A stretch of DNA of 63,759 bases from Candidatus Magasanikbacteria bacterium CG10_big_fil_rev_8_21_14_0_10_36_32. Its GTDB lineage: Bacteria; Patescibacteriota; Patescibacteriia; Magasanikbacterales; GWA2-37-8. Numbering within the stretch: the first letter of the stretch is position 1; each line of letters begins with the position of its first letter. The stretch is taken from positions 35,943-99,701 of the forward strand of contig PFBV01000004.1 of NCBI GenBank assembly GCA_002778465.1. Direction: 5' to 3'. The notes beneath the pieces are model-generated. The model had not been told where the DNA came from, did not search any database, and worked only from the letters and a program-made list of their open reading frames with translations. Below are positions 1 through 63,759 of this stretch, one piece after another. The translations under genes and the position numbers were made by a program.

Positions 1-22
1 TGATCCATATTTACAGTATCGT

Positions 23-712
23 TTGGAGGTGGCCAAGAACCATCATGTTTTAAGAACGATTGAAGTTCGTGCTTCTTTGCCAGAATGTGAGTCAAATAAG
101 AATTTACCTAATCCGTCGATTGAAGGCAGTATTGAAGAATTTGCTTGGAGTGAAACATCAGTAGAAAATATCATTAATGCTTTTGATAATGAATATATTA
201 AAATTGAATTTTTTAATGACGACACAATGCGGATAGAATTTTTACCGGTTAATAATTTACCAAAAGAGTTGGGTCATGTTACTGAGTTGGAGATTTTTTT
301 AAAAAATTTAAAAAATAATAAAATATTTGGTTCGGCGGATGATGATAAATTAACATATTTACAGACCGTAGATTTTGCAGTTGAAGGTTATATGGATGAT
401 GAGAGGGAGGGAAAAGAGTACGGTCGTATCTATATTGATAGTGGTAAATTAGCAGCACAAAGAAATGTATATTTGGATCCAGAATCTCTTCATATTACTG
501 ATTATGAATATGGTTTGAGTTATTGTGTAAAAGGCGGTATGCCAATGAATGTGATTTCACGCATTGAAGTGATTAAGGCAAAAAAATTTAACGACTCATT
601 AAATAGTAAGAGTAGTGATTATTTGATAAATGATAAAAAGACAGCCGAACAACATATGTCCGCTCAAAGTGAGCGATTGAAAAAGTATTTAAAAGCAAAA
701 TTGTTATTTTAA
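23..712 (+). CDS. hypothetical protein, possibly 5'-truncated by window edge
   Basis: 229-aa ORF with host-like AT-rich codons. The frame has no stop back to nt 2. No motif recognised. Confidence 0.45.
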   Translation: MEVAKNHHVLRTIEVRASLPECESNKNLPNPSIEGSIEEFAWSETSVENIINAFDNEYIKIEFFNDDTMRIEFLPVNNLPKELGHVTELEIFLKNLKNNKIFGSADDDKLTYLQTVDFAVEGYMDDEREGKEYGRIYIDSGKLAAQRNVYLDPESLHITDYEYGLSYCVKGGMPMNVISRIEVIKAKKFNDSLNSKSSDYLINDKKTAEQHMSAQSERLKKYLKAKLLF

Positions 713-722
713 AAAATAAAAT

Positions 723-1286
723 ATGAAAAAAGTATTTATTATCCATGGTTTTGAGGGAAGCCCGAATGGCGGATGGCGGCCTTGGCTTATGGGCGAACTG
801 GAAAAATTGGATGTTTACGCTTGCGCGCTGGCCATGCCCAGTCCGGAAAATCCCATTTGCAGTGAGTGGGTGGAGGAAATTTTCCGGCACACTGAACGAA
901 ATAAAAATGATGAAATTTATCTGGTTGGCCACAGCTTGGGCGTGCCGGCCATTTTGCGTTATTTGGAATCCGCGACGGCCGGAATAAACATTGCCGGAGC
1001 GGTTTTAGTTTCAGGACCTTGTGAAAAAATTAAAGATAATAAAAAGATAGAGAATTTTTTGGAAAAACCCTTTGATTTCAAAACCATTAAATCCAAAGCG
1101 AAGAAATTTACAATTATTCATGGTGATAATGATCCGGCTGTACCATTTAATCATGCGGAAAAATTATCAGATGAATTAAATGGTAAATTAGTTACCATTT
1201 CAAACGGTGGACATCTTAATGGTGGAAGTGGATGGTATAAACTTCCGGAATGTTTTGAGTCTCTTCGTATAATGATGAGCCTTTAA
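723..1286 (+). CDS. alpha/beta-fold serine hydrolase (YdeN/RBBP9-like)
   Basis: 187 aa with the nucleophile elbow GHSLG. IIHGF near the N-terminus and IIHGDNDPAVP...GGH near the C-terminus give a triad-like layout. Confidence 0.7.
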   Translation: MKKVFIIHGFEGSPNGGWRPWLMGELEKLDVYACALAMPSPENPICSEWVEEIFRHTERNKNDEIYLVGHSLGVPAILRYLESATAGINIAGAVLVSGPCEKIKDNKKIENFLEKPFDFKTIKSKAKKFTIIHGDNDPAVPFNHAEKLSDELNGKLVTISNGGHLNGGSGWYKLPECFESLRIMMSL

Positions 1287-1313
1287 AAGGCTCATTGTTT
1301 AAAAATAAATATT

Positions 1314-2765
1314 ATGGCAGAAGGTGTAATTTTAAGGTTTGACAATGTAACATTTGAATACGCAGAAAAAAAGCCCGTCCTTGATGAGGTGGGTTTTTGC
1401 GTGCACAAAGGTGCAAAAATAACTTTGATGGGACAAAATGGCGCCGGAAAAAGTACAATATTTAAATTAATAAAAGGTGAAATAAAACCGACTAAAGGCA
1501 ATGTTTTTATTACCAATAATGCGACTATTGCCACAGCCCTACAGATGGTTGAAAAACAAGATTTAAATTTAACCGTTGAACAGTATTTTGAAAAAGCTTT
1601 CAGCAGCGTGCCTGGCAATATTAAAAGCCAAATAAGCAAAGCAATGAATGCTGTTGATTTAACCGTGCCGATTGACAGGAAAGTAGGGGATTTATCCGGC
1701 GGACAACAGGCCAGAATTTTGTTGGCTTATGCCCTAATACAAAATCCTGATATTTTACTTTTAGATGAGCCGACGAATAATTTAGACAAAGCTGGTATTG
1801 ATCATCTGATAGAATTTTTAGTTATGTATAATAAGACAGTGATGGTCATTTCTCATGATGCTGATTTTTTAAATTGTTTTACCGAGGGAGTTATTTATCT
1901 TGATGTTTTTACCAAGAAGATAGAAACTTATGTTGGCGATTATTATTCGGTGGTGGAAGAAATAAATGACCGGATTGAAAGAGAAATAAAGAAAAATGCT
2001 CAATTGGAAAAAGAAATATTGGACAATAAAGAAAAGGTAAACTTTTTTGCCAACAAAGGTGGTAAAATGCGCAAGCTGGCCAGTAAATTAAAACAAGAAA
2101 TTGAAGAATTGGAAGAAAACAAAGTGGATGTCCGGCGTGAAGATAAAACTATCAGAGAATTTGATATTCCAGATCAAGGAATCGTTGGTAATGTGGTGGT
2201 TATAAAGTCGATAAAAGTAATTAAAAATCATGAGCCGGTAATAAAAAAAGTGGATATTTTATTAAGACAAAAAGATAGACTTTTAATTTTCGGACCAAAT
2301 GGTATTGGTAAGAGTACTTTGCTCCGTTCTCTACTTGATAATATCAATAAAGGTGGTACGATCTTAAAAGATACTAGGGTAGGTTATTATAGTCAGGATT
2401 TTTCTACCTTGGATTATGAGCAAACGGTTTTTGATTCTTTAAAAAGCGCCCTAACTGAGGGAGTAGATATTCAAGAAATGCGTTCTGTTGCTGCTGGTTT
2501 TTTAATTACCGGTGAATTAATGGGACTTAAAATTTCTGATTTATCGGAAGGTCAGAAAGGTTTGTTGTTTTTTGCACGGCTGGTATTAATGAAACCCGGT
2601 CTTTTAATTCTTGATGAACCGACCAATCATATCAATTTCCGCCATATTCCGGTCATAGCCAAGGCTATAAATAAATATGATGGCGCGATTATTCTTATTA
2701 GTCACATGCCAAATTTTGTAAAAGAAATTAAATTTAACAAAGAACTTAATTTGGGTAAGTTGTAG
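1314..2765 (+). CDS. ABC-F family ATPase (two ABC domains, no TMD)
   Basis: Walker A GQNGAGKST and GPNGIGKST; signatures LSGGQQ and LSEGQK; Walker B LLLDEPTN and LILDEPTN. A charged linker separates the two domains. Confidence 0.85.
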   Translation: MAEGVILRFDNVTFEYAEKKPVLDEVGFCVHKGAKITLMGQNGAGKSTIFKLIKGEIKPTKGNVFITNNATIATALQMVEKQDLNLTVEQYFEKAFSSVPGNIKSQISKAMNAVDLTVPIDRKVGDLSGGQQARILLAYALIQNPDILLLDEPTNNLDKAGIDHLIEFLVMYNKTVMVISHDADFLNCFTEGVIYLDVFTKKIETYVGDYYSVVEEINDRIEREIKKNAQLEKEILDNKEKVNFFANKGGKMRKLASKLKQEIEELEENKVDVRREDKTIREFDIPDQGIVGNVVVIKSIKVIKNHEPVIKKVDILLRQKDRLLIFGPNGIGKSTLLRSLLDNINKGGTILKDTRVGYYSQDFSTLDYEQTVFDSLKSALTEGVDIQEMRSVAAGFLITGELMGLKISDLSEGQKGLLFFARLVLMKPGLLILDEPTNHINFRHIPVIAKAINKYDGAIILISHMPNFVKEIKFNKELNLGKL

Positions 2766-2830
2766 ATAATTTAATTAAAATTAATTATTAATTAAAGAAC
2801 AGTCCCACATTTGCGGGTTTGTTTTATTTT

Positions 2831-2857
2831 GCACCATTTTAATCGCCTCATTCGTAC
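2831..2857 (+). promoter_or_regulatory. ECF-type promoter-like motif GCACCA-N15-TCGTAC (copy 1)
   Basis: tGCACCAttt...aTTCGTACTAA lies about 90 nt upstream of the 2951 ORF. Copy 2 has the same blocks at the same spacing. Confidence 0.55.
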
Positions 2858-2950
2858 TAACTAGTAGAGATAACTAAAATCAAGAATTTATTTAAAAAAA
2901 TATTTAAGTAAGGTAGAACTTTAATTAAATAAAATTATAAATTAATAATT

Positions 2951-3592
2951 ATGAAAAATAAAAAATTGTTTCTTTCAATTGTAATTATGGCCGTGATAAT
3001 TTCCGGAGTGAGTATTGCAAGCGTGGCTTTGGCCAACACAACAAAAAACAATTCGGTTAAATTCGGATCACGTGGGCAACATCAATTTGGCGCGATGGAC
3101 AAAGAAATTATGACCGGCCAACTCGGAAAAGGTACGAGGTCGATTAATGTTGAAAATAATGACAAAAGAGAATTACATGGAGAACCCTGCAATCAACAAA
3201 AATATGGTATGAGGGGCAAAGTAACCGCCATCAGTGGAACAAGTATTACTTTGACCGGCAAACAAGGTTTTAACAAAGATGTTGCTAATATTATTTATAC
3301 CGTTGATGTCAGTAATGCCACGGTTAAAACATTCGCTAAGGGAGATGATGATAAACCCTCCGTGGTTGTTATTACAGTGGCTGATATTAAAGTGAATGAT
3401 ATGATTATTGTTCGGGGTGAAATGAATGATGCCGCCATTGTTGCTACAGAAATTATGATTGGCCAACCAGGAAAAGGACCGGGTCTGATGAACAGTGAAA
3501 TAAGAGGGCGAATGTTAATGCGCGCGAACAATGTTAAAGGTAAAAATTTTTATGATCCAAAATTAGTAGATGATAACGAGATAGTCAATTAA
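2951..3592 (+). CDS. secreted/membrane-anchored protein with DUF5666-like beta domain (paralogue 1)
   Basis: N-terminal hydrophobic signal. It shares the G.V..I.....L.V / D[IL].VGD.IIV.G....D..I.A..I pattern with the ORFs at 5087 and 9389. Confidence 0.55.
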   Translation: MKNKKLFLSIVIMAVIISGVSIASVALANTTKNNSVKFGSRGQHQFGAMDKEIMTGQLGKGTRSINVENNDKRELHGEPCNQQKYGMRGKVTAISGTSITLTGKQGFNKDVANIIYTVDVSNATVKTFAKGDDDKPSVVVITVADIKVNDMIIVRGEMNDAAIVATEIMIGQPGKGPGLMNSEIRGRMLMRANNVKGKNFYDPKLVDDNEIVN

Positions 3593-3625
3593 TAAATAAT
3601 TTTTAGAAAATATAAAGTAATATAG

Positions 3626-3665
3626 AATTGTTAAAATCCTCTGAAATACGAGGATTTTAACAATT
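3626..3665. repeat. perfect 16-bp inverted repeat (hairpin, 8-nt loop)
   Basis: AATTGTTAAAATCCTC (3626-3641) pairs with GAGGATTTTAACAATT (3650-3665). No T-tract follows. Confidence 0.8.
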
Positions 3666-3675
3666 AAAGCGCGAT

Positions 3676-3702
3676 GCACCATTTGATAGTATTTATTCGT
3701 AC
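3676..3702 (+). promoter_or_regulatory. ECF-type promoter-like motif GCACCA-N15-TCGTAC (copy 2)
   Basis: Same -35-like and -10-like blocks and spacing as copy 1. It lies about 30 nt upstream of the ATG at 3731, ahead of the sigma gene. Confidence 0.55.
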
Positions 3703-3730
3703 TAATTATAGCCGAATATTTAAGTTTTTT

Positions 3731-3952
3731 ATGGAGTTTAAAAATCAGATGAGTGAATATAAGTATTTGAATAATTTAAAAGCAGAACAAATTAAAGCCG
3801 GACGAATTAGGGCTATTTTTTGGATTATTGTGATAGGATTGGCTATTTGGTTAGGAATTAAATTAATTATCACTAATGATAATTTAGAATATCAAAATAA
3901 AAATTCTGACTTGGCACAAAAAGTTGACAGTAATAAAGAATCCATTAATTAA
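3731..3952 (+). CDS. small single-pass membrane protein
   Basis: 73 aa counted from the internal ATG, because the 3674 start overlaps the promoter motif. One hydrophobic helix, IFWIIVIGLAIWLGIKLII. Confidence 0.4.
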   Translation: MEFKNQMSEYKYLNNLKAEQIKAGRIRAIFWIIVIGLAIWLGIKLIITNDNLEYQNKNSDLAQKVDSNKESIN

Positions 3953-4035
3953 GTGTATTTATAAATTAAAAGTCGCTTACTTGACCGGAAGTTTGTTCGG
4001 AGGATATTATAAAGGAATAACTTTTACAGTTTTTT

Positions 4036-4605
4036 ATGGAAACTCCAAATATACTTGAAGATATAGATGATATAGTTGGATATCTCAAGGGAAATGAATC
4101 TTCGTTTGCTAATTTGGTTCGAAAATATCTTCGGCCAATTTATAATTTTGTTTATAGGTATGTTGGCAATGCTCAAGAAGCTGAGGATGTTGTTCAAGTA
4201 ACTTTTGTTAAAGTTTGGAAAAATATTAAAAAATTTGATCAAACAAGAAGTTTTAAAACTTGGATTTTTAATATTGCTAAAAATACTGCTATTGATTTTT
4301 TACGAAAGAAGAAAACAATACCTTTTTCAGATTTTGAAGATGATAATGGAAAAAACTATCTTGAGGACAATTTGTCTGATGTTACTCCGTTACCACCAGA
4401 ACTGTTTGATCAAAAAGATTTATCTCAACATTTGACATTAGCAATGCAAAAGTTAACTCCGAAGTATCAAGTGGTTTTGTCCTTGCGTTATATTGAACAG
4501 CTTACTTTTCAAGAAATTGCTGAAGTATTGGGCGAACCAATGAATACGGTTAAAAATCGTTGTTGGCGTGCTGTCGAGATGCTTCGTCAACATCTTATAT
4601 TATAA
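4036..4605 (+). CDS. ECF (group 4) sigma-70 family RNA polymerase sigma factor
   Basis: Region 2 (..AEDVVQVTFVKVWKNIKKFD..FKTWIFNIAKN) and region 4 HTH (LTFQEIAEVLGEPMNTVKNRCWRA). 189 aa. Confidence 0.85.
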   Translation: METPNILEDIDDIVGYLKGNESSFANLVRKYLRPIYNFVYRYVGNAQEAEDVVQVTFVKVWKNIKKFDQTRSFKTWIFNIAKNTAIDFLRKKKTIPFSDFEDDNGKNYLEDNLSDVTPLPPELFDQKDLSQHLTLAMQKLTPKYQVVLSLRYIEQLTFQEIAEVLGEPMNTVKNRCWRAVEMLRQHLIL

Positions 4606-4608
4606 ATT

Positions 4609-4635
4609 GCACCAATTATCCTGTGTTTAACGTAA
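4609..4635 (+). promoter_or_regulatory. weaker third copy GCACCA-N15-ACGTAA
   Basis: Lies between the sigma stop (4605) and the anti-sigma start (4653), with the same 15-nt spacing. Confidence 0.35.
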
Positions 4636-4652
4636 TAAAAATATAGAATCAT

Positions 4653-5081
4653 ATGCATCAAGATTATGAAAAATTGTTCAATTATGCGGAAATGCCGATA
4701 ATGTCGGCTAATCTTTTTGATTCTGTAATGAATAGAATCAAAGTCGAAAGTAAAGCGGTGAAAATTAGAAAAAATTTAATTATTTTTTCCGTGGCGTCAA
4801 TTTGTTCTTTATCCGCTACGGTGGTGATGGTAGTAGTAACCCAATCGGATTTTTCTCAATCCGGTTTTTGGCAATTTTTTTCTTTGTTATTTTCTGATTT
4901 TGGATTAATGATGAATTATTGGCAGAATTATATATTATCTTTATTAGGAGCTTTTCCGGCAACCAGTATGATTTTATTGTTAGGTTCCTTGTTGATTTTT
5001 GTAAAATCATTGGCCGCGGTAATTAAAAATTTTAAAAAATATCAATCATATATAAAGTTTAATTTAATTCATAAAATATAA
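4653..5081 (+). CDS. putative anti-sigma factor (multi-pass membrane protein)
   Basis: Immediately downstream of the ECF sigma gene. Short cytoplasmic N-terminus followed by hydrophobic helices. No HxxxCxxC zinc motif. Confidence 0.45.
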   Translation: MHQDYEKLFNYAEMPIMSANLFDSVMNRIKVESKAVKIRKNLIIFSVASICSLSATVVMVVVTQSDFSQSGFWQFFSLLFSDFGLMMNYWQNYILSLLGAFPATSMILLLGSLLIFVKSLAAVIKNFKKYQSYIKFNLIHKI

Positions 5082-5086
5082 AAAAT

Positions 5087-5599
5087 ATGACCATAGACAC
5101 TAATCAAATTTTTCAATCAAAAATTTTTAAAGGAATCGTTATTGGTATTGGCGTTCTTTTTGTTTTATCAATTGGATTTAAAGTAGGTTTTATTATTGGT
5201 GTAAAAAAGGCTGACTTCTCATGCCGTTGGAGTGATAATTATCAGCGTAATTTTGGCGGACCGAAAGCGGGCATATTAGTTGGTTTTAAAGGCAAGGAAT
5301 TTGTTGATGCTAATGGAACAGTCGGACAAATTATTAATATAAACAGCTCCACTTTAGTGGTGAAAGGTGTTAATGATGTTGAGAAAATAATTTTGACTGA
5401 TGATGCCACCAGTATTCAACGATTTAGAGATACAATTAAAATTGATGATTTGACGGTTGGTGACAATATTATTGTGATTGGACAACCGAATAATGATGGT
5501 CAGATTGAAGCTAAATTTGTTCGGGTTATGCCCACAGTTAATGAAGTTAATTCACAAAATATGTTACCTCCGCCAGACATGATGCTGTTTAAACGTTAA
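5087..5599 (+). CDS. membrane-anchored DUF5666-like protein (paralogue 2)
   Basis: N-terminal TM helix. GTVGQIININSSTLVVKG...IKIDDLTVGDNIIVIGQPNNDGQIEAKFVRV matches the pattern of paralogue 1. Confidence 0.55.
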   Translation: MTIDTNQIFQSKIFKGIVIGIGVLFVLSIGFKVGFIIGVKKADFSCRWSDNYQRNFGGPKAGILVGFKGKEFVDANGTVGQIININSSTLVVKGVNDVEKIILTDDATSIQRFRDTIKIDDLTVGDNIIVIGQPNNDGQIEAKFVRVMPTVNEVNSQNMLPPPDMMLFKR

Positions 5600-5627
5600 T
5601 TTAGGATTTATTTACCCATTGTTATTT

Positions 5628-7394
5628 ATGAAAAAATTTTTATATTGGATTGTGCGGCACAAAATTTATACTCTGATTATATTAATAATTTTTGGTGTAG
5701 GTGGATATTTTTGTTGGCAGAAATTATTTCCCAGCACGACAAGTGTTCGATATGTTACAGCTAAGGTGGAACGGGGAATATTAACAACCAGTGTCAGTGG
5801 CACAGGTTCTATTTCTGTATCAAATCAAATTGATATTAAAGCAAAAGTTTCCGGCGATTTAACTTATGTGGGAGTTAAAGTTGGACAGGATGTTCAAGCA
5901 GGACAGCTTTTGGCGCAACTTAATGCCCGAGATGCTTTAAAAGCTATTCGTGATGCGGAAGATAATTTAGAAACAGCTAAATTAACAATGGAACAGTTGA
6001 AAGAACCGGCAGACACATTAACTCTTTTGCAAAGCGAAAATTCTTTAATTTCAGCTCAGGAATCTAAAAATAAGGCGGAAGATAATTTAATTAAGGCATA
6101 TGAAGATGGTTTTAATGCAGTGGCCAACACTTTTTTGTCTTTACCTTCTATAATCACCGGCTTAGACAGTTTCTTTTTTGATAATAATATTGATATAACC
6201 AAACAGAATAGCGAATGGTATGTGTTGCAAACTTCCCCAGCTATTGAAGGAGAAAGAGAAAAGGCCGAATTGTATAAAAATAATGTTAATAATACTTTAT
6301 CCGTCGCTCGCGTTGCTTATACTAATAATTTTGATAATTATAAAGCTGCTTCAAGATATTCAAGCGATGAAACAATAGAAGCTTTGATTAAAGAAACATA
6401 CGAAACAACAAAACTTGTTGCTGATACTATTAAGATAGCCAGCAATTTCGTAGATTATGTGCGTGATATCATGGCAGATGATGGTACAACTATTCCAGCC
6501 GGAGTTACTACTCATCAATCAACCCTTAATTCATATACCGGAACATCTAATAGTCTTCTATCAAACTTATTGTCTGCCAAAACCACTATCCAATCTAATA
6601 AAGATTCCATTATCTCGGCTGAAAGAAGTATTGTGGAAAAAACAGAATCATTAGCTAAAGTACAAGCGGGCCCTGATGCGTTAGATGTTCGTTCGCAAAA
6701 TCTTAAAATCAAACAATGCGAGAATAGTTTGACTGAAGCCAAAGAACAATTATCCGATTACTATGTTAGAGCGCCGTTTGCTGGAATTATTGCCACGACT
6801 GATATTACAAAAGGTGATGAAATTTCTTCCGGCGCGATTGTGGCCACGTTGATTACTAAGCAAAAAATTGCCACTATCACACTTAATGAAGTTGATATCG
6901 CAAAGGTTAAGGTGGGTCAAAGAGTAATTTTTACTTTTGATGCTATTGAAGATTTAACTGTTACAGGAGAAGTGGCGGAAGTAGATGTGCTGGGTACTGC
7001 CAGTCAAGGAGTAGTTAGTTATGATGTTATTATAGCTTTTGATATACAAGACGAAAGAGTTAAATCTGGTATGAGTATTAGTGCTAATATTATTTTAGAA
7101 AGCAAACCGAACGTATTGATGATTACCAGTTCGGCCATTAAAACACAAGGTGGCGCCAGTTATGTGGAAATGTTAAATGAAGGAGGGGGTGTTGTACAAA
7201 AAACAATTACTACTGGAATTTCAAATGATACTATGACGGAAATATTAAATGGTGTAAATGATGGTGATGAAATAGTTACTCAAAAAATTACGATTGGCAA
7301 CAGTGGAACAGTGTCTGGTTCTTCAGTAACTAACAGTAATAGCAAATTGGATAGTGGACCGTCTGGCGGCGGAATGATGATGATGATGCGTTAA
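5628..7394 (+). CDS. HlyD/MacA-type periplasmic adaptor (membrane fusion) protein
   Basis: N-terminal TM helix, lipoyl-like hairpin motifs (IKAKVSGDL...V.AGQLLA, YVRAPFAGII), a long coiled-coil insert and a C-terminal beta domain. Ends in GGGMMMMMR. Confidence 0.8.
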   Translation: MKKFLYWIVRHKIYTLIILIIFGVGGYFCWQKLFPSTTSVRYVTAKVERGILTTSVSGTGSISVSNQIDIKAKVSGDLTYVGVKVGQDVQAGQLLAQLNARDALKAIRDAEDNLETAKLTMEQLKEPADTLTLLQSENSLISAQESKNKAEDNLIKAYEDGFNAVANTFLSLPSIITGLDSFFFDNNIDITKQNSEWYVLQTSPAIEGEREKAELYKNNVNNTLSVARVAYTNNFDNYKAASRYSSDETIEALIKETYETTKLVADTIKIASNFVDYVRDIMADDGTTIPAGVTTHQSTLNSYTGTSNSLLSNLLSAKTTIQSNKDSIISAERSIVEKTESLAKVQAGPDALDVRSQNLKIKQCENSLTEAKEQLSDYYVRAPFAGIIATTDITKGDEISSGAIVATLITKQKIATITLNEVDIAKVKVGQRVIFTFDAIEDLTVTGEVAEVDVLGTASQGVVSYDVIIAFDIQDERVKSGMSISANIILESKPNVLMITSSAIKTQGGASYVEMLNEGGGVVQKTITTGISNDTMTEILNGVNDGDEIVTQKITIGNSGTVSGSSVTNSNSKLDSGPSGGGMMMMMR

Positions 7395-7425
7395 GATTAA
7401 ATTAAAATAAAAAATTAAAGACGGT

Positions 7426-8112
7426 ATGATTAAGTGTGAGAATGTCACTAAAATTTACCACACAGGGGGAAATAAATTACCTGTACTTCGCGATATAAGT
7501 TTTGAAATACAAAAAGGCGAGTTTGTGTCCATTATCGGTCCGTCTGGGTCTGGTAAGTCAACTCTAATGAATATTTTAGGAGCACTAGATCGTCCAACTG
7601 CCGGTAATTATTTTTTGGGTGATAAAAATGTTTTTGAAATGTCTGATGATGAAATGGCGGAAATTCGTTCGCAAAAAATAGGTTTTGTTTTTCAATCATT
7701 TAATTTGTTGTCACGTTCAACCGTGTTGCGCAATGTAATGTTGCCATTAATTTATAATAATCAGATTTCCAAAACCGCCAGGCGAGAAAAGGCTGAAATT
7801 GCGCTAAAGGCCGCTGGTTTGGAAGAAGATCGTTGGACACACTTATCCAATGAATTATCTGGTGGACAAATGCAACGTGTAGCTATAGCCAGAGCTTTAA
7901 TTAATGATCCGGGAATTATTTTAGCAGACGAACCGACAGGAAATTTGGATTCTAAAACAGGAAAGATTGTTTTAGAAACTTTTGGACGACTTAATAAAGA
8001 AGATGGTCATACTATTATTTTAATAACCCATGATCATCATGTGGCTGAATATGCGGATAGAGTAATTGAAATTAAAGATGGCATGATTGTGTCCGATAAA
8101 AAAATAAAATAA
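7426..8112 (+). CDS. MacB/LolD-type ABC transporter ATP-binding protein
   Basis: GPSGSGKST, LSGGQMQRVAIARAL, ILADEPTGNLD. Confidence 0.9.
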   Translation: MIKCENVTKIYHTGGNKLPVLRDISFEIQKGEFVSIIGPSGSGKSTLMNILGALDRPTAGNYFLGDKNVFEMSDDEMAEIRSQKIGFVFQSFNLLSRSTVLRNVMLPLIYNNQISKTARREKAEIALKAAGLEEDRWTHLSNELSGGQMQRVAIARALINDPGIILADEPTGNLDSKTGKIVLETFGRLNKEDGHTIILITHDHHVAEYADRVIEIKDGMIVSDKKIK

Positions 8113-8119
8113 ATTTTCT

Positions 8120-9349
8120 ATGCTTATTTCCGATTTATTTGAAGAAACAATATTTTCATTATCATCTAACAAATCTCGTTCAGCTTTGACTATTTTGGGT
8201 ATTGTTATAGGCATTGCTTCGGTGATTGCCATGATTTCTGTCGGACAAGGTACTGCCGCCGGCATTACCGAAAGGGTTGAATCTTTGGGTACTAATTTGT
8301 TGGTGATAATGCCGGGTTCACAGAAACAGTCTGGCGCGGGGAATATAGTTAAGGGTGGCATGGGTTCGGCAACTACTTTACAAACAGATGATGCTGAAGC
8401 AATAAAAAATGAAGTAATGGAAATTGATGCGGTAGCCCCAACTGTCAGTTCGCGAAAACAGGTGACGGTTAAGGGTCAGAATACAAATACCAGTATCTAT
8501 GGTATTGATGGAAATTATTTTAAAATTAAAAATATTGAAATCGAAATAGGTTCTAGCTTAACTGATCAACATATAAAATCAAAATCAAAAGTGGCAATTT
8601 TAGGTCCAACTACCCGTGATGATTTATTTGGCGAGAATACTGATCCAACCGGACAAAAAATTCGTATTAGCGGACAGGAATATTCGGTTATTGGTGTTAC
8701 TAAAGCCAAGGGCGGAACAGGTATGGGCAGTTCTGATGATTTAATATATATACCACTCAGTACAGCTCAACAATATATTACTGGCAGTCAAGCTGTATCC
8801 AATATTAACATTCAGGTTTCTGAAGCTGATTTGATGACGTATGTGCAGGAACAAATAACGGTTTTATTATTAGCAAGACATAAAATCAGTGATTCTACCA
8901 AAGCTGATTTTAGCATTATGAATCAGGCAGATATGTTAGAAACCATGTCATCAATTGCTGATACTCTAACTATTTTACTCGGGTCAATTGCTGGAATTTC
9001 TTTGGTGGTGGGTGGAATAGGTATTATGAATATGATGTTGACTACTGTAACCGAAAGAACCAGAGAAATCGGTTTACGCAAATCATTGGGAGCGAAACGT
9101 CGCGATATTAGTAGTCAATTTTTAGTTGAGTCGGTTACCTTAACATTTATTAGCGGTATTATCGGAATAATTGTTGGTTGGTTGGCGGCATGGCTAATAA
9201 GTAAGTTTGGCGACACAACTACAACTGTTACACTCTATTCCGTTTTATTGTCTGTTGGCATGTCTGCTTTGATTGGTATTGTATTTGGTTATTATCCTGC
9301 GAGAAGAGCGGCCAAAATGGATCCGATTGAAGCATTGAGATACCAATAA
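8120..9349 (+). CDS. MacB/FtsX-family ABC transporter permease
   Basis: 409 aa. TM1, a large extracytoplasmic domain, then three C-terminal TM helices (FtsX-like; ..ERTREIGLRKSLGA..). Confidence 0.88.
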   Translation: MLISDLFEETIFSLSSNKSRSALTILGIVIGIASVIAMISVGQGTAAGITERVESLGTNLLVIMPGSQKQSGAGNIVKGGMGSATTLQTDDAEAIKNEVMEIDAVAPTVSSRKQVTVKGQNTNTSIYGIDGNYFKIKNIEIEIGSSLTDQHIKSKSKVAILGPTTRDDLFGENTDPTGQKIRISGQEYSVIGVTKAKGGTGMGSSDDLIYIPLSTAQQYITGSQAVSNINIQVSEADLMTYVQEQITVLLLARHKISDSTKADFSIMNQADMLETMSSIADTLTILLGSIAGISLVVGGIGIMNMMLTTVTERTREIGLRKSLGAKRRDISSQFLVESVTLTFISGIIGIIVGWLAAWLISKFGDTTTTVTLYSVLLSVGMSALIGIVFGYYPARRAAKMDPIEALRYQ

Positions 9350-9388
9350 TTATTTTTTTTAATTTTTAAATATTTTTTATTTAATACT

Positions 9389-10093
9389 ATGAATCAATAT
9401 AATTTTAATAAAAAATTAAGATATTTTAAACTAAGTATTAGCGTTGGTTTTGTTTTTTCCATTATTATTTTAACTCTTTTAACCATGGGTGCCGGTTGTA
9501 ATACTCTTAAACAAGAAGGAGATGTTACTAGCAATAATATTCAAGAAAAACAGCAAAATGATTTTGGTAATAGGATATCGTCCAGTACCCCCAAAAATGA
9601 TATGCAGGTAATGGGCACCAGTACCGATTTAATTATTGGCAAAAAAGTGATAGTAATGGGTGTGACTAATTCTGACAGTACAATTACCGCACAGCAAATT
9701 ATAATTGGTGATATTTCGATTATGATGGCTTTTAACAGCAGTACCAACAAACAGCCTAGATTTAATTCGTCCACTTTAGATGATAGTAACGAAATAATTA
9801 TTTCCCCAGCTACAGAGAAACGACAATTTCAACCACCGACCAGCGGAGAAATGCCGGACAAGTCGCAATTTAGACAATGGTCTGACAATGAGGGGAATAC
9901 GCCACCCAACAACAATACCCGTCAAGCACGTTTAACGAGTTCCCAATCAGTAATTGGTGAAATTATTAAGAAAGACGATATTAGTTTGGTTGTAAAATTA
10001 AATGATGGCGGTTCCAGTATAGTATTTTATTCAGGTAGCACGAAGATATTTATTTTGACTCCACCGCCAGCGGATAAAAATAATCAGAATTAA
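9389..10093 (+). CDS. secreted protein, possible lipoprotein, DUF5666-like (paralogue 3)
   Basis: Signal helix ending ..MGAGC. Two copies of the shared pattern: GKKVIVMGVTNSDSTITAQQIIIGD and VIGEIIKKDDISLVVKL. Confidence 0.5.
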   Translation: MNQYNFNKKLRYFKLSISVGFVFSIIILTLLTMGAGCNTLKQEGDVTSNNIQEKQQNDFGNRISSSTPKNDMQVMGTSTDLIIGKKVIVMGVTNSDSTITAQQIIIGDISIMMAFNSSTNKQPRFNSSTLDDSNEIIISPATEKRQFQPPTSGEMPDKSQFRQWSDNEGNTPPNNNTRQARLTSSQSVIGEIIKKDDISLVVKLNDGGSSIVFYSGSTKIFILTPPPADKNNQN

Positions 10094-10106
10094 AAAAATT
10101 TTAGAT

Positions 10107-10139
10107 AAAAAGACTCCCCTATACAGGAGTCTTTTTTTG
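10107..10139 (+). terminator. intrinsic terminator
   Basis: AGACTCC (10111-10117) pairs with GGAGTCT (10126-10132), followed by a T-run. Confidence 0.7.
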
Positions 10140-10210
10140 TGTTATTATATAGCAAATTATAAAAAAACGTGTAAAAAATTAGTTTTTTATCCTTTATATG
10201 TGTTTTTGAT

Positions 10211-11044
10211 ATGAATGTTAGAAGTTATCAAATTGAAGTGTTAAATCGGCTGGAACCTTTAAAATTAAAAGGTTTTAAAGTTGTGTCAATGGGAAATGTG
10301 GCATTTGGTACTACAAAATACCCAATGCGTTGTGTGATTGCTCAAGGAAAAATTCCGGCTGCGCATAATGTTTTTATTTCCGCCGGTATACATGGTGATG
10401 AACCAGCTGGCGTATATGCAACTTTGTCTTTTTTAGAAAATAAAATCCATGATTATTTGCCGTATTTTAATTTTGTTATTTGTCCTTGTTTAAATCCTGG
10501 TGGTTTTGAAGATAATACAATGGATAATCCACAAGGTATTAATTTGAATAGAAATTTTTTAGCCGCCAATCCGGCACAAGAAGTTGAATTAATAAAGAAA
10601 TTTTTAATGGAGCATATTCGACAGTATTTGTTTGCTATAGATATGCACGAAGATGATTCTTATCGTCCGGTGGATGGTTTTACAGTGGCTGATAGTCCGC
10701 GAGAATTTTATTTGTATGAAGTTACACCGGATAAAAAATTAAGACTCGGACATAAAATTTTAAAAAGATTGGAAAATAATGGCATAACTGTTTGTAAAAA
10801 GAAAAAAATTTATTATGAAATAAATGAAGAAGGTTTGGTTTGGTCGCCGGGGTTAATTACAGATCCTAATTATATTGATAAAGAAACATTGGATGGGCAT
10901 TTGCAGAGATATACTTCGCATGCGATGGTAACGGAAACTCCGACTTGCTGGTCTTTTGATCATAGAGTACAAACACAGATGGCAGCTTTAGAATCTATTA
11001 TGGAAGAATTTAAAATTAGAATCAAACCGACAGTGCTTGCATAA
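10211..11044 (+). CDS. M14 / succinylglutamate-desuccinylase-like zinc carboxypeptidase
   Basis: GIHGDEPAG (HxxE zinc ligands), NPGG, NLNRNF and a later IDMHED motif. Confidence 0.65.
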   Translation: MNVRSYQIEVLNRLEPLKLKGFKVVSMGNVAFGTTKYPMRCVIAQGKIPAAHNVFISAGIHGDEPAGVYATLSFLENKIHDYLPYFNFVICPCLNPGGFEDNTMDNPQGINLNRNFLAANPAQEVELIKKFLMEHIRQYLFAIDMHEDDSYRPVDGFTVADSPREFYLYEVTPDKKLRLGHKILKRLENNGITVCKKKKIYYEINEEGLVWSPGLITDPNYIDKETLDGHLQRYTSHAMVTETPTCWSFDHRVQTQMAALESIMEEFKIRIKPTVLA

Positions 11045-11115
11045 TTTGCAGGCTTTGATAAGATATATGCGTGTTCTTTACAAAATGTTTTTGAAGATCT
11101 TTTCAAACACTAAAC

Positions 11116-11595
11116 ATGGAGATAAAAATGGCTATTGTCAACTTAAACGATGTTGTGGAAATTTTGAAAAATTTGAATTCTCAAAATAGTTGCAATCTGG
11201 GTGCAAATTTAAAATTTTTGATTGATTTTTTAAAAAAGACCATTGCGTCGGGCCAAGGAATTGATCCCGCGGCACGTAATCGTATACGTGAAGAAATAAA
11301 TCGTCTTAAAGAAGAAGTTAAAGTGGAAAGCCGAAAACTTGCGGATCTGAGTAAGAAATATTCTGTTTTTCAAAAAGAATTACAGACAATCGCTCATCAG
11401 TGTGATTGGCTATCTCTAGACAGATTTATAGTTAATCAGATTTCTATTCTCAGCACTTTGGGTGTCAAATGCTCATCTTCAATATTGGCTGATATGTCAT
11501 ATACAGAACGGCTAAATTATTCTGTGGAATTGTTACATAAATTGGCCGCATGTTTGTCTGAACGAATGAAAAATTTGACAATTTCACCTGATTAA
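11116..11595 (+). CDS. hypothetical protein (coiled-coil rich)
   Basis: 159-aa ORF with host-like composition. No motif recognised. Confidence 0.4.
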   Translation: MEIKMAIVNLNDVVEILKNLNSQNSCNLGANLKFLIDFLKKTIASGQGIDPAARNRIREEINRLKEEVKVESRKLADLSKKYSVFQKELQTIAHQCDWLSLDRFIVNQISILSTLGVKCSSSILADMSYTERLNYSVELLHKLAACLSERMKNLTISPD

Positions 11596-11622
11596 AAAAG
11601 TTTTTTGTCCATGATTTAAGTG

Positions 11623-11660
11623 TAGGGATTCCGATTTATATTGGAATCCCTATTTCTTCA
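11623..11660 (+). terminator. intrinsic terminator (10-bp stem)
   Basis: TAGGGATTCC (11623-11632) pairs with GGAATCCCTA (11643-11652), then TTTCTTC. Confidence 0.6.
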
Positions 11661-11819
11661 AAAACATTTTGTTTTATAAACGAATGTAGATGAATAACAA
11701 GAGGAATTTATATATATATGGCACAGTGAGAAAATGAATGCTAGTATAATTGATTTTCATTTTCGAACCAGCAAGTATGTATACCTTTATTCATCTTGTG
11801 GTTTTTTATAAAGGTTTAT

Positions 11820-12551
11820 ATGAAAACTTATTTATTTTTAACTATTGGTATTTTAATATTAATTTTTGTCGCTTGTCGCCAATTATTATTTACTGGTAAT
11901 TACGAAACACCTAAATATATTCCGAAAGAAAACAAGCAAGAAGATATTTGGAAAACAACGGACACTAAACCGGATTCAACTGCACAAAATTCAAATACAA
12001 ATAATTCAGCACAATCATCAAATCAAATTAATTTCCAATCAAATTCTAATCCACTTCCTATGATTATAGACACCAATAAAAATTATGAGGCGGTTTTGCA
12101 TACTTCCGCCGGAGATATTACAGTCGCTTTAAATACTAAACAAACTCCGAATACGGTTAATAATTTTGTTTCGTTAGCAAGCAAGAATTTTTATGATAAT
12201 ACGATTTTTCACCGGGTGATTAAAGGGTTTATGATACAAGGTGGTGATCCGCGCGGTGATGGCACCGGTGGTCCGGGTTATCAGTTTGACGATGAACCAT
12301 TTGAAGGTGAATATAAGCGTGGCACGATAGCGATGGCTAATTCTGGTTCTAATACCAATGGAAGTCAATTTTTTATTATGCACGCTGATTATCCATTGCC
12401 TAAAAATTATGTTATTTTTGGACAGGTGGTTGATGGTTTGAATATTGTAGATATAATTGCCGAAGCGCCGGTAACAGCCGGTTCAGGCGGAGAAACTTCT
12501 CGTCCAGTTAATCCGGTTACAGTTACCCGAGTGGAAATTTTGGAAAAATAA
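11820..12551 (+). CDS. ppiB: cyclophilin-type peptidyl-prolyl isomerase with N-terminal membrane anchor and Asn/Gln-rich linker
   Basis: FHRVIKGFMIQGGDP...GTIAMANSG.NTNGSQFFI. The internal ATG at 11820 is preferred over the TTG at 11796. Confidence 0.88.
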   Translation: MKTYLFLTIGILILIFVACRQLLFTGNYETPKYIPKENKQEDIWKTTDTKPDSTAQNSNTNNSAQSSNQINFQSNSNPLPMIIDTNKNYEAVLHTSAGDITVALNTKQTPNTVNNFVSLASKNFYDNTIFHRVIKGFMIQGGDPRGDGTGGPGYQFDDEPFEGEYKRGTIAMANSGSNTNGSQFFIMHADYPLPKNYVIFGQVVDGLNIVDIIAEAPVTAGSGGETSRPVNPVTVTRVEILEK

Positions 12552-12553
12552 TT

Positions 12554-13249
12554 ATGTCTTTTGACGCCAAAATATTATTATCCATCACAACTACCCCTGG
12601 CTCTGATTGGCGGCAAAAAATAAAGGAAATAGACGATTTAAATTTAAAAGAAGTAGCTTTGTTTCCCACATTTTTAGAAAAAAAAGAAAGAGATGTACTT
12701 TATAATTTATTAGAAAAAACAAATTTGGAAACAATACCGTTTACGCATTTGAGAGAGGAAGATATGGAGTTGGCTGAAATAAAATATCTTACGGAAAGAT
12801 GGAGTTGTAAGGTTTTTAATATTCATTCAGGCGCGGTAGATGTTAATAAAAATGTTTTTGGTGATTATTGTGATAAAATTTATGTGGAAAATGGCGCTGC
12901 CTTGTTGGAAGAAAAGTTTGTGAAAGCGTCTGCCGGTATTTGTCTTGACTTTACTCATTTGGAAAACGATCGCCGTTTACAGCCAGAAATTTATGATTAC
13001 ATAGTTAATTTGACTAAGAAATATAAAGTGGGGTGTGCTCATATTGGGGCAATTATGGATAAAAGTTTTTTTCGTGAGGACGTAGCTTCGTATCGTTACG
13101 ATAAGCACTTTGCTGAAAAAGAATCACAGTTTGATTATTTAAAAAATTATTCTTTGGAAATGTTTCCTGATTATACGGCTCTGGAACTGGAAAATACACT
13201 AGCTGAACAATTGGAATTTAAAAATTATATTATTAGTTTATTTAATTAA
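12554..13249 (+). CDS. hypothetical protein
   Basis: 231-aa ORF starting 3 nt after the ppiB stop. No motif recognised. Confidence 0.45.
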   Translation: MSFDAKILLSITTTPGSDWRQKIKEIDDLNLKEVALFPTFLEKKERDVLYNLLEKTNLETIPFTHLREEDMELAEIKYLTERWSCKVFNIHSGAVDVNKNVFGDYCDKIYVENGAALLEEKFVKASAGICLDFTHLENDRRLQPEIYDYIVNLTKKYKVGCAHIGAIMDKSFFREDVASYRYDKHFAEKESQFDYLKNYSLEMFPDYTALELENTLAEQLEFKNYIISLFN

Positions 13250-13253
13250 AAAT

Positions 13254-13994
13254 ATGTTTTCATTTATTTGGTTTACATTTTTATATCAGCCATTGTTAAA
13301 CGCTTTAGTTTGGATTTATAATAATTTTTCCGATCACAGCATGGGTTGGTCGGTTATAATTTTAACCGTTTTATTACGTGTTGTTTTGTTGCCGTTTTCC
13401 ATTGTTGCTCAGCGTGATTCTGGTCGAATGCAGCAAGTTCGTTTAGAAGCAACAGAGGCGGTGAAAAATTTCAAAAATGATCCGGTGGCACAAAAAGAAG
13501 AATATCGGAAAATAATGAAAAAAAATAAAGTTTCTCCTTGGGCCAAAGTGGTAATATTATTGATTCAATTTATCGTATTGATACTTTTGTACCAAGTGTT
13601 TATGGGTGGTATTTTTGGAGATAAATTAGTTAAGGTGTTATATCAAGGTGTAAGTTTTCCAGGTGCTATAAATAATAGTTTTTACGGCTTTAATATTGGT
13701 GAATTACACAATAGTGTGTGGGCGGGGATTTCAGCCCTGTATTTATTTTTATCCATTATTATTACTAAAGGAAAAATAAGCAATTGGCAGAAAGGTGAAG
13801 TGATTTTTTTGTTTTTATTTCCTCTTTTTACGTTTACCGCGTTGTGGATTTTGCCAATGGTTAAATCGTTGTTCATTTTGACAAGTATGATTTTTTCTGA
13901 TATACTTACTTTCATTAGAGTAATATTTTCCCCCGCTAAAAAGCTGGAGGCGGTTGAACCGCCAGTTGGAATCTCGAGTATTCCAAAGGCTTAA
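13254..13994 (+). CDS. yidC: YidC/Oxa1-family membrane protein insertase (short form)
   Basis: ..GWSVIILTVLLRVVLLPFSI...Q....ME..K.....Y.K..V.P... pattern with about 5 TM helices. Confidence 0.75.
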   Translation: MFSFIWFTFLYQPLLNALVWIYNNFSDHSMGWSVIILTVLLRVVLLPFSIVAQRDSGRMQQVRLEATEAVKNFKNDPVAQKEEYRKIMKKNKVSPWAKVVILLIQFIVLILLYQVFMGGIFGDKLVKVLYQGVSFPGAINNSFYGFNIGELHNSVWAGISALYLFLSIIITKGKISNWQKGEVIFLFLFPLFTFTALWILPMVKSLFILTSMIFSDILTFIRVIFSPAKKLEAVEPPVGISSIPKA

Positions 13995-14015
13995 AACGGG
14001 TTAATTAATTATTAT

Positions 14016-14588
14016 ATGGCCGAAGATTCGTTGGATAAGTTGATTTATTCTTTCGTTATTGATGATGTTTTGGGTGGATTTTTTATTCATGTACCACCGG
14101 GTTACGTGGCGTGTGTTTACGACTTGGGACATGGGGTTTTAAAAAAAGTACTTACACCGGGTTTGCATTTAAAAATTCCTTTTTGGCAAAAAGCCAAATT
14201 ATTTAACACGCAAACTTTGGAATATAGTGTTTCACGGCAATTTAATCCGCAACAATCGCGGGCAATGGGTGATATTCCAATTGCTGCCATCACTCAAGAT
14301 GGTAAGAAAGTCGGAGTAGAGGGGACAGTGTTGATGCGTTTAGATGTACATCAAATTCCGGCAATTTGGCAAACCATCGGAGAAGATTTTGTAGAAAAAA
14401 TTATTCGTCCGACTGTCCGCAGTCGAATTCGTATGGTTTTTAGTCGGTTTGATTATGCTGATATTGTTGGTGCCAAAAGAGCAGATGTGGAGCAGAAATT
14501 AAAAGAGGAATTAGAACGCATTTTTTACTCTAGAGGAATTTATGTAGAAAATGTTTTGCTGAGTGAAATATCAATGATTTTTCAATAA
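14016..14588 (+). CDS. SPFH/Band-7 (prohibitin-like) domain protein
   Basis: VPPGYVACVYD.G.GVL..VL.PGLHLKIPF.Q.. followed by a typical SPFH core. 190 aa. Confidence 0.65.
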   Translation: MAEDSLDKLIYSFVIDDVLGGFFIHVPPGYVACVYDLGHGVLKKVLTPGLHLKIPFWQKAKLFNTQTLEYSVSRQFNPQQSRAMGDIPIAAITQDGKKVGVEGTVLMRLDVHQIPAIWQTIGEDFVEKIIRPTVRSRIRMVFSRFDYADIVGAKRADVEQKLKEELERIFYSRGIYVENVLLSEISMIFQ

Positions 14589-14598
14589 AAAATAAATA

Positions 14599-14628
14599 AA
14601 AACCGTCCGCAAAAAGGGCGGTTTTTTA
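14599..14628 (+). terminator. intrinsic terminator
   Basis: AACCGTCC..GGGCGGTT stem with one G-U pair, followed by TTTTTATTTT. Confidence 0.7.
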
Positions 14629-14655
14629 TTTTGAGTTATACACATGTCTGCTGGC

Positions 14656-14684
14656 TTGACTCCTTGCTTCAAATGTGATATATT
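14656..14684 (+). promoter_or_regulatory. sigma70-type promoter of the hrcA operon
   Basis: TTGACT (14656-61), a 17-nt spacer and TATATT (14679-84), with extended TGn at 14676-78. Confidence 0.7.
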
Positions 14685-14709
14685 ATCACTCAAAGGTTTA
14701 GAGTGATAA
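14683..14709. promoter_or_regulatory. CIRCE operator (variant)
   Basis: TTATCACTC-N9-GAGTGATAA is a perfect inverted repeat. The consensus is TTAGCACTC-N9-GAGTGCTAA. It overlaps the -10 and lies just upstream of hrcA. Confidence 0.85.
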
Positions 14710-14723
14710 ATTATGTCTTGAGT

Positions 14724-15410
14724 ATGAACAAAAGACAGGAACAGCTTTTGGCTTTAGTTATTGAAAAATATGTGGAAACGGCCGAACCGATCGGATCCAA
14801 GTTTTTGGTTGATGAAGGAGATTTAGAATGGGGTGAAGCGACTGTGCGCAATGAATTGCGGGCATTGGAAAAAGCTGGTTATTTGACTCATCCGCACACT
14901 TCTGCCGGACGTATCCCGACCGAAAAAGGTTACCGATATTATATTGCGCATTTGGCGTTGGATAAAGCAAAATTAAAAAATAGCAATAGGACATCTTTGG
15001 AGCGGGCGTTTAATGAGGTAAAAGATTACGAGATGGCTTGTAAAAATGTTGCTAAATTGGCGGCAGAATTATCCGGCGAATCAATAATTTTTTCTTTTGG
15101 AATAAATAAGGTTTATCACACGGGTTTATCCAATCTTATTGGTAAACCGGAATTTGGCGGAGAGGAAGCTATAAATATTTTAAAAATGTTTGATCAGTGT
15201 GAAGAATATTTAAATGAGTTTGTTGATGAAATTTCTGATGTGCCGAGATTTTTTATCGGTTCAGAACAGCCGTTCGGCGAATCGGTCAGCCTGACCGCTT
15301 CATTGGCCGGAAGAGACAACGACGCGATGTTTATAGTTTTGTCGCCGAACCGCACCGATTACCGCCGCAACTTTGCTTTACTCAAAACAATCAGAGAAAT
15401 TTTAAGTTAA
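14724..15410 (+). CDS. hrcA: heat-inducible transcription repressor HrcA (short, 228 aa)
   Basis: N-terminal wHTH MNKRQEQLLALVIEKYVETAEPIGSKFLV. Position upstream of grpE-dnaK and downstream of CIRCE. Confidence 0.8.
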   Translation: MNKRQEQLLALVIEKYVETAEPIGSKFLVDEGDLEWGEATVRNELRALEKAGYLTHPHTSAGRIPTEKGYRYYIAHLALDKAKLKNSNRTSLERAFNEVKDYEMACKNVAKLAAELSGESIIFSFGINKVYHTGLSNLIGKPEFGGEEAINILKMFDQCEEYLNEFVDEISDVPRFFIGSEQPFGESVSLTASLAGRDNDAMFIVLSPNRTDYRRNFALLKTIREILS

Positions 15411-15414
15411 ATAT

Positions 15415-15954
15415 ATGACTGACGAAAATATCCAACCAACTGACGATTCTGTCACCCCACCTGTCATTCCGACCGGAGCGGAGGAATCCCTTCCTCAATT
15501 ATCTGAATTAGACACAGCTAAACAAGAACGGGATGAATATAAAAATAACTGGCTGCGCGCTCTGGCAGATTATCAAAACCTGCAGAAAGAAACCGTTGCC
15601 CGCCGGGTTGAATGGGCGCAGATGAGCGAACGGCAGATTTTGGAAGAATTTATTCCAATATATGAACACCTGAAGTTAGCTATAAGCAATAAGCAGAATA
15701 AGCAATCAGCAGGTGAAGATTCTTGGACGGATGGAATAAAAAATGTGATTAAACAATTTCAAAGCGTACTGAAAGAACATGGAGTAGAAGAAATTAAAAC
15801 TGTTGGAGAAAAGTTTAATCCAAATTTACATGAAGCGGCCGGACATGAAACTGTTGAAGGTGCGGGTGAAGACGAAATTGTTAAGGAGATATCAGGAGGA
15901 TATAAAATGGGAGACAAGGTAATCAAAGCGGCAAAAGTTATTGTTGCCAAGTAA
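15415..15954 (+). CDS. grpE: nucleotide exchange factor GrpE
   Basis: ..NWLRALADYQNLQKE.. and the C-terminal beta domain GYKMGDKVIKAAKV. Confidence 0.9.
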   Translation: MTDENIQPTDDSVTPPVIPTGAEESLPQLSELDTAKQERDEYKNNWLRALADYQNLQKETVARRVEWAQMSERQILEEFIPIYEHLKLAISNKQNKQSAGEDSWTDGIKNVIKQFQSVLKEHGVEEIKTVGEKFNPNLHEAAGHETVEGAGEDEIVKEISGGYKMGDKVIKAAKVIVAK

Positions 15955-16001
15955 AAAGAAAAATACAAAAATAATTAATAATTCATAATTAATATATACA
16001 T

Positions 16002-17927
16002 ATGTCAAAGATTTTAGGAATCGATTTGGGAACGACTAATTCCTGCATGGCCGTTATTGAAGGCGGTCAGCCGAAGGTGTTGGAAAATAAAGAGGGAGCC
16101 AGAACGACCCCCTCAATTGTCGCCATTTCCAAAAGCGGTGAAAGATTAGTCGGTTTGCTGGCGAAACGCCAGGCCGTCACCAATCCGGAAAATACCTTAT
16201 CATCAATTAAACGCCTTATCGGCCGCCGATGGAATGATACTGAGGTTCAGCGTGATTTGAAATTGGTGCCTTACAAAATGGTTCAATCCGGTGAGGCTGT
16301 TAAAGTCATAATGCAAGGAAAAGAATATACCCCTCAAGAAATTTCGGCTATGATTTTAGGCAAAATGAAAGCTGATGCTGAAGAACGATTGGGTGAAAAA
16401 ATTAACGAAGCGGTCATTACTGTTCCTGCTTATTTTGATGATTCTCAACGTCAGGCGACCAAGGATGCTGGAGAAATCGCCGGTTTGAAAGTTTTACGTA
16501 TTATCAACGAACCGACTGCGGCTGCCTTAGCCTATGGTTTTGATAAAAAGAAAGATCAACAGATTGCTGTTTACGATTTAGGCGGTGGTACTTTTGATAT
16601 TTCTATTTTAGATGTGAGTGCCGACACAGTACAGGTATTATCTACCAATGGAGATACACATTTGGGTGGTGATGATTTTGATCAGCGTATTATTGAATGG
16701 ATTGTGGCTGAATTTAAGAAAGAAAGCGGCGTGGATTTAAGCGCTGACACTTTGTCATTGCAACGTATTAAAGAAGCGGCTGAAAAAGCTAAGATTGAAT
16801 TGTCTACTGCGCAGGAAACTGAAATTAATCAACCATTTATTACATCTGACGCCAACGGCCCGAAACATTTGTTAATGAAATTGTCCCGAGCCAAGTTGGA
16901 AGAATTAATTGGTGATTTAGTTGAAAAAAGTTTAGAACCGGTGAAAAAAGCATTGGAAGATGCCAAATTGAAAACTTCGGATATTGAAGAAGTTGTTTTG
17001 GTTGGCGGTATGACCAGAATGCCATTAGTTCTTCAGACAGTAGAAAAGTTTTTTGGCAAGAAACCGAATGTTAGCGTTAATCCGGATGAAGTAGTTGCTG
17101 TTGGCGCGGCTGTTCAGGGTGGAGTTTTACGCGGCGATGTTAAAGATGTTTTATTATTAGATGTTATTCCTTTGTCATTGGGAATTGAAACTATGGGTGG
17201 AGTGATGACTAAATTGATTGAAAGAAATACTACTATTCCAACTTCTAAAAGTCAGATATTTTCTACCGCGGCCGATAATCAGCCAGGTGTAGAAATTCAT
17301 GTATTACAAGGTGAACGTCCGATGTCGGCTGATAATAAAACACTTGGCCGGTTTATGTTGGACGGTATTCCGCCGGCTCCACGCGGTGTTCCTCAAGTTG
17401 AAGTTTCTTTTGATATTGATGCTAATGGCATATTAAATGTCAAAGCTAAAGATAAAGCTACCAACAAAGAGCAGACTATTCGCATTGAAGCATCATCAGG
17501 TTTAAATAAAGATGAAGTTGAAAAAATGAAAAAAGAAGCTGAATTGCACGCCACCGAAGATAAGCAAAAACAAGATTTGATAGAGGCTCGAAATATTGCC
17601 GATACAATGATTTACACTACTGAAAAAATGATGAAAGAAGTTGAAGAAAAGAAAATTTCTGTAACTGATGATGAAAAAAAGAAAATTGAAGACGCAGTTA
17701 AGGTATTAAAAGAAGTTAAAGATAAAGATGATGTTGAACATATTAAAAAAGCGTCGGAAGAATTATCCAAGGCTGCTCAGGCGGTTGGTATGAAAATGTA
17801 TGCCAATCAAGGAGGAACTCCACCGACTGGACAGTCGGACGCCTCAGGTAATCAGTCTGGACAAGAAAATCAGAACGGTGAAAATAAGGATGAGCAAGGT
17901 CCAATAGAAGGTGAAGTTGTTAAATAA
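16002..17927 (+). CDS. dnaK: molecular chaperone DnaK (Hsp70)
   Basis: [29 protein letters not shown]. 641 aa. Confidence 0.98.
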
Positions 17928-17958
17928 GAGCTTGTTAAGCTGAGTAAATTACTAATGT

Positions 17959-18408
17959 ATGCCGGAACAAATTGCTGATTTAGCACAACGTATTGAAGTT
18001 ATTAAGTCAGAACGCAATCCATTAAATAAATATAGAGAATATATTAAGCTGATACAAAGTGAATTATCTGAAGAAGATTCTACTTTAGTGACTATTAATC
18101 CCGATGAATTAACTCAAACTGAGTTAGATATTTGGAATGAATTTTTTAATTTAATCGGTAAAATTGATAAAAATGCGTTTGAAAATCGTCGAGATGAATT
18201 GATTGTTGAGGCCGATGTACTTCTGAATAAAGTAAATGCTGATGGTGTAAACAAATCTTTTGTCGAATGGATGCGGAATCGGTTGACGATATTGGTTAGC
18301 GCCTTGCCAATAAAAAATTTTACTTGGGACAATGAAAATGGTCGGGGTTTTGGACAGTTGTTGGAGAAACAAAAAGAACGGTTATTTTATAATGATTTTA
18401 AGAATTAA
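17959..18408 (+). CDS. hypothetical protein inserted between dnaK and dnaJ
   Basis: 149-aa ORF on the same strand, tightly packed (dnaJ GTG starts 3 nt after its stop). No motif recognised. Confidence 0.5.
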   Translation: MPEQIADLAQRIEVIKSERNPLNKYREYIKLIQSELSEEDSTLVTINPDELTQTELDIWNEFFNLIGKIDKNAFENRRDELIVEADVLLNKVNADGVNKSFVEWMRNRLTILVSALPIKNFTWDNENGRGFGQLLEKQKERLFYNDFKN

Positions 18409-18410
18409 TT

Positions 18411-19544
18411 GTGTCAAAAGATTATTACAAAATACTTGGTATAGAAAAAAACGCTTCAGCTGAAGAAGTTAAAAAAGCGTTTAAAAAACTTGCCATGCAA
18501 TATCATCCAGATCGTCCGGGTGGTGACGAAGCTAAATTTAAAGAAATAAATGAAGCTTATCAAGTGCTGGGTGATTCTAGTAAGCGCCAGCGTTTTGATC
18601 AGTTCGGCGCTGATTTTGATCAGCAAGGCGGTTGGAATGGTTCGGGGGCTAATTGGGAGGATGTAATGAATATGTTTCGTCAAGGTGGACATGGTGATGG
18701 TCATGTCGGCGGTGTTGATTTGGGTGATATTTTTGGAGATTTATTTGGTGGTGGATTTTCCGCCCAAGGCGGACCAACCTCGGGTTGGAGCGGACGAGGA
18801 CGTGGCGGACGTAGAACACAGAGAGGTCGAGATATCCAAGTAGATGTTGAAATTGATTTTAAAGAGGCGGCATTTGGTACTGAGCGAGAAATTTCTCTAC
18901 GTAAACAAACCCAATGTAATGTGTGTGGCGGTAATGGTTCTGAGCCTGGCAGTAAAATGGAAAAATGTGCCACTTGCAATGGACAAGGGCAGGTAGTACA
19001 AACACAGCACACATTTTTAGGCACGATGCAAACTGTTAATACTTGTTCCGATTGTCATGGTCGTGGAGAAAAACCGAGTAAAAAATGTAAAAATTGTGGC
19101 GGGGATGGAATTTTGGCTAAAATAATTTCTGTTAAAATTAAAATTCCGTCCGGCATTGATGATGGTGAAGTAATTCGTTTATCCGGTTATGGAGAGGCTG
19201 TTCCACACGGTGGTCAGTCGGGAGATTTATATGTCCGCGCCCACGTTCGTCCATTGAAAGGATTTAATCGTGAAGGTTTTGATATTTATTCTGAAAAAGA
19301 AATTAATTTCTCACAAGCTGTTTTAGGAGATAAAGTTGAGATTGAAACATTAGACGGAATGGTTAAATTAGTAATTCCGGAAGGCACGGAATCTGGTCAA
19401 TTAATTCGTTTGAAAGGGCGGGGGATTACTGAATTGGGCCGCGCCGGCCGCGGTGATCATTATGTTAAAGTTAAAATTCGCGTACCGAGAAAAATTAGCC
19501 GTGATGTTAAAAAAAAGTTGGAAGAATTACGTGATGAATTATAA
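18411..19544 (+). CDS. dnaJ: molecular chaperone DnaJ (GTG start)
   Basis: J-domain with HPD (YHPDR), Gly-rich linker, four CxxCxGxG repeats. Confidence 0.95.
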   Translation: MSKDYYKILGIEKNASAEEVKKAFKKLAMQYHPDRPGGDEAKFKEINEAYQVLGDSSKRQRFDQFGADFDQQGGWNGSGANWEDVMNMFRQGGHGDGHVGGVDLGDIFGDLFGGGFSAQGGPTSGWSGRGRGGRRTQRGRDIQVDVEIDFKEAAFGTEREISLRKQTQCNVCGGNGSEPGSKMEKCATCNGQGQVVQTQHTFLGTMQTVNTCSDCHGRGEKPSKKCKNCGGDGILAKIISVKIKIPSGIDDGEVIRLSGYGEAVPHGGQSGDLYVRAHVRPLKGFNREGFDIYSEKEINFSQAVLGDKVEIETLDGMVKLVIPEGTESGQLIRLKGRGITELGRAGRGDHYVKVKIRVPRKISRDVKKKLEELRDEL

Positions 19545-19679
19545 ACAATATAAATAAAATTTTAGTCAAAAAACATTAAAATATCCTGCATTAAGGGTGT
19601 TTTTTTGTAGGTTGTTTAATTGTAAATTATTGCGTTTTCAATTTAGTTATTCATAACTTGAAATTATTAACATTAACTG

Positions 19680-19708
19680 TTGACATATCTATTTAATTTT
19701 GTTATTTT
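19680..19708 (+). promoter_or_regulatory. sigma70-type promoter upstream of the GC-rich island gene
   Basis: TTGACA (19680-85), a 17-nt spacer including TGn, and TATTTT (19703-08), all in host-like AT-rich DNA. A CAGTGG/CCACTG hairpin at 19724-19745 lies in the leader. Confidence 0.45.
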
Positions 19709-19820
19709 AAACATATAAAATAACAGTGGTAAAATGAAGCCACTGATAAATATACAGTTCTTTACAATACAACGAATCTGCCCGAATCAAATATCGGACA
19801 GAAAATAGGAGGTAGTGAGT

Positions 19821-21968
19821 ATGTCTAAAAGCAAGAGTAATTTCATCGATAAGCTTTTGGGTAGTCAGACTCAGGTGGAGTTTTCCGATGAAGAGGAAAA
19901 TCTCCTGAATCTCATCCACGAGCGCGGTGGAAGATGCAACATCAAGGATCTTTCGCATCTCATGGACCAATCGGCAGCTGGAATTGTTGATCTGGCTCAG
20001 CAAGTGTGCGACAAGGGTGTCCGTATTTGGAAAGAGGACGGTGTTCTCTATCTGAGCGGCACTACTATCGAGTGTTTGCCCGAGCATGTTGTCATCAAGG
20101 AAAATAAGATTCGTATCGGCATCCTGGCTGACACGATGCTTGGTTCCAAGTACCAGCAATTGACCGGTCTCTACAGCGCATTTCAGATCGCCGAGCACGA
20201 AGGTGTGGACGTAATGTTCCATGTCGGAGTTTCGGCTGGAAAACCGACTCCGTCGAAGCAGGAGGAATTTTTTCTTTCCACCGCAGCGAAGCAGATCGAT
20301 TACATCGTCGCGAATTATCCGAAGTCGGATAAATTCAAGACGAAATTCGTTTCCGGTTTTCATGATATGCAGTGGAAGAAGGATAATTTGAATATCCTGG
20401 CTGAAGTTTGTTCGCGTCGCGATGATCTCGCTTACCGAGGTGATATTCAGTCTGACGTTTCCATCCGGAGGGGTCAGGCAAAAGATAAGAAGTGGCCCAT
20501 GCTCAAAGTCGTGTATCACGGTGGAGACACGAGCCCTTATTCCAAGTCGTATCCCGTACAGGGTCTCGTGGAGAACCTGATTCAGGATGTTGACGATTTG
20601 GTTGGAGAGAAGACTCCGGATGTCGTAGTGGTGGCAGGTCAGGGCGTTTACCTTGATCTTTCGGGTGGAAAAGTCCGAAACCTCTACGCGGTTCCCGGAA
20701 TGCGTCTTATTTCCCCCTCGATTCTTAGGCGGAAGAACCGCGCGGTTGCTCCGTCTATCGGTTTCGTTATCGTCACGGTGACCTTTGAAAAGGACGGCAC
20801 CTTCGCAGTGAAGGCCAAGTGCTATCCTCTCAAGGGCATCAAGAATGATTACCGCGAGAAGTTTTCCAAGAATCAGGAATTCCTTCGTGGTTTGAATTCT
20901 GACGAGCGTAAGGTTCTCAAGCTTTTGGAAGAGTCGCCCAAGTCAAGCGGTGAGCTTGAACAGGCGATTAATAAAAGTCCCGAGACGATTGATTCTATTA
21001 TTTTCGAACTTCAGAGCAAGGGTTTCATCATCAGTGAAATGAATGCGAGCAAGAATTTCAAGCTCAACTCTGTGTTCAAGAAGAAGTTCAACGTTCCTCC
21101 AATTAATTTTGATGATTACTTTTTCGAGACCGTTCGCGAAGGCGACATTTCGGATACGCACATCGGTAGTAATTCGGAACTCGTTCCGATTCAAGAAGAG
21201 GCATTCGAAATCTTTTCGAAAAGAGGAATCACCGTAGTTAATCACGGCGGAGACGTTTCCAACGGTTCACCGAAGCACGATGAGCATTTCAAGGGCGAGG
21301 TTCGTGAGTTCCGCGCCAGTCCGCTTATCTTTGACATCATCCGTCTCCTTCCGTCTCGCAAAGGCATTCAGATCTGTATGATTGCCGGCGATCACGATAG
21401 GTGGTTCTTGGATACCGTCGGTCTTGACCTTATTGCGCACGTGGCGCAAGCGCGTCCTGATATTAATTATCTTGGTATCCAGGATGGAGAGAGAAGGTCA
21501 AAGCGCATCATTACTCTTCTCAAGCACTTTAACTGGGGTACCGGCTATGCTCGGTCGTACAAACCCCAGCAGGTTATTGAGGACAGTATCCTGAAGGAAA
21601 TCGAGAAGGAGCCGGCAAGGTTCCGCGGTAAGGTTGTGGTTATTCTCTCCGGAGGCGGCCACGTCTACTGCTCGATGCTCTATAAGGGCGTTATCTTCAT
21701 TCTCCTTCCTTGTCTCCAGAGTCGGACCGGATTTATTAACGGACTCGGCAAGATCTCGGATGTGGGTTTCCTTATCCATTCCATAACTTATTCCAAGGAT
21801 GGAACTCTCACGAGATTCGGCACCGAATATTTTGATAGGACGGCGAAGGCTCTCGCGTTTCTTCGGAAGCGCAAGAATCTCCATCGTAATGTCAAAAAGA
21901 GCCGTGCTCGCGGTTACAAACCGCGTACGGTCAAGGCCAAAAGATCCGTTAAGAAGTCCAAGAAGTAA
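19821..21968 (+). CDS. tandem-duplicated [winged-helix + calcineurin-like metallophosphoesterase] protein with basic C-terminal tail; function unknown
   Basis: AGGAGG lies 7 nt upstream of the ATG. C-terminal half has DTH / GGDVSNG / GDHD / KH / GGGH in metallophosphoesterase motif order. N-terminal half aligns to it but reads DTM / VGVSAG / GFHD / GQG. About 50% GC with AAG, ATC, CTC, TTC codon bias. Confidence 0.8.
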   Translation: MSKSKSNFIDKLLGSQTQVEFSDEEENLLNLIHERGGRCNIKDLSHLMDQSAAGIVDLAQQVCDKGVRIWKEDGVLYLSGTTIECLPEHVVIKENKIRIGILADTMLGSKYQQLTGLYSAFQIAEHEGVDVMFHVGVSAGKPTPSKQEEFFLSTAAKQIDYIVANYPKSDKFKTKFVSGFHDMQWKKDNLNILAEVCSRRDDLAYRGDIQSDVSIRRGQAKDKKWPMLKVVYHGGDTSPYSKSYPVQGLVENLIQDVDDLVGEKTPDVVVVAGQGVYLDLSGGKVRNLYAVPGMRLISPSILRRKNRAVAPSIGFVIVTVTFEKDGTFAVKAKCYPLKGIKNDYREKFSKNQEFLRGLNSDERKVLKLLEESPKSSGELEQAINKSPETIDSIIFELQSKGFIISEMNASKNFKLNSVFKKKFNVPPINFDDYFFETVREGDISDTHIGSNSELVPIQEEAFEIFSKRGITVVNHGGDVSNGSPKHDEHFKGEVREFRASPLIFDIIRLLPSRKGIQICMIAGDHDRWFLDTVGLDLIAHVAQARPDINYLGIQDGERRSKRIITLLKHFNWGTGYARSYKPQQVIEDSILKEIEKEPARFRGKVVVILSGGGHVYCSMLYKGVIFILLPCLQSRTGFINGLGKISDVGFLIHSITYSKDGTLTRFGTEYFDRTAKALAFLRKRKNLHRNVKKSRARGYKPRTVKAKRSVKKSKK

Positions 21969-22018
21969 GATTCTATTTTTAGCAGATTCGTTTTGTTCTT
22001 AAGCAGTTCTTAAATCTT

Positions 22019-22048
22019 AACCCCGCAGTAATGCGGGGTTCTTATTTT
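22019..22048. terminator. bidirectional intrinsic terminator (island gene / rnhA)
   Basis: AACCCCGCA (22019-27), loop GTAA, TGCGGGGTT (22032-40). Both flanks are T/A-rich. Confidence 0.75.
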
Positions 22049-22049
22049 A

Positions 22050-22451
22050 TTATTTTTGTTTATCTAATGTTTCGTTTACTAATTTGTCAGCCTCAGTATT
22101 GTTTGCTCGTTCAGTATGTCGATAAGTCACTTTTTTAAATTGGGTGGCGGCGTTATACGCCTGAATGAATAATTTTTGCAGAGTTGGTTCTTTAACTTTG
22201 TATTCTTGTCTCATTTGTTTTACCACCAGTTCACTATCTAAAATACACTCAACTTCATCTGCATTAAATTCTTTGGCTTTTTTAAGTCCGGAAATTAAAG
22301 CTGCATACTCGGCATAATTATTAGTTTGTTCACCTAAATATTCTCCGTAGCCACAAATTATTTTTTGCTTTTCATCTTTAATGATCACTCCAATTGCAGC
22401 TGGTCCGGGATTGCCCCGTGCTCCGCCGTCAGTGTTAATTGTTAAACGCAT
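22050..22451 (-). CDS. rnhA: ribonuclease HI
   Basis: TDGGARGNPGPAA..., NNYAEY.AL, SELVVKQM, N..AD. 133 aa. Confidence 0.85.
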   Translation of the reverse strand: MRLTINTDGGARGNPGPAAIGVIIKDEKQKIICGYGEYLGEQTNNYAEYAALISGLKKAKEFNADEVECILDSELVVKQMRQEYKVKEPTLQKLFIQAYNAATQFKKVTYRHTERANNTEADKLVNETLDKQK

Positions 22452-22472
22452 AACTTTGATTTTTTTAAATGT

Positions 22473-23828
22473 TTAGTAAAATAATTGCCACAATCCTTTT
22501 TGATTATTTATTGTAGCGATAAAATAAAATATTTTTTTCTTAGGATCAGCCACCGCGTCTTTAATTTTATAATTTAATAAATTATGGCTGACTAAATAAT
22601 AAGGAAATAAAATACTGGTTTTGTCTTCCCAAACCAAGGCCAGTGTATTATAACGATCTAGGGGTACTATTTGTTGCAGTTGTTCTCCGGATCGTGTTAA
22701 TAAATACGGTTCTTCGTTTTCACTGTGTGTCCAAATTTCCCACGGTGTCCAAATTAACCACCAGTTATTATAAATAGAAATTGCATTTTGTTCCCCAGAT
22801 ATGTTGAATTTCTTATCCTTTGTCAGAATTACCATTTCTGACATATCGGGTTTTTTTAGTAGAATCCTTTTTTGATTGATTGCGACGAATTTTAATTTTG
22901 TTTCCATTTGAGAGGTAATTTGTTCTTCCCAAAAAATAGAATTAAAACCAAGAGTATCTTCTGTTATTTGAAATTTATTAGTACTAGAAACAATTTGCAT
23001 TGTCCACATTCGTCCATTTTCAGCAATATACCAATCTAAAAAATTATTTTTACCCAAAGTATATTGTTGTCCAAGTCTTGGTAAAATTGTCATTATTTTA
23101 AGTTTGGTGCTGAAAAATAATTCCGGCTCATCTGACTCTTTCCATTGGTATTTTACAATTGGATATCTTGTTTGTTTTACTAAATCCAATATTTTTTCCG
23201 GTTCGTCAACATTGATTATATAGACCAAATTATGCGGCGATTCATCGTCGCTGATAATTAAGAAATAATTAGAAAGATCCCAAACGATTTTTATTGTTTT
23301 TTCTCCCGGTAAATTTAATAACATTTTATTTTCTTGTTTACCCGACAAATCTTTTATATACACTTCTGTTTGTTTATTTTTCCAAACAGAGTAGGCGACA
23401 TAGCGATTATCATAAGACAGACTAAAATTATTTAAATCGGTTTCAAACAAGATGGATGGTTCATTTTTTTTCAATAAAGAGATGCCTTTAATATAGACTG
23501 TTTGTTTTCTTTTTACTTCAATATCTTTTTGCCAATCATAATATCCCGGAGCGGTAATCTTGATGTTATATTTACCAGGTGGACGGTTGTTTAATTTTAT
23601 TGGCATTTTTGATTCAATTAATAGTCCATCAATATAGATAGAAGCGTTATTTGGTAATATATCTATATTGATCGCACCCGTTTCTTTTAACAAGCCATAA
23701 TGCCAATCATAACGATAACCGCTCGTATACAATATTATTATTGGAGAAATCACAAAAAATGAAACCACAAAAATAATCAAAATGATGCGGCGTTTTGATT
23801 TACTTAGCTTGCTTGAGGGATAATCCAT
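22473..23828 (-). CDS. PEGA-domain membrane-anchored protein with C-terminal beta-rich (propeller-like) region
   Basis: N-terminal TM helix. PEGA-like segment INIDILPNNASIYIDG...PGKYNIKITAPGYYDW. Confidence 0.6.
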   Translation of the reverse strand: MDYPSSKLSKSKRRIILIIFVVSFFVISPIIILYTSGYRYDWHYGLLKETGAINIDILPNNASIYIDGLLIESKMPIKLNNRPPGKYNIKITAPGYYDWQKDIEVKRKQTVYIKGISLLKKNEPSILFETDLNNFSLSYDNRYVAYSVWKNKQTEVYIKDLSGKQENKMLLNLPGEKTIKIVWDLSNYFLIISDDESPHNLVYIINVDEPEKILDLVKQTRYPIVKYQWKESDEPELFFSTKLKIMTILPRLGQQYTLGKNNFLDWYIAENGRMWTMQIVSSTNKFQITEDTLGFNSIFWEEQITSQMETKLKFVAINQKRILLKKPDMSEMVILTKDKKFNISGEQNAISIYNNWWLIWTPWEIWTHSENEEPYLLTRSGEQLQQIVPLDRYNTLALVWEDKTSILFPYYLVSHNLLNYKIKDAVADPKKKIFYFIATINNQKGLWQLFY

Positions 23829-23894
23829 AGGTTGATTTTTAGTAATATATGTTGTAAACTATATTATAGTAAAATTAGCCAAGAGTCAAAGTCT

Positions 23895-25208
23895 ATGTCC
23901 TATTTAATTATTAATGGTGGACGAAAATTAAAGGGAAATATTACCAATCAATCAGCCAAAAATTCGGCTGTAGCTTTGTTGTGCGCTTCAGTAATGACAA
24001 AAGGAAAAGTTGTGTTATCAGATGTGCCTCAAATTGAAGAAGTTTTTCGTATTTTGGAATTATTAAAAAGCATTGGTGTTGTTATTAAAAAACTTGGTGA
24101 TAGAAAAATAATGTTGGATTCCTCACAACCTTTGCGGATGAAACAAATTGATAAACATGCTTCCGAAGCAACTCGCTCGTCTTTATTGTTACTTGGCGCT
24201 TTGTCCGCTCGTGAAAAAAAATATAAATTATATAAATCGGGCGGTTGTAAATTAGGTGAGCGCACTGTCCGTCCGCATTTGTATGCTTTGGAAAAGTTTG
24301 GTGTTGAAGTTAAGTCAGGCGACGGATTTTATGAAATTTCCAACAAACCGTTAAAGGCCGCTTATTTGGTAATGTATGAATCTGGTGATACAGCCACAGA
24401 AAATGCTGTTATGGCCGCGGTAATGGCTAAAGGAGTAACTACTATCAAAATGGCCTCAGCCAATTATATGGTGCAGGATCTTTGTTATTTTTTACAAAAA
24501 GCCGGAGCTAAAATTGAAGGTGTTGGTTCAACAACTTTAACCATAACTGGTGTTAAAAAATTGTCTCCAATTAAAGATTATCCGATTATGCCTGATCCGA
24601 TTGTGGCTATGACTTATATTTCCGTTGCTATTACTACCCAGTCTCGTTTAACGGTTAAAAATTGTCCGTTAGAATTTTTAGAATTGGAATTGTGTAAATT
24701 AGAAAAAATGGGCCAAAAATATAAAATTAAAAATAAAAGAAAATCAAAAAATAATAAATTTTCCGTGGCTGATATTGAATTGATTCCCGGTCCGTTATTT
24801 TCTTTGCCGGATAAAATTGATGGACGTCCTTTTCCCGGATTAAATATTGATAACTTACCATTATTTGTTCCCATTTTAACGCAGGCGCAAGGCCGAACCT
24901 TGGTGCATGATTGGGCTTATGAAAACAGAGCGATTTATTATATGGATTTGGTTAAAATGGGAGCCAGAATAACTTTGTTGGATCCGCATCGTGTTTGGGT
25001 GGAAGGTCCAAGTGAAATGATTGCCAAAGAATTGATGACTCCACCGGTTTTGCGTTTGGCGGTGGACATGCTAATTTGTATGCTAGCGGCGAAAGGAAAA
25101 TCAATTTTAAGAAATACTTATGAAATAGACAGAGGTTATGAAGGACTTTATGCTGTTTTAAATAAAGCCGGAGCTGACATTAAATTAATTAAGGAGGATA
25201 AATTATGA
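23895..25208 (+). CDS. murA: UDP-N-acetylglucosamine 1-carboxyvinyltransferase
   Basis: MSYLIINGG.KLKG.I, active-site loop SGGCKLGERTVRPH, C-terminal IDRGYE. The internal ATG at 23895 is preferred. Confidence 0.9.
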   Translation: MSYLIINGGRKLKGNITNQSAKNSAVALLCASVMTKGKVVLSDVPQIEEVFRILELLKSIGVVIKKLGDRKIMLDSSQPLRMKQIDKHASEATRSSLLLLGALSAREKKYKLYKSGGCKLGERTVRPHLYALEKFGVEVKSGDGFYEISNKPLKAAYLVMYESGDTATENAVMAAVMAKGVTTIKMASANYMVQDLCYFLQKAGAKIEGVGSTTLTITGVKKLSPIKDYPIMPDPIVAMTYISVAITTQSRLTVKNCPLEFLELELCKLEKMGQKYKIKNKRKSKNNKFSVADIELIPGPLFSLPDKIDGRPFPGLNIDNLPLFVPILTQAQGRTLVHDWAYENRAIYYMDLVKMGARITLLDPHRVWVEGPSEMIAKELMTPPVLRLAVDMLICMLAAKGKSILRNTYEIDRGYEGLYAVLNKAGADIKLIKEDKL

Positions 25209-26521
25209 TGGAAAATTTTCATCCGATAAAAATAAGAGCGAGTAAATATCTCGGATTATACTTATCAATAACTTTGTTTATTGTGGCTTTTGGTTTAGGA
25301 TTTTTATTTGGTCAAACAATTTATGTAAATAAAAAAGTTTCTAATGATAGTGGTGAAGAGCAAGTTTTAAAAGTGATTAATTTTAATCGCGATATTAGCA
25401 GGATAGAAACAGTTGATTTTGATCAATTTTGGGATGTTTGGGATAGGATAAAATCAAAATATGTCAATAAACCGATTAATGATATAGATTTGTTTTATGG
25501 AGCCATCAGTGGAATGGTCTATGCGCTTAATGATCCTTACTCTTTATTTTTCCCGCCAAAAGCAGCTGAAGAATTTACTAAAGATTTATCAGGTGAACTT
25601 GAAGGTATTGGGGCCGAAATAGGTATAAAGAATAATCAATTGTTGATTGTCGCGCCCCTGGCTGATTCACCCGCTGAAAAAGCAGGGTTGCGGCCGGGTG
25701 ACAAAATTATGGCTGTTGACAAGGAAAGCACTTTTGGTATGGGGGTGAATGAAGCAGTTGGTAAAATTCGGGGACAAGCCGGTACCGAAGTCGTTTTGAC
25801 TATCAGTCGGAACGGCGGATCCACCAAGACTCAGGATATAAAAATTATCAGGGCAAAAATTAATGTTCCATCAGTGACGTTTGAATGGAAATCCGGCAAA
25901 GTGGCTTATTTGAAAATTTTACAGTTTAATGATGATACCCAAAGTTTGTTTAATCGTTATGTAAAACAAATAAAAAACAATGAAGCCAAATCATTAATTT
26001 TGGATTTACGCAGTAATCCGGGCGGTTATTTGGAAGCGGCTGTAGTTATTGCCAGTGAATGGTTGAAAGATGGTGAAGTTGTGGTGAGTGAGAAATCAAA
26101 TGATGTGTTGATTAAACAGCATGAAGCTGACGGTTCTCATCGTTTAGCTGACGTGCCAACGGTAATTTTGGTAAATAGTGGTTCAGCCTCAGCTTCTGAA
26201 ATTGTTTCTGGTGCATTACAAGATTACGGAAAAGCGATTATTATAGGAGAGCGAACTTTTGGTAAGGGTTCGGTACAAGATTTTGAAACATTTATGGATG
26301 GTTCAGCTTTGAAATTAACTGTAGCTGAATGGTATACGCCAGATGGACGAAATATTAATCAAGGAGGTATTTTGCCTGATGTGGAATTTAAAGAAGATTG
26401 GGACAATGAAGATGTTGGGGAAGATACGATGATAGATAAAGCCGTAGAGGTATTAAAATACGGCATACCTCCGCCAGAAGAAATTATTACTACCACTACT
26501 CCGCCCGCTGTTGTTCAATAA
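25205..26521 (+). CDS. S41 C-terminal processing peptidase with PDZ domain (host-like composition)
   Basis: PDZ (GLRPGDKIMAVD), LDLRSNPGGYL, GSASASEI, GERTFGKG. ATGA overlap with the murA stop. Confidence 0.88.
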   Translation: MMENFHPIKIRASKYLGLYLSITLFIVAFGLGFLFGQTIYVNKKVSNDSGEEQVLKVINFNRDISRIETVDFDQFWDVWDRIKSKYVNKPINDIDLFYGAISGMVYALNDPYSLFFPPKAAEEFTKDLSGELEGIGAEIGIKNNQLLIVAPLADSPAEKAGLRPGDKIMAVDKESTFGMGVNEAVGKIRGQAGTEVVLTISRNGGSTKTQDIKIIRAKINVPSVTFEWKSGKVAYLKILQFNDDTQSLFNRYVKQIKNNEAKSLILDLRSNPGGYLEAAVVIASEWLKDGEVVVSEKSNDVLIKQHEADGSHRLADVPTVILVNSGSASASEIVSGALQDYGKAIIIGERTFGKGSVQDFETFMDGSALKLTVAEWYTPDGRNINQGGILPDVEFKEDWDNEDVGEDTMIDKAVEVLKYGIPPPEEIITTTTPPAVVQ

Positions 26522-26535
26522 ATAAAATACAAATT

Positions 26536-26561
26536 AAAATACCCATTTAAATGGGTATTTT
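26536..26561. repeat. perfect 26-nt palindrome AAAATACCCATTTAAATGGGTATTTT (copy A)
   Basis: Identical to 41630-41655. Lies 15 nt after the S41 stop, at the edge of the GC-shifted block. Confidence 0.9.
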
Positions 26562-26565
26562 AATT

Positions 26566-26598
26566 TATAAAATAAAAACCCCGTCAGATGACGGGGTT
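26566..26598 (-). terminator. intrinsic terminator of the minus-strand aminopeptidase gene
   Basis: AACCCCGTC (26577-85) pairs with GACGGGGTT (26590-98). The T-run is on the minus strand only. Confidence 0.75.
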
Positions 26599-26611
26599 AA
26601 AGAACTGTGTT

Positions 26612-27667
26612 TTAATCAATAGCTTTCTTGAGAGCAATCCAAGGGTTTTCATTGTCCCTGGCAATCGCTTTCAATTTTTTAATAAAAGAACGGATGTCGC
26701 CGTTGTATTTGGCAAGCAACGCATCAAACATTTCGCGTGAATTGTTATATGTTCGGTATTGGGATAACCGAGCGTTATTCCACGTTTCACGGCTGACATA
26801 ATTCGCATAACCGAGTTTATTTGTCATATTGGAGTTTAGAATGCGACTTTGCAGTGAAATGATCAGTTGGTTTTTGAGGTTCAATTTTTGTTCGTCGGTG
26901 AATTGTTTGTCACAATAAATAATATTCAGTTCGTTATACAAACCATTTATAATCTGATAAAAAGTTTGTTTATCTTTTCGCTGTTCACGCATTTGGCGAA
27001 GTTCTGTTGAATCAGCGCCATAATGAGCAATCATCCATCTGTCGGAAATTTCTTCTCCAACCACGTTGGCGAATGTTTCGTTAAAATCAGTCTGTCCTTT
27101 TTTCCAGACAGTAGAATGGGCAAGTTCGTGTGAAATTAGTTCGGCCAACCTCCATTCATTATTTTCAAGAATGGCCGGTGTAACTGGATCTTTAAATTTT
27201 CCTCCAGTTGAGTAAGCACCGGCTGTTCTCAGCCAAACATCCCATCCCTCAGCTTCGTATTTATTGACCCAAGGTCGAGCATCTTTCATTCTAAAAAAAC
27301 CCAAGTATGGTATTTTTCCGACAACAGGAAATATCCATGTTTCATTTTGAAACGCCAGCGGTTTGCAGGCGCAAAAAACCAAGATGGTACGATTCCAATT
27401 GACAGTGTACGTACCGTAATTTTTTGTCGGAGATAAACCAAGGTTTTCTCCAAACTTTTTAATTTTCGGCACCATGGCCAAGCGTTCGGCCTGTTCTTGG
27501 GGTAGCAGATTTTGAGCCAGTACTTTGTCAATCGATTGACGGCTGTTCAGCATTTCCATTTGGAAATAAGCTGATTTCGCCGTATAACTGAACATACAAC
27601 CAGATATGAAAACAGAAATCAGTATTAGAAACAAAAAATATTTGGCGCATAGTTTTAACGAACGCAT
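26612..27667 (-). CDS. putative zinc aminopeptidase lipoprotein (PF10023-like)
   Basis: Signal peptide plus lipobox ISGC, HELAHS (HExxH). N-terminal Y..M..L.....I..VL pattern. 25/60 GC in the line at 27001. Confidence 0.6.
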   Translation of the reverse strand: MRSLKLCAKYFLFLILISVFISGCMFSYTAKSAYFQMEMLNSRQSIDKVLAQNLLPQEQAERLAMVPKIKKFGENLGLSPTKNYGTYTVNWNRTILVFCACKPLAFQNETWIFPVVGKIPYLGFFRMKDARPWVNKYEAEGWDVWLRTAGAYSTGGKFKDPVTPAILENNEWRLAELISHELAHSTVWKKGQTDFNETFANVVGEEISDRWMIAHYGADSTELRQMREQRKDKQTFYQIINGLYNELNIIYCDKQFTDEQKLNLKNQLIISLQSRILNSNMTNKLGYANYVSRETWNNARLSQYRTYNNSREMFDALLAKYNGDIRSFIKKLKAIARDNENPWIALKKAID

Positions 27668-27786
27668 TGTTACGGTCCTCCTATCGTTTTTTTAACGATG
27701 TTTGATGTATTGATTGTCAATGAACGGTATTTGTATAATACCAAAAATTACCATTTTGTCAATGTTAAAATCAATAATTTTCCAGG

Positions 27787-27815
27787 TTGACAAATATCGA
27801 AAAATATGCTAAAAA
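27787..27815 (+). promoter_or_regulatory. sigma70-type promoter for the second S41 gene
   Basis: TTGACA (27787-92), 17-nt spacer, TAAAAT (27810-15). Confidence 0.5.
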
Positions 27816-27891
27816 TACCTTAAGTAAATAATAGTTCTTTATACAATTTAAATCCGCAAAACAAAGCAACAAAGTGGTATGGGAGGACAAA

Positions 27892-29064
27892 ATGGAAAAT
27901 GAAATGAAGAGTTGTGGTTTTTTTAGGAAGAGTTTGCCTTGGGTGGTTGTTTTTATTCTGATGCTGTCGGCATTCGGCGGCGGTATGTGTTGTTCTCATG
28001 TCACCTCTATGGCTCGGGAAGACCGGCTGGAGGATGTGTTGGACAACATTCGCGAGAATCATGTCGGTTCTTACGATGAAGATGAATTGTATTACGGGGC
28101 CATCAAGGGAGCTGTGGAATCGCTAAATGATCCTTTTACCAGTTATTTGACTCCGTCTGAGGCGACGGCTTATTTCAAAAGAAATAAGGGTGAAATGGTC
28201 GGTATCGGTATTGGCTATCAGATTGACCAGCAGAAACAATTTAGAATTATTTCTGTGGTGGTTGGCGGTCCGGCTGACAAAGCCGGTCTGCGAAGTGGCG
28301 ATATTATTTTGAAAGTTGACGGAGCAGAACTTGTTGGTTTGGACATGCAGGGATTTTCTGATAAGGTTAGGGGAAAGGAAAATACTCAAGTAAAACTGAC
28401 TGTTCAAAAGGTAGATTCGGAACAGCCGGCAGAAGTCATTATTGTTCGTTCAAAGGTTATTTTTCCGACAGTGACTTGCTCTATCAAAAATACTAGCATT
28501 CTTTATATCTCAGTCAGCCATTTTAATGACGCTGTTATGAATGGTGTTTATAACTGCGCTCGTCAGTATGTGAACGAAAATACTGTAGGAATAGTTCTTG
28601 ATTTGCGCAATAATCCCGGCGGTTCACTGGAAGCATCCAGAAAGTTGGCTAGCGAGTGGATGACAAAAAGTGATATGCTGGTTTATACGATTAAAGATCG
28701 TAAGGGCAAAGATGAACTCGGAATGTCATCTGAGGAGCATCTTTTTGCCGGCATGAAAACAGTCGTATTGGTAAATAAAGGTTCAGCCTCAGCTTCTGAA
28801 GTGGTCGCCGGCGCTTTGCAGGATTACAAGTTGGCGACTATTATCGGCGAGAAAACTTATGGCAAGGGAGTGGGACAACACCTTACGGTCTTGTCAGATG
28901 GTTCGTTGCTGATATTGGTATCATTCAAATGGTACACACCTCTTGGTCGCAATGTCCACAAAATCGGTTTAACGCCGGATATTCGAATTTCGGTTGATAT
29001 GGACAAGGTCGGATGGGACACTGATCCTGTTTTGGACAAGGCATTGGAGTTTCTTTCCAAGTAG
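27892..29064 (+). CDS. S41 C-terminal processing peptidase, second copy (GC-shifted)
   Basis: GGGAGG RBS upstream of the ATG at 27892. PDZ (GLRSGDIILKVD), LDLRNNPGGSL, GSASASEV, GEKTYGKG. 31/60 GC at 28261-28320. Confidence 0.85.
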   Translation: MENEMKSCGFFRKSLPWVVVFILMLSAFGGGMCCSHVTSMAREDRLEDVLDNIRENHVGSYDEDELYYGAIKGAVESLNDPFTSYLTPSEATAYFKRNKGEMVGIGIGYQIDQQKQFRIISVVVGGPADKAGLRSGDIILKVDGAELVGLDMQGFSDKVRGKENTQVKLTVQKVDSEQPAEVIIVRSKVIFPTVTCSIKNTSILYISVSHFNDAVMNGVYNCARQYVNENTVGIVLDLRNNPGGSLEASRKLASEWMTKSDMLVYTIKDRKGKDELGMSSEEHLFAGMKTVVLVNKGSASASEVVAGALQDYKLATIIGEKTYGKGVGQHLTVLSDGSLLILVSFKWYTPLGRNVHKIGLTPDIRISVDMDKVGWDTDPVLDKALEFLSK

Positions 29065-29092
29065 CGGATAATCAGTTCTTTTTTAAAAAATA

Positions 29093-29130
29093 CCCCCCTA
29101 AGTTTAGAGATTTAGGGGGGTTTTATTTTT
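29093..29130. terminator. bidirectional intrinsic terminator (S41-2 / era)
   Basis: CCCCCCTAA (29093-101) pairs with TTAGGGGGG (29112-120), followed by TTTTATTTTT. Confidence 0.75.
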
Positions 29131-29135
29131 ATTTT

Positions 29136-30035
29136 TTAAATTTTATTTTCCCAATGTTTATCCGTTTCCACTTCTAATTCCAAAAATACTTTTTTGTTTA
29201 AGGCTGTTTCTAATTCTTTGCGCGCGGCAATTCCAATTTCTTTGATGGCTCGGCCATTGGCACCGATAATCATTTTTTTGTAACGCGGTTCATTGGTATA
29301 AATTGTCGCTTTAATTATTAATAATCCGCTGTCATTTTTTGTTTTTGCATCTTTTTCTTCAATACCAGTTACAACTACATGAGTGGTGTAAGGAACTTCT
29401 TTGCGCAAAGCCAAAAATATTTTTTCTCGGATAATTTCAGCTATCCAAAATTTGGGGTCAATATTAGTCATTTGTTCCGGCGGATAAAGCGCCGGACCTT
29501 CTGGCAATAATTCAAAAACCTTATCTCGCAACGGTTGAACATGGCTATTGTTTAAAGCTGACAGCTCAAAAACAGCGGAAAAATTATCTCCTAATTCGCG
29601 ATAATCCTGCACATATAATTTTTCGTTCATCGGCAAGTCAGATTTGTTAATAGCCATTATCTTAGGAACAGTCAGTTGTCGAATTAAAGATAAATTGTAT
29701 CTTTCTTCAGCGCCGATGCTTTTTGATGGATCAACCACATAAATTATTACATCAATATCTTTTATCGCTTCTTGAACACGTTTAGTCAATCGTCCGGCCA
29801 ACAAATTGCTTTGTTTAAAAATACCCGGTGTATCAACAAAAACCGCTTGGCCTTGTGGCGTGTTTAAAACCCCATGAATAATATTACGGGTAGTTTGCGG
29901 TTTATCAGTGACAATTGCCACTTTGGTGCCAATTAGTGTATTTAGCAAAGTAGACTTACCCACATTGGAACGTCCAACTAGAGTAATTATGCCGCTTTTT
30001 TGATAATCAGGTTGGTTATTGTTTTTTGTTGTCAT
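29136..30035 (-). CDS. era: GTPase Era
   Basis: GRSNVGKSTLLN, DTPG, NKSD and a C-terminal KH domain. The internal ATG at 30035 is preferred. Confidence 0.92.
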   Translation of the reverse strand: MTTKNNNQPDYQKSGIITLVGRSNVGKSTLLNTLIGTKVAIVTDKPQTTRNIIHGVLNTPQGQAVFVDTPGIFKQSNLLAGRLTKRVQEAIKDIDVIIYVVDPSKSIGAEERYNLSLIRQLTVPKIMAINKSDLPMNEKLYVQDYRELGDNFSAVFELSALNNSHVQPLRDKVFELLPEGPALYPPEQMTNIDPKFWIAEIIREKIFLALRKEVPYTTHVVVTGIEEKDAKTKNDSGLLIIKATIYTNEPRYKKMIIGANGRAIKEIGIAARKELETALNKKVFLELEVETDKHWENKI

Positions 30036-30083
30036 ATTGGTATAATAATAACGCAATTAATTAAAAAAATCAACCCCATTATT

Positions 30084-30518
30084 ATGAAAGTAATTTTTTT
30101 ACAAAATGTGCCCAATGTGGGAAAAAAAGATGAAATTAAAAATGTATCCGACGGTTACGCAGTTAATTTTTTATTGCCGCGTCATTTGGCTGTGGCAGCG
30201 TCAGCAATGGCGATTAATGAATTGGAAATTCGTCGGCGGAAAATTACAAAAGATGCTGAACTTGATTTTCGGCAGCAAAGTGGTTTAGCTGAAAGATTAA
30301 AAAATGTTAAATTGGTTTTTGAAGAAAAAGCTAATGAAGCAGGAATGCTTTATGCCGCCGTTGGACAGCAGAAAATTGTCGAAGCGCTGAAACGGCAGGG
30401 GATAGAGATTGAAAAAGGGCAGATTTTAATTCAGCCGATTAAAAAAGCCGGTGAATATAAAGCTGAGATAAAATTACGGCATGGAATATCTTCAAAAATT
30501 TCCATTACGGTAAAATAA
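30084..30518 (+). CDS. rplI: 50S ribosomal protein L9
   Basis: MKVIFLQNVPNVGKKDEIKNVSDGYAVNFLLP. Internal ATG at 30084. Confidence 0.92.
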   Translation: MKVIFLQNVPNVGKKDEIKNVSDGYAVNFLLPRHLAVAASAMAINELEIRRRKITKDAELDFRQQSGLAERLKNVKLVFEEKANEAGMLYAAVGQQKIVEALKRQGIEIEKGQILIQPIKKAGEYKAEIKLRHGISSKISITVK

Positions 30519-30527
30519 TAAAATAAA

Positions 30528-30557
30528 AGCCCCGACCGAAGTCGGGGCTGGTTTTTT
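30528..30557. terminator. bidirectional intrinsic terminator
   Basis: AGCCCCGAC (30528-36), loop CGAA, GTCGGGGCT (30541-49), then GGTTTTTT. A-rich on the left. Confidence 0.8.
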
Positions 30558-30574
30558 GGAGAAAAAGGTGGCGA

Positions 30575-30926
30575 TCAGATGAATTCCCAGACGTGCTCGT
30601 AGTGGTCGCAGACCACGCAGAGGTCGATATCCTGGTCATCTGGTTTCTTTTGTAACTCTTTCCGCAGATGTTGCAGACCGCAGTTATGACTATCTTGTAC
30701 CGGAGCGTCCTTTTGCCGCAGCAGTGCGTATCACCCTTGACGGTCGAACCGAAGATGCCACGAACTGGCACGATGTCGATCTGTTCTGTTCCTTTTTGGG
30801 GAACTGGCCTGTGGTGTCCGGGAACCGTCTTGTTGGATTCGGGAACCATTGACGAACATCGGGCACATAGACATTTCTTTGCCGTGTTTTTCTCCTTGTT
30901 TTTAGGTTTCCTTTGAGGATTGCCAT
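30575..30926 (-). pseudogene. frameshifted CxxC-rich (zinc-ribbon-like) small ORF, or unannotated small gene, in a ~57% GC segment
   Basis: Minus-strand reading is split over three frames: MAILKGNLKTRRK.. / ..KKCLCARCSSMVPES..HCCGKRT..CNICGKSYK / ..KKPDDQDIDLCVVCDHYEHVWEFI*. The last stop, at 30575, is 25 nt before the terminator. Frame junctions coincide with A-runs. Confidence 0.3.
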
Positions 30927-31004
30927 GTTTTTAAAGAACTGAGTAGTTTAGTACATTTTGAGGGTTTTGTACAGGGTTTATTTAGGCGTTGGAAATTAGT
31001 AAAT

Positions 31005-31036
31005 AGAAATTAAAAACCTCGGCCATTCGCCGGGGT
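31005..31036. terminator. bidirectional intrinsic terminator
   Basis: AACCTCGGC (31005-13) pairs with GCCGGGGTT (31019-27) with one G-U pair. T-runs on both strands. Confidence 0.65.
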
Positions 31037-31061
31037 TTTTGTTTTTGTGTTTTTTGTGAAT

Positions 31062-32462
31062 TTATCGTCCCACCATCCTACCTAGAATATTGAATGTTTT
31101 TAAAACAATTACCAAATCTAAAATTACATTGCGATTTTTAATATAAAATAAATCATATTCCAGTTTGCGCAGATTTTCTTCCATTGTACCGTAATAAGAA
31201 TTTTGTAGTTGTGCCCAACCGGTCAAACCAGGTTTGACTAAATGTCGCAGATTATAAAACGGCATCGTGTCGGTTAATTGTGTTACAAATTCTGGGCGTT
31301 CCGGACGTGGTCCTATAATACTCATTTCTCCTTTTAAAATATTTATAAATTGAGGAACTTCATCTAATCGGGATTTTCTTAATAATTTTCCTATTAAGGT
31401 GATACGCGGGTCATTGATGGCGGCGAATTTTGGTCCGTTGATTTCAGCACTGCCGCCTTGTCCGAGCGATTTCATAGTGCGATATTTATAAATTCTGAAA
31501 GTTTTTCCCAACCGCCCGACGCGTTCCTGATTTATAAAGACTGGTCCGCGGGAAGTTATTTTAATCAGCAAAGCGATTATTGGAAAAGTCACGGCAAAAA
31601 ATATACTCATTATCACGGCTAGAAAATAATCCATCAAAATTCGTCCGCGGTCATAAATTTTTTTATTTTGTTCCTGTAAATTTTCAATAAACCAGCTTTC
31701 GGAAAAAGTGAATGGAGGAATTCTTTTAAAAATTTCTTCGTAAAAATTTGCCAAGTTGATTACTCCGACTTGATAAAACAAATCAGCGTACATTTGTTTC
31801 ATCACTTCTTGATTTTGCGACATTGATGGCGCCACTACAAATAATTGAACAGCGCGTTGTTTAATCAGATGATTAATTTCAGAGAAATTTTTTTCTAAAA
31901 TTATTTTTTTAAAATCTTTGTATTTTTCTTGATTTAATTCTGATTCATCTTGCGCAGTGCCAATAATTCCAGCCACCGCATAGCCCCACTCAGGTTCTTT
32001 TTGTAAAATATCAATCAGCTCCGCTGTTTCTTTGGTAAAACCGGCAAATACCAATTGTATTTTTAGAGATGTGGAAATAAAATGATTATAAATAAAACGC
32101 CAGCCAGCTACCAATCCAAATCCGACCAAAGTACATAGCAGAAGGATGGTTTTTGGAGCGGAAACAGTTTTTGTCGGATTGATGTAAAAAAAGGCGATGC
32201 CAAATGCCAACCAAATAATCGCCGCAATTATAATTTTTTGAAAAAATGGCCAAGAATTTCTGGATTGGTTTAAATCATATAAACCCATAATAAATAACAA
32301 TATGACGGCTAAAATAAAAAGCCAAATCATTTGAGATGACAAGTCGGAAAAAGTTGGTGTGGTGAATTGCCAATAGCGCAAAACCAGTGCAAAATAAAGT
32401 CCGACATAAAGCAGGAGCATGTCGCCAATCACCAACGCTATTTGTTTAAAGCGGTAGTACAT
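31062..32462 (-). CDS. polyprenyl-phosphate sugar phosphotransferase (WbaP/EpsB-type initiating transferase)
   Basis: N-terminal TM helices plus C-terminal bacterial sugar-transferase domain (..LDEVPQFINILKGEMSIIGPRPERPEF..GLTGWAQ). Confidence 0.88.
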   Translation of the reverse strand: MYYRFKQIALVIGDMLLLYVGLYFALVLRYWQFTTPTFSDLSSQMIWLFILAVILLFIMGLYDLNQSRNSWPFFQKIIIAAIIWLAFGIAFFYINPTKTVSAPKTILLLCTLVGFGLVAGWRFIYNHFISTSLKIQLVFAGFTKETAELIDILQKEPEWGYAVAGIIGTAQDESELNQEKYKDFKKIILEKNFSEINHLIKQRAVQLFVVAPSMSQNQEVMKQMYADLFYQVGVINLANFYEEIFKRIPPFTFSESWFIENLQEQNKKIYDRGRILMDYFLAVIMSIFFAVTFPIIALLIKITSRGPVFINQERVGRLGKTFRIYKYRTMKSLGQGGSAEINGPKFAAINDPRITLIGKLLRKSRLDEVPQFINILKGEMSIIGPRPERPEFVTQLTDTMPFYNLRHLVKPGLTGWAQLQNSYYGTMEENLRKLEYDLFYIKNRNVILDLVIVLKTFNILGRMVGR

Positions 32463-32501
32463 AAAGTGGATTTTATCGTTTATTTACTGTATAATATTGA
32501 T

Positions 32502-34487
32502 ATGAATTTATTGAATTCATTTTACACTAATTGGCTTAAAAAATCAACTATTTTATGGGTAGTTGGTGGTTTTTTGTTATGTGTTGTTCCTGTGGCGGTT
32601 TCAGCTCGTGTCCCTGATGATCAATGGTATATTTTGCAGGATCGAGTTTGGAATCAAATTCAAGCGCCTCAAGCATGGAATTATGAAACAGGAAATGGTC
32701 AAGTGGTTGTGGCAGTGATAGACACCGGTGTGGATATTTCTAATCCAGAGCTTAGTCAGAATATATGGTTAAACGAAGATGAAGTGGCTGATAATGGAAT
32801 TGATGATGATAATAATGGTTATGTTGATGATTTACACGGTTGGAATTTTGTTGGAAAAGATAATAATATTGTTCCACCGGCTTTTGCAGAAAAACTGGAA
32901 GAGGGGGCAGCTCAACACGGTACTTTAATTTCAGGTTTGATCGGTGCGATTGGAAATAATAAATCATTGGGCACCGGTTTAAATTGGCGTGTAAAAATTA
33001 TGCCTTTGAGGGTTATGGACAATAATGGTTCCGGTTCATATGGCAATATAACCGCAGCGGTTGAGTATGCTATAAAAAATAAAGCCAATGTTATTAGTAT
33101 TAGTATTGTTGGTGAAGTATTGGAAGAAGAAATGCGTTCAGTTATGCGTCGGGCTTACGATGCCGGTATTGTAATTGTCGCTGCCGCTGGAAATAGTCCT
33201 AAATTAGTCAGTGGTTCAATTGATACCAATCCTGTTTATCCTGTTTGTTTTGATAAAGACAGTTCTGACAATTGGTTGATTGGTGTTACCTCAGTGGATA
33301 GAAGTGATAGTTTAAGTTCGTTCGCCAGCTGTGGTCCGTGCGTGGACATTATGGCTCCGGGTGAAAATATCTACAGTACGGAATTGTACGCTCCATCAGC
33401 CGGATTAAGCGGTCAATTTGGCGGTCCGTGGAGTGGCACATCTTTTTCTGTGCCATTGGTGGCCGGCAGCGCCGCTTTATTAAAATCAATTCGTCCCGAA
33501 TGGAGTGCAAAAGAAATTATTTTGGCTTTGCTTAATTCTGCCGATGTTGTTGATGAAAAAAACCCGGATTTTGTCGGACAGATTGGTTACGGACGGCTTA
33601 ATATCGGTCGGGCGGCGGAAAATGCCTATTTGAGCAAGCCGGTTGATTTGGATATTTTTAATTTATACAGTTTTAATAATAAAAAAATATATTTTTATCA
33701 GCCGCAATTATTTAAGAATGTTTATTTAACGTCTTTAGATTGGTCTGTAATAAATATGGCTTATGGAGATTTAAACAATGACGGAATTCAGGAAATAGCG
33801 ACGATGACAAAAAATAAAAATAATTATCAAATTAACATTGTATCTTCCAAAGGCAATATAATTTTTCAATATAATATTAAACTATCTAAATTAGGCAGCA
33901 ATTTTACAGGTTTGAATATCTATTCACAGAACAATAATCAATTTTTAATTGTCAGTGAATATGACAATAAAACAAATAAAACAAAATTTTTAAAATTAAA
34001 TTGGCGTTCCGGAGAAAAAATAACGGAAGTTTCTCTTTTGGGAAGATTTGTGTCGTGGTCGTTGAAAAAAACAGAAGAAAAAATTGTGGCGCTTCAGCAA
34101 ACAAATTCATCTTTGCGGCTGTTGGAGTATGATTGGAATGCTAATAAAATTGTAGATTGGAGATTAACCGGGGTGAGCGGAGTGCCGGCTTTGGCAGTAG
34201 GAAAAGTTTGGTCTGGTGATACTGAACAAGCGGTTATAACTGTTAATCGCGGAAAAAATAGTGAAATGTATGTTTATGATTTGTCTAATAGCAGTTTTAT
34301 TCGTGAATCTTTCGGTTTGGCGGAAAAATATAAGCAAAATATTATTTTAAAAGATATAAATTTTGATGGTTTATCAGAAATTTTACATTTTCAATCGGGC
34401 GGAGGAAATTTTTCGGTTATTGACGGCAAAGGAAAGTGGCTTCAGAGTTTGAGGATTGATAAAATTTCAGGCCAATTAGCTGATTAA
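32502..34487 (+). CDS. secreted S8 (subtilisin-family) serine peptidase with C-terminal FG-GAP-like repeats
   Basis: Signal peptide. Catalytic triad motifs VAVIDTGVD / HGTLISG / SGTSFSVP. DLNNDGIQEIA and DINFDGLSEIL repeats. Confidence 0.85.
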   Translation: MNLLNSFYTNWLKKSTILWVVGGFLLCVVPVAVSARVPDDQWYILQDRVWNQIQAPQAWNYETGNGQVVVAVIDTGVDISNPELSQNIWLNEDEVADNGIDDDNNGYVDDLHGWNFVGKDNNIVPPAFAEKLEEGAAQHGTLISGLIGAIGNNKSLGTGLNWRVKIMPLRVMDNNGSGSYGNITAAVEYAIKNKANVISISIVGEVLEEEMRSVMRRAYDAGIVIVAAAGNSPKLVSGSIDTNPVYPVCFDKDSSDNWLIGVTSVDRSDSLSSFASCGPCVDIMAPGENIYSTELYAPSAGLSGQFGGPWSGTSFSVPLVAGSAALLKSIRPEWSAKEIILALLNSADVVDEKNPDFVGQIGYGRLNIGRAAENAYLSKPVDLDIFNLYSFNNKKIYFYQPQLFKNVYLTSLDWSVINMAYGDLNNDGIQEIATMTKNKNNYQINIVSSKGNIIFQYNIKLSKLGSNFTGLNIYSQNNNQFLIVSEYDNKTNKTKFLKLNWRSGEKITEVSLLGRFVSWSLKKTEEKIVALQQTNSSLRLLEYDWNANKIVDWRLTGVSGVPALAVGKVWSGDTEQAVITVNRGKNSEMYVYDLSNSSFIRESFGLAEKYKQNIILKDINFDGLSEILHFQSGGGNFSVIDGKGKWLQSLRIDKISGQLAD

Positions 34488-34608
34488 GCTCAGTTGCACG
34501 GTGTTGTTTTTTCTGATATTCTATACTTAGCAAGTAACAAGTAATAAATTGACAAATTTTGTTTTTTTAATTGTAATTTTGCATTTTGATTTTTGATTTT
34601 ATTTTTTT

Positions 34609-35631
34609 ATGGATACTCCAATTTTTGAAAAAAAGAATGTTTTAGTCACCGGTGGAGCAGGTTTCATTGGTTCGCATTTATGCGAGCGTCTTTTAAAAGA
34701 TTCAAAAGTTATTTGTATTGATGATTTTTCAAACTCCAATCCGCAAAATATCACTCATCTTTTACAATATCCTGATTTTGAATTTATTAATTGCGATGTT
34801 GCCCAGCCGATTGATTTGGATAAATTTGAAGAGTTAAATAAATTTAAAGTTAAATTTCAGGGTATTCAGGAGATTTATCATTTGGCTTGTCCGACCAGTC
34901 CGAAAGATTTTGAAAGGTTTAAAATGAAATCCTTAACGGCCAATTCATCGGCCATGTTAAATACTTTAGATTTGGCAGTACAATATCATGCCAAATATGT
35001 TTTTGCGTCAAGTTCTGTTGTTTATGGAAATGCGTCCGAAACTAAATGGTCGTTTAAAGAAACTGATCAAGGTGTGGTTGACCATTTATCATCTCGCGCT
35101 TGTTATGATGAGGGTAAGCGTTTTGCTGAAACTTGCGTGGAAACTTATCGTCAAGTGCACGGTGTAGACGCGAAAATTGCTCGCATTTTTACTACCTATG
35201 GTCCGCGTATGCGTTTGTTTCAAGGATTGTTAATACCTGATTTTGTTGTCAGTGCCATTGAAGGAAAAGATTTGGTAATTTATGGCGATGAAAATATGTC
35301 AATGTCGTTGTGCTATATCAGTGATATGATTACGGGTCTGACAAAATTAATGGCGTCCGATCCGGAAGTTAAAATTATTAATTTAGGTGATGAAAAAATT
35401 ATAAAATTATCTGAAGTGGCACAGATGATTATTCAAATGACTAATTCCAATTCAAAAATAACTTTTGAAAATCCGTTAGTCTTTTTGACCACCAAAGGCG
35501 CGCCTGATTTGGTTTATGTGAAAGATGTGCTTGGTTGGATGCCTTTAACCAGACTGGAAGACGGTTTAGAGAAAACCATTGAATATGTGGTGGCTAACAA
35601 AGAAGCTTTATTGTTCAATCACAAAAATTAA
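34609..35631 (+). CDS. NAD-dependent epimerase/dehydratase (UDP-glucuronate decarboxylase-like SDR)
   Basis: GGAGFIGSHL Rossmann motif and YDEGKR (YxxxK). Confidence 0.82.
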   Translation: MDTPIFEKKNVLVTGGAGFIGSHLCERLLKDSKVICIDDFSNSNPQNITHLLQYPDFEFINCDVAQPIDLDKFEELNKFKVKFQGIQEIYHLACPTSPKDFERFKMKSLTANSSAMLNTLDLAVQYHAKYVFASSSVVYGNASETKWSFKETDQGVVDHLSSRACYDEGKRFAETCVETYRQVHGVDAKIARIFTTYGPRMRLFQGLLIPDFVVSAIEGKDLVIYGDENMSMSLCYISDMITGLTKLMASDPEVKIINLGDEKIIKLSEVAQMIIQMTNSNSKITFENPLVFLTTKGAPDLVYVKDVLGWMPLTRLEDGLEKTIEYVVANKEALLFNHKN

Positions 35632-35634
35632 ATT

Positions 35635-36297
35635 ATGATTTTTGTTGTTATTCCGGCGTATAATGAAGAAAAAAATATAGGCCGCGTTGTACGCGGCCTT
35701 ATTCAATATGGTTATGCCAATATTGTGGTTATTGATGACGGTTCTTGTGATAAGACCGGCGAGGAAGCGCGAATAGCCGGCGCGGTTGTTTTGCATCACA
35801 CAATCAATCGCGGACAAGGTGCAGCGTTGCAAACAGGTGATGATTATATTTTATTGCGTGGCGCCTCAGTAGCGGTTCATTTTGATGCCGATGGACAATT
35901 TGACGCGGCTGATATCGCTCCAGCCATAAAATTATTACAGGAAAAACAGTTGGATGTTGTTTTGGGTTCCCGATTTTTAGATAATCGTTCGCGAATTCCA
36001 TTTTTTAAAAAATTCGTGGTTTTTCCTGTCGGACGGCTGATTAATTTTTTTCTTACCGGTTTGAAATTATCTGATGTGCATAATGGTTTTCGTATTTTAT
36101 CTCGTCACGCTTTGGAACAGATTCATATTACTCAAGACGGTATGGCGCATAATTCTGAAATCATCGCTCAAATAAAAAAGAAAAATTTAAAATTTGCCGA
36201 ACAACCGGTGTTAGTTTATTATTATGAATATGGACAGGGAATTGGAGGTGGATTAAAAATTCTTCGTGATTGGATTTTAGCAAAATTAATTAAGTAA
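35635..36297 (+). CDS. family 2 glycosyltransferase (polyprenyl-phosphate sugar synthase-like)
   Basis: VIPAYNEEKNI, IDDGSCDKT, FDADGQ (DxD). Confidence 0.85.
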   Translation: MIFVVIPAYNEEKNIGRVVRGLIQYGYANIVVIDDGSCDKTGEEARIAGAVVLHHTINRGQGAALQTGDDYILLRGASVAVHFDADGQFDAADIAPAIKLLQEKQLDVVLGSRFLDNRSRIPFFKKFVVFPVGRLINFFLTGLKLSDVHNGFRILSRHALEQIHITQDGMAHNSEIIAQIKKKNLKFAEQPVLVYYYEYGQGIGGGLKILRDWILAKLIK

Positions 36298-36307
36298 TTA
36301 TTATTTT

Positions 36308-36640
36308 ATGTTGGCTATACAATTAATTTTAATCGCTTTATTCGCTTTGATTGTTTTAAAAACAGTTTTTCGTTTTCGCGCCGGTGATTTAAATTGGAAA
36401 GAATTAATTTTTTGGTTGATTTTTTGGTTGGCGGCAATGGTCATTGTCATCAGTCCGGACAGCACTTTTTATTTAGCCAATAAATTAGGTATCGGCCGCG
36501 GCGCGGATTTGATTGTTTATGTTGCTTTAGTTTTATTATTTATTATGGTTTTTGGTTTGACGGTTAAATTGGAAAAAATGAATCGGGATATAACGAAATT
36601 GACGCGAAAAAATACATTAAATAATGAAGAAAAAAAATGA
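36308..36640 (+). CDS. small membrane protein (DUF2304-like, GT2-associated)
   Basis: 110 aa with three hydrophobic helices, directly after the GT2 gene. Confidence 0.5.
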   Translation: MLAIQLILIALFALIVLKTVFRFRAGDLNWKELIFWLIFWLAAMVIVISPDSTFYLANKLGIGRGADLIVYVALVLLFIMVFGLTVKLEKMNRDITKLTRKNTLNNEEKK

Positions 36641-37761
36641 AAATCGCTCATGTAGTTTCTACTTTTTGGCCGCGTTTTGGGGGAATAGGCCAAGTATGTT
36701 TTGAAGAAGTAAAAAGATTGACCGCTCACGGACATCAGGTTTCGGTTTTTACTTTGCTTTATCCAGGGTTGCCGGAAAAAGATATAAAAGACGGTTTTTC
36801 CATTGAACGTCTTAATCCGCTGATAAAATTTGGCGATGCCGGCATCACGCCGTCTTTATCGTCAAAATTGAAAGGTTTTGATTTAATACATTTGCACTAT
36901 CCTTTTTATGGCGGTGCCGAATGGGTTTTGCCGGTTGTTGGAAAATCCAAAGCTAAATTAATCGTCACTTATCATATGGATGCGGCGCCATCTGGCTGGT
37001 TGAAAAAAATTTTTCAAAAAATTTATGATTTAATTTTCCCCCGGCTTATTTTTAAAGCGGCGGAAAAAATTATCGGCGTGGATGAAGAATATTTGGTTGA
37101 TTCCGGATTTTATAAATCAGTTTATGAAAAATCGGTGATTTTGCCTAATGGGGTGGAAACAGATATTTTTAAACCGCAACCGGCGGAATTGTCTTTGTTG
37201 GGATTGGAACATTTAGCCGGAAAGAAAATTGTTTTATTTATTGGCAATTTGATGCCAATCAAACGGTTAGATTTGTTAATTGAAGCTCTTGGAATTTTGA
37301 ATGATTCGGAATTATCATTGGTGGTTGTTGGTGGCGGATATGATGAATATCGTTATAAAAAAATGTTATCAGAATCAAAATTGGAGGATAAAGTTATTTT
37401 TACCGGACATTGCGCCGACGCAAAACGACTGACTGCTTTTTGCAACGCCGCCGATTGTTTGGTTGTGCCGTCTGACACTGAATCTTTTTCTTTGGTCGCG
37501 ATTTATGCTTTGTCGTCCGGCTTGCCGGTTATTGCCAGTGATATACCGGGTTTAAGAGGACGTGTGTCGGATGGTGTTGATGGATTTTTGTTTAAAAAAG
37601 GTTCGGCTGAAAGTTTGGCGGCTAGATTGAAAAAGTTTTTTGAATTACCTCCGGAGCAGAGAAAACAAATGGGAGAAAAAGGCCGAGAAAAAGTTTTGTC
37701 GGAATATACTTGGGATAAACATATGGAAAGTTTAGAAAAGATTTATTCTTCGGTTAGCTGA
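36637..37761 (+). CDS. GT-B fold glycosyltransferase (family 4/1)
   Basis: ATGA overlap with the preceding gene. ..PS..ESFSLVAIYALSSGLPVIASDI.G... EX7E-type C-terminal domain. Confidence 0.85.
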   Translation: MKIAHVVSTFWPRFGGIGQVCFEEVKRLTAHGHQVSVFTLLYPGLPEKDIKDGFSIERLNPLIKFGDAGITPSLSSKLKGFDLIHLHYPFYGGAEWVLPVVGKSKAKLIVTYHMDAAPSGWLKKIFQKIYDLIFPRLIFKAAEKIIGVDEEYLVDSGFYKSVYEKSVILPNGVETDIFKPQPAELSLLGLEHLAGKKIVLFIGNLMPIKRLDLLIEALGILNDSELSLVVVGGGYDEYRYKKMLSESKLEDKVIFTGHCADAKRLTAFCNAADCLVVPSDTESFSLVAIYALSSGLPVIASDIPGLRGRVSDGVDGFLFKKGSAESLAARLKKFFELPPEQRKQMGEKGREKVLSEYTWDKHMESLEKIYSSVS

Positions 37762-37768
37762 TTGTTTT

Positions 37769-38581
37769 ATGAATTTTAATTATGAACAATCAATTTGGGG
37801 GCGGGGGACGGCGACTTTGAATGTGTCGGATCCGTCTTGTTTTCGTTTGAAACAATGTTTAAAATCTTTTTTAAATTTGCCAGCTAACGGCCGTATTTTA
37901 GAAGTTGGTTGCGGCGCCGGACAATTTATTGGAGCTATCAAAAAAAATATGCTTCAAGCTGATTGTCGCGGTTGTGATATTAGTCAACAGGCGATTGAAC
38001 AGGCTAAACAAAGAAATGATGGTGTGATTTATGAATTGATGAATAATGAAAATTCTTTACCTTATGATAGTGATTCGTTTGATGGGGTGGCGATATTTGA
38101 TGTTTTGGAACATGCGGTTAATCCTGAAAATTTATTGAAAGAAATTTATCGGATTTTACGCCCGCATGGAGTTTTTTATATGTTTGTGCCATGTGAAGGT
38201 GATAATTTATCTTTTTGGCATTGGTTGGATAAATTAGGATTAAAAAATAATTTGACCAAAAAATTCGCCGGTCACATTAATTATTTTTCTCGCGGCGATA
38301 TTGTGCGGTTATTGCAAAAAAATGGATTTGACATCAGCCGCTGTCGTTACAGCGAACATATTGTCGGGCAAAAACTCGGAGTTTTTTCATTTTTTATGAT
38401 GAATCGTGCCGCTAAAAAACAAAATGGCGGACAAATTAATAATGAGGAATATTTTGCGAAATTTAATGGTTCTGGTGTTTCGTTGTTTAAAAAATTTGTT
38501 AACGCATGGATTAATTTAGAATCTTGTTTGTGGCAGAAAATTCCGTCGCCGAATTTACATATCACATCAATCAAAAAATAA
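37769..38581 (+). CDS. class I SAM-dependent methyltransferase
   Basis: Motif I ILEVGCGAGQF and motif post-I/II ..FDGVAIFDVLEH. Confidence 0.8.
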   Translation: MNFNYEQSIWGRGTATLNVSDPSCFRLKQCLKSFLNLPANGRILEVGCGAGQFIGAIKKNMLQADCRGCDISQQAIEQAKQRNDGVIYELMNNENSLPYDSDSFDGVAIFDVLEHAVNPENLLKEIYRILRPHGVFYMFVPCEGDNLSFWHWLDKLGLKNNLTKKFAGHINYFSRGDIVRLLQKNGFDISRCRYSEHIVGQKLGVFSFFMMNRAAKKQNGGQINNEEYFAKFNGSGVSLFKKFVNAWINLESCLWQKIPSPNLHITSIKK

Positions 38582-38583
38582 TT

Positions 38584-39222
38584 ATGAAAGTTTTACATAT
38601 TGTTCCGTCTGCTTTTGATTATTTTAACGATATTAGAGATTTTGTGTTTCAACTGACTGATCATTTGTCTGATTTGGAAGTGGAATCTGAAATTTTTACA
38701 TTGCAATATGGCACTACTACCCGACAAACAAAAATTGAAATCTGGCAAAAATCACCAGGCGCTTCTTTTGAAGGTCATATTAAAATTAATGAAATAATCG
38801 CCTCACTGGATAATTTTGATATTATTCATTTACATTGTCCTTTTTTGGGTGCCGCCAGACGATTATTGGCTTGGAAAAAACAAAATCCGGACAGAAAACT
38901 GATTATTACTTATTATCGCGATATAAGGTTGACAGACCTGTTTTCTTTTTTCATTTTGTTGTATAATAATTACTATCTGCCGAAAATATTTAAAGTGGCA
39001 GATGCAATCAGTTGCTTGTCAGCTGAAGATTTAAAACGAACTTCGGCTTGGCGTTGGATGAAAGACAAAAAGGCGATAATTGAGTTGAAAAGTATGGCCG
39101 ATAAATCGGAAAATCAGCCAAATGTCCACTTGACAGAAGATGTCAATAATATACAATTAATACCGGCTGCGGAATTGGCGGAAGCCTGTATTCGCGCCTA
39201 TAATAAACTTTTAGTTAAATAA
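38584..39222 (+). CDS. stand-alone GT4 N-terminal-domain-like protein
   Basis: MKVLHIVPS..., IIHLHCPFLGAARRLL aligns to LIHLHYPFYGGAEWVL of the 36637 product. No EX7E C-terminal domain. Confidence 0.45.
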   Translation: MKVLHIVPSAFDYFNDIRDFVFQLTDHLSDLEVESEIFTLQYGTTTRQTKIEIWQKSPGASFEGHIKINEIIASLDNFDIIHLHCPFLGAARRLLAWKKQNPDRKLIITYYRDIRLTDLFSFFILLYNNYYLPKIFKVADAISCLSAEDLKRTSAWRWMKDKKAIIELKSMADKSENQPNVHLTEDVNNIQLIPAAELAEACIRAYNKLLVK

Positions 39223-39234
39223 TCAATATTATTT

Positions 39235-40071
39235 ATGTCTGAAGATAAAAAGAATTTTTTTAACAGTTTAGAGCCGAAAAGCGCTTTGATTGTCGGACTT
39301 ATTTCCGGTATTTTAGTGCTTTGTACAATCGGTTTTATTGTTATGAGCGCTTTATTTTTGAGTGGAAATTTGGGTAGTTGCGGCGGCGACGAAATGCTCA
39401 GTTTAACGGATAGTGTGTTGGCCGGCGGCGAACAAGCTTCTGCCGATGTGCCAAAAACCGACAAACCGACCGTTGAATTATTCGTAATGTCTTATTGTCC
39501 ATACGGTTTACAGATGGAAAAGGCCTTTTTACCGGTGATGGATCTTTTGAAGGATGAAGCCACAATGGATATTAAATTTGTATCTTATGCTATGCACGGC
39601 AAGAAAGAAATTGATGAAAATACTAGACAATATTGTATTCAGAAAGAACAAAATGGAAAATTCCTTGATTATATGGAATGTTTTACAGGAAAAGATGATT
39701 CCGCCGGTTGTTTGAAAGCAAGCGGAATTGATGAAGCCAAAATGAATGCGTGTGTGGCAAAATCTGACAAAGATTTTGGCATTACCGCTCAATATAATGA
39801 CCAAGCTTCATGGTTAAGCGGACAATTCCCGATTTATCCGGTTCACGAAGAATTAAATGAGCAATATGGCGTTCAGGGTTCTCCAACTTTGGTGATTAAT
39901 GGCGTGGAAGCCAATGCTTCCCGTAGTCCGGAAGCGATAAAACAGGTTGTTTGTTCCAGTTTTAAAACTCCGCCGGATTTATGTAAACAAATACTCAGTA
40001 ATTCAGCTGCCGGCGCAGGATTTGGCAATACGGCCGGAACAGCTGATGCTTCAGCCGGTTGTGGCGGTTAA
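39235..40071 (+). CDS. membrane-anchored thioredoxin-fold (DsbA/glutaredoxin-like) protein
   Basis: N-terminal TM helix, CPYG redox motif in FVMSYCPYGLQ, several additional Cys pairs. Confidence 0.6.
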   Translation: MSEDKKNFFNSLEPKSALIVGLISGILVLCTIGFIVMSALFLSGNLGSCGGDEMLSLTDSVLAGGEQASADVPKTDKPTVELFVMSYCPYGLQMEKAFLPVMDLLKDEATMDIKFVSYAMHGKKEIDENTRQYCIQKEQNGKFLDYMECFTGKDDSAGCLKASGIDEAKMNACVAKSDKDFGITAQYNDQASWLSGQFPIYPVHEELNEQYGVQGSPTLVINGVEANASRSPEAIKQVVCSSFKTPPDLCKQILSNSAAGAGFGNTAGTADASAGCGG

Positions 40072-40121
40072 TTCTACTTTTCCTCATCGTTTACTTTTTA
40101 CTAACTATTAATTAATGTTCT

Positions 40122-40433
40122 ATGGGAAGATTTAAAAAAGGACTTTTTTTAGGCGGATTAATTGGCGCCGCTGCTATGTGGTTGAATACTACTATTAAAG
40201 GCAAAGAAATTCGTGCTAAAATCGCCGCTCACTTGGAACCTCTCTATGCTGAATTGAAAGAAACTATCAAAACTTTGGAAGGGCCGACTAAAGAAATGTA
40301 TGATGCTTTAGTGGAACGGGCTGTTGAAGAATATGCCGCAAAAAAAGAAATGGCGGTTGATATGAAAAATCATTTGATAAAGGAATTGCAGAAACGATGG
40401 GATGGGTTGGCTGAAGAAATTAGAAATAAATAA
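40122..40433 (+). CDS. YtxH-like small membrane-anchored protein
   Basis: GLFLGGLIGAAAMWL helix followed by a charged helical region. 103 aa. Confidence 0.55.
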   Translation: MGRFKKGLFLGGLIGAAAMWLNTTIKGKEIRAKIAAHLEPLYAELKETIKTLEGPTKEMYDALVERAVEEYAAKKEMAVDMKNHLIKELQKRWDGLAEEIRNK

Positions 40434-40440
40434 TCATAAA

Positions 40441-40462
40441 AACCGCCGTAAGGCGGTTTTTT
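40441..40462 (+). terminator. intrinsic terminator
   Basis: AACCGCC, loop GTAA, GGCGGTT, then TTTTT. Confidence 0.8.
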
Positions 40463-40465
40463 GAT

Positions 40466-40496
40466 AAATAAAAAGACCCTGGTATATGCCGGGGTC
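40466..40496 (-). terminator. intrinsic terminator for the 40517 minus-strand gene
   Basis: GACCCTGG (40475-82) pairs with CCGGGGTC (40489-96). T-run on the minus strand. Confidence 0.65.
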
Positions 40497-40516
40497 GGAA
40501 AGAACTTTGAAACGAA

Positions 40517-41062
40517 TTAAAAGCGTGGGTAGAAAATTCTGAATCTGCCACCCCACTTGTATGTATCGTCGATTGAAAGTGTGTTGAGGTTCCAACCTTC
40601 GTTAAACCAAGTTGTGATGACGGTTCGTGGAATACCACTGGTGTCGCGGACACAGAATATGTTTGGGTGGCCTTTGTGGAGAATGGCCTGGCGTTGTCCG
40701 CTTTTCTGGTGTTTCATCAGTTGGTAAATTCCGAACATGGTCGTTATGACTTTGGATTCACCGCCCAAATTGGCGATGATTTTTTTTGGGTTGAAATGAT
40801 CTTTCTGATGATCAAGGTAACCGTACTGAATTGGTGTGTTTTTTGTTTTTTCACAAAGCCCGAAAAAATATTTTTTAAACAAATGGTTGGCGCCGGAAAT
40901 TTTTACCGTCGCTGTTTCAGAAGTGTCTGTTTTAAAATTGTCGGACACGACGAAAACGATATTTGTGTCGGGTTTTTGCGCGTTGTCAGTTTTCAGAATA
41001 GATTGCCACAGCTTGCTGAGAGATTTTAAAATTTTCTCATACCAGTTGTTTTTACGGTTCAT
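40517..41062 (-). CDS. hypothetical protein (orphan, GC-shifted)
   Basis: 181-aa ORF with its own terminator. 24/60 and 32/60 GC in the lines at 40561 and 40621. No motif recognised. Confidence 0.55.
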   Translation of the reverse strand: MNRKNNWYEKILKSLSKLWQSILKTDNAQKPDTNIVFVVSDNFKTDTSETATVKISGANHLFKKYFFGLCEKTKNTPIQYGYLDHQKDHFNPKKIIANLGGESKVITTMFGIYQLMKHQKSGQRQAILHKGHPNIFCVRDTSGIPRTVITTWFNEGWNLNTLSIDDTYKWGGRFRIFYPRF

Positions 41063-41162
41063 TGTTCACCCCGTTTCATTGTTTATGATGATTTTGTTGG
41101 TAAAGAGCTGATAAAAAAAATATAACAAATTTTATTCAAATTGTCAATCATCAAAATTCGGC

Positions 41163-41181
41163 ATACCCATTTAAATAGGTA
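41163..41181. repeat. degenerate copy of the ATACCCATTTAAATGGGTAT palindrome
   Basis: ATACCCATTTAAATAGGTA, in the intergenic region upstream of the MazG-like gene. Confidence 0.6.
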
Positions 41182-41267
41182 GTTAAATTTTTGCTTTATA
41201 TTGCTTGATTTAATTTTTTGTTGTAGTATTAAATTAATAAAAATATAAATTATCTATAAAAAATCAT

Positions 41268-41615
41268 ATGGATAGCGTAAAAGAATTAACCAAAAAAATA
41301 ATCACTTTTCGTGATGCTCGCGATTGGAAACAGTTTCATAATCCGAAAGATTCGGCGATTTCGCTGGTTTTGGAAGCAGGGGAAGTGTTGGAACATTTTC
41401 AATGGAAGAACAAGGAAGAAATGGAGGAATATGTTAAAACTTACAAAGAACATATTGGCGAGGAATTGGCCGATGTGTTGTCTTGGATTTTATTGATGAG
41501 TTATGATTTGGATATTGATATAGTTGATGCGTTAGAGAAAAAATATAAAAAGAATGAGGATAAATATCCGGTTGAAAAAGCCAAAGGAAAACATACTAAA
41601 TATAATAAGTTGTAA
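41268..41615 (+). CDS. MazG-like nucleotide pyrophosphohydrolase (single-domain, dCTPase-like)
   Basis: F...RDW.QFH.PK.....L.LEAGE.LE.FQW........EELADVL. Confidence 0.78.
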   Translation: MDSVKELTKKIITFRDARDWKQFHNPKDSAISLVLEAGEVLEHFQWKNKEEMEEYVKTYKEHIGEELADVLSWILLMSYDLDIDIVDALEKKYKKNEDKYPVEKAKGKHTKYNKL

Positions 41616-41629
41616 ATTATAATAAATCA

Positions 41630-41655
41630 AAAATACCCATTTAAATGGGTATTTT
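41630..41655. repeat. perfect 26-nt palindrome AAAATACCCATTTAAATGGGTATTTT (copy B)
   Basis: Identical to 26536-26561. Lies 15 nt after the MazG-like stop. Confidence 0.9.
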
Positions 41656-41881
41656 TGGTCTAATTTTTATTCGGGTTGTGTTGTGTACTTTTTTGTTTAA
41701 AGAGAGTAAAATTAAACAATTAAATTAATAATTAAACTTATGAAAATTAAAGAGTCGGCAGTATTTTACTTTAGGAATTAAAAATGTCAAAGTAGAGTAA
41801 TTAAACATTTCTTTTTGTTTTAAAACAAATCTCAAAGGTTGAAGAAGTGATAGAAAATAATTAAAAAATATTTTTAAATTT

Positions 41882-42088
41882 ATGAAAAGAAAAGCAGATG
41901 CTGAAAAAATAAAAAAAATATTGGAAAAGAGAGGATATCCAAACGGTGAAGTGCCGAGAGGACATGAAGTGCATCATATTAAACCTCTCGCAAAAGGCGG
42001 AAAAGATACCCCCAAAAATCTCGTTGTAATAAAAGTTAGCAAACACAAACAAATACATAAAAATCGTAGAAAGCGTGGGGAAGAATAA
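41882..42088 (+). CDS. minimal HNH endonuclease (68 aa)
   Basis: GHEVHHIKPLAKGGKDTPKNLVVIKVSKHKQIH (H-N-H core). Confidence 0.7.
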   Translation: MKRKADAEKIKKILEKRGYPNGEVPRGHEVHHIKPLAKGGKDTPKNLVVIKVSKHKQIHKNRRKRGEE

Positions 42089-42184
42089 AAATAATTTAAA
42101 GTAGGTAGAGCGAGTGGAGCGTAGGGGATGTTGAAAATCGGTAATTCAGTAAAGATCGCGCCAATCGCGCCCGAAATAATTATT

Positions 42185-42215
42185 CAAAACAGGTCATCCG
42201 GCCTGTTTTGTTTTT
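42185..42215 (+). terminator. intrinsic terminator
   Basis: AAAACAGG (42185-92) pairs with CCTGTTTT (42201-08), then GTTTTT. Confidence 0.7.
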
Positions 42216-42305
42216 ACCAGTATAATTTAGTTTCTAGAAAGATAGTTTTTAGCTTGACAAATAGAAAAAAAGGAGTAGAGTATCTCTATTAAAAGGATTT
42301 TTTAT

Positions 42306-43211
42306 ATGAGTAAAAAATTAATTACACAGATTGATGATTTTTTAACAAATAATATTGTAGTGACAATCGCAATTGGCTATTATTTGTTTTTAATAGTTAT
42401 TCTTTTAATACGTTGGTTGTCTCCATATGTTAAAGATAATAATGATTTTACTATTGTCTTAAACATAATTAACATAGTAGTAATATTTGCTACTTTTTTA
42501 GCCATATTTTTGTATACACTTGAAACAAAAGATTTAAAAAAAATACAGAAAAAACAATTAGAGCATCAGCAAGAAAGTAATTTGCGCCCTGTTATTTTAC
42601 GAAGTGGTTGGATATCAAAATGGGAGGATATAAAGTTTAGTATCAAAAACGGGCAGTTGAAAGGTCAACCGTTGCAATTTACTATTCTAAAAAACATTGC
42701 AAAGGATATAAGTGGTTACATTATAATTAATAAAAATAAATATAACCTCCTTTTTGCAAATGAAATATCACAAATTAATGAAAAAGATTCGTTGACCTTG
42801 CTTTCTGATCTTGAAAAAAGAATAATGATTCATCTTTATGAAATTTATACTAAAACTAAGATGAACTCAAAATGGAAAATTTCGGAAGCTAAGCAGACAT
42901 TGGATATAAAAGAAGGTGAATATATGGGTACTTTAAATAGTAGTAGATATATTCGAATTATAGATGATGAATTTCGATTGACCAATGATGGAATACGTTT
43001 TATGGATAGTGAAAAACCAAAGGCTTTTCAGTTTTTGCCAAGTTGGGGCTGGATGAATGCAGGGACAAAAATTAATGCTATTTTTGAAAGTGGTAAATAT
43101 AAAGAGACACAAGAAGAAAATCAAATATATCTAACTTATACTGATATGGGTGAAAATAAATATTTTACGAGAGAAAATAAAGATTTTTCTCAAAGTTCTG
43201 GAAAATTATAA
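42306..43211 (+). CDS. hypothetical two-pass membrane protein with cytoplasmic/extracellular domain
   Basis: 301 aa with two N-terminal TM helices. Very AT-rich. TTGACA at 42254-59 upstream. No motif recognised. Confidence 0.5.
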   Translation: MSKKLITQIDDFLTNNIVVTIAIGYYLFLIVILLIRWLSPYVKDNNDFTIVLNIINIVVIFATFLAIFLYTLETKDLKKIQKKQLEHQQESNLRPVILRSGWISKWEDIKFSIKNGQLKGQPLQFTILKNIAKDISGYIIINKNKYNLLFANEISQINEKDSLTLLSDLEKRIMIHLYEIYTKTKMNSKWKISEAKQTLDIKEGEYMGTLNSSRYIRIIDDEFRLTNDGIRFMDSEKPKAFQFLPSWGWMNAGTKINAIFESGKYKETQEENQIYLTYTDMGENKYFTRENKDFSQSSGKL

Positions 43212-43229
43212 TTATTTTAAAAAATAAAA

Positions 43230-43253
43230 AACAGACTGTGAGGTCTGTTTTTT
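43230..43253 (+). terminator. intrinsic terminator
   Basis: AACAGAC (43230-36) pairs with GTCTGTT (43243-49), then a T-run. Confidence 0.7.
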
Positions 43254-43292
43254 AAATACCCATTCTAATACCCATTGTAATAGGTATTAGAA
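43254..43292. repeat. 1.5 related copies of the ATACCCATT palindrome family
   Basis: AAATACCCATT (43254-64) followed by ATACCCATTGTAATAGGTAT (43268-87), nested within the TTCTAATACC/GGTATTAGAA hairpin. Confidence 0.6.
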
Positions 43293-43344
43293 TTTTGAAC
43301 GGATTTGTGGTAGTATACAATTGTTAATTTGATAATTTTATTAT

Positions 43345-43521
43345 ATGTCAGCGAGAAAAACGGAAGACCGGAATATCCGGAAAATTGCGCGGATTGGTTC
43401 GTCTAGTTTGGGTATTACTTTACCGATTGAAATTTTGAGGGAATTAAAATGGAAAAAATTTCAAAAGGTTATTGTTAAAAAATCAGGCAAAAAAATAATC
43501 ATTGAAGATTGGAAAAAATAA
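43345..43521 (+). CDS. SpoVT/AbrB (MazE-like) fold small DNA-binding protein, 58 aa (below the ORF-track cutoff)
   Basis: Own translation: MSARKTEDRNIRKIARIGSSSLGITLPIEILRELKWKKFQKVIVKKSGKKIIIEDWKK. It has the swapped-hairpin pattern (G.S..v.lP.e.l..l) and ends 3 nt before the next start. Confidence 0.6.
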   Translation: MSARKTEDRNIRKIARIGSSSLGITLPIEILRELKWKKFQKVIVKKSGKKIIIEDWKK

Positions 43522-43524
43522 AAT

Positions 43525-43923
43525 ATGAACAACGCATATAATTGGTACTCCCAACTCATTAAACCATTCTGGTCTCCGCCATCTTGGCTTTTCGGTCCGG
43601 TTTGGACGGTTCTTTATATTTTAATCGCCATTTCTTTTGGCAAGGTATTATTAATGGCATTTCAAAAACAAATTAGCTGGATGGTGGCTTTGCCGTTTAT
43701 TCTGAATATCATCTTTAATCTTTCTTTCACCCCGTTGCAATTTGGATTGCAAAATAATTATCTAGCGGCGATTGATATTCTGTTGGTGCTTGGCACTTTG
43801 GTTTGGGCGATGGCAGCTATCTATTCGCATGCTCGCTGGATTACTTATGCGCAAATCCCGTATTTTCTTTGGGTTTTATTCGCCACGGTTTTGCAGTTGA
43901 CTATTACTTATTTAAACCGATAA
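43525..43923 (+). CDS. tspO: TspO/MBR-family tryptophan-rich membrane protein (short, 132 aa)
   Basis: NWYSQLIKPFWSPPSWLFGPVWTVLYILIA. Confidence 0.82.
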   Translation: MNNAYNWYSQLIKPFWSPPSWLFGPVWTVLYILIAISFGKVLLMAFQKQISWMVALPFILNIIFNLSFTPLQFGLQNNYLAAIDILLVLGTLVWAMAAIYSHARWITYAQIPYFLWVLFATVLQLTITYLNR

Positions 43924-43927
43924 CAAC

Positions 43928-43958
43928 AAAACCGCCGAAAGGCGGTTTTATTTTTTTT
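43928..43958. terminator. bidirectional terminator overlapping the recJ stop codon
   Basis: AAAACCGCC, loop GAAA, GGCGGTTTT, then a T-run. The recJ stop (43948-50) lies in the 3' arm. Confidence 0.8.
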
Positions 43959-45717
43959 GTAAATCTATCACAGTCAGCTGAAGTTCGCGGTTGCCATTCC
44001 ATTCATTCACGCTAATGCGGAATACCATATCTATTTTATCACCCGGTTTGAGAATTTCTCGCCAGTTAGAAGGATGTTTTCCAATGTCGCCGAAACCAAA
44101 GGCGATTGTTTTTTTAATTATTTGGGAATTATGTTTAACCATTAATTGCAGATGTTTTCTGTCTTGTCCGACCGGATTAACATTGACCACTGTTAAATCA
44201 GAAGCCAGATATTTTGGCTCTTCATTAGCTTGTCCAAATGGTTCAAATCTTTGTAAAATGTCATATAATTTCCAATCCACTTTGTCCAAATCCACTTCGG
44301 CATCAATGGTAATTTGTGGCGCCAATTCCATTCCAGCAGTAACGGCGGAAATTTTTTCTAGCATTTTTTCTTTGAAAGATTCTAATAAGTCCGGTGATTT
44401 TAAAGAAAAACCTCCAGCTTGAGGATGTCCGCCGAATTTACTGAATACTTCCGGCATTTCTTTCATGGCGGCAATCAAATTAAATTCCGCAATGCTTCTG
44501 GCTGAACCGGAAATTTCTCCATCGGTTAAACCCATCACAAACGATGGTTTATAATATAAATCTTTAAGTTTTCCAGCAATTAATCCGATAATACCAAGAG
44601 ACCAATTATCGCCGATTACAAATAAACCGGCGTTATTTTCTTGTTTTGTTTCTTTGATTTGAGAAATTGCCTGACTAACAAGTTGTTCAGTTAATTTTTG
44701 TCGGTCGTAATTATTTTTTCCCAACTGAACAGCTAAATCCGTGGCGGTTTTTTCGTCTTCAGCCATTAGTAAAGCAAAAGCCGAATTGGCATGATCCATT
44801 CGTCCGGCGGCATTAAGACGAGGAGCTAATTGGAAACTGACTGTTTCTGAATCATAGGTTCTTTTTGGTTTTCCTGTTTCGTCGGCCACTCCGGCGGCGA
44901 TTAATAATTGTCGCAAGCCGAGATTTTTAGTTTTATTCAAAACTGTCAGTCCATATCTGGCCAATGTTCTTGATTCGCCAAGCAGCGGCACCATATCAGC
45001 AATAGTGGCAACTGCCACCAAATCCAAAATCCATTTTTCAAAAGCTTCGTGAGTTTGTCCGTCCGGCAAAGTCTCGTTTTCTTCTTGATGTTTATTTAAA
45101 AGTCCTTGCGCCAATTTAAACGCTACCGCCGCGCCAGCCAGAGTTTTGCAAGGATAATTATCTTTTGGCGATAGGGGATGAATAATGGCGTCAGCCGGCG
45201 GAATTTCAATCGGAACAGTGTGATGATCAGTAACAATAATATCCATTCCTAATTTTTTTACTTCTTTAATTTCATTTAAATTACTGACACCGCAATCACA
45301 AGTAATAATCAAATCTGTTTTTTGTTCACGTAGAAGTTTCACTGTGTTTGTGTTTAAACCATAACCGTCAGTTTCGCGGTGGGGGAGGAAAACATTTACT
45401 TTTTTAGCGCCAAGTTTTTTTAAAGTTTGAATTAAAATCGCCGCCGAACAAACTCCGTCAGCATCGTAATCGCCGTGAACAACAATGTTTTTATTTTTTT
45501 TAATGGCGTTGAAAATCATTTTCGTCGCTTTTTCCATATCTTGAAAAATAAAGGGGTCATGAATATCCTGAACATAATCCGGATTTAAAAATTCATCGAT
45601 AGCCTCTTGAGTTTTGATATTTCTATTCCAAAGCAAACGGCAAATAATCGGCGGCAATTCAGGATATTGGCCGATAAATTCTTCGGGTGGCGGTAAAGTA
45701 ACAACCCATTTTTTCAT
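43948..45717 (-). CDS. recJ: single-stranded-DNA-specific exonuclease RecJ
   Basis: DHH-family motifs HGDYDADGV, DCG, VTDHH, plus DHHA1 GGH..AGG. Confidence 0.92.
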   Translation of the reverse strand: MKKWVVTLPPPEEFIGQYPELPPIICRLLWNRNIKTQEAIDEFLNPDYVQDIHDPFIFQDMEKATKMIFNAIKKNKNIVVHGDYDADGVCSAAILIQTLKKLGAKKVNVFLPHRETDGYGLNTNTVKLLREQKTDLIITCDCGVSNLNEIKEVKKLGMDIIVTDHHTVPIEIPPADAIIHPLSPKDNYPCKTLAGAAVAFKLAQGLLNKHQEENETLPDGQTHEAFEKWILDLVAVATIADMVPLLGESRTLARYGLTVLNKTKNLGLRQLLIAAGVADETGKPKRTYDSETVSFQLAPRLNAAGRMDHANSAFALLMAEDEKTATDLAVQLGKNNYDRQKLTEQLVSQAISQIKETKQENNAGLFVIGDNWSLGIIGLIAGKLKDLYYKPSFVMGLTDGEISGSARSIAEFNLIAAMKEMPEVFSKFGGHPQAGGFSLKSPDLLESFKEKMLEKISAVTAGMELAPQITIDAEVDLDKVDWKLYDILQRFEPFGQANEEPKYLASDLTVVNVNPVGQDRKHLQLMVKHNSQIIKKTIAFGFGDIGKHPSNWREILKPGDKIDMVFRISVNEWNGNRELQLTVIDLQKK

Positions 45718-45720
45718 AAA

Positions 45721-45819
45721 TTATAATTGAAACGCCGGAAGAATAGTGAACATTAACATGGCAAGTATGCCGACGACAGCCACTAAAATCCAAATATTTT
45801 TTACTGTTTTATGTTTCAT
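45721..45819 (-). CDS. possible 32-aa single-pass membrane peptide
   Basis: Own translation: MKHKTVKNIWILVAVVGILAMLMFTILPAFQL. It fills the lepA-recJ gap on the same strand. Confidence 0.25.
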   Translation of the reverse strand: MKHKTVKNIWILVAVVGILAMLMFTILPAFQL

Positions 45820-45838
45820 ATATTTAAAAAATTATAAA

Positions 45839-47626
45839 TTATCGTTTAAGTACCTCAAGGTATGTTTCTGCGGGTATGTCAATTTTGCCGTGAGCTTTCA
45901 TTTTTAATTTTCCTTTTTTCTGTTTTTTAAGCAGTTTCATTTTTCTGGTAACATCGCCTCCATATAGCTTAGCCGTCACATCTTTGCGGAAGGCTGTCAA
46001 ACGCTCGGCGGCAATTATTTTTCCGCCGATGGCGGCTTGAATTTTAACTTCAAACTGCTGGCGTGGCAAACTTTTTTTCAGTGAGTCAACTATTTTTCTT
46101 CCGACATTATAAGCTTCATCTTCCCAAACCAAAGTCGCCAGCGATTCCACCTGTTCATCGGCAATGACAATATCCAATTTAATCACTGAGGTTGATTCGT
46201 ATCCGATGTGTTCGTAATTCATTGAAGCGTATCCGGAAGTGACAGTTTTCAGTTTGTCATAAAAATCCGTAATCAATGAAGCCAGAGGAATTTCATAATG
46301 TAACATAGCTCGCTGATCTGTGCCGGCGCTTAAATATTCGGTATTTAAATATCGTCCGCGTCGTTCGGATACCAAAGCCATTACATTGCCAACATAATTT
46401 TTTGGCGTAATGACATCTAAAGACATCCACGGTTCAAAAACATCTTTAATTCTTGCCGGATCGGGCATTTCTTGCGGACTGTGCACGATAATTTCTTCAC
46501 TATTGCTTTTTACGACTTTGTAAGCGACGCTGGGAACGGTAATGACCACATCAATATCATGTTCGCGTTTCAGGCGTTCTTGAAAAATATCCAAATGCAA
46601 CATTCCTAAAAATCCGCAACGGAATCCAAAACCAAGCGCTTGCGAATGTTCTGGTTCGTAATAAAGAGATGAATCGCTTAATTTTAATTTATCTATAGCA
46701 TCACGCAGTTCACGATATTGATCACCCTCTTTCGGAAAAATTCCGGCAAAAACCATTGGCTTGACTTCTTTATAGCCAGGCAGAGGAGTGGTAGCTAATT
46801 TTTCATTTAACAATGTAATTGTATCACCGACACGGCAATCGCGAACTTCTTTCAATCCAGTGATAATATAGCCGATTTCGCCATTTTTTAATTTATCAGC
46901 TGTTTGAAATTTTGGAGTGTAATATCCAATTTCCAAAACTTCGGCTGGTGTTTTGGTTGTCATTAAAATTATTTTATCGCCTTTTTTTAATTCACCGTCT
47001 ACTATTCTGACTGAAGCGACTACTCCTTTAAATTCGTTATATTCAGAATCAAAAATTAAAGCGCGTGGCGTCAATGATGAATGATCTTTTGGCGGTTGTG
47101 TTTTTTGAATAATCGCGTCTAAAATTTCTTCCACTCCGACGCCGGTTTTTCCAGAAGCTAAAATTATGTCGCTTTCAGGACAGCCAATTAAATGAATAAT
47201 TTCCGCTTTGGTTTTTTCAATATTAGCCAGTGGCATATCAATTTTATTGATAACCGGAATAATTGATAAATTTTGTTCCAAAGCCAAATAAAGATTACCG
47301 ATAGTTTGCGCTTGTACACCTTGTGTAGCATCAACTAATAAAATTGCCCCTTCTACGGCCGCCAACGAACGGGAAACTTCATAATTAAAATCAACATGTC
47401 CCGGAGTATCAATAAGATTCAAAATATAATCACGATATTTTAATCTGACCGGCGTAAGTTTTATGGTTATTCCGCGTTCACGTTCCAAATCCATTGAATC
47501 AAGCAATTGATTTTTCATATCTCGCCGAGAAACCGTTCCGGTCAATTCCAAAAATCGATCGGCCAGGGTGCTTTTTCCATGGTCAATGTGGGCAATAATG
47601 CAGAAATTTCTAATTTGTTCATTCAT
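45839..47626 (-). CDS. lepA: translation elongation factor 4 (LepA)
   Basis: IRNFCIIAHIDHGKSTLADR, DTPGHVDF, NKID, and the LepA-specific C-terminus. Confidence 0.97.
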   Translation of the reverse strand: MNEQIRNFCIIAHIDHGKSTLADRFLELTGTVSRRDMKNQLLDSMDLERERGITIKLTPVRLKYRDYILNLIDTPGHVDFNYEVSRSLAAVEGAILLVDATQGVQAQTIGNLYLALEQNLSIIPVINKIDMPLANIEKTKAEIIHLIGCPESDIILASGKTGVGVEEILDAIIQKTQPPKDHSSLTPRALIFDSEYNEFKGVVASVRIVDGELKKGDKIILMTTKTPAEVLEIGYYTPKFQTADKLKNGEIGYIITGLKEVRDCRVGDTITLLNEKLATTPLPGYKEVKPMVFAGIFPKEGDQYRELRDAIDKLKLSDSSLYYEPEHSQALGFGFRCGFLGMLHLDIFQERLKREHDIDVVITVPSVAYKVVKSNSEEIIVHSPQEMPDPARIKDVFEPWMSLDVITPKNYVGNVMALVSERRGRYLNTEYLSAGTDQRAMLHYEIPLASLITDFYDKLKTVTSGYASMNYEHIGYESTSVIKLDIVIADEQVESLATLVWEDEAYNVGRKIVDSLKKSLPRQQFEVKIQAAIGGKIIAAERLTAFRKDVTAKLYGGDVTRKMKLLKKQKKGKLKMKAHGKIDIPAETYLEVLKR

Positions 47627-47636
47627 AAATTGTTTA

Positions 47637-49259
47637 CTATTCCTTTGTGTCTGTCATTGCTTCGGCCGGCAGGTTATTTGATTTTAAAAATCTTTTTTCA
47701 AAACTATTTTTAAAATGTATAAATTCCGGCACTTTGAGAAGATAGCATATTAAACCGTAAATTGCCAGACCCATTACTCCGGCCACAAAACCCTGTCCAA
47801 AAATACCTAAGAAATAATTTAAATTGAAAATTTTCGCCAGTGGATATTTAAGCCATTGGATAACCAATCCCATTACTAAAGCGGCGGCGAGAATTCTGTA
47901 TAATGATGATAGTATTTTTTCAGCCTCAATGATTTTTATTTTTTGCCGCAATTTAATAAATAAAATTACAGCATTAATTGTTGCGCCAATTGAACAAGCC
48001 AATGCCAAACCGGCAACACCAAGCGGTTTCATTAAAATTAAAGCGGCGATGATGCTTATTAATTCTGAAATCACGCCGATGATAAAAGGGGTTTGTGTGT
48101 CGGTTAAAGAATAAAACGCGCGAGCCAGTAAAGGAATTAATGATTGAGCAAATAGTCCAAACGCGAAGAAAGCTAACGCATTGGCGGTATGAATAGTCGC
48201 TTCCCAATCAAAAGCGCCGGTTCCAAGCACCACGCGGACAATTTGCGCTCGCAATAACATAATGGCGATTGAAACAGGAATAATTAAAAATAATATTTGG
48301 CGAATGGTAGCGGAAAGATTTTTAGCAAATTCTTGCATATCGTTTTTGGCGGCGGCTGATGATAAAACAGGAAAAACAGCCAAAGCAAAAGGTATACCAA
48401 TAATGCCAATCGGTACTCCTTGAAGATTGTTGGCGTAATTATAAACAGCTACACTGCCCAACGGCAACCAGGAAGCTAAAACTGTTACTACCACGATGTT
48501 TAATTGAGATATGGCTAAACCTAAAGTTCGTGGCGCCATTAATTTGGCGATTAAAACCATTTCTTTGTCACGCAAATCAAAAATCCATTTCCAGCGGTAG
48601 CCGGATTGCCAAGCTCCATAAAATTGTAAGGCAAAATGCATGGCCGCGCCAAAAACTACACCCCAAGCCAAACCGGTAATACCAAAAATCGGAACAAACA
48701 CAATTGCGCCGATAATGATGCCGACATTATAAAATATTGGAGCGATTGAATATAATAAAAATTTTCTTAGCGATTGTAAAATTCCTCCCAAAGTCATGGA
48801 CAGACCTAGAAATATCGGCGAGAAAAACATTATTCTAGTAAATGTAATCACTAACATTTTATTTTCTTCGGAAAATCCAGGCGCAATCAACGGAGCGAAA
48901 TGTTGAGAAAAAATTACTCCCAAACCGCCAAGTATAATGAGAGTAATTCCGGCAATGTTAAAAATATTATTGGCCATTCGCCAGGCTAAACTTTTGTCTT
49001 CGCCATGTTGTTGAAATAGTTTGGTGAAAACTGGAATAAAACCAGCGGTTAGCGCTCCGACGATTAAAAGATTATAAATTAAATCAGGAATTTTAAAAGC
49101 GGCGTAATAAGCATCCATTATCGCTCCAGCTCCAAAGTAGTGCGCAAAAATACGGTCGCGGACTAAACCGATAATACGACTTAATAAAGTAGCGCCGGCG
49201 ATTATTAAAGCGGCGCCGGTGATGGTTTTAGACTGATTATTTAAAGCTTGAGTAATCAT
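47637..49259 (-). CDS. murJ: lipid II flippase MurJ (MviN)
   Basis: 540 aa, about 14 TM helices. ..LLSRIIGLVRDRIFAHYFGAG...DAYYAAFKIPD. Confidence 0.9.
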   Translation of the reverse strand: MITQALNNQSKTITGAALIIAGATLLSRIIGLVRDRIFAHYFGAGAIMDAYYAAFKIPDLIYNLLIVGALTAGFIPVFTKLFQQHGEDKSLAWRMANNIFNIAGITLIILGGLGVIFSQHFAPLIAPGFSEENKMLVITFTRIMFFSPIFLGLSMTLGGILQSLRKFLLYSIAPIFYNVGIIIGAIVFVPIFGITGLAWGVVFGAAMHFALQFYGAWQSGYRWKWIFDLRDKEMVLIAKLMAPRTLGLAISQLNIVVVTVLASWLPLGSVAVYNYANNLQGVPIGIIGIPFALAVFPVLSSAAAKNDMQEFAKNLSATIRQILFLIIPVSIAIMLLRAQIVRVVLGTGAFDWEATIHTANALAFFAFGLFAQSLIPLLARAFYSLTDTQTPFIIGVISELISIIAALILMKPLGVAGLALACSIGATINAVILFIKLRQKIKIIEAEKILSSLYRILAAALVMGLVIQWLKYPLAKIFNLNYFLGIFGQGFVAGVMGLAIYGLICYLLKVPEFIHFKNSFEKRFLKSNNLPAEAMTDTKE

Positions 49260-49309
49260 TAATTTGAAATTGGAAATTGTAAACCGGAAACGCGTTTGTC
49301 AGTGAAAAA

Positions 49310-49999
49310 TTATTGTTGATTGGTAGTGGTTGCTGGAATATTTACGATTAAGAAAGCGTAATTTATTTTTTTACTGTTTTCCGGATGTTGTGTATAAACT
49401 GTTCCGTCAATTCCGTCGTTGCGGCTAAAAGTGAATTGTTTAAAAAGCTTACCCTCACTTTCGGTTTCGATTTTAAAGTGCTTGTCTCGTAATTTATTTT
49501 TATAAAAAGAAATCAAGAAACTTGGTTCCGCTTGAACATCGCGCCATTCAATCTGAATTGTATCGCGATTGTCGCTGACCGGAGTGGTAACCAATCGCCA
49601 AAAATTATAAACATTGAATTTTTTTGTCGTGCTGGGTATTTGTTCCCCTGTGTTTTGTTCATTTTTTAATGAATAAAACAAAGGTGATAAAACTATTTTT
49701 GGAATCAGTGAAGCAATGCCAATACTTCGGCTTTTGTATTTTCCGGAGATAAAAGTAATACCATCTACATTGTACTCATCATATAGAGAAATATCTTGCG
49801 GAAAAGATTCTGGCAGCGTTTTTAATCGTTGCGGGCCTTGTCCAATGTAAATTTTTAATCCTACTACCAGTCCAATAATAATTAAAATAAAAAAACCGCA
49901 ACTGCTCATACAGGCCGCAGCAAAACCAAATTTCTTTTTAGTTAATTCGCGCATCGGCGGTTCAACAATCTGCACATCTTTAATTAAATCTTTGTCCAT
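49310..49999 (-). CDS. hypothetical membrane-anchored protein
   Basis: 229 aa with one TM helix (FFILIIIGLVVGLKIYI). No motif recognised. Confidence 0.5.
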   Translation of the reverse strand: MDKDLIKDVQIVEPPMRELTKKKFGFAAACMSSCGFFILIIIGLVVGLKIYIGQGPQRLKTLPESFPQDISLYDEYNVDGITFISGKYKSRSIGIASLIPKIVLSPLFYSLKNEQNTGEQIPSTTKKFNVYNFWRLVTTPVSDNRDTIQIEWRDVQAEPSFLISFYKNKLRDKHFKIETESEGKLFKQFTFSRNDGIDGTVYTQHPENSKKINYAFLIVNIPATTTNQQ

Positions 50000-50063
50000 A
50001 AGTTGAAATAATTAGTAAACATATTCTATCAGAGTTTTCCAGCTTTGTGTAGTGGGTAAAGTG

Positions 50064-50072
50064 TGATATACT
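50064..50072 (+). promoter_or_regulatory. extended -10 element TGATATACT
   Basis: gTGTGATATACT lies 48 nt upstream of the 50120 ATG. It shares the TGTGATATA core with the hrcA and 53856 promoters. Confidence 0.45.
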
Positions 50073-50119
50073 ATTAATAGTCCATAGTTGATAGTTTATG
50101 GACAATAGCCAATAGTTTT

Positions 50120-51490
50120 ATGGATATTTCTTTTTATGGAGCGGCACGAGAAGTGACAGGATCGTGTAATTTGTTGTCTGACGGCAAGGTTAAAATACTT
50201 GTGGATTGCGGCGCTTTTCAAGGTGGGGATTTTTTAGAAAATAGAAATGAGCATACCTTTGCTTTTGACCCAAAAGAATTAACGGCCGTAATGGTGACTC
50301 ATTCACACTTAGATCATGTCGGCCGGTTACCTCTATTAGTAAAAGGCGGATTTAGCGGATATTTTTATGCTACGCCACCAACTGTTGATTTAACGAGGTT
50401 GATTTTGTTAGATGCTCTAGAAGTAATGACATATAATTCTCGCAAATTTGGCACGCCGATTTTATATAGCGAGATAGACATTAATAATGTAATGGCGCAA
50501 TTTAAAACAGTTGAGTATCACGAAGAACAAATTATAAAAACCGTTTCTGGGCAAGAAATAAAGTTTAAATTTTATGATGCCGGACATATTTTTGGTTCGG
50601 CTTTCATTGAAATTAATTTGTCCGGCAAAAAGATTATTTTTTCCGGCGATGTAGGCAATGCCGAAGTTCCTATTTTAAGAGAAACGGAAAAATTACCAAA
50701 TGATGTCGATGTGGTGGTTTGTGAATCCACATATGGTGATCGGTTGCATAATGTACAAAATAAAAGACAGGAAGTTATAGAAAAAATTATAAAATCAGCA
50801 ATTGATAGAGGTGGAGTTCTGATGATACCGGCATTTTCGGTGGAAAGAACACAAGAACTTTTGTATAACTTAAATGATTTAATTCAGCACAAGAAGTTGT
50901 TACCTCGAGATATTCCAATCTTTTTAGATAGCCCATTGTCTATTGACGCAACCGAAGTTTTTCGTCGTTATCCTAAATATTATGATGAGGAAGCAATAAA
51001 ATTTTTACAAGCGGAAAATGATTTGTTTGAATTTCCCGGTTTGCGTGTTTGTTACAATAAAGAAGAATCAAAAAAAATAAACAGCACGCCCGGAGTGAAA
51101 ATTATTATTGCCGGCGCCGGTATGATGAATGGCGGTCGGATTATGCATCACGCCCTCCGGTATTTATCAGACTTTAGAAATACATTATTCTTTGTCGGTT
51201 ATCAAGCCAATAATACTTTGGGTCGGAGGATTTTGGAAGGGGAGTCGCCGGTTGATATTTTTGGAGAAAAAATTTCTGTCCGTTGCAAAATTGAAGCAGT
51301 CAGTATTTTATCAGCTCATGCTGATCAGAAAAAAATATTGGAATGGCTGAATAATTCCGGACATCATCCAAAAAAGATTTTTTTGAATCATGGTGAATCG
51401 CAAGCTTGTGATGTATTACGGGACAAATTATTTTCTGAATTTCAAATTGATGTCACCGTAGCGGAATACGAAATACCATTAGAGGTATAA
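50120..51490 (+). CDS. MBL-fold beta-CASP family nuclease (RNA-metabolising, RNase J/CPSF-like)
   Basis: HSHLDHVG, later DAGH, and ESTYG.. beta-CASP motifs. C-terminal ..SAHAD and NHGE. Confidence 0.8.
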   Translation: MDISFYGAAREVTGSCNLLSDGKVKILVDCGAFQGGDFLENRNEHTFAFDPKELTAVMVTHSHLDHVGRLPLLVKGGFSGYFYATPPTVDLTRLILLDALEVMTYNSRKFGTPILYSEIDINNVMAQFKTVEYHEEQIIKTVSGQEIKFKFYDAGHIFGSAFIEINLSGKKIIFSGDVGNAEVPILRETEKLPNDVDVVVCESTYGDRLHNVQNKRQEVIEKIIKSAIDRGGVLMIPAFSVERTQELLYNLNDLIQHKKLLPRDIPIFLDSPLSIDATEVFRRYPKYYDEEAIKFLQAENDLFEFPGLRVCYNKEESKKINSTPGVKIIIAGAGMMNGGRIMHHALRYLSDFRNTLFFVGYQANNTLGRRILEGESPVDIFGEKISVRCKIEAVSILSAHADQKKILEWLNNSGHHPKKIFLNHGESQACDVLRDKLFSEFQIDVTVAEYEIPLEV

Positions 51491-51567
51491 AATACTATAA
51501 ATTATCCCAGTATCAAATCCCCTTATACCTTTATTTAATTCTAGTTTACTTTCAAGACATCGGCTCC

Positions 51568-51584
51568 GTCCCGCTGAGCGGGAC
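51568..51584. repeat. GC hairpin GTCCCGC-TGA-GCGGGAC
   Basis: Perfect 7-bp stem in the long intergenic region. Confidence 0.7.
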
Positions 51585-51660
51585 TCCGCCTTACATTTTA
51601 TTAATTCAAATACTCACATTGGATTGATACGGGATTGTTAACTGTTACAAAATTTACTTC

Positions 51661-51677
51661 GTCCGCAAAATGCGGAC
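51661..51677. repeat. hairpin GTCCGCA-AAA-TGCGGAC (CGCAAAATG family)
   Basis: Perfect 7-bp stem. Shares the CGCAAAATG core with 51703-51723 and 51881-51900. Confidence 0.7.
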
Positions 51678-51702
51678 TCAAAAATTTTGGACGTTAACAA
51701 AA

Positions 51703-51732
51703 AGCCTCGCAAAATGCGGGGCTTATTTTTTT
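51703..51732 (+). terminator. intrinsic terminator (CGCAAAATG family)
   Basis: AGCCTCGCA pairs with TGCGGGGCT with one G-U pair, followed by TATTTTTTT. Confidence 0.7.
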
Positions 51733-51872
51733 AGATTTACCAATGTTTAGAAAAAAATTAAGTTTTTTCAACTTTTGAATTGGCAAAAAGTCAAAGACAT
51801 TCGGCGTATTGGTTATTTTGAATTTTGAATTATAATTTTGATTTTTGCATTTTGATCTTTGACTTAAAAGAG

Positions 51873-51881
51873 TTATCCACA
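51873..51881 (+). promoter_or_regulatory. perfect DnaA-box consensus TTATCCACA (single copy)
   Basis: Exact 9-mer. I found no second close match nearby. Confidence 0.5.
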
Positions 51882-51907
51882 ACCCCGCAAAATGTGGGTT
51901 TTTTTGT
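51881..51907 (+). terminator. terminator-like hairpin (CGCAAAATG family) plus T7 run
   Basis: AACCCCGCAAAATGTGGGTT followed by TTTTTTT. The stem is imperfect. Confidence 0.5.
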
Positions 51908-51941
51908 TTTGTTTTAGCCAAAATTTATTTGGTGAAAAATG

Positions 51942-51992
51942 TTGACCAATGTTTAAAAGTGGTGTAAAATGGAAGTAGGTGGTAAAAAGTGG
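51942..51992 (+). promoter_or_regulatory. mraZ promoter overlapped by four 10-bp-phased MraZ-box-like repeats
   Basis: TTGACC (51942-47), 17-nt spacer, TAAAAT (51965-70). Boxes AAAGTGG 51956, AAAATGG 51966, TAGGTGG 51976 and AAAGTGG 51986 are in exact 10-nt register. Confidence 0.65.
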
Positions 51993-52047
51993 GGAAGTAG
52001 CTAAAAATGGATACAAATGCTTGCGTTATCCATTTACTAAAATTTCT

Positions 52048-52479
52048 ATGTTTATTGGTGAATATAATCATAATTTAGATGACAAAGGACGTTTGGCAAT
52101 ACCGGCTAAATTTCGTTTAGAATTAAAAAAGGGAGCAGTTGTCACTCGTGGTTTAGACAACTGCTTATTTTTATATACAAAACAAGAATGGGAAAAATTA
52201 GCGGTGAAATTAGCTTCGTTGCCGATTAGTCAATCAAACAGTCGGGCATTTGCTCGCTTAATGTTAGCCGGTGCGATGGATGTTGAATCAGATAAGCAGG
52301 GTCGGGTGATTTTGCCAGAGTATTTAAGAAAATTTGCCGGATTGAAAAAATCGGTTGTAGTGGCTGGATTGTATAGTCGATTAGAAATTTGGGATGAAGA
52401 AAAATGGTCTATTTACAAACAACAAACTGAATCTGAAAGCGGTACCATTGCCGAGCGGATGGGTGAGCTGGGGGTTTAA
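52048..52479 (+). CDS. mraZ: transcriptional regulator MraZ
   Basis: MFIGEYNHNLDDKGRLAIPAKFR and a second DxxGR repeat (DKQGRVILP). Internal ATG at 52048. Confidence 0.92.
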   Translation: MFIGEYNHNLDDKGRLAIPAKFRLELKKGAVVTRGLDNCLFLYTKQEWEKLAVKLASLPISQSNSRAFARLMLAGAMDVESDKQGRVILPEYLRKFAGLKKSVVVAGLYSRLEIWDEEKWSIYKQQTESESGTIAERMGELGV

Positions 52480-52496
52480 ATCTTTAAAATTTAATT

Positions 52497-53411
52497 ATGG
52501 AGAGGCATATTCCCGTTTTATTAAACGAAGTGATTGAGGCGTTAAGTTTGAAACCCAACGCCAATATTATTGATTGTACTTTGGGTGACGGCGGACACAG
52601 TGAAGCGATTTTGGAAATAACCGGTTCAAACGGAAAAATAATGGGAATGGATGCTGACGCTGAATCTTTGTTGAGAGCGAAAAGATATTTATATCGCTAT
52701 GGTGATCGGGTAATTTATGTCAGAGATAATTTTGTTAATTTAAAAAAAGCGGTTGAAGAAAATAGTTTCAAGCAAGTTGACGGAGTGTTAATGGATTTAG
52801 GTTGGTCAATGCCGCAATTTTTTGAACGGGGCAGAGGATTCAGTTTTAATCCTGTGAATAGCGAAGGTGAGCCGTTGGATATGAGATTTGATACTAATAA
52901 TTCAACCACAGCGGCCGATATAATAAAAAATTCCAATAAGGAAGAATTGGCTGGAATATTTAAAAAATTTGGTGAGGAAAAATTTAGTCGTGAAATTGCT
53001 TCGGCAATAGTGACAGCAAGGAAAAAAAATCCGATTGAAACAACAGGTCAGTTGAATGAAATAATTCTGGATGTTTACCGGACAAAATTACAAACTGAAA
53101 AAGAAGTGCCGTGGGTTGGTGGTTTACATCCGGCGACTAAGGTATATCAAGCTTTAAGAGTAGCAGTTAATCGTGAATTGGAAATGTTGTCAATGAGTTT
53201 ACCGCAAGCAATAGAGGTGTTGGCGCCGCAAGGACGATTAGCTGTTATCACTTTTCATTCTTTGGAGGACAGAATAGTTAAACAGTATTTTCAAACGCTT
53301 GGAGACAAATGTGTTGTAATCAATAAAAAACCGATTATTGCAGGAGAAGAAGAGTTGAAAAATAATCCTCGGGCGAGAAGCGCAAAGTTAAGAATTATAG
53401 AAAAAAAATAA
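52497..53411 (+). CDS. rsmH: 16S rRNA (cytosine1402-N4)-methyltransferase RsmH
   Basis: HIPVLLNEV, DCTLGDGGHS, DLGWS, FHSLEDR. Confidence 0.93.
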   Translation: MERHIPVLLNEVIEALSLKPNANIIDCTLGDGGHSEAILEITGSNGKIMGMDADAESLLRAKRYLYRYGDRVIYVRDNFVNLKKAVEENSFKQVDGVLMDLGWSMPQFFERGRGFSFNPVNSEGEPLDMRFDTNNSTTAADIIKNSNKEELAGIFKKFGEEKFSREIASAIVTARKKNPIETTGQLNEIILDVYRTKLQTEKEVPWVGGLHPATKVYQALRVAVNRELEMLSMSLPQAIEVLAPQGRLAVITFHSLEDRIVKQYFQTLGDKCVVINKKPIIAGEEELKNNPRARSAKLRIIEKK

Positions 53412-53422
53412 TTTTATAAAGT

Positions 53423-53794
53423 ATGTCATTACGCCGTAAAATAAAATATCAATTTGAATATTACCACAGATTTTTGTTGAGTGTGGGCAGTTGTTTAAGA
53501 CCGCCGGCTTGGTTAGTTGGGCGCGGAATGAGAGTGATATGTTTATTTTTATTGACTGTGGTGTCAGTGGCGTATATTGGCGCTATCAGCCGGGCGGCCG
53601 GTAGCGGATATCAAATGAAAAGCTTACAAAAGAGAGTTGATAATTTACAAATGGAAATACAAAAAATTGATGTGGATATTGCCGGTCAGAATTCAATGTC
53701 CAGTTTAGAAAAACGTTTGCAAGAAACCGATATGATTTTAGTAAAAAATATTAAATATATTGTCATTTCCGGTTCGGAAATGGCGAAACAGTAG
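53423..53794 (+). CDS. FtsL-like bitopic cell-division protein (by position and topology)
   Basis: 123 aa: TM helix followed by coiled coil (LQKRVDNLQMEIQKIDVDI), directly after rsmH. Confidence 0.45.
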   Translation: MSLRRKIKYQFEYYHRFLLSVGSCLRPPAWLVGRGMRVICLFLLTVVSVAYIGAISRAAGSGYQMKSLQKRVDNLQMEIQKIDVDIAGQNSMSSLEKRLQETDMILVKNIKYIVISGSEMAKQ

Positions 53795-53824
53795 TTTTAG
53801 TTCCTTTGTTCCCCATGGCAAAAG

Positions 53825-53849
53825 GGCCGCCTGTTTGGCGGTCTTTTTG
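53825..53849 (+). terminator. intrinsic terminator
   Basis: GGCCGCC (53825-31) pairs with GGCGGTC (53837-43), then TTTTT. Confidence 0.65.
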
Positions 53850-53855
53850 TATGTG

Positions 53856-53864
53856 TGATATAAT
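53856..53864 (+). promoter_or_regulatory. extended -10 element TGATATAAT
   Basis: gTGTGATATAAT lies 26 nt upstream of the 53890 ATG. Confidence 0.5.
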
Positions 53865-53889
53865 ATGTAAGAACAATTTATAGACAATT

Positions 53890-54249
53890 ATGTTTTTTTT
53901 GGTATTACAAAGACTATTTTTTGGGGCAGTGATTGATATTCTTTATTTTCCGATTTGGTGGTATATCGGCGGCACAAAACATGCCGCGATTTGGTGTTTG
54001 CAACTTTTGAAAAAAGGCAATGACACATTGGCTCCGGCTTTGTGGTTGCAAAATATTTTTGTGCCGATGTATGGCCAGTATGATTGGCAGGGACGAATAA
54101 TCAGTTTTCTTGTCCGTTCAGCGCAGGTATTTGTCCGCAGTTTAGCTTTGGTTTTGTGGCTGGCGGTTTGCTGGTTGTTGCTTTTAATTTGGTTAGCAAT
54201 GCCGTTGGTGACAGCTTATGGATTATTAAAATCGGTGATTAAACTTTGA
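53890..54249 (+). CDS. hypothetical multi-pass membrane protein
   Basis: 119 aa, hydrophobic. Its stop lies 1 nt before the Clp-like start. Confidence 0.45.
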   Translation: MFFLVLQRLFFGAVIDILYFPIWWYIGGTKHAAIWCLQLLKKGNDTLAPALWLQNIFVPMYGQYDWQGRIISFLVRSAQVFVRSLALVLWLAVCWLLLLIWLAMPLVTAYGLLKSVIKL

Positions 54250-54250
54250 T

Positions 54251-57031
54251 ATGCTTTTTGAAAAAAAACAACCGCTAAATTTATTGATATGTCCGTCTTG
54301 TAAAGGAACCGGCATTGTTGGTATGTCCGGTTGTTCAGAATGTCGTGGCAAATCGGTTGGTTATCGTCCGCGCCAAAAATTATTACATTGGTCATTTCCT
54401 TTGACTCGGTATAATTTGGCATTGCTTAAAGCAAAAAGAATTTTTAATAAAATTAGACGGATTACTTTTGTTGTTTTATGGCTTAATGCTTGGGGTTGGT
54501 TTGGATTTTTGATTTATAAAAAAGTTATTTGGGCCGACGTGATTAAGGGTCCAGAGTATATGTGGAATGCTTTAAACAATGTTGAAGGTTCCAGTTGGAT
54601 TTTGTTTTGGCTCGGCGTGATTTTTATCAGTTATTGGACATACCGCGTCATTACTGAACGAAAAATCAAAGGGGAGGTGGAAAAATATAGTTATGATGTT
54701 CAGATGACGGCGGCGGAAAATCAAATTTTAACCGATTGGAAACAAATTGAAAAAATATCCGGTCGGCAAAGTTTGAATATTTCTTCGTCTTTTACTGATG
54801 AGGCGTTGGCGGCGGTTGGAGAAGCTTATGAAATGGCTGATAGAAATGGTTATAAAATTTTAGAAGTTGAGCATTTATTTTTTGCTTTACTATCTTTTAA
54901 TCGTATTGGCAATATTTTTGTCCGATTGGGAATTCCCGCATCGGTCATTAAAAAATATTTATTGCCGATTTTAGAAAATAAAAAAGGTAAAGTGGAAAAA
55001 AGAATTGGTGAAGCTCCATTAGTGTCGCCTGATTTTTTTCAAGCTTTATTTGGCGCTTACGAAGAATCTTATTCGGCTCATCAAGAATATGTCAGTGTTA
55101 CGGAATTGTTAGTGGCGGCGGCTAAACAGTCGGAAATGTTACAGGAAATGCTTTACGATGTGGGAATTGAAAAAAATAAATTGGTTAATGCGGTGGAATG
55201 GGCAAGAATTGGAGAGAGATTATACCGGCGATATGTGACGCATTCGCGTTCAGCCAGCCATCGTTCCAAATCAGGAATGGACAAAGCGATGACTGCTTTG
55301 GCCACTCCCTATTTGAATAATTTTAGTGATGATATGACTTTGTTGGCGCAATATGGCCGGTTAGAATTTTGTGTTGCCCGAGATAAAGTGATTGAAGAAG
55401 TTTTTCGCGCAGTTGAAGGTGGAGGGGAAAATGTGGTTTTGGTTGGGGAACATGGGGCGGGAAAACGTAGTGTAGTGGAAGGAATTGCGGAAAAAATGAT
55501 TAATGAAGATGTGCCGTCGCGTTTACGAGATAAGCGTTTGGTTCGTTTGAGTGTGTCATCATTGTTGTCTGGCACTACTCCGGCTGGAGCAATAGAACGG
55601 CTCTTACATATTTTAAATGAAATTTCTAATGCCAGAAATGTTGTTTTATTTATTCATAATATTCATGAGATGTCAGGTGTTTCAGCTGGTGAAGAAGGTG
55701 GTAGTTTGGATTTGTCTGATACTTTGGCTGAACGTTTAAAAACTGGACGGTTTATTACAATTGCCACCACCACGCCGGAATTTTATGCTAAAAATATTTC
55801 CGGCACATCATTGTCAAATATTTTTACCAAGGTGGATGTTAAAGAATTGACCGAAGATGAAGCAATTCAAGTAGTAGAATCAAAAATTGGTTTGGTAGAA
55901 TATAAAAATAAAGTTTTTTTTGCTTACAACGCCATTGAAAAAGCGGTTCAACTGGCTTCGCGATATTTGCACGAAGTTTGTTTGCCGGGCAGCGCATTGG
56001 AAGTAATAAATGAATCAGCGGCGCATGTGCGAAATAAAAAAGGCAACGAATCATTAGTGACGGCTGAAGATGTGGCAAAAGTCGTTTCAGACAAAACCGG
56101 TATTCCCGTTACTTCGGTCACAGCCGATGAATCCGGCAAGTTGATGAAATTAGAACAAGAGATGCACAAACGAGTTATTGGACAGGAAGAAGCAGTTGGT
56201 TTAATTGCTAATGCTTTACGTCGCGCGCGAGCGCAAATTCGATCAACTAATCGTCCGATTGCCAACTTTTTATTTTTGGGTCCGACGGGTGTCGGTAAAA
56301 CAGAATTGGCCAAAACCATTTCTACTGTTTATTTTGGAGGCGAAGATATGATGGTTCGTTTAGATATGAGTGAGTATCAGGATAAAACCAGTGTTTATCG
56401 TTTAATTGGCGCGCCAGGAGAAAAGGGTAGCGGTATTTTGACCGAAGCCGTGCGCCGTCAGCCATTTTCTTTGTTGTTGTTAGATGAAATTGAAAAAGCC
56501 GATCCTAATATTTTAAATTTATTTTTACAAGTAATGGACGATGGCCGGTTGACGGACAGCTCCGGACAGGTGATAGATTTTACCAATGTGATTTTAATTG
56601 CCACCTCCAATGCTGGCACAACTTATGTTCAAGAACAAATGCGAGCTGGTTTGTCCTCGGAAGCCATCAAAGAACGCTTATTGCATGGCGAGTTAAAACA
56701 AAATTTCCGTCCGGAATTTTTAAATCGTTTTGATGGTATTGTATTATTCAAACCATTGGCTTATGATGATGTTAAGAAGATTGCCGCTCTGATGTTACAG
56801 AGAATAACTAAAGAGTTGGAAGAAAAAGGTATTGAAACAGTTATTGAAGACGAGGCGCTTGATTTTTTGGCTGGTGTTGGTTTTGATCCGGAATTTGGCG
56901 CTCGTCCATTACGCCGCGCGATTCAAGAACGAATAGAAAATCAGTTGGCGGAAATGTTGTTATCAAATAAATTAAAACGACGCGATAAAATCGCAATTGG
57001 CAGGGGAGGATATATACGAGTTATTAATTAA
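54251..57031 (+). CDS. membrane-anchored Clp/Hsp100-family AAA+ ATPase with N-terminal zinc finger; D1 degenerate, D2 intact
   Basis: CPSCKGTG..CSECRGKS, then two TM helices and Clp_N-like repeats. D1 reads GEHGAGKRS / LFIHNIH. D2 reads GPTGVGKTELAK / LLLLDEIEKA. Confidence 0.82.
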   Translation: MLFEKKQPLNLLICPSCKGTGIVGMSGCSECRGKSVGYRPRQKLLHWSFPLTRYNLALLKAKRIFNKIRRITFVVLWLNAWGWFGFLIYKKVIWADVIKGPEYMWNALNNVEGSSWILFWLGVIFISYWTYRVITERKIKGEVEKYSYDVQMTAAENQILTDWKQIEKISGRQSLNISSSFTDEALAAVGEAYEMADRNGYKILEVEHLFFALLSFNRIGNIFVRLGIPASVIKKYLLPILENKKGKVEKRIGEAPLVSPDFFQALFGAYEESYSAHQEYVSVTELLVAAAKQSEMLQEMLYDVGIEKNKLVNAVEWARIGERLYRRYVTHSRSASHRSKSGMDKAMTALATPYLNNFSDDMTLLAQYGRLEFCVARDKVIEEVFRAVEGGGENVVLVGEHGAGKRSVVEGIAEKMINEDVPSRLRDKRLVRLSVSSLLSGTTPAGAIERLLHILNEISNARNVVLFIHNIHEMSGVSAGEEGGSLDLSDTLAERLKTGRFITIATTTPEFYAKNISGTSLSNIFTKVDVKELTEDEAIQVVESKIGLVEYKNKVFFAYNAIEKAVQLASRYLHEVCLPGSALEVINESAAHVRNKKGNESLVTAEDVAKVVSDKTGIPVTSVTADESGKLMKLEQEMHKRVIGQEEAVGLIANALRRARAQIRSTNRPIANFLFLGPTGVGKTELAKTISTVYFGGEDMMVRLDMSEYQDKTSVYRLIGAPGEKGSGILTEAVRRQPFSLLLLDEIEKADPNILNLFLQVMDDGRLTDSSGQVIDFTNVILIATSNAGTTYVQEQMRAGLSSEAIKERLLHGELKQNFRPEFLNRFDGIVLFKPLAYDDVKKIAALMLQRITKELEEKGIETVIEDEALDFLAGVGFDPEFGARPLRRAIQERIENQLAEMLLSNKLKRRDKIAIGRGGYIRVIN

Positions 57032-57126
57032 AAAATTAAAAATCAAAAATTAAAATTAAGGTGCTTATTTCGTTCACAATTTATTTATAAATAAATGTCG
57101 TGAAACGACACATAAATTTTGCATTT

Positions 57127-57135
57127 TGATATATT
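57127..57135 (+). promoter_or_regulatory. extended -10 element TGATATATT, 9 nt upstream of the ATG
   Basis: TGA + TATATT at 57127-57135, ATG at 57145, no clear SD. Confidence 0.4.
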
Positions 57136-57144
57136 TTAAGAGTT

Positions 57145-57498
57145 ATGTGGTATTTATTGAAAGTTTTTTTTCGTGATCCTTGGGTTTTATTTCCTTTAAT
57201 TATTTCAGCTGCCGGACAGGGTTTTTCCTGGTGGTATATTTTATTTTTTACACAAAGCAGTCAGGAACAATATTTTTTGCATTATAATATTATTTTCGGT
57301 GTTGATTTGGTGGGAGATTGGTGGAAATTGTTGTTCATTCCAATTGGAGGGTTGATTATTTTGATTGTAAATTTCTTACTGTCAATCAGTTGCTATAATA
57401 AGGATAAGGTTTTATCTCGGTTGTTTACGGTATTTACTGCTATTTTTCAGCTCTGTTTGGTGCTGACCGCTTATTTAGCGGTGGGAATGAATATTTAA
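57145..57498 (+). CDS. hypothetical multi-pass membrane protein
   Basis: 117 aa with three or four hydrophobic helices, upstream of ftsW. Confidence 0.45.
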   Translation: MWYLLKVFFRDPWVLFPLIISAAGQGFSWWYILFFTQSSQEQYFLHYNIIFGVDLVGDWWKLLFIPIGGLIILIVNFLLSISCYNKDKVLSRLFTVFTAIFQLCLVLTAYLAVGMNI

Positions 57499-57501
57499 AA
57501 T

Positions 57502-58608
57502 ATGTTGGAGAGAAAGAGAACCAGAAAGACCGATCGTCTTTTTTTATTTTATTTGGTCGCTATTTTAGTTTTTGGTTTATTGATTTTGGTGTCGGCCAGC
57601 GCTCCGTATGCTTATAATAAGTTTGGTGATACCTATTATTTTGTGAAGAGACAGATATTGTTTGGTTTATTGCCAGGTATCGCAATGTTTTTGTTGGCCG
57701 CCAAATTAAATTATAAAATTTGGCAGAAGTTAAGCTGGCCTTTTTATATTGTTTGCCTGATTCTTTTAATTTTGGTTTTTATTCCTGGTATTGGAGCGGC
57801 GGTTGGTACTAAGGCGCACAGTTGGATTTATTTGAGTATTTTTCATTTTCAACCGGCGGAATTAGCCAAATTGGGTGTGATTGTTTTGTTGGCCGGTTTG
57901 TTAAGTGACCCCAAAAGAGATTTACGTGATTGGAAAAATGGTTTGTTGCCGATTTTAGCAATTTTGGCTCCAGTAATCGGTTTGGTTTTGTTTCAGCCAG
58001 ATATTGGAACTTTGTCTATTTTTGCCATAGTAATTGTCGGTATATTGTATTTGGCAAAAATCCCAAAAATATATTTGTTGATTTTAGGTTTATTTGGCGC
58101 CGGTTGTTTTGTGACTTTGGTATTGATTGCCCCTTACAGGTTGGATCGTCTGACTGTTTTTATGCACCCAGAACTTGATCCTCAAGGAATTGGTTATCAA
58201 ATTAACCAGGCCTCATTAGCTGTCGGTTCCGGTGGTTTGTGGGGACTGGGTTATGGTCATTCGCGGCAAAAATATCAATATTTACCCGAAGTTCAAGCGG
58301 ATTCGATTTTTGCCGTTATGGCTGAAGAAATGGGTTTTATTGTAACTAGCCTGTTTATTATTTTATTGCTTTTATTTACTTGGCGATGTTTAAAAATTGC
58401 TAAACAATCACCGGATATTTTCAGTTGTTTGTTGGTGTCTGGAATTGCGGTTTGGTTTTTTAGTCAATCTTTCATCAATATTGCCGCCATGCTTGGTTTA
58501 ATGCCGTTAACCGGCGTACCTCTACCATTTGTCAGTCATGGCGGTTCGGCCTTGTTTGTTGCTTTAATTGCCGCTGGAATTATCGCCGGTGTCAGCCGAC
58601 AGAGTTAA
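57502..58608 (+). CDS. ftsW: SEDS-family peptidoglycan polymerase FtsW/RodA
   Basis: ..QPAELAKL..., FQPDIGT, LPE..TDFIF-like (LPEVQADSIFAV), PLPFVSHGGSA. Confidence 0.85.
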   Translation: MLERKRTRKTDRLFLFYLVAILVFGLLILVSASAPYAYNKFGDTYYFVKRQILFGLLPGIAMFLLAAKLNYKIWQKLSWPFYIVCLILLILVFIPGIGAAVGTKAHSWIYLSIFHFQPAELAKLGVIVLLAGLLSDPKRDLRDWKNGLLPILAILAPVIGLVLFQPDIGTLSIFAIVIVGILYLAKIPKIYLLILGLFGAGCFVTLVLIAPYRLDRLTVFMHPELDPQGIGYQINQASLAVGSGGLWGLGYGHSRQKYQYLPEVQADSIFAVMAEEMGFIVTSLFIILLLLFTWRCLKIAKQSPDIFSCLLVSGIAVWFFSQSFINIAAMLGLMPLTGVPLPFVSHGGSALFVALIAAGIIAGVSRQS

Positions 58609-58646
58609 AAAGAAAAAATCCGATTTGATATCTGGTTTTTTTTACC

Positions 58647-58674
58647 TTTACAAAATGTGTCAAAGTGATATGAT
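58647..58674 (+). promoter_or_regulatory. sigma70-type promoter
   Basis: TTTACA (58647-52), 16-nt spacer, TATGAT (58669-74), with TGn. Confidence 0.45.
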
Positions 58675-58707
58675 AACAGTTGCTTAATTAAGCGATTTTT
58701 TTATCAT

Positions 58708-59784
58708 ATGGATACACAAATTTTGGATAATTTAACAGAAATTAGAAAGTTGGATGTTAAAAATATGTTGGGAAGTTTGGAATCGTTGTCTAAACAGGCG
58801 GAAGAAGTCGCTCAAGCGGCGGCTGAATTAAATCTTCCAACCGATTACAAAAATATTCAACGAGTTGTTTTTTTGGGTATGGGTGGTTCAACTTTGGGGG
58901 CGCATATCATTAAATATTTATTTCGAGAAGAAATGTTGGTTATACTGGATATTGTAAATGATTATCATATTCCAGCTTATGTTGACGACAAAACTTTAGT
59001 GGTAGTTTCTAGTTATTCCGGCGGAACCGAAGAACCATTGGCGGCAATGGAAGAAGCAATGTCCAAAAAAGCTAAATTGGTAATTATAACCGCCGGCGGC
59101 AAGTTGGCTGAACAGAGCCGTGATTTAAAAATTCCAGCAATTGTTTTTACCACAAAAAATAATCCTTGCAATTCACCGCGGATGGGTTTAGGTTATTCTG
59201 TTTTTGGTCAGATAATTTTATTGTCGAAAATTGGTGTTTTGAAAATTAATCAGGAAGAAATTGATAAAGCTGTGCAGACAATTGAAAATTATAATGGAAT
59301 TTTTGGTGTTGTAAATGCACAAGCAGATAATCCGGCTAAAAGTATAGCTGTTGCTATCGGTGATAGAAGTGTTTGGTGCGTTGGAGCGGAACATTTGTCT
59401 GCCAATGCTCATGTGGTGGCTAATCAAATTAATGAAAACGCCAAACGAATGGCCGGATATTATTTAATTCCGGAACTTAATCATCATTTGATGGAAGGAA
59501 TGATTTTTCCTAAAAATAATCCACAAAATATAATTTTTATTTTGTTAGAGTCGGTTTTATATGATGAGCGAGTGATAAAAAGATATGAAGTAACCAAAAC
59601 CGTACTGGATAAAAATAAAATCGGATACGTTTCTTATCAATGCCAAGGAAAAGATAAATTTTCACAAGTTTGTGAAATGTTGGTGTTGAGCGGTTATCTT
59701 AGTTTTTATTTGGCCATGTTGGAAGGAATTGATCCAACTGCTATTCCATTTGTAGATTATTTTAAACAACAGCTTAAAAAATAG
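58708..59784 (+). CDS. SIS-domain bifunctional phosphoglucose/phosphomannose isomerase-like protein
   Basis: GMGGS, SSYSGGTEEP, and a C-terminal PGI/PMI-like domain. Confidence 0.65.
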   Translation: MDTQILDNLTEIRKLDVKNMLGSLESLSKQAEEVAQAAAELNLPTDYKNIQRVVFLGMGGSTLGAHIIKYLFREEMLVILDIVNDYHIPAYVDDKTLVVVSSYSGGTEEPLAAMEEAMSKKAKLVIITAGGKLAEQSRDLKIPAIVFTTKNNPCNSPRMGLGYSVFGQIILLSKIGVLKINQEEIDKAVQTIENYNGIFGVVNAQADNPAKSIAVAIGDRSVWCVGAEHLSANAHVVANQINENAKRMAGYYLIPELNHHLMEGMIFPKNNPQNIIFILLESVLYDERVIKRYEVTKTVLDKNKIGYVSYQCQGKDKFSQVCEMLVLSGYLSFYLAMLEGIDPTAIPFVDYFKQQLKK

Positions 59785-59785
59785 T

Positions 59786-60628
59786 ATGGAGTTATCAGTT
59801 ATTACCGTTACTTTAAATGATAAGGAAAATATTGCGGCGCAATTGCGTTCAGTGGCGTCTGGCGCTGAAGGTTTGGAATTTGAACAGTTGGTGTCGGATA
59901 ATGGTTCAACCGATGGTACGATTGATATGATTACCAAAGATTTTCCTCAAGTTACTTTGGTGCAAAACGGATATAACGCCGGTTTTGGCGCGGCTAATAA
60001 TCGAGCCGCTCAATTGACTAAAGGTGATTTTTTGTTATTTTTAAATCCCGATATGATAGTAGATGTCGGTAGTTTGAAAAAAATGGTGGAATGGATGCGC
60101 GCGCGTCCGGAAGTCGGAATTGCCAGTTGTAAACTGTTAAATCCGTCTGGACAGTTTGATGAGAGGACTAAACCGCGTCGTTTACCAACATTATTTGATC
60201 AGGCAATGATTTTGTTAAAAATTCCTCACTTTTTCCCAAGTGTTTTAAATAAATATTTATATGCCGGATTTGATATGGAAAAAGAACAGGAAGTTGATTC
60301 AGTACGAGGTTCTTTTTTAATGATGAGACGTGAGTTGTATGAAAAACTTGGTTGGGCGTTTGATCCGAGATATTATATTTGGTTTGAAGATGTTGATGTT
60401 TGTCGTGAGGCGCGAAAAAATGGTTTTCAAGTTGTTTATACTCCAATTATTTCTTGCGTTGATTTGGTTGGACAAACTTTTAAAAAAATTCCGGCGCTTT
60501 GGAAACAGAAAAATTTTACTCAAAGCATGTTGCAGTATTTTTGTAAGTGGGAGTCTCGTTCTAAGTGGACAATAATTGCTATTTTGCGTCCGGTGGCGAT
60601 TTTTTTGACAATCTTATTGGCTAAATAA
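59786..60628 (+). CDS. family 2 glycosyltransferase (rhamnosyltransferase-like)
   Basis: VITVTLND..., DNGSTDGT, GFGAANN, NPD, and EDVD in WFEDVDVC. Confidence 0.82.
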   Translation: MELSVITVTLNDKENIAAQLRSVASGAEGLEFEQLVSDNGSTDGTIDMITKDFPQVTLVQNGYNAGFGAANNRAAQLTKGDFLLFLNPDMIVDVGSLKKMVEWMRARPEVGIASCKLLNPSGQFDERTKPRRLPTLFDQAMILLKIPHFFPSVLNKYLYAGFDMEKEQEVDSVRGSFLMMRRELYEKLGWAFDPRYYIWFEDVDVCREARKNGFQVVYTPIISCVDLVGQTFKKIPALWKQKNFTQSMLQYFCKWESRSKWTIIAILRPVAIFLTILLAK

Positions 60629-60636
60629 TTTTTAGT

Positions 60637-61728
60637 ATGAAAAAATTAAGTGTTAATTTAGTGATTAAAAATGGTATAAAATATATTCCTTTTTTTGTTG
60701 CCTCATTAAAAGATCAAACGTATAAAGATTTTGAATTGATTTTTGTTGATAATGCTTCTACTGATGGTACCCGCGAATTGTTGGAAAAAACTTTAACTGA
60801 ATCTGGAATAGAGTGGCGTGGAATTTATAATTCGGAAAATGTCGGTTTTGCCGCTGGGCATAATCAAGCATACCACGAAGTAACGACGCCGTATTTTATG
60901 CTTTTGAACGCGGATACATATTTAATGCCCGATGCAATGTTAAAAGCTGTAACATTTTTTGATACTCATCCTGAAACAGTTTCGGTTTCGCCGCGTTTAA
61001 TGCGCTGGAATTTTGAAAAATCTTTAGCTGGATTTCAAACCGGCGCGGATATTTTATCAGCCGCTCAACTTGGTTTTACTTCGCAGATTGATGCCATTGG
61101 CATTAGGTTATTCAGGAATCGTCGGGCGGTAGAATGGTTGACTCGTCAGGAATGGACAAAGGATAGCGCTTCTCTGGATGTTCAAAAAAATTATAATAAA
61201 CAGGTGGTGGAAGTTTTTGGAGTGTCCGGCGCGTTGGCTTTTTATCGCAAAAGTGTTATTCAGCAAGTTTTGTTGCCGGGTGATAATATGTTTGATCCGA
61301 CTTACCATTCATACAAAGAAGATTTGGATTTGGCTTATCGTTTACGCAATGCCGGTTATGTTTCTTATGTTTTATTAGACACAGTTGTTTATCATGACAG
61401 AACCGGAGCTGGGCCAAAAAAAATGGGGGATTGGTCGGCTTTGAGAAATAAATCCAACCAATCTTATTTTGTCCGGTTTCATTCTTATAAAAATCATTTG
61501 CGCACTCTTTATAAAAATGAATATTGGCAGAATCTAATGATAGATGGGCCGTTTATTTTTTGGTATGAATTTAAAAAGCTGATTTATTTATTACTAATTA
61601 ATCCGCGAGTGGTGTTTTTAGGCTGGTCTGATATAATTAAACATCGGAAATACACACGGCAAGCGCGGATGGCAATTGTTAATTCGCGAAAGTTATATTG
61701 GAAAGGTTTGCGCCGCTGGTGGTTGTAA
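60637..61728 (+). CDS. family 2 glycosyltransferase
   Basis: FVDNASTDGT, GFAAGHN, LNAD, YKEDLDL. Confidence 0.8.
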   Translation: MKKLSVNLVIKNGIKYIPFFVASLKDQTYKDFELIFVDNASTDGTRELLEKTLTESGIEWRGIYNSENVGFAAGHNQAYHEVTTPYFMLLNADTYLMPDAMLKAVTFFDTHPETVSVSPRLMRWNFEKSLAGFQTGADILSAAQLGFTSQIDAIGIRLFRNRRAVEWLTRQEWTKDSASLDVQKNYNKQVVEVFGVSGALAFYRKSVIQQVLLPGDNMFDPTYHSYKEDLDLAYRLRNAGYVSYVLLDTVVYHDRTGAGPKKMGDWSALRNKSNQSYFVRFHSYKNHLRTLYKNEYWQNLMIDGPFIFWYEFKKLIYLLLINPRVVFLGWSDIIKHRKYTRQARMAIVNSRKLYWKGLRRWWL

Positions 61729-61739
61729 AAATAAAAATT

Positions 61740-62561
61740 ATGTTTGATGTTTGTATTTCAATTGTAAACACTAAAGAGCGTTCTGAAGTGGAACAAGCTT
61801 TAACAACCTTGTTGGCTGATTCGGTCAATTCCAAATTAGATATTGGCATTGTAGTGGTGGATAATAATTCAAATGAAGCAATTGAAGAATTGGAAAATAA
61901 ATTTCCCAATTTGATAACCATCAAGCATAATCGTAATATGGGTTTTGGTTATTCTCATAATCGGGCGATAGAAAAAATGCCGGCTCGGTATTATTTTATT
62001 TTAAATCCGGACACTGAATTTCCAGTTGGTCAGAATTTTTTAAGGAAGTTTGTTGATTATATGGATGCTCATCTAAAAATAGGTTTAGCCGGCCCGCGTA
62101 TTTTTTATCCGGATGGAACTTTGCAATATTCTTGCTATCGTTTCCCGACTTTTTTTCAGCCGTTGTACAGCCGGACAAAATTTGGCGCGACTAAAGTTGG
62201 TTTGGCTGCTACCCATGATTATTTAATGAAAGATTTTGATCACCAAACCACCAAACCTGTTGATTGGGTAATGGGTTCGGCTATGTTTTTACGCCGTTCA
62301 GCCTATGAACAGGTTGGGGGGTTTGATGAGAATTTTTTTATGTATGCTGAAGACAGTGATTTGTGCCGCCGGCTTTGGGAAAATGGTTGGACGGTTTATT
62401 ATGTGCATAATATTTTTTTAAGTCATGTTCATGTTCGAGCTTCAGCCAAAACATCAGGTGTTTTGAAATCAATTTTTAAAAATAAATTTACCAGGATACA
62501 TATTCTGAGTTGGCTTAAATATTTTTTTAAATGGCGCGGAAACAGAAAATATTATGTTTAA
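61740..62561 (+). CDS. family 2 glycosyltransferase
   Basis: VVDNNSNE, GFGYSHN, LNPD, YAEDSDLC. Internal ATG at 61740. Confidence 0.8.
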   Translation: MFDVCISIVNTKERSEVEQALTTLLADSVNSKLDIGIVVVDNNSNEAIEELENKFPNLITIKHNRNMGFGYSHNRAIEKMPARYYFILNPDTEFPVGQNFLRKFVDYMDAHLKIGLAGPRIFYPDGTLQYSCYRFPTFFQPLYSRTKFGATKVGLAATHDYLMKDFDHQTTKPVDWVMGSAMFLRRSAYEQVGGFDENFFMYAEDSDLCRRLWENGWTVYYVHNIFLSHVHVRASAKTSGVLKSIFKNKFTRIHILSWLKYFFKWRGNRKYYV

Positions 62562-63648
62562 AGCAAAAGTTTCTATTATTTATTTGTGTTGGGCCGACGA
62601 ACCACAAAAATATTTGGCGGAAGCTTTGGATTCAATTCAAACACAAACTTATCCAAAAGATTTGCTTCAATTGGTAATTGTTTATAATGGTCCGCGGGAA
62701 GGCGAAATTTCTTCAGTTGATTATATCCGATCGGAAATTTTTCAACGGCAGAATAATTTGCCGGAAACAGTGGTTTTGGAACCGGGATCTAACGTAGGTT
62801 TTCCCGCCGGTAATAATTTTGGCGCGCGTTATGCGGTAAAAAATGGAGCTGATTATGTTTTTTTACACAATGCTGATGGTTATTTGGCAGCTGAAGCGAT
62901 TACAGAGTTGGTTAAAGCGATGGAAACAAATAAAAATGTTGGCGAATGTCAGCCGTTAATGTTGTTGCATCCGGAAAAAGAATTGATTAATTCAGCAGGA
63001 AACAACCTTCATTATTTAGGAATAGGTTATTGTTATAAATATCGTGAAACGTATAAACCAAATATGGCGGAAATTTATGATACTGGTTATGTGAGCGGCG
63101 CGTGTGCTTTTATGCGAGCTGATTTACTAAGACAGCATGGTTATTGGAATGAACGTTTTTTTCTTTATCATGAAGATACGGAATATACTTTGCGTTTAGT
63201 GTCGCTTGGATATCGGGCTGTTTCCGTTAATCGGGCGATTTTTTATCATAAATATAATTTTTCTAATAAACCGGATAAAATGTTTTGGATTGAACGCAAT
63301 CGCCATGTATTACAACTTATGTTTTATCGTTGGCCGACGCTGATTTTAATATTACCAATGGAAATCATTTTTAATTTGGGGTTGTTGATTTTGTCAGCCG
63401 CGCAAGGCTGGATCAAAGAATTATTAGCTGTCTATGTTTATTGGATGACTCCTGCCAATTGGCGTCAGTGGTTGATTGATCGGCACGCTATCCAACGTGA
63501 TAGAACCGTGGGAGATAGTCGATTATTATCAAGAATGACTAGTCGGATTAGTTTTGCGGGGCTTAAAATACCGAAGATAATATTACTATTGGCCAATTTG
63601 GTCTTTACATTATATTTCTTTTTGCTTAAAATAGTAATCTGGTGGTAA
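62554..63648 (+). CDS. family 2 glycosyltransferase with C-terminal TM helices
   Basis: GFPAGNN, HNAD, YHEDTEY. Hydrophobic C-terminus. 8-nt overlap with the previous gene. Confidence 0.8.
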   Translation: MFKAKVSIIYLCWADEPQKYLAEALDSIQTQTYPKDLLQLVIVYNGPREGEISSVDYIRSEIFQRQNNLPETVVLEPGSNVGFPAGNNFGARYAVKNGADYVFLHNADGYLAAEAITELVKAMETNKNVGECQPLMLLHPEKELINSAGNNLHYLGIGYCYKYRETYKPNMAEIYDTGYVSGACAFMRADLLRQHGYWNERFFLYHEDTEYTLRLVSLGYRAVSVNRAIFYHKYNFSNKPDKMFWIERNRHVLQLMFYRWPTLILILPMEIIFNLGLLILSAAQGWIKELLAVYVYWMTPANWRQWLIDRHAIQRDRTVGDSRLLSRMTSRISFAGLKIPKIILLLANLVFTLYFFLLKIVIWW

Positions 63649-63686
63649 ATGTATTTCGTTGAATAAATTTTGTAGTGAAATAAAAT

Positions 63687-63759
63687 ATGGAAAAATACTC
63701 TGGCGAACAATTTTTACACCAAAAAGATTCTCGGCTTCACACAGCCGATATTGTTGAAC
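63687..63759 (+). CDS. start of an ORF running off the window
   Basis: ATG at 63687 (MEKYSGEQFLHQKDSRLHTADIVE..), open to the window end. Confidence 0.25.
   Translation, partial: MEKYSGEQFLHQKDSRLHTADIVE

Follow-up and report, generated by a model that had tools for sequence, protein, structure and literature searches.

We wanted to learn why one gene of a small, AT-rich bacterial genome, located between dnaJ and rnhA, consists of about 50% GC. The gene lies in the window, by which we mean the whole analyzed stretch of 63,759 nucleotides (Candidatus Magasanikbacteria bacterium CG10_big_fil_rev_8_21_14_0_10_36_32, contig PFBV01000004.1, positions 35,943 to 99,701). The preliminary description of this DNA offered two answers: a recently acquired single-gene cargo wired into native expression signals, or a gene under very unusual constraint. 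The gene, its expression signals and its convergent neighbor are located as follows.

19680..19708, plus strand: promoter-like site TTGACA-N17-TATTTT with TG extension (consensus match, 10/12 positions)
19724..19745, plus strand: hairpin near the 5' end of the leader, CAGTGG-N10-CCACTG (sequence and fold)
19757..19767, plus strand: leader motif GTTCTTTACAA (exact-copy search of the window)
19777..19802, plus strand: second leader hairpin TCTGCCCGA-N8-TCGGACAGA (fold), ending 5 nt before the Shine-Dalgarno sequence
19807..19812, plus strand: Shine-Dalgarno sequence AGGAGG, 8 nt before the ATG (sequence)
19821..21968, plus strand: coding sequence, 715 aa, compositional island with GC3 0.57 and A3 0.11 (ORF list and translation, codon-position counts)
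22019..22050, no strand assigned: intrinsic terminator hairpin AACCCCGCAGTAATGCGGGGTT (hairpin 22019-22040) with T-run, shared with convergent rnhA
22050-22451, minus strand: rnhA, convergent with ORF 19821-21968

Base composition, codon usage and expression signals

The coding sequence starts with ATG at 19821 and its stop is at 21968; the GTG found in frame at 19815 is too near to the Shine-Dalgarno sequence. The translation was identical to a database protein (P0001). GC content was 0.47-0.53 inside the gene, 0.24-0.34 upstream and 0.28-0.35 downstream, and in 1-kb bins the window exceeded 0.45 GC at this ORF only. The island of approximately 50% GC is real, and the earlier hand counts were exact (30/60 at 20041-20100, 15/60 at 18001-18060). 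It had also been claimed that the shift begins near the start codon and ends at the stop. This was borne out by 60-nt bins, in which GC was 0.17, 0.25 and 0.38 before the start and 0.40, 0.48, 0.48 and 0.53 after it, then 0.48 before the stop and 0.35 and 0.25 after it.

Further, the proposed analysis of GC (in bins) and GC3 (by ORF) was performed within the window, and the gene stood out. The 56 other ORFs had a mean GC3 of 0.303 (sd 0.053, maximum 0.489), which places this gene at z = +5.0. GC1 (0.53) and GC2 (0.35) were host-like. A3 was 0.109, compared with 0.307 ± 0.047 in the 56 other ORFs (z = -4.2), while T3 barely moved (0.32 vs. a background of 0.39). Base composition atypical of the host, one of the marks by which a horizontally acquired islet is recognized, was observed at third positions only.

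Codons of the AAG, ATC, CTC, TTC and GAC type had been described as used almost exclusively. We observed that they are indeed preferred, but not exclusively (AAG 78%, TTC 58%, ATC 56%, CTC 39%, GAC 33%); for Leu, CTC is accompanied by 36% of CTT, and GAC makes up only 33% of Asp codons. Compared with the background, the increase was from 11% to 58% for TTC, from 11% to 56% for ATC, from 17% to 50% for TAC and from 16% to 32% for AAC. Codons ending with A were depleted (TTA 0/59, CTA 0/59, ACA 0/27, ATA 1/55, CCA 1/25), AAA fell to 22% from 86% in the background and CAA was likewise depleted. There was no increase in GGG, CGG and AGG. Loss of third-position A is a sharper description of the anomaly than exclusive use of preferred codons, and this depletion concerns only the sense strand and only A.

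The TTGACA-N17-TATTTT sequence, the AGGAGG ribosome binding site and the shared terminator reported earlier were all found, and the intergenic flanks contained 17-35% GC. The first of these is promoter-like by its consensus match only. Comparable TTGACA/TTGATA-N17-TATATT boxes, read by eye, are located 60-110 nt before the start in orthologues, and GGAGG or AAGGAG occurs at the same distance as the Shine-Dalgarno sequence in nearly all of them. Judged from these sequences, the expression signals are strong both in the window and in orthologues. The hairpin at 19724..19745 may act as a stabilizer of the mRNA 5' end; at the same place the leader of the closest relative, locus L010, contains CAGTGGTA-N5-TACCATTG, with pairing kept through G-U wobble. 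The second leader hairpin leaves the Shine-Dalgarno sequence unsequestered. Motif GTTCTTTACAA occurs without mismatch at exactly two places of the window (11073 and 19757), in each case 40-60 nt ahead of a start codon; L010 has the identical motif, and variants are present in L011, L134, L135 and L001. We rejected it as a window-wide motif, since counts with two mismatches were as expected by chance and nothing but the exact pair stood out. No Rfam-type RNA family was detected in or beside the gene, either at E <= 1 in a scan of the region or at gathering scores in the whole window.

Descent of the gene and its silent sites in relatives

In L010, the closest relative (77% aa), the gene is present in the same orf149-dnaJ-gene order. 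Identity between the window and L010 was 77.3% for the target protein and 77.4% for DnaJ, and part of the 5' leader is common to both. The comparison of the dnaJ-rnhA interval, which had been recommended, thus confirmed the dnaJ-gene order in L010; beyond this relative the dnaJ/rnhA synteny was not conserved. The search for a donor lineage pointed to no foreign source: all named homologues of at least 50% identity belonged to Parcubacteria/Patescibacteria, and none was closer than L010. The protein family is approximately 55% identical across Parcubacteria lineages, and its wider superfamily has viral members. An islet should be absent from the same site in close relatives and should diverge discordantly with flanking genes. 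Neither was observed, the former in the one close relative compared (L010), the latter in the identity comparison with L010 and in the names of homologues. The synteny and the divergence are consistent with vertical descent in the Parcubacteria clade.

The flanking ORFs of the window are the dnaK operon, rnhA, a PEGA-domain protein and murA. In agreement with the preliminary description, we recognized neither an integrase nor a transposase when the translated ORFs of the window were inspected by eye (most without a Pfam scan), a search of the window for tRNA found none, and there were no flanking repeats at the gene. Across approximately 13 distinct contexts, seven contained chaperone or protein-repair neighbors, namely the dnaK operon, groEL, a ClpB-D2-like AAA+ gene, PCMT or MsrB.

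We compared codon usage in 20 orthologous loci, whose flanking genes span GC3 values from 0.24 to 0.58. A3 was lower than in the neighbors in all 20, C3 and G3 were raised in 18, and T3 was unchanged on average (up in 9/20). TTC and CAG were preferred in every locus, AAG, AAC and GTC in 19 and ATC and CAC in 18, while TTA, CAA and CCA were preferred in none; ACA and ATA were also lowered. GGG was avoided, and CGG, AGG, GCG, CCG and GTG were not raised. The gene shows some features of a translationally selected class: preference for C above T in codons of Phe, Tyr, Ile and Asn and avoidance of rare A-ending codons and GGG were family-wide (14-20 of the 20 loci). The C-over-U preference at these four amino acids was reportedly noted by Sharp and colleagues. 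The GC3 offset differed widely between lineages (+0.01 to +0.27) and was small in L010 (GC3 0.40). At residues conserved between the window and L010, the net changes were A->G (69 vs. 8) and T->C (65 vs. 32). Single-module viral homologues, used as a negative control, gave a mean dA3 of 0.000 over 20 loci.

Silent sites were more conserved than expected. At conserved residues, codon identity was higher than expected from permutation, by 0.16 for the pair of window and L010 (dnaJ 0.10) and by 0.13 for L011 and L134 (ligA and gatA 0.04), hence synonymous divergence was reduced in two genome pairs. In the accuracy test attributed to Akashi the signal was weak, A-ending codons being less frequent where residues are conserved (z = -2.1).

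In general, an mRNA folds better in its native form than after codon shuffling, and its functional half-life is longer when the coding sequence is structured. The mean MFE per 150 nt was -42 kcal/mol for this gene and -22 to -38 kcal/mol for 13 other genes of the window. Compared with synonymous-codon permutations, which leave codon-junction dinucleotides unpreserved and served as the same control for all 58 comparison genes, the window gene had z of -3.2; the median was -3.1 for 20 orthologues and -0.9 for the 58 control genes (Mann-Whitney p = 3.5e-7). Native mRNAs of the 20 orthologues were approximately 3 kcal/mol per 150 nt more stable than their permutations. Consensus folding of a six-sequence subclade gave z < -2 vs. 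codon-column shuffles in 15/36 folding windows. In a matched three-genome control, the mean z was -0.76 vs. -0.06 for a more divergent control gene. We do not claim conserved RNA structure in the coding sequence, as the signal was suggestive with six sequences and weak under the matched control. What the preliminary description called very unusual constraint was supported: the anomaly is limited to silent sites, is codon-specific and is accompanied by extra silent-site conservation and mRNA folding.

Selected codon bias of highly expressed bacterial genes is a classic false positive of compositional detection of horizontal transfer. The preliminary description regarded the same bias in other conserved genes as evidence against its reading. 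Within the window the reference set consisted of dnaK, grpE, dnaJ, lepA, clpB and rplI, with EF-Tu and the main ribosomal-protein operons outside it, and none of these six genes had the bias; dnaK uses TTT in 100% and TTA/TTG for 92% of Leu. In other genomes the bias was partly common to rplJ/rplL (L011 and L134, two-fold codons) and groEL (L009, four-fold codons). In L001, rplJ/rplL were almost unbiased while the target gene was extreme, therefore ordinary expression-linked codon selection is not the whole story. Nor is high expression a full explanation, because the bias of the target exceeds that of rplJ/rplL, groEL and dnaK of the same genomes.

The encoded protein

The AF2 model and profiles indicate a tandem architecture, in which a module of winged helix and metallophosphoesterase is present twice.

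19887..20054, plus strand: N-terminal winged-helix domain, residues 23-78 (AF2 pLDDT 83; weak profile matches to Csa3-type HTH)
20082..20828, plus strand: first metallophosphoesterase-fold domain, residues 88-336, with degenerate metal motifs (similarity to the C-terminal domain)
20898..21065, plus strand: central winged-helix domain, residues 360-415 (weak sequence matches; AF2 helical pattern)
21126..21836, plus strand: second metallophosphoesterase domain, residues 436-672, with intact motifs (Pfam PF00149, alignment, Foldseek)
21840..21965, plus strand: long C-terminal helix and lysine/arginine-rich tail (alignment, AF2; tail of low pLDDT, varying among orthologues)

The C-terminal metallophosphoesterase domain carries the sandwich fold and the motifs of the PF00149 superfamily (DxH, GD, GNH(D/E), H, GH) as D445-x-H447, G477-D478, G-[DN]-H525-D526, H569 and H614; the Pfam score was 21.6 bits (cut-off 21.5). 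Residues D445, H447, G477, D478, N481, H525, D526, H569 and H614 were invariant in 25 sequences. The first domain is 25.6% identical to the C-terminal one (E = 4e-13); in alignment A1 its DxH reads D-T-x-L, GD is lost and HD is kept. The central winged helix matched Pfam HTH_5 (E 0.039, below the curated cut-off), AdcR/MarR of PDB (E 0.001) and the Csa3-type HTH of PADLOC/NCBIfam. Foldseek placed the metallophosphoesterase fold of the model nearest to PolD DP1 and Mre11/SbcD (probability 1.0, with TM-scores of only 0.25-0.45). The PADLOC search for membership in a defence system returned only generic HTH matches, NCBIfam and PDB sequence searches gave nothing beyond HTH-level matches, and a literature search found no paper on this family. 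Named from its sequence and predicted fold, the product is an uncharacterized tandem winged-helix-metallophosphoesterase. Its single-module phage relatives carry the annotation DNA repair exonuclease.

Explanations of the island and comparison with known systems

A chimeric assembly of DNA from two organisms, named as a danger in the preliminary description, would produce a jump in composition, and nothing beyond this jump speaks for it. Four contigs from independent samples and assemblers (ENA ERZ27293412, ERZ27293414, JGI 3300004209, Logan SRR6240784) were 100% identical to the window over 6-10 kb including both junctions, and the dnaJ-gene junction is the same in L010; we rejected the chimera, whose probability is practically negligible. 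Recent horizontal acquisition, or in-place replacement by a GC-richer donor allele wired into native signals, agrees with a strong outlier limited to one gene, with a GC3 far above that of the syntenic L010 orthologue (0.57 vs. 0.40), with net A->G and T->C changes at conserved residues and with the viral members of the superfamily. However, the position in L010 is the same, the protein diverged as much as DnaJ, the leader motifs are shared, and the best matches are all Parcubacteria. GC1 and GC2 are host-like, T3 is not depleted, GGG, CGG and AGG are not raised, and mobility genes, tRNA or repeats do not accompany the gene. Its edges are start and stop codons, not plausible recombination joints, and the shift in 20/20 loci of unrelated context would need repeated, always directional transfer. 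The recently acquired cargo was not upheld, and we consider such an origin quite improbable. An overlapping antisense gene would force avoidance of TTA, CTA and TCA, each of which gives a stop in the antisense frame that is aligned with the codons. Four antisense ORFs (19707-20519, 20943-21245, 21267-21449, 21498-21884) all lie in this frame, which is broken only by three TCA codons, and TTA and CTA are both zero. Yet A-ending codons irrelevant to these stops (ACA, CCA, ATA, AAA, CAA) are equally depleted, and L002, L005 and L008 use TTA for 25-34% of Leu, therefore the orthologues do not conserve the frame; with low A3, long antisense ORFs are to be expected as a by-product. We rejected this explanation as extremely improbable.

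A neutral local rise in GC, by GC-biased gene conversion at a recombination hotspot or by transcription-associated mutational asymmetry, fits with GC3 being up in all orthologues and with net changes vs. L010 that are transitions towards G and C. Biased conversion predicts symmetric loss of A and T with spill-over into flanks, whereas T3 was up in 9/20 loci, the flanks had 17-35% GC, and the change was codon-specific with GGG avoided. Deamination of the coding strand predicts C->T and lower C3, but C3 was up in 18/20 loci, and neutral processes predict neither folding beyond codon usage nor extra silent-site conservation. Biased conversion and plain GC drift were rejected, as T3 was unchanged on average, GGG, CGG and AGG were not raised and the flanks were AT-rich; neutral causes are very improbable. 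A special requirement of this gene at the RNA level, and not high expression as such, is a tentative possibility. The mRNA might resist a ribonuclease that depends on A or is specific for single strands (perhaps a ribosome-dependent toxin needing third-position A, or the phosphodiesterase activity of the encoded protein), it might be translated in stress, at times of impaired U34-dependent decoding of A-ending codons, or the coding sequence might contain conserved structured RNA elements. Toxins needing third-position A and impaired U34 decoding in stress belong to general background. A bias topping that of rplJ/rplL, groEL and dnaK, depletion specific to the sense strand and to A, the over-folded mRNA, the six-sequence consensus folding and the chaperone/protein-repair neighbors speak for such a requirement. 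On the other hand, no toxin or nuclease partner was identified, the adjoining true stress genes dnaK and dnaJ have no bias, the conserved-structure signal is weak under the matched control, and there is no Rfam match. In its strongest form, which we find doubtful, the A-less, over-folded mRNA would be a clade-wide design and not an expression-level effect: an immunity or regulatory device keeping the transcript stable and translatable under A-dependent or single-strand-specific RNases (toxins, or the encoded phosphodiesterase itself) or under impaired decoding of A-ending codons. If true, this would tie a conserved winged-helix-phosphoesterase to the chaperone/protein-repair stress response of Parcubacteria.

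Probably, the gene is a native, vertically inherited Parcubacteria gene, and what makes it anomalous is selection specific to this gene on its synonymous sites (mRNA stability, translation) and not a foreign origin. Selection on expression explains the island better than recent transfer because silent positions were reshaped in every relative examined. In all lineages examined, the gene discards codons ending with A and favors C-ending NNY codons, in many of them also G-ending Lys, Glu and Gln codons, and its mRNA is paired to a greater extent than predicted from its own codon usage. The A-poor, G/C-enriched third position may give a compact, nuclease-resistant and efficiently decoded mRNA, which together with the consensus-like promoter, leader hairpins, strong Shine-Dalgarno sequence and strong terminator would lead to high or robust protein output. 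The selected property would then be expression (mRNA half-life, translation), and the protein is presumably abundant.

These results suggest that a compositional island can arise by silent-site selection instead of gene transfer also in the small AT-rich genomes of CPR, for which weak codon selection is the usual assumption. Among these loci, no stronger apparent target of silent-site selection was seen than the tandem winged-helix/metallophosphoesterase family. There are good grounds to regard it as a candidate for an abundant or stress-critical protein of microbial dark matter, because its bias tops the available ribosomal-protein and chaperone genes and its neighbors often serve as chaperones or in repair.

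With calcineurin-like metallophosphoesterases of the Mre11/SbcD and PolD-DP1 type (PF00149, PF12850) the protein shares the fold and the metal-binding motifs of its C-terminal domain, but it consists of tandem modules with a degenerate first catalytic site. No partner of these nucleases (Rad50/SbcC, DP2, polymerase) was adjacent in the approximately 13 contexts, and from its sequence the protein seems not to be a Mre11/SbcD or PolD-DP1 nuclease in the strict sense, which would have a partner subunit and capping or OB domains.

The gene resembles single-gene islets of horizontal transfer in its gene-sized, sharply delimited atypical composition, and differs from them by host-like GC1 and GC2, synteny in the nearest relative, a family-wide trait and the lack of a mobility signature. 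Selection for mRNA structure or stability in coding sequences is likewise marked by over-folded native sequence, depleted A and hairpins near the mRNA 5' end; here the effect is approximately three times that of 58 neighboring genes and is tied to a large composition change in one gene. Highly expressed bacterial genes have the same shift restricted to third positions, preference for TTC, ATC, AAC, CAC and TAC, avoidance of ATA, CTA, GGG and AGA, reduced silent substitution and strong expression signals, and in some genomes rplJ/rplL and groEL partly share the bias. Unlike in such genes, the bias here surpasses that of the ribosomal-protein and chaperone genes in the same genomes; dnaK, grpE and rplI of the window do not have it, and it includes G-ending Lys, Glu and Gln codons with near-total loss of A3.

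Third-position composition of the target gene

We analyzed the GC-rich gene located between dnaJ and rnhA. Its 715-aa coding sequence runs on the plus strand from ATG at 19821 to the stop codon at 21968. A GTG in the same frame at 19815, upstream of this ATG, lies only 2 nt past the Shine-Dalgarno sequence. Nowhere else in the 63.8-kb window did a 1-kb bin exceed 45% GC. The GC content was 0.47-0.53 inside the gene, 0.24-0.34 directly upstream and 0.28-0.35 downstream. The sharp edges reported in the preliminary description were confirmed, as the change coincided with the start and stop codons in 60-nt bins. Its hand counts of GC were exact on recount, the promoter-like site, AGGAGG and terminator lie where it placed them, and the absence of a nearby tRNA held for the whole window. 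Its statement that certain codons are used almost exclusively was too strong (AAG 78%, ATC 56%, CTC 39%, TTC 58%, GAC 33%).

The anomaly is confined to third codon positions. GC1 (0.53) and GC2 (0.35) were both dnaK-like, while GC3 was 0.57 compared with 0.303 +/- 0.053 for the mean of 56 other ORFs of the window (z = 5.0). More sharply described, A is lost from third positions.

Base fractions at third codon positions
A3: target 0.11; other ORFs 0.31
T3: target 0.32; other ORFs 0.39
C3: target 0.29; other ORFs 0.12
G3: target 0.28; other ORFs 0.18

TTA was used for 0 of 59 leucines (background 40%) and CTA for none; ACA and ATA were found in 0/27 and 1/55 cases, respectively. The codon-aligned antisense frame, 19707-21884 (-), is open save three TGA codons (antisense ORFs of 270, 100, 60 and 128 aa), which we judge to be a by-product of the low A3.

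Other stretches of the window were also recorded for their composition:
27874-29064 (+), S41/PDZ C-terminal processing peptidase; the second codon-usage outlier of the window, shifted in the target's direction (GC3 0.44, TTA 1/34 Leu, Lys/Glu/Gln 48% G-ending, mRNA fold z -2.4); its paralogue at 25205-26521 is normal in composition
30519-31061, 540-bp spacer from rplI to a sugar-transferase gene; core 30560-30900 of 51% GC, a GC-rich terminator-like hairpin with U-run at each end, no clean ORF, minus-strand frames resembling a frameshifted Cys-rich zinc-ribbon ORF, fold z -4.5 (minus strand) and -2.6 (plus strand), no Rfam match
40517-41062 (-), 181-aa ORF with C-rich third positions (NNY 59% C-ending, GC3 0.49), a codon profile unlike the target's and no Pfam match

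Origin of the gene and of its codon usage

An assembly artefact was rejected, since contigs from four independent samples and assemblies matched the window at 100% identity along 6-10 kb, a span that includes grpE/dnaK-dnaJ-gene-rnhA-murA. Approximately 28 homologues were found at 50-77% identity, and all the named ones belong to Parcubacteria/Patescibacteria. The closest relative, locus L010 (protein P0002, 77% aa identity), has the same arrangement of the dnaK-dnaJ spacer ORF, dnaJ and the gene. Between the window and L010 the target protein was 77.3% identical and the adjacent DnaJ 77.4%. The leaders of both genes have a common hairpin, one arm of which is G-U-compensated, and share the 11-mer GTTCTTTACAA. 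More distant orthologues lie in unrelated gene contexts.

Two sequences near the gene were noted in addition:
17959-18408 (+), 149-aa ORF between dnaK and dnaJ, without a Pfam match; the L010 counterpart, in the same position, is 43% identical
11073-11083 (+) and 19757-19767 (+), the only two perfect copies of GTTCTTTACAA in the window, 40-60 nt 5' of the start codons of ORF 11116-11595 and the target, respectively; the L010 leader copy is identical, variants occur in the orthologous loci L011, L134 and L135, and the 11-mer may be a shared regulatory motif

We compared the orthologue with its neighbouring genes in 20 distinct loci, which span flanking-gene GC3 from 0.24 to 0.58. A3 of the orthologue was below its neighbours in all 20, and usually the lowest of any ORF in the locus. 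C3 and G3 were above the neighbours in 18/20, and T3 differed in either direction. Preferred codons were TTC and CAG (20/20), AAG, AAC and GTC (19/20), and ATC and CAC (18/20); TTA, CAA and CCA were preferred in no locus, and ACA, ATA, GTA and AAA almost never. GGG was avoided (2/20), and CGG, AGG, GCG, CCG and GTG did not rise. The offset was absent in 20 single-module viral homologues used as a negative control, and nil or small in two-module homologues at 25% identity.

The recently acquired cargo proposed in the preliminary description is contradicted by the shared site and DnaJ-like divergence in L010, the affiliation of the named homologues and the clade-wide A3 offset. As the trait recurs across the clade, a one-off transfer into the window genome cannot explain it; repeated transfer, always from GC-rich to AT-rich genomes, is far-fetched. 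Codon choice led us to reject mutation bias and biased gene conversion as well as a foreign donor, since a plain GC-raising process would raise GGG, CGG, AGG, GCG, CCG and GTG and remove T along with A. That A is depleted and T is not locates the constraint in the transcript or in translation rather than in duplex DNA. We conclude that the island is a native gene.

Encoded protein and gene neighbourhood

The AF2 model of the protein (pLDDT 83, pTM 0.83) contains the following predicted parts:
residues 23-78, winged-helix domain
residues 88-336, metallophosphoesterase fold
residues 360-415, winged-helix domain
residues 436-672, metallophosphoesterase fold
C-terminal to residue 672, long helix and basic tail

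The halves match each other (25.6% identity, E = 4e-13) and represent an ancient duplication. The second catalytic site retains D445, H447, D478, N481, H525, D526, H569 and H614, and the first is degenerate. The nearest structures were PolD DP1 and Mre11/SbcD, with low TM-scores. More than 2000 clusters at 50% identity make up the superfamily, among them proteins with a single winged-helix plus metallophosphoesterase module and phage versions; the libraries searched gave no function name. Forty viral contigs (L013-L052, IMG/VR) carry single-module relatives of approximately 290-356 aa, which match both halves at 21-29% identity and have codon usage ordinary for their genomes.

The gene is solitary, with an upstream spacer of 190-340 nt. 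A proteostasis gene lies within two genes of the orthologue in 7 of approximately 13 distinct contexts (rough binomial p ~3e-6, given an assumed, not derived, expectation of 6% per context), and rplJ-rplL follows it in three to four lineages.

Proteostasis neighbours of the orthologues
dnaK operon: window, L010
groEL: L009, L053
ClpB-D2-like AAA+ gene: L002, L004, L135
PCMT: L001
MsrB: L061, L135

In three lineages an AAA_2/ClpB_D2-small ATPase gene (~490-550 aa) lies directly downstream on the same strand, and may be an operon partner:
L002, 12313-13779
L004, 12006-13658
L135, 12215-13699
In other lineages groEL, PCMT or MsrB take the neighbour place.

Messenger RNA folding and selection on silent sites

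The mean MFE per 150 nt was -42 kcal/mol for the target and -22 to -38 for 13 other window genes tested, the -38 extreme being ctp2, itself a compositional outlier. Compared with permutations preserving protein and codon usage, the native target was more stable (z = -3.2), and z was negative in 20/20 orthologues. Orthologues differed from neighbouring control genes (Mann-Whitney p = 3.5e-7).

Folding compared with permutations
Target orthologues (n = 20): median z -3.1; median excess -3.0 kcal/mol per 150 nt
Neighbouring control genes (n = 58): median z -0.9; median excess -0.8 kcal/mol per 150 nt

Because A has the fewest pairing options, replacement of A3 by C or G is the expected outcome of selection for pairing. 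Consensus folding of a six-sequence subclade gave z < -2 in 15/36 windows. A matched three-genome comparison was weak (mean z -0.76 compared with -0.06 in a control gene, which was more divergent).

Further, we compared the share of identical codons at conserved residues with its permutation expectation. The excess was 0.16 for the target and 0.10 for dnaJ in the window-L010 pair, and 0.13 for the orthologue and 0.04 for ligA and gatA in the L011-L134 pair. An Akashi-type accuracy test gave a weak signal (z = -2.1). Nc was 9-13 below the GC3s expectation in most of the strongly shifted orthologues, with similar deficits for dnaK, clpB and murA in the window. Silent sites of the target are under unusually strong, family-wide selection, and the selected property is most likely a stable, efficiently translated mRNA.

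Highly expressed genes served as the reference. The rplJ/rplL genes next to the orthologue in L011 and L134 have its preference for G-ending Lys/Glu/Gln and C-ending NNY codons, but not the depletion of A that it has in four-fold boxes; groEL beside the L009 orthologue has the four-fold shift and not the two-fold one; in L001 rplJ/rplL are nearly without bias. None of the window's dnaK, grpE, dnaJ, rplI, lepA and clpB had the target's bias (dnaK Phe: TTT 100%). In every comparison the target thus equalled or exceeded the reference genes in bias, usually by a wide margin. Expression-linked codon selection of the standard kind is at best part of the picture, and the gene must in addition have a requirement of its own at the RNA level. 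The excess of its bias over classic highly expressed genes would allow for a more specific mechanism at that level, which we consider unlikely. Selected codon usage that mimics horizontal gene transfer is a phenomenon of a known kind; new here are the particular gene and a bias exceeding that of classic highly expressed genes.

What the first reader, a model, noticed from the sequence alone, without database searches (positions are those of the whole stretch)
19821..21968. Internal duplication: [wHTH + metallophosphoesterase] x2 with a dead N-terminal copy and a Lys/Arg tail
Self-alignment by eye shows the two halves are homologous. IRIGILADTMLGSKYQQL..VMFHVGVSAG aligns to REGDISDTHIGSNSEL..VVNHGGDVSNG. 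KFVSGFHDMQW aligns to CMIAGDHDRWF. LKVVYHGG..SYPVQGLVE..DVVVVAGQGVY aligns to ITLLKHFNWG..SYKPQQVIE..KVVVILSGGGHVY. IGFVIVTVTFEKDGT aligns to VGFLIHSITYSKDGT. Each half is preceded by a winged-helix-like segment (EENLLNLIHERGG.CNIKDLS.. and ERKVLKLLEESPKSSGELEQAI..). Only the C-terminal half keeps the calcineurin-like motif order DxH / GDxxN / G(D)HD / H / GH; the N-terminal half has lost the metal ligands. The protein ends in KKSRARGYKPRTVKAKRSVKKSKK, which suggests nucleic-acid binding. I do not recognise this architecture as a named family. A pseudo-enzyme/enzyme tandem with two DNA-binding modules would fit a nuclease or phosphodiesterase acting on nucleic acids or nucleotide signals (speculative).
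Basis: partly seen in the sequence, partly recalled or inferred. Interest (0 to 1): 0.72.

Follow-up and report, generated by a model that had tools for sequence, protein, structure and literature searches.

The report
Dead-plus-live DP1-like phosphoesterase tandem protein
This gene from a tiny-genome (CPR) bacterium encodes two copies of a "DNA-binding domain plus phosphoesterase" unit, one catalytically dead and one nearly intact; it belongs to a large unnamed family whose enzyme domain most resembles the proofreading subunit of the archaeal replicative DNA polymerase, so it is probably a nucleic-acid-cutting enzyme of a kind nobody has yet studied.

Summary
ORF 19821..21968 (+, 715 aa) is an internal duplication of a whole [winged-helix + metallophosphoesterase (MPE)] module (hhalign 99.9%, E 2.5e-37). 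Both halves fold as MPEs. The N copy has lost nearly all metal ligands in every lineage. The C copy keeps 6 of 7 metal-ligand positions (N->D at motif III; first His of GHxH is Gly).

New findings:
- The protein belongs to a large unnamed superfamily (2898 clusters at 50% identity).
- The superfamily occurs in three forms: single modules (common in phage DNA replication/nucleotide-metabolism modules), two adjacent translationally coupled genes (N-type then C-type, gut Bacilli), and the fused protein (CPR, some Bacilli).
- By sequence and by fold, the closest solved relative of the MPE domain is PolD small subunit DP1. It is not a DP1 family member: there is no OB fold, no DP2 partner, and scores are far below family cutoffs.

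Best reading: a covalently linked pseudoenzyme/enzyme pair that acts as a metal-dependent nuclease or phosphodiesterase on DNA. Function is inferred, not shown.

Unexplained: in all 11 CPR loci this gene is the most depleted in A-ending codons among its neighbours.

Verdict: a real, uncharacterised new variant of a known kind. Interest is moderate.

The parts
19680..19708 (+). sigma-70-type promoter TTGACA-17 nt-(TG)TATTTT dedicated to this gene
   Evidence: 10 of 12 consensus matches with a TG extension, the best site in the region. Sequence read. A consensus match only; not shown experimentally.
19700..19725 (+). 26-nt inverted repeat TGTTATTTT-N8-AAAATAACA overlapping the -10 box (operator-like, or the first leader hairpin)
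   Evidence: the only such site in the window. Conserved at the same place in the sister contig L073 (1811-1836), with the arm pair TGTTAT/ATAACA changed to TGTTAA/TTAACA. Not found upstream of other CPR homologues.
19715..19820 (+). structured 5' leader of about 100 nt (hairpins at about 19726-19745 and 19778-19802) ending in SD AGGAGG (19808-19813)
   Evidence: MFE -27 kcal/mol for 19700-19830, z = -3.64, 0 of 200 shuffles fold as well. No Rfam family matches. The transcription start is inferred from the promoter.
19821..21968 (+). CDS, 715 aa (stop TAA 21966-21968): [wHTH - dead MPE] - [wHTH - MPE] - basic tail
   Evidence: (P0001, 715 aa). AlphaFold2 model pLDDT 84.1, pTM 0.83.
19884..20060 (+). 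winged helix 1 (residues 24-82)
   Evidence: the N-module profile hits the wHTHs of Csa3, PH1932, AdcR and MntR (E 1e-3 to 1e-2). One search shows winged-helix topology. Aligns to wHTH2.
20103..20834 (+). N-terminal metallophosphoesterase-fold domain, catalytically degenerate (residues 97-340): ADTM for DxH, VGVSAG for GD, GFHD for GNHD, AGQGV for GHxH
   Evidence: motifs. MPE fold, with hits to the dead scaffolds Vps29 and Pol alpha/delta/epsilon B-subunits; the best query-normalised TM-scores go to DP1 (0.46-0.48); 169 bits against a profile of single-module relatives.
20889..21074 (+). winged helix 2 (residues 359-420)
   Evidence: HTH_5, weak; Csa3 HTH, Lrs14, Sta1; CasR/CARF-HTH models, E 1e-6 to 1e-4; Ap3 wHTH.
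21123..21839 (+). C-terminal metallophosphoesterase domain, DP1-like, presumed catalytic (residues 437-675). Motif I SDTH 21150-21161; II GD 21249-21254; III GDHD 21387-21398; IV H571 21525-21527; family motif SYKPQ 21555-21569; V/VI GGGH 21651-21662; DP1-like segment HVY..YKGV..LQSRTGF 21660-21734
   Evidence: Pfam Metallophos 21.6 bits, cutoff 21.5; phrog_7339; motifs; 209 bits against the singles profile; DP1 as closest relative of the family.
21840..21965 (+). C-terminal helix plus Lys/Arg-rich disordered tail (residues 676-717)
   Evidence: helix 676-700, pLDDT below 50 from 701; 14 K/R and 0 D/E in the last 30 aa; homologues are basic there but the sequence is not conserved.
22019..22050 (+). 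intrinsic terminator (9-bp stem, 6 GC pairs, then a T-run) between this gene and the convergent RNase H gene
   Evidence: A consensus match only.

Best explanation
The gene encodes a covalently fused pseudoenzyme/enzyme pair from an uncharacterised family of winged-helix-linked, DP1-like metallophosphoesterases.

Shown here:
- An ancestral single module (wHTH + MPE with all seven canonical metal ligands) was duplicated once.
- The upstream copy (N-type) lost its metal site in every lineage.
- The downstream copy (C-type) stayed close to canonical.
- The two are encoded either as adjacent, translationally coupled genes or as one polypeptide.
- The window's gene has its own predicted promoter and terminator.

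Inferred:
- The two modules work as an obligate 1:1 asymmetric dimer with a single active site.
- The dead MPE acts as a scaffold or substrate-positioning partner, and the two winged helices (plus a basic tail) hold nucleic acid or a partner protein.
- The C-module is a divalent-metal-dependent (Mn/Fe-type) phosphodiesterase whose most likely substrate is DNA, i.e. a 3'-end exonuclease or single-strand nuclease like its nearest relative DP1.
- Its role would be DNA turnover: repair or recombination end-processing, or breakdown of DNA to nucleotides for salvage in organisms with reduced biosynthesis.
For: Architecture and duplication.

MPE fold of both halves, with a confident whole-chain model (pTM 0.83, which implies a defined arrangement of the modules).

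Three gene organisations. The split form is genuine: gene 1 ends in TAA or TAG in 20 of 23 loci, the two ORFs are in different frames in 18 of 23, and an SD lies inside the end of gene 1.

Single origin with a fixed N-then-C order. With CPR-only HMMs, Bacilli first modules prefer the N profile (fused 8/8, split 14/19), second modules prefer C (27/27), and all singles are C-like.

Ligand states:
- singles DHDNHDHHH, 11 of 14
- Bacilli C DHD-S-HDHHH, 26 of 27
- CPR C DHD-[D/N]-HDH-G-H, 10 of 10
- N modules dead everywhere

DP1 affinity:
- Profile of 55 C-type modules against PDB sequences: DP1 E 2.7e-13, MJ0936 5e-5, Mre11 0.04.
- 54 of 55 members hit NCBIfam DP1 model NF003118 (best 1.2e-18); 14 hit YfcE, 2 SbcD, 1 Mre11.
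- DP1 is the top Foldseek hit for the full model (E 1e-9).
- Phage homologues were auto-named 'DNA polymerase II small subunit'.

DNA-metabolism context of single-module relatives:
- L070: FEN-like exonuclease overlapping the gene start, then QueD, DnaC-like loader, DnaB, DnaG, RecA and SbcCD-like genes.
- L069: NrdD/G, NT5C, PD-(D/E)xK nuclease, PolB, ThyA.
- L039: Tk, NrdD/G, HNH, dUTPase.
- Best PHROG for all singles is phrog_7339 'DNA repair exonuclease'.
- Intein- or Hint-containing homologues exist (P0118; A0A8S5P6X8).
- An NT5C deoxyribonucleotidase lies immediately upstream in several Bacilli loci.

Lineages: fused and split forms were found in CPR and in uncultured gut Bacilli MAGs labelled Mycoplasma, Tenericutes or Erysipelotrichaceae.
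Against: No biochemical data exist for any family member, and MPE substrate specificity is notoriously labile.

The window's own C module deviates at the second metal site (Asn to Asp; first His of GHxH to Gly), so activity could be altered or lost. On its own it hits no DP1 model and passes Pfam Metallophos only marginally.

No neighbour is conserved across the family. CPR contexts are housekeeping genes (dnaJ, rplJ, Clp-like, groESL, isc), not repair genes.

One single sits in a sugar-biosynthesis cluster, and another between portal and capsid genes of a haloarchaeal virus.

The 'PHROG DNA repair exonuclease' label is itself inferred from homology.
Confidence: 0.5

Rival explanations
1. A one-component regulator or second-messenger phosphodiesterase. 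The winged helices bind operator DNA, and the MPE domain senses or degrades a nucleotide signal (cAMP, c-di-AMP, cyclic oligoadenylate). This would resemble BirA, NadR or Csa3, where an HTH is joined to a ligand or enzyme domain.
For: The wHTHs resemble Csa3/CasR, MarR, ArsR, TrmB and BirA-type HTHs. JGI labels homologues 'biotin operon repressor/predicted phosphodiesterase'. An inverted repeat overlaps the gene's own -10 box and is conserved in the sister genome with a compensating change. Some MPEs are cyclic-nucleotide phosphodiesterases; Rv0805 and GpdQ appear among the fold hits.
Against: No operator is conserved across CPR homologues, and the repeat occurs nowhere else in the window. None of about 70 loci has CRISPR, CBASS or other defence neighbours. 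PADLOC hits cover only the HTH. The MPE is much closer to DP1 than to CpdA or Rv0805. Phage singles sit in replication modules.
Confidence: 0.17
2. A non-catalytic scaffold. In the CPR subfamily both MPE modules are structural, like eukaryotic polymerase B-subunits or Vps29, and the protein tethers a partner (polymerase, helicase or chaperone client) to DNA.
For: All 10 CPR C modules lack the first His of GHxH, and 8 of 10 also replace the motif III Asn with Asp. The N module alone matches the dead scaffolds Vps29 and Pol alpha/delta/epsilon B-subunits. The DP1 lineage has been inactivated repeatedly (PMC7544198).
Against: Six of seven ligand positions plus the catalytic His527 are invariant across 21 homologues down to 25% identity (S446, D447, T448, H449, G479, D480, H527, H571, H616). 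That pattern is typical of a maintained active site. Asp can ligate metal in place of Asn.
Confidence: 0.12
3. A stress-linked dinucleoside-polyphosphate (Ap4A) hydrolase or Np4-RNA decapping enzyme, tied to the heat-shock response.
For: The gene lies next to three different chaperone systems in different CPR lineages: dnaJ upstream (window, L073), a Clp/Hsp100-like AAA+ gene downstream (L003, L009, L011), and groEL-groES downstream (L014). SapH, an Ap4A hydrolase MPE, is among the top fold hits. ApaH-type Ap4A hydrolases are MPEs, and Ap4A is a heat-shock alarmone (general knowledge, not tested here).
Against: The adjacency counts are small, perhaps 3 of about 7 independent contexts. The gene has its own promoter, and the only CIRCE operator in the window is upstream of hrcA. 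Sequence affinity is to DP1, not ApaH or SapH. Bacilli and phage contexts show no chaperone link.
Confidence: 0.08
4. A recently transferred or selfish nuclease gene. The sharp GC rise over the ORF would mark foreign DNA.
For: Gene GC is 0.485 against 0.359 for the window, with edges at the ORF boundaries. Neighbourhoods vary among homologues. Relatives are frequent in phages.
Against: The sister contig has the same orf149-dnaJ-target synteny, and DnaJ (76.2% identity) has diverged as much as the target (76.9%). The excess is seen in all 11 CPR loci, and gene GC tracks host GC. The window holds a single copy with no flanking mobile-element genes.
Confidence: 0.05

Closest known systems
PolD small subunit DP1 (archaeal 3'-5' proofreading exonuclease; COG1311 / NCBIfam PRK04036) and its inactivated eukaryotic descendants, the B-subunits of Pol alpha, delta and epsilon
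   Same: DP1 is the closest solved relative of the MPE domain by sequence profile (E 2.7e-13; 54 of 55 family members hit NF003118) and by fold. The family and DP1 share motifs I-III and the segment GH-x-H-V-Y..Y-[KR]-G-V...Q-x-Q-T-x-F after motif V. Both lineages have produced catalytically dead copies that persist as partners of an active component.
   Different: The MPE is preceded by a winged helix, not an OB fold. There is no DP2 or PolB C-terminal-domain partner, and the hosts are bacteria and phages. Scores lie far below every DP1 family cutoff (best 63 bits against 445). The region between motif III and motif V, with the family motifs R..D..Y.G and SY..Q, does not align to DP1. In this family the dead copy pairs with a live paralogue.
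YfcE / MJ0936 phosphodiesterases (COG0622, Pfam Metallophos_2) and Vps29
   Same: The next-best sequence relatives (MJ0936 E 5e-5; YfcE hit by 14 of 55 members). Divergent family members exceed the Pfam Metallophos_2 threshold. Vps29 is a precedent for a dead MPE used as a scaffold.
   Different: These are single-domain proteins of 160-190 aa, with no wHTH and no tandem or paired paralogue. Their natural substrates are unknown.
Mre11 / SbcD nucleases
   Same: MPE nucleases that act as dimers on DNA ends. They are among the fold hits, and the nearest phage family, phrog_7339, is labelled 'DNA repair exonuclease'.
   Different: Sequence similarity is weak (E 0.04-0.2). There is no capping domain and no adjacent Rad50/SbcC. 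In L070 a separate SbcCD-like pair coexists with the family member.
Mycobacteriophage cluster-A MPEs (Bxb1 gp47 recombination directionality factor, D29 gp66, A10ZJ24 gp48 DNA-degrading MPE; PMC12287305)
   Same: Phage MPEs located in DNA replication modules. One has demonstrated nuclease activity on DNA, and one has a non-catalytic role.
   Different: They are not specifically related: hhalign of Bxb1 gp47 against the family gives probability 28%, covering only motifs I-III. They have no wHTH, and they were not found by tblastn.
Active/inactive paralogue heterodimers of nucleic-acid enzymes (e.g. trypanosome editosome RNase III pairs, PMC9508840; Tad2/Tad3 deaminase, PMC8217354)
   Same: The same evolutionary logic: a homodimeric nucleic-acid enzyme duplicates, and one copy loses catalysis but stays an obligate partner.
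   Different: Unrelated folds. Here the pair also exists as a single fused chain.

Membership tests
Metallophosphoesterase (calcineurin-like) superfamily | Four-layer beta-sandwich MPE fold | tested here: met
   The full model and the N half modelled alone both match many solved MPEs at Foldseek probability 1.00.
Metallophosphoesterase (calcineurin-like) superfamily | Motifs DxH / GDxxD / GNH[DE] / H / GHxH supplying seven metal ligands | tested here: inconclusive
   The C module keeps 6 of 7 ligand positions, with Asn to Asp at motif III and the first His of GHxH replaced by Gly. The N module keeps only the motif I Asp (plus the motif IV His in this protein) and the non-ligand motif III His-Asp.
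Metallophosphoesterase (calcineurin-like) superfamily | Pfam PF00149 score above the gathering threshold | tested here: met
   21.6 bits against a 21.5 cutoff, C module only, which is marginal. Single-module relatives score 25-48 bits.
Metallophosphoesterase (calcineurin-like) superfamily | Divalent-metal-dependent phosphoester hydrolysis | not testable with these tools
   Needs biochemistry.
PolD DP1 / polymerase B-subunit family (COG1311, PRK04036) | The MPE domain is most similar to DP1 among all MPEs | tested here: met
   True at family level. The window's C module alone gives no DP1 hit but belongs to the family at 209 bits.
PolD DP1 / polymerase B-subunit family (COG1311, PRK04036) | OB-fold domain preceding the MPE domain | tested here: not met
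   A winged helix occupies that position in both modules.
PolD DP1 / polymerase B-subunit family (COG1311, PRK04036) | Score above the curated NCBIfam cutoffs | tested here: not met
   Best 63 bits against a cutoff of 445.
PolD DP1 / polymerase B-subunit family (COG1311, PRK04036) | Partnership with DP2 or a PolB C-terminal zinc-finger domain | tested here: not met
   No DP2 in any of about 70 neighbourhoods. Hosts are bacteria and phages. The one nearby PolB (L069) has its own exonuclease domains.
YfcE / MJ0936 (Pfam PF12850, TIGR00040) | Score above family thresholds; compact single-domain enzyme of about 160-190 aa | tested here: not met
   The window protein has no PF12850 hit. YfcE hits in relatives lie below the 56-bit cutoff. 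The architecture differs.
Mre11 / SbcD | Nuclease plus capping domain, with an adjacent Rad50/SbcC ATPase | tested here: not met
   E 0.04-0.2 to Mre11, SbcD hit in 2 of 55 members, no SbcC neighbour.
Csa3 / CARF-HTH regulators | CARF ligand-binding domain joined to the wHTH | tested here: not met
   Only the HTH portion of the Csa3/CasR models matches: model positions about 122-217, covering protein residues 347-425.
Winged helix-turn-helix DNA-binding domains | alpha1-beta1-alpha2-alpha3-beta2-beta3 topology and similarity to known wHTH families | tested here: met
   The model has this topology at residues 25-80 and 362-417. Sequence hits are weak but consistent. DNA binding itself was not tested.

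The most novel reading that the evidence does not exclude
This unnamed wHTH-MPE superfamily would be the missing non-polymerase sister group of PolD DP1 and the eukaryotic polymerase B-subunits. That would make it a living model of the free-standing exonuclease recruited to become the archaeal proofreading subunit. It would also have independently repeated the B-subunit story of catalytic death with retention as an obligate partner.

In CPR bacteria and reduced gut Bacilli, the dead/live pair would be a dedicated single-active-site DNA 3'-end exonuclease, used for repair or for converting imported DNA into nucleotides.

The CPR-specific purge of A-ending codons would reflect selection acting on the gene's own nucleic acid, for example self-avoidance of the enzyme's preferred substrate.
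Probability: 0.25. Interest if true: 0.72.

Novelty: new variant of a known kind. Interest (0 to 1): 0.55.

Why it matters
1. It defines a large family with no curated model, no name and no experiment behind it: 2898 clusters at 50% identity, found in CPR, Bacilli, other bacteria, some archaeal MAGs and many phages. It is retained even in very small CPR genomes.

2. It is a clean natural "Rosetta stone". The same dead/live paralogue pair occurs as single-module ancestors, as coupled two-gene operons and as a fusion. That predicts a testable obligate asymmetric dimer with one active site.

3. Its enzyme domain is the nearest relative of DP1 found outside polymerase holoenzymes. This bears on where the archaeal and eukaryotic polymerase small subunit came from.

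4. If it is the nuclease that feeds DNA into nucleotide salvage, it would fill a gap in the physiology of organisms that cannot make nucleotides.

5. The gene-specific avoidance of A-ending codons across a whole subfamily is an unexplained signal worth testing on complete genomes.

Tried and rejected
- **Conserved operator or regulon.** k-mer and palindrome comparison of nine CPR upstream regions found only a loose AGTTCNTTNACAA-like element. It contains a -35-like hexamer, also occurs upstream of other window genes (8 near-matches against 2.3 expected), and is exact in only three loci. I judged it a general promoter feature. The -10-overlapping inverted repeat is shared only with the sister contig.
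- **Known RNA element in the leader.** No Rfam family anywhere in the window.
- **HrcA/CIRCE control.** The only CIRCE lies upstream of hrcA.
- **Defence-system membership.** PADLOC matches only the HTH, and there are no defence neighbours.
- **Relation to mycobacteriophage gp47-type MPEs.** Rejected.
- **Antisense coding.** The 270-aa ORF at 19707..20519 (-) and three others all lie in the one antisense frame whose stops correspond to sense TTA/CTA/TCA codons. They are a by-product of A3 depletion.
- **"Split" genes as an artefact of TGA=Trp recoding or frameshift.** Rejected.
- **Recent horizontal transfer as the cause of the GC anomaly.** Not supported: synteny and divergence match between DnaJ and the target in the sister contig.
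- **Expression-linked codon bias.** dnaK, grpE and dnaJ in the window have ordinary GC3.
- **Searches that gave little.** The viral-contig scan with alignment A2 failed for lack of a conserved stretch. Isolated phages and viruses yielded a single homologue, Halorubrum virus BLv36 ORF43, in an uninformative position.


Full report
**Observation**

The finding sits on a real ORF. The ORF listing gives 19815..21968 from a GTG. The ATG at 19821 lies 7-8 nt downstream of an AGGAGG Shine-Dalgarno, and it gives the 715-aa length of database cluster P0001. Residue numbers here count from the GTG (717 aa); subtract 2 for the ATG form.

The two halves are homologous far beyond chance:
- BLASTP of residues 1-345 against 346-717 gives 60.1 bits, E 1e-14 and 26% identity over 244 residues. 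Three hundred shuffles of the C half give 17.5 +/- 1.8 bits, maximum 23.5.
- With 21 homologues, a profile-profile comparison of the halves gives 99.94% probability, E 2.5e-37, over 303 columns.

**Anatomy of the locus**

The gene looks like a self-contained transcription unit (all elements are consensus matches or predictions):
- A strong sigma-70-type promoter, TTGACA-17-TG-TATTTT, at 19680-19708.
- A 26-nt inverted repeat overlapping the -10 box, at 19700-19725.
- A leader of about 100 nt predicted to be unusually structured (MFE -27 kcal/mol, z -3.64).
- An intrinsic terminator at 22019-22040, shared with the convergent RNase H gene.

Upstream lies a CIRCE-controlled hrcA-grpE-dnaK-orf149-dnaJ cluster.

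The AlphaFold2 model built from 21 sequences is confident (pLDDT 84.1, pTM 0.83). It shows winged helix 1 (about 24-82), MPE 1 (97-340), a short conserved linker, winged helix 2 (359-420), MPE 2 (437-675), a long helix (676-700) and a disordered Lys/Arg tail.

**Both halves are MPE folds; one is dead**

- Pfam detects Metallophos only in the C half, and only marginally (21.6 against 21.5 bits).
- The N half modelled alone (pLDDT 85, pTM 0.83) matches purple acid phosphatases, SapH, Vps29, PolD DP1 (the best query-normalised TM-scores, 0.46-0.48) and the eukaryotic Pol alpha/delta/epsilon B-subunits. So it is an MPE fold that resembles known catalytically dead MPE scaffolds.
- Across the family, the C module keeps S446-D447-T448-H449, G479-D480, H527, H571 and H616 invariant.
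- The N module has D-T-[ILMVY] for DxH, V/I for the motif II Asp, [FYH]-H-D for N-H-D and G-Q-G for GHxH.
All 10 CPR homologues have Gly in place of the first His of GHxH, and 8 of 10 have Asp in place of the motif III Asn.

**The family**

About 28 close homologues (50-77% identity, 690-730 aa) come from Parcubacteria/CPR-type sources. A divergent group (about 25% identity) comes from uncultured gut Bacilli.

An exhaustive profile search finds 2898 cluster representatives at 50% identity (940 at E <= 1e-30). Many are proteins of 310-440 aa that match only one module.

I called ORFs and scored all fetched loci with N-module and C-module HMMs. Three organisations emerged:
- **Fused N+C proteins** in CPR and some Bacilli.
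- **Two adjacent genes**, N-type then C-type, in about two dozen Bacilli MAGs.
- **True singles** (Shapirobacteria, a DPANN archaeon MAG, other phyla, phage-like contigs).

The split form is not an artefact. Gene 1 ends in TAA or TAG in 20 of 23 loci. The two ORFs are in different frames in 18 of 23. A GGAGG-like site inside the end of gene 1 precedes the ATG of gene 2, with a gap of -14 to +10 nt, which is the pattern of translational coupling.

With HMMs built from CPR sequences only, Bacilli first modules prefer the N profile and second modules the C profile, while every single is C-like. This argues for one ancient duplication with a fixed gene order.

Singles carry the full canonical ligand set (DHDNHDHHH in 11 of 14). 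Bacilli C modules change only the Asn (to Ser). N modules are dead in all lineages.

A profile of singles that excludes the window scores the window's N module at 169 bits and its C module at 209 bits.

**Closest known relatives**

- A profile of 55 C-type modules searched against all PDB sequences finds PolD small subunit DP1 first (E 2.7e-13 to 9e-11). MJ0936 follows at 5e-5 and Mre11 at 0.04-0.2.
- The DP1 match covers motifs I-III and a distinctive segment after motif V. The window reads HVYCSMLYKGVIFILLPCLQSRTGF; DP1 reads HVYDAVVYRGVQLVNSATWQAQTEF.
- Fifty-four of the 55 members hit NCBIfam's DP1 model NF003118 (best 1.2e-18). Fourteen hit YfcE, two SbcD and one Mre11.
- DP1 is also the top Foldseek hit of the full model (E about 1e-9).
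- JGI and metagenomic phage annotations occasionally call homologues 'DNA polymerase II small subunit'.

All these scores lie far below the DP1 family cutoffs. A winged helix replaces the OB fold, and no DP2-like partner exists. So this is a relative of DP1, not a member of its family. Reviews of DP1 and B-subunit evolution that I read do not mention such bacterial or phage relatives (PMC7281927, PMC7544198).

Mycobacteriophage MPEs such as Bxb1 gp47 are not specifically related (hhalign probability 28%).

**Functional clues**

No neighbour is conserved across the family. Single-module relatives repeatedly sit in phage-type DNA replication or nucleotide-metabolism modules:
- L070: FEN-like exonuclease, the gene, QueD, DnaC-like loader, DnaB, DnaG, RecA and SbcCD-like genes.
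- L069: NrdD/G, NT5C, a PD-(D/E)xK nuclease, PolB, ThyA.
- L039: Tk, NrdD/G, HNH, dUTPase.

Other clues:
- The best PHROG for all singles is phrog_7339, labelled 'DNA repair exonuclease'. That label is itself inferred from homology.
- Intein-bearing homologues exist.
- In Bacilli, an NT5C-type deoxyribonucleotidase often lies just upstream.
- In CPR the gene neighbours housekeeping genes. It lies next to three different chaperone systems in different lineages: dnaJ, a Clp/Hsp100-like gene, and groESL. This is suggestive but the numbers are small.

**Proposed mechanism**

Shown:
- One module was duplicated once.
- The upstream copy lost catalysis everywhere.
- The pair is kept together as coupled genes or as a fusion.
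- The downstream copy retains a nearly complete binuclear site.
- The whole-chain model has high pTM, implying a fixed arrangement of the modules.

Inferred:
- The two modules form an obligate asymmetric dimer with one active site.
- The dead MPE and the winged helices position a nucleic-acid substrate or a partner.
- The enzyme is a metal-dependent nuclease or phosphodiesterase acting on DNA 3' ends or single strands, like DP1.
- Its role is DNA repair or recombination, or nucleotide salvage. Salvage would suit lineages with reduced biosynthesis and would fit the NT5C and phage nucleotide-metabolism contexts.

I put about 0.5 on this overall. The architectural part is near-certain; the DNA substrate is roughly even odds.

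Rivals:
- HTH-enzyme regulator or second-messenger phosphodiesterase, 0.17.
- Purely structural scaffold in CPR, 0.12.
- Ap4A or Np4-cap hydrolase linked to heat shock, 0.08.
- Recently transferred selfish nuclease, 0.05.

**Unexplained: the codon signature**

- The ORF's GC is 0.485 against 0.359 for the rest of the window, with sharp edges at the ORF boundaries.
- The excess is almost entirely at third codon positions and is mainly a loss of A-ending codons. A3 is 0.11 against 0.31. AAG is 78% against 15%, GAG 57% against 14%, and CAG 81% against 30%.
- In all 11 CPR loci the gene has the lowest A3 of every neighbouring ORF (2-56 ORFs per locus). Bacilli and single-module relatives show no such trend.
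- Gene GC tracks host GC with a positive offset.
- The sister contig keeps the same orf149-dnaJ-target synteny, and DnaJ (76.2%) has diverged as much as the target (76.9%). Yet its anomaly is only mild: GC 0.416, A3 0.24.

Simple recent transfer and ordinary expression-linked bias therefore do not explain it. The long antisense ORFs are a by-product. I have no tested explanation.

**Novelty and verdict**

The fold and superfamily are known. The tandem dead/live wHTH-MPE architecture, its split and fused forms, and the family's specific affinity to DP1 appear undescribed: there is no curated model, no name and no paper in the library searched.

I rate it a new variant of a known kind, of moderate interest (0.55). 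It is solid and testable, with an evolutionary angle on polymerase small subunits, but it has no demonstrated function.

Noticed in passing
window 19821-21968; loci L001, L003, L005, L008-L014: Gene-specific depletion of A-ending codons (A3 0.11 against 0.31; GC3 0.57 against a median of 0.30). In all 11 CPR loci the gene has the lowest A3 of all neighbouring ORFs. The trend is absent in Bacilli and single-module relatives and weak in the syntenic sister contig L073. The cause is unknown.
   Followed up: partly
window 19707-20519 (-), 20943-21245 (-), 21267-21449 (-), 21498-21884 (-): Four long antisense ORFs (270, 100, 60 and 128 aa) inside the gene. All lie in the one antisense frame whose stop codons correspond to sense TTA/CTA/TCA codons, so they are explained by the A3 depletion and are not evidence of an antisense gene.
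   Followed up: yes
window 19700-19802; L073 1811-1930: Structured leader with three predicted hairpins (z -3.6) and an inverted repeat overlapping the -10 box. It is conserved in the sister genome with compensating changes, and no Rfam family matches. It may be an operator or a regulatory leader.
   Followed up: partly
window 17959-18408: A 149-aa ORF with no meaningful Pfam hit sits between dnaK and dnaJ. It is also present at the same position in sister contig L073 (40% identity), so it looks like a lineage-specific member of the dnaK operon.
   Followed up: partly
window 14683-14709: A CIRCE-like HrcA operator (TTATCACTC-N9-GAGTGATAA, 2 mismatches) overlaps the mechanically called GTG start of hrcA (14703). 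The real hrcA start is probably further downstream.
   Followed up: partly
window 30520-31060: A GC-rich gap of about 540 bp between rplI and the next gene. It holds a probably spurious 114-aa ORF (GC3 0.60). There is no tRNA or tmRNA, and Rfam gives only noise-level hits. It could hold a divergent non-coding RNA.
   Followed up: partly
window 1-63759: No tRNA, rRNA or any Rfam family at gathering score in 63.7 kb. GC skew is positive almost throughout, with a short reversal at about 44-48 kb.
   Followed up: no
L003, L009, L011 (Clp/Hsp100-like gene at +1 or +2), L014 (groEL-groES at +1 and +2), window and L073 (dnaJ at -1): The CPR gene lies next to three different chaperone systems in different lineages. 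This may indicate a stress-regulon link, but there are too few independent contexts to be sure.
   Followed up: partly
L024, L026-28, L032-33, L041-42, L045-47, L049-52, L054, L056-63: In gut Bacilli MAGs the N-type and C-type modules are separate genes with a gap of -14 to +10 nt, and an SD lies inside the end of gene 1. An NT5C or HAD-like 5'-nucleotidase gene lies immediately upstream in about 16 Bacilli loci (both fused and split forms).
   Followed up: yes
L039, L040, L043: Near-identical phage-like contigs (Tk, a split NrdD with GIY-YIG/HNH-like inserts, NrdG, dUTPase, a Thg1-like gene) are binned into MAGs labelled Clostridia, Bacilli and Methanobrevibacter. This is probably one phage mis-binned into several MAGs.
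   Followed up: no
L067 5806-6966 (Halorubrum tailed virus BLv36 ORF43): The only homologue in an isolated virus lies between the portal and capsid/cement genes, not in a replication module. It is annotated as a hypothetical protein.
   Followed up: partly
P0118, P0294; BFVD A0A8S5P6X8: Some single-module relatives carry an intein/Hint domain, and one is fused to a terminase small-subunit DNA-binding domain. These are further hints of phage DNA-metabolism roles.
   Followed up: no
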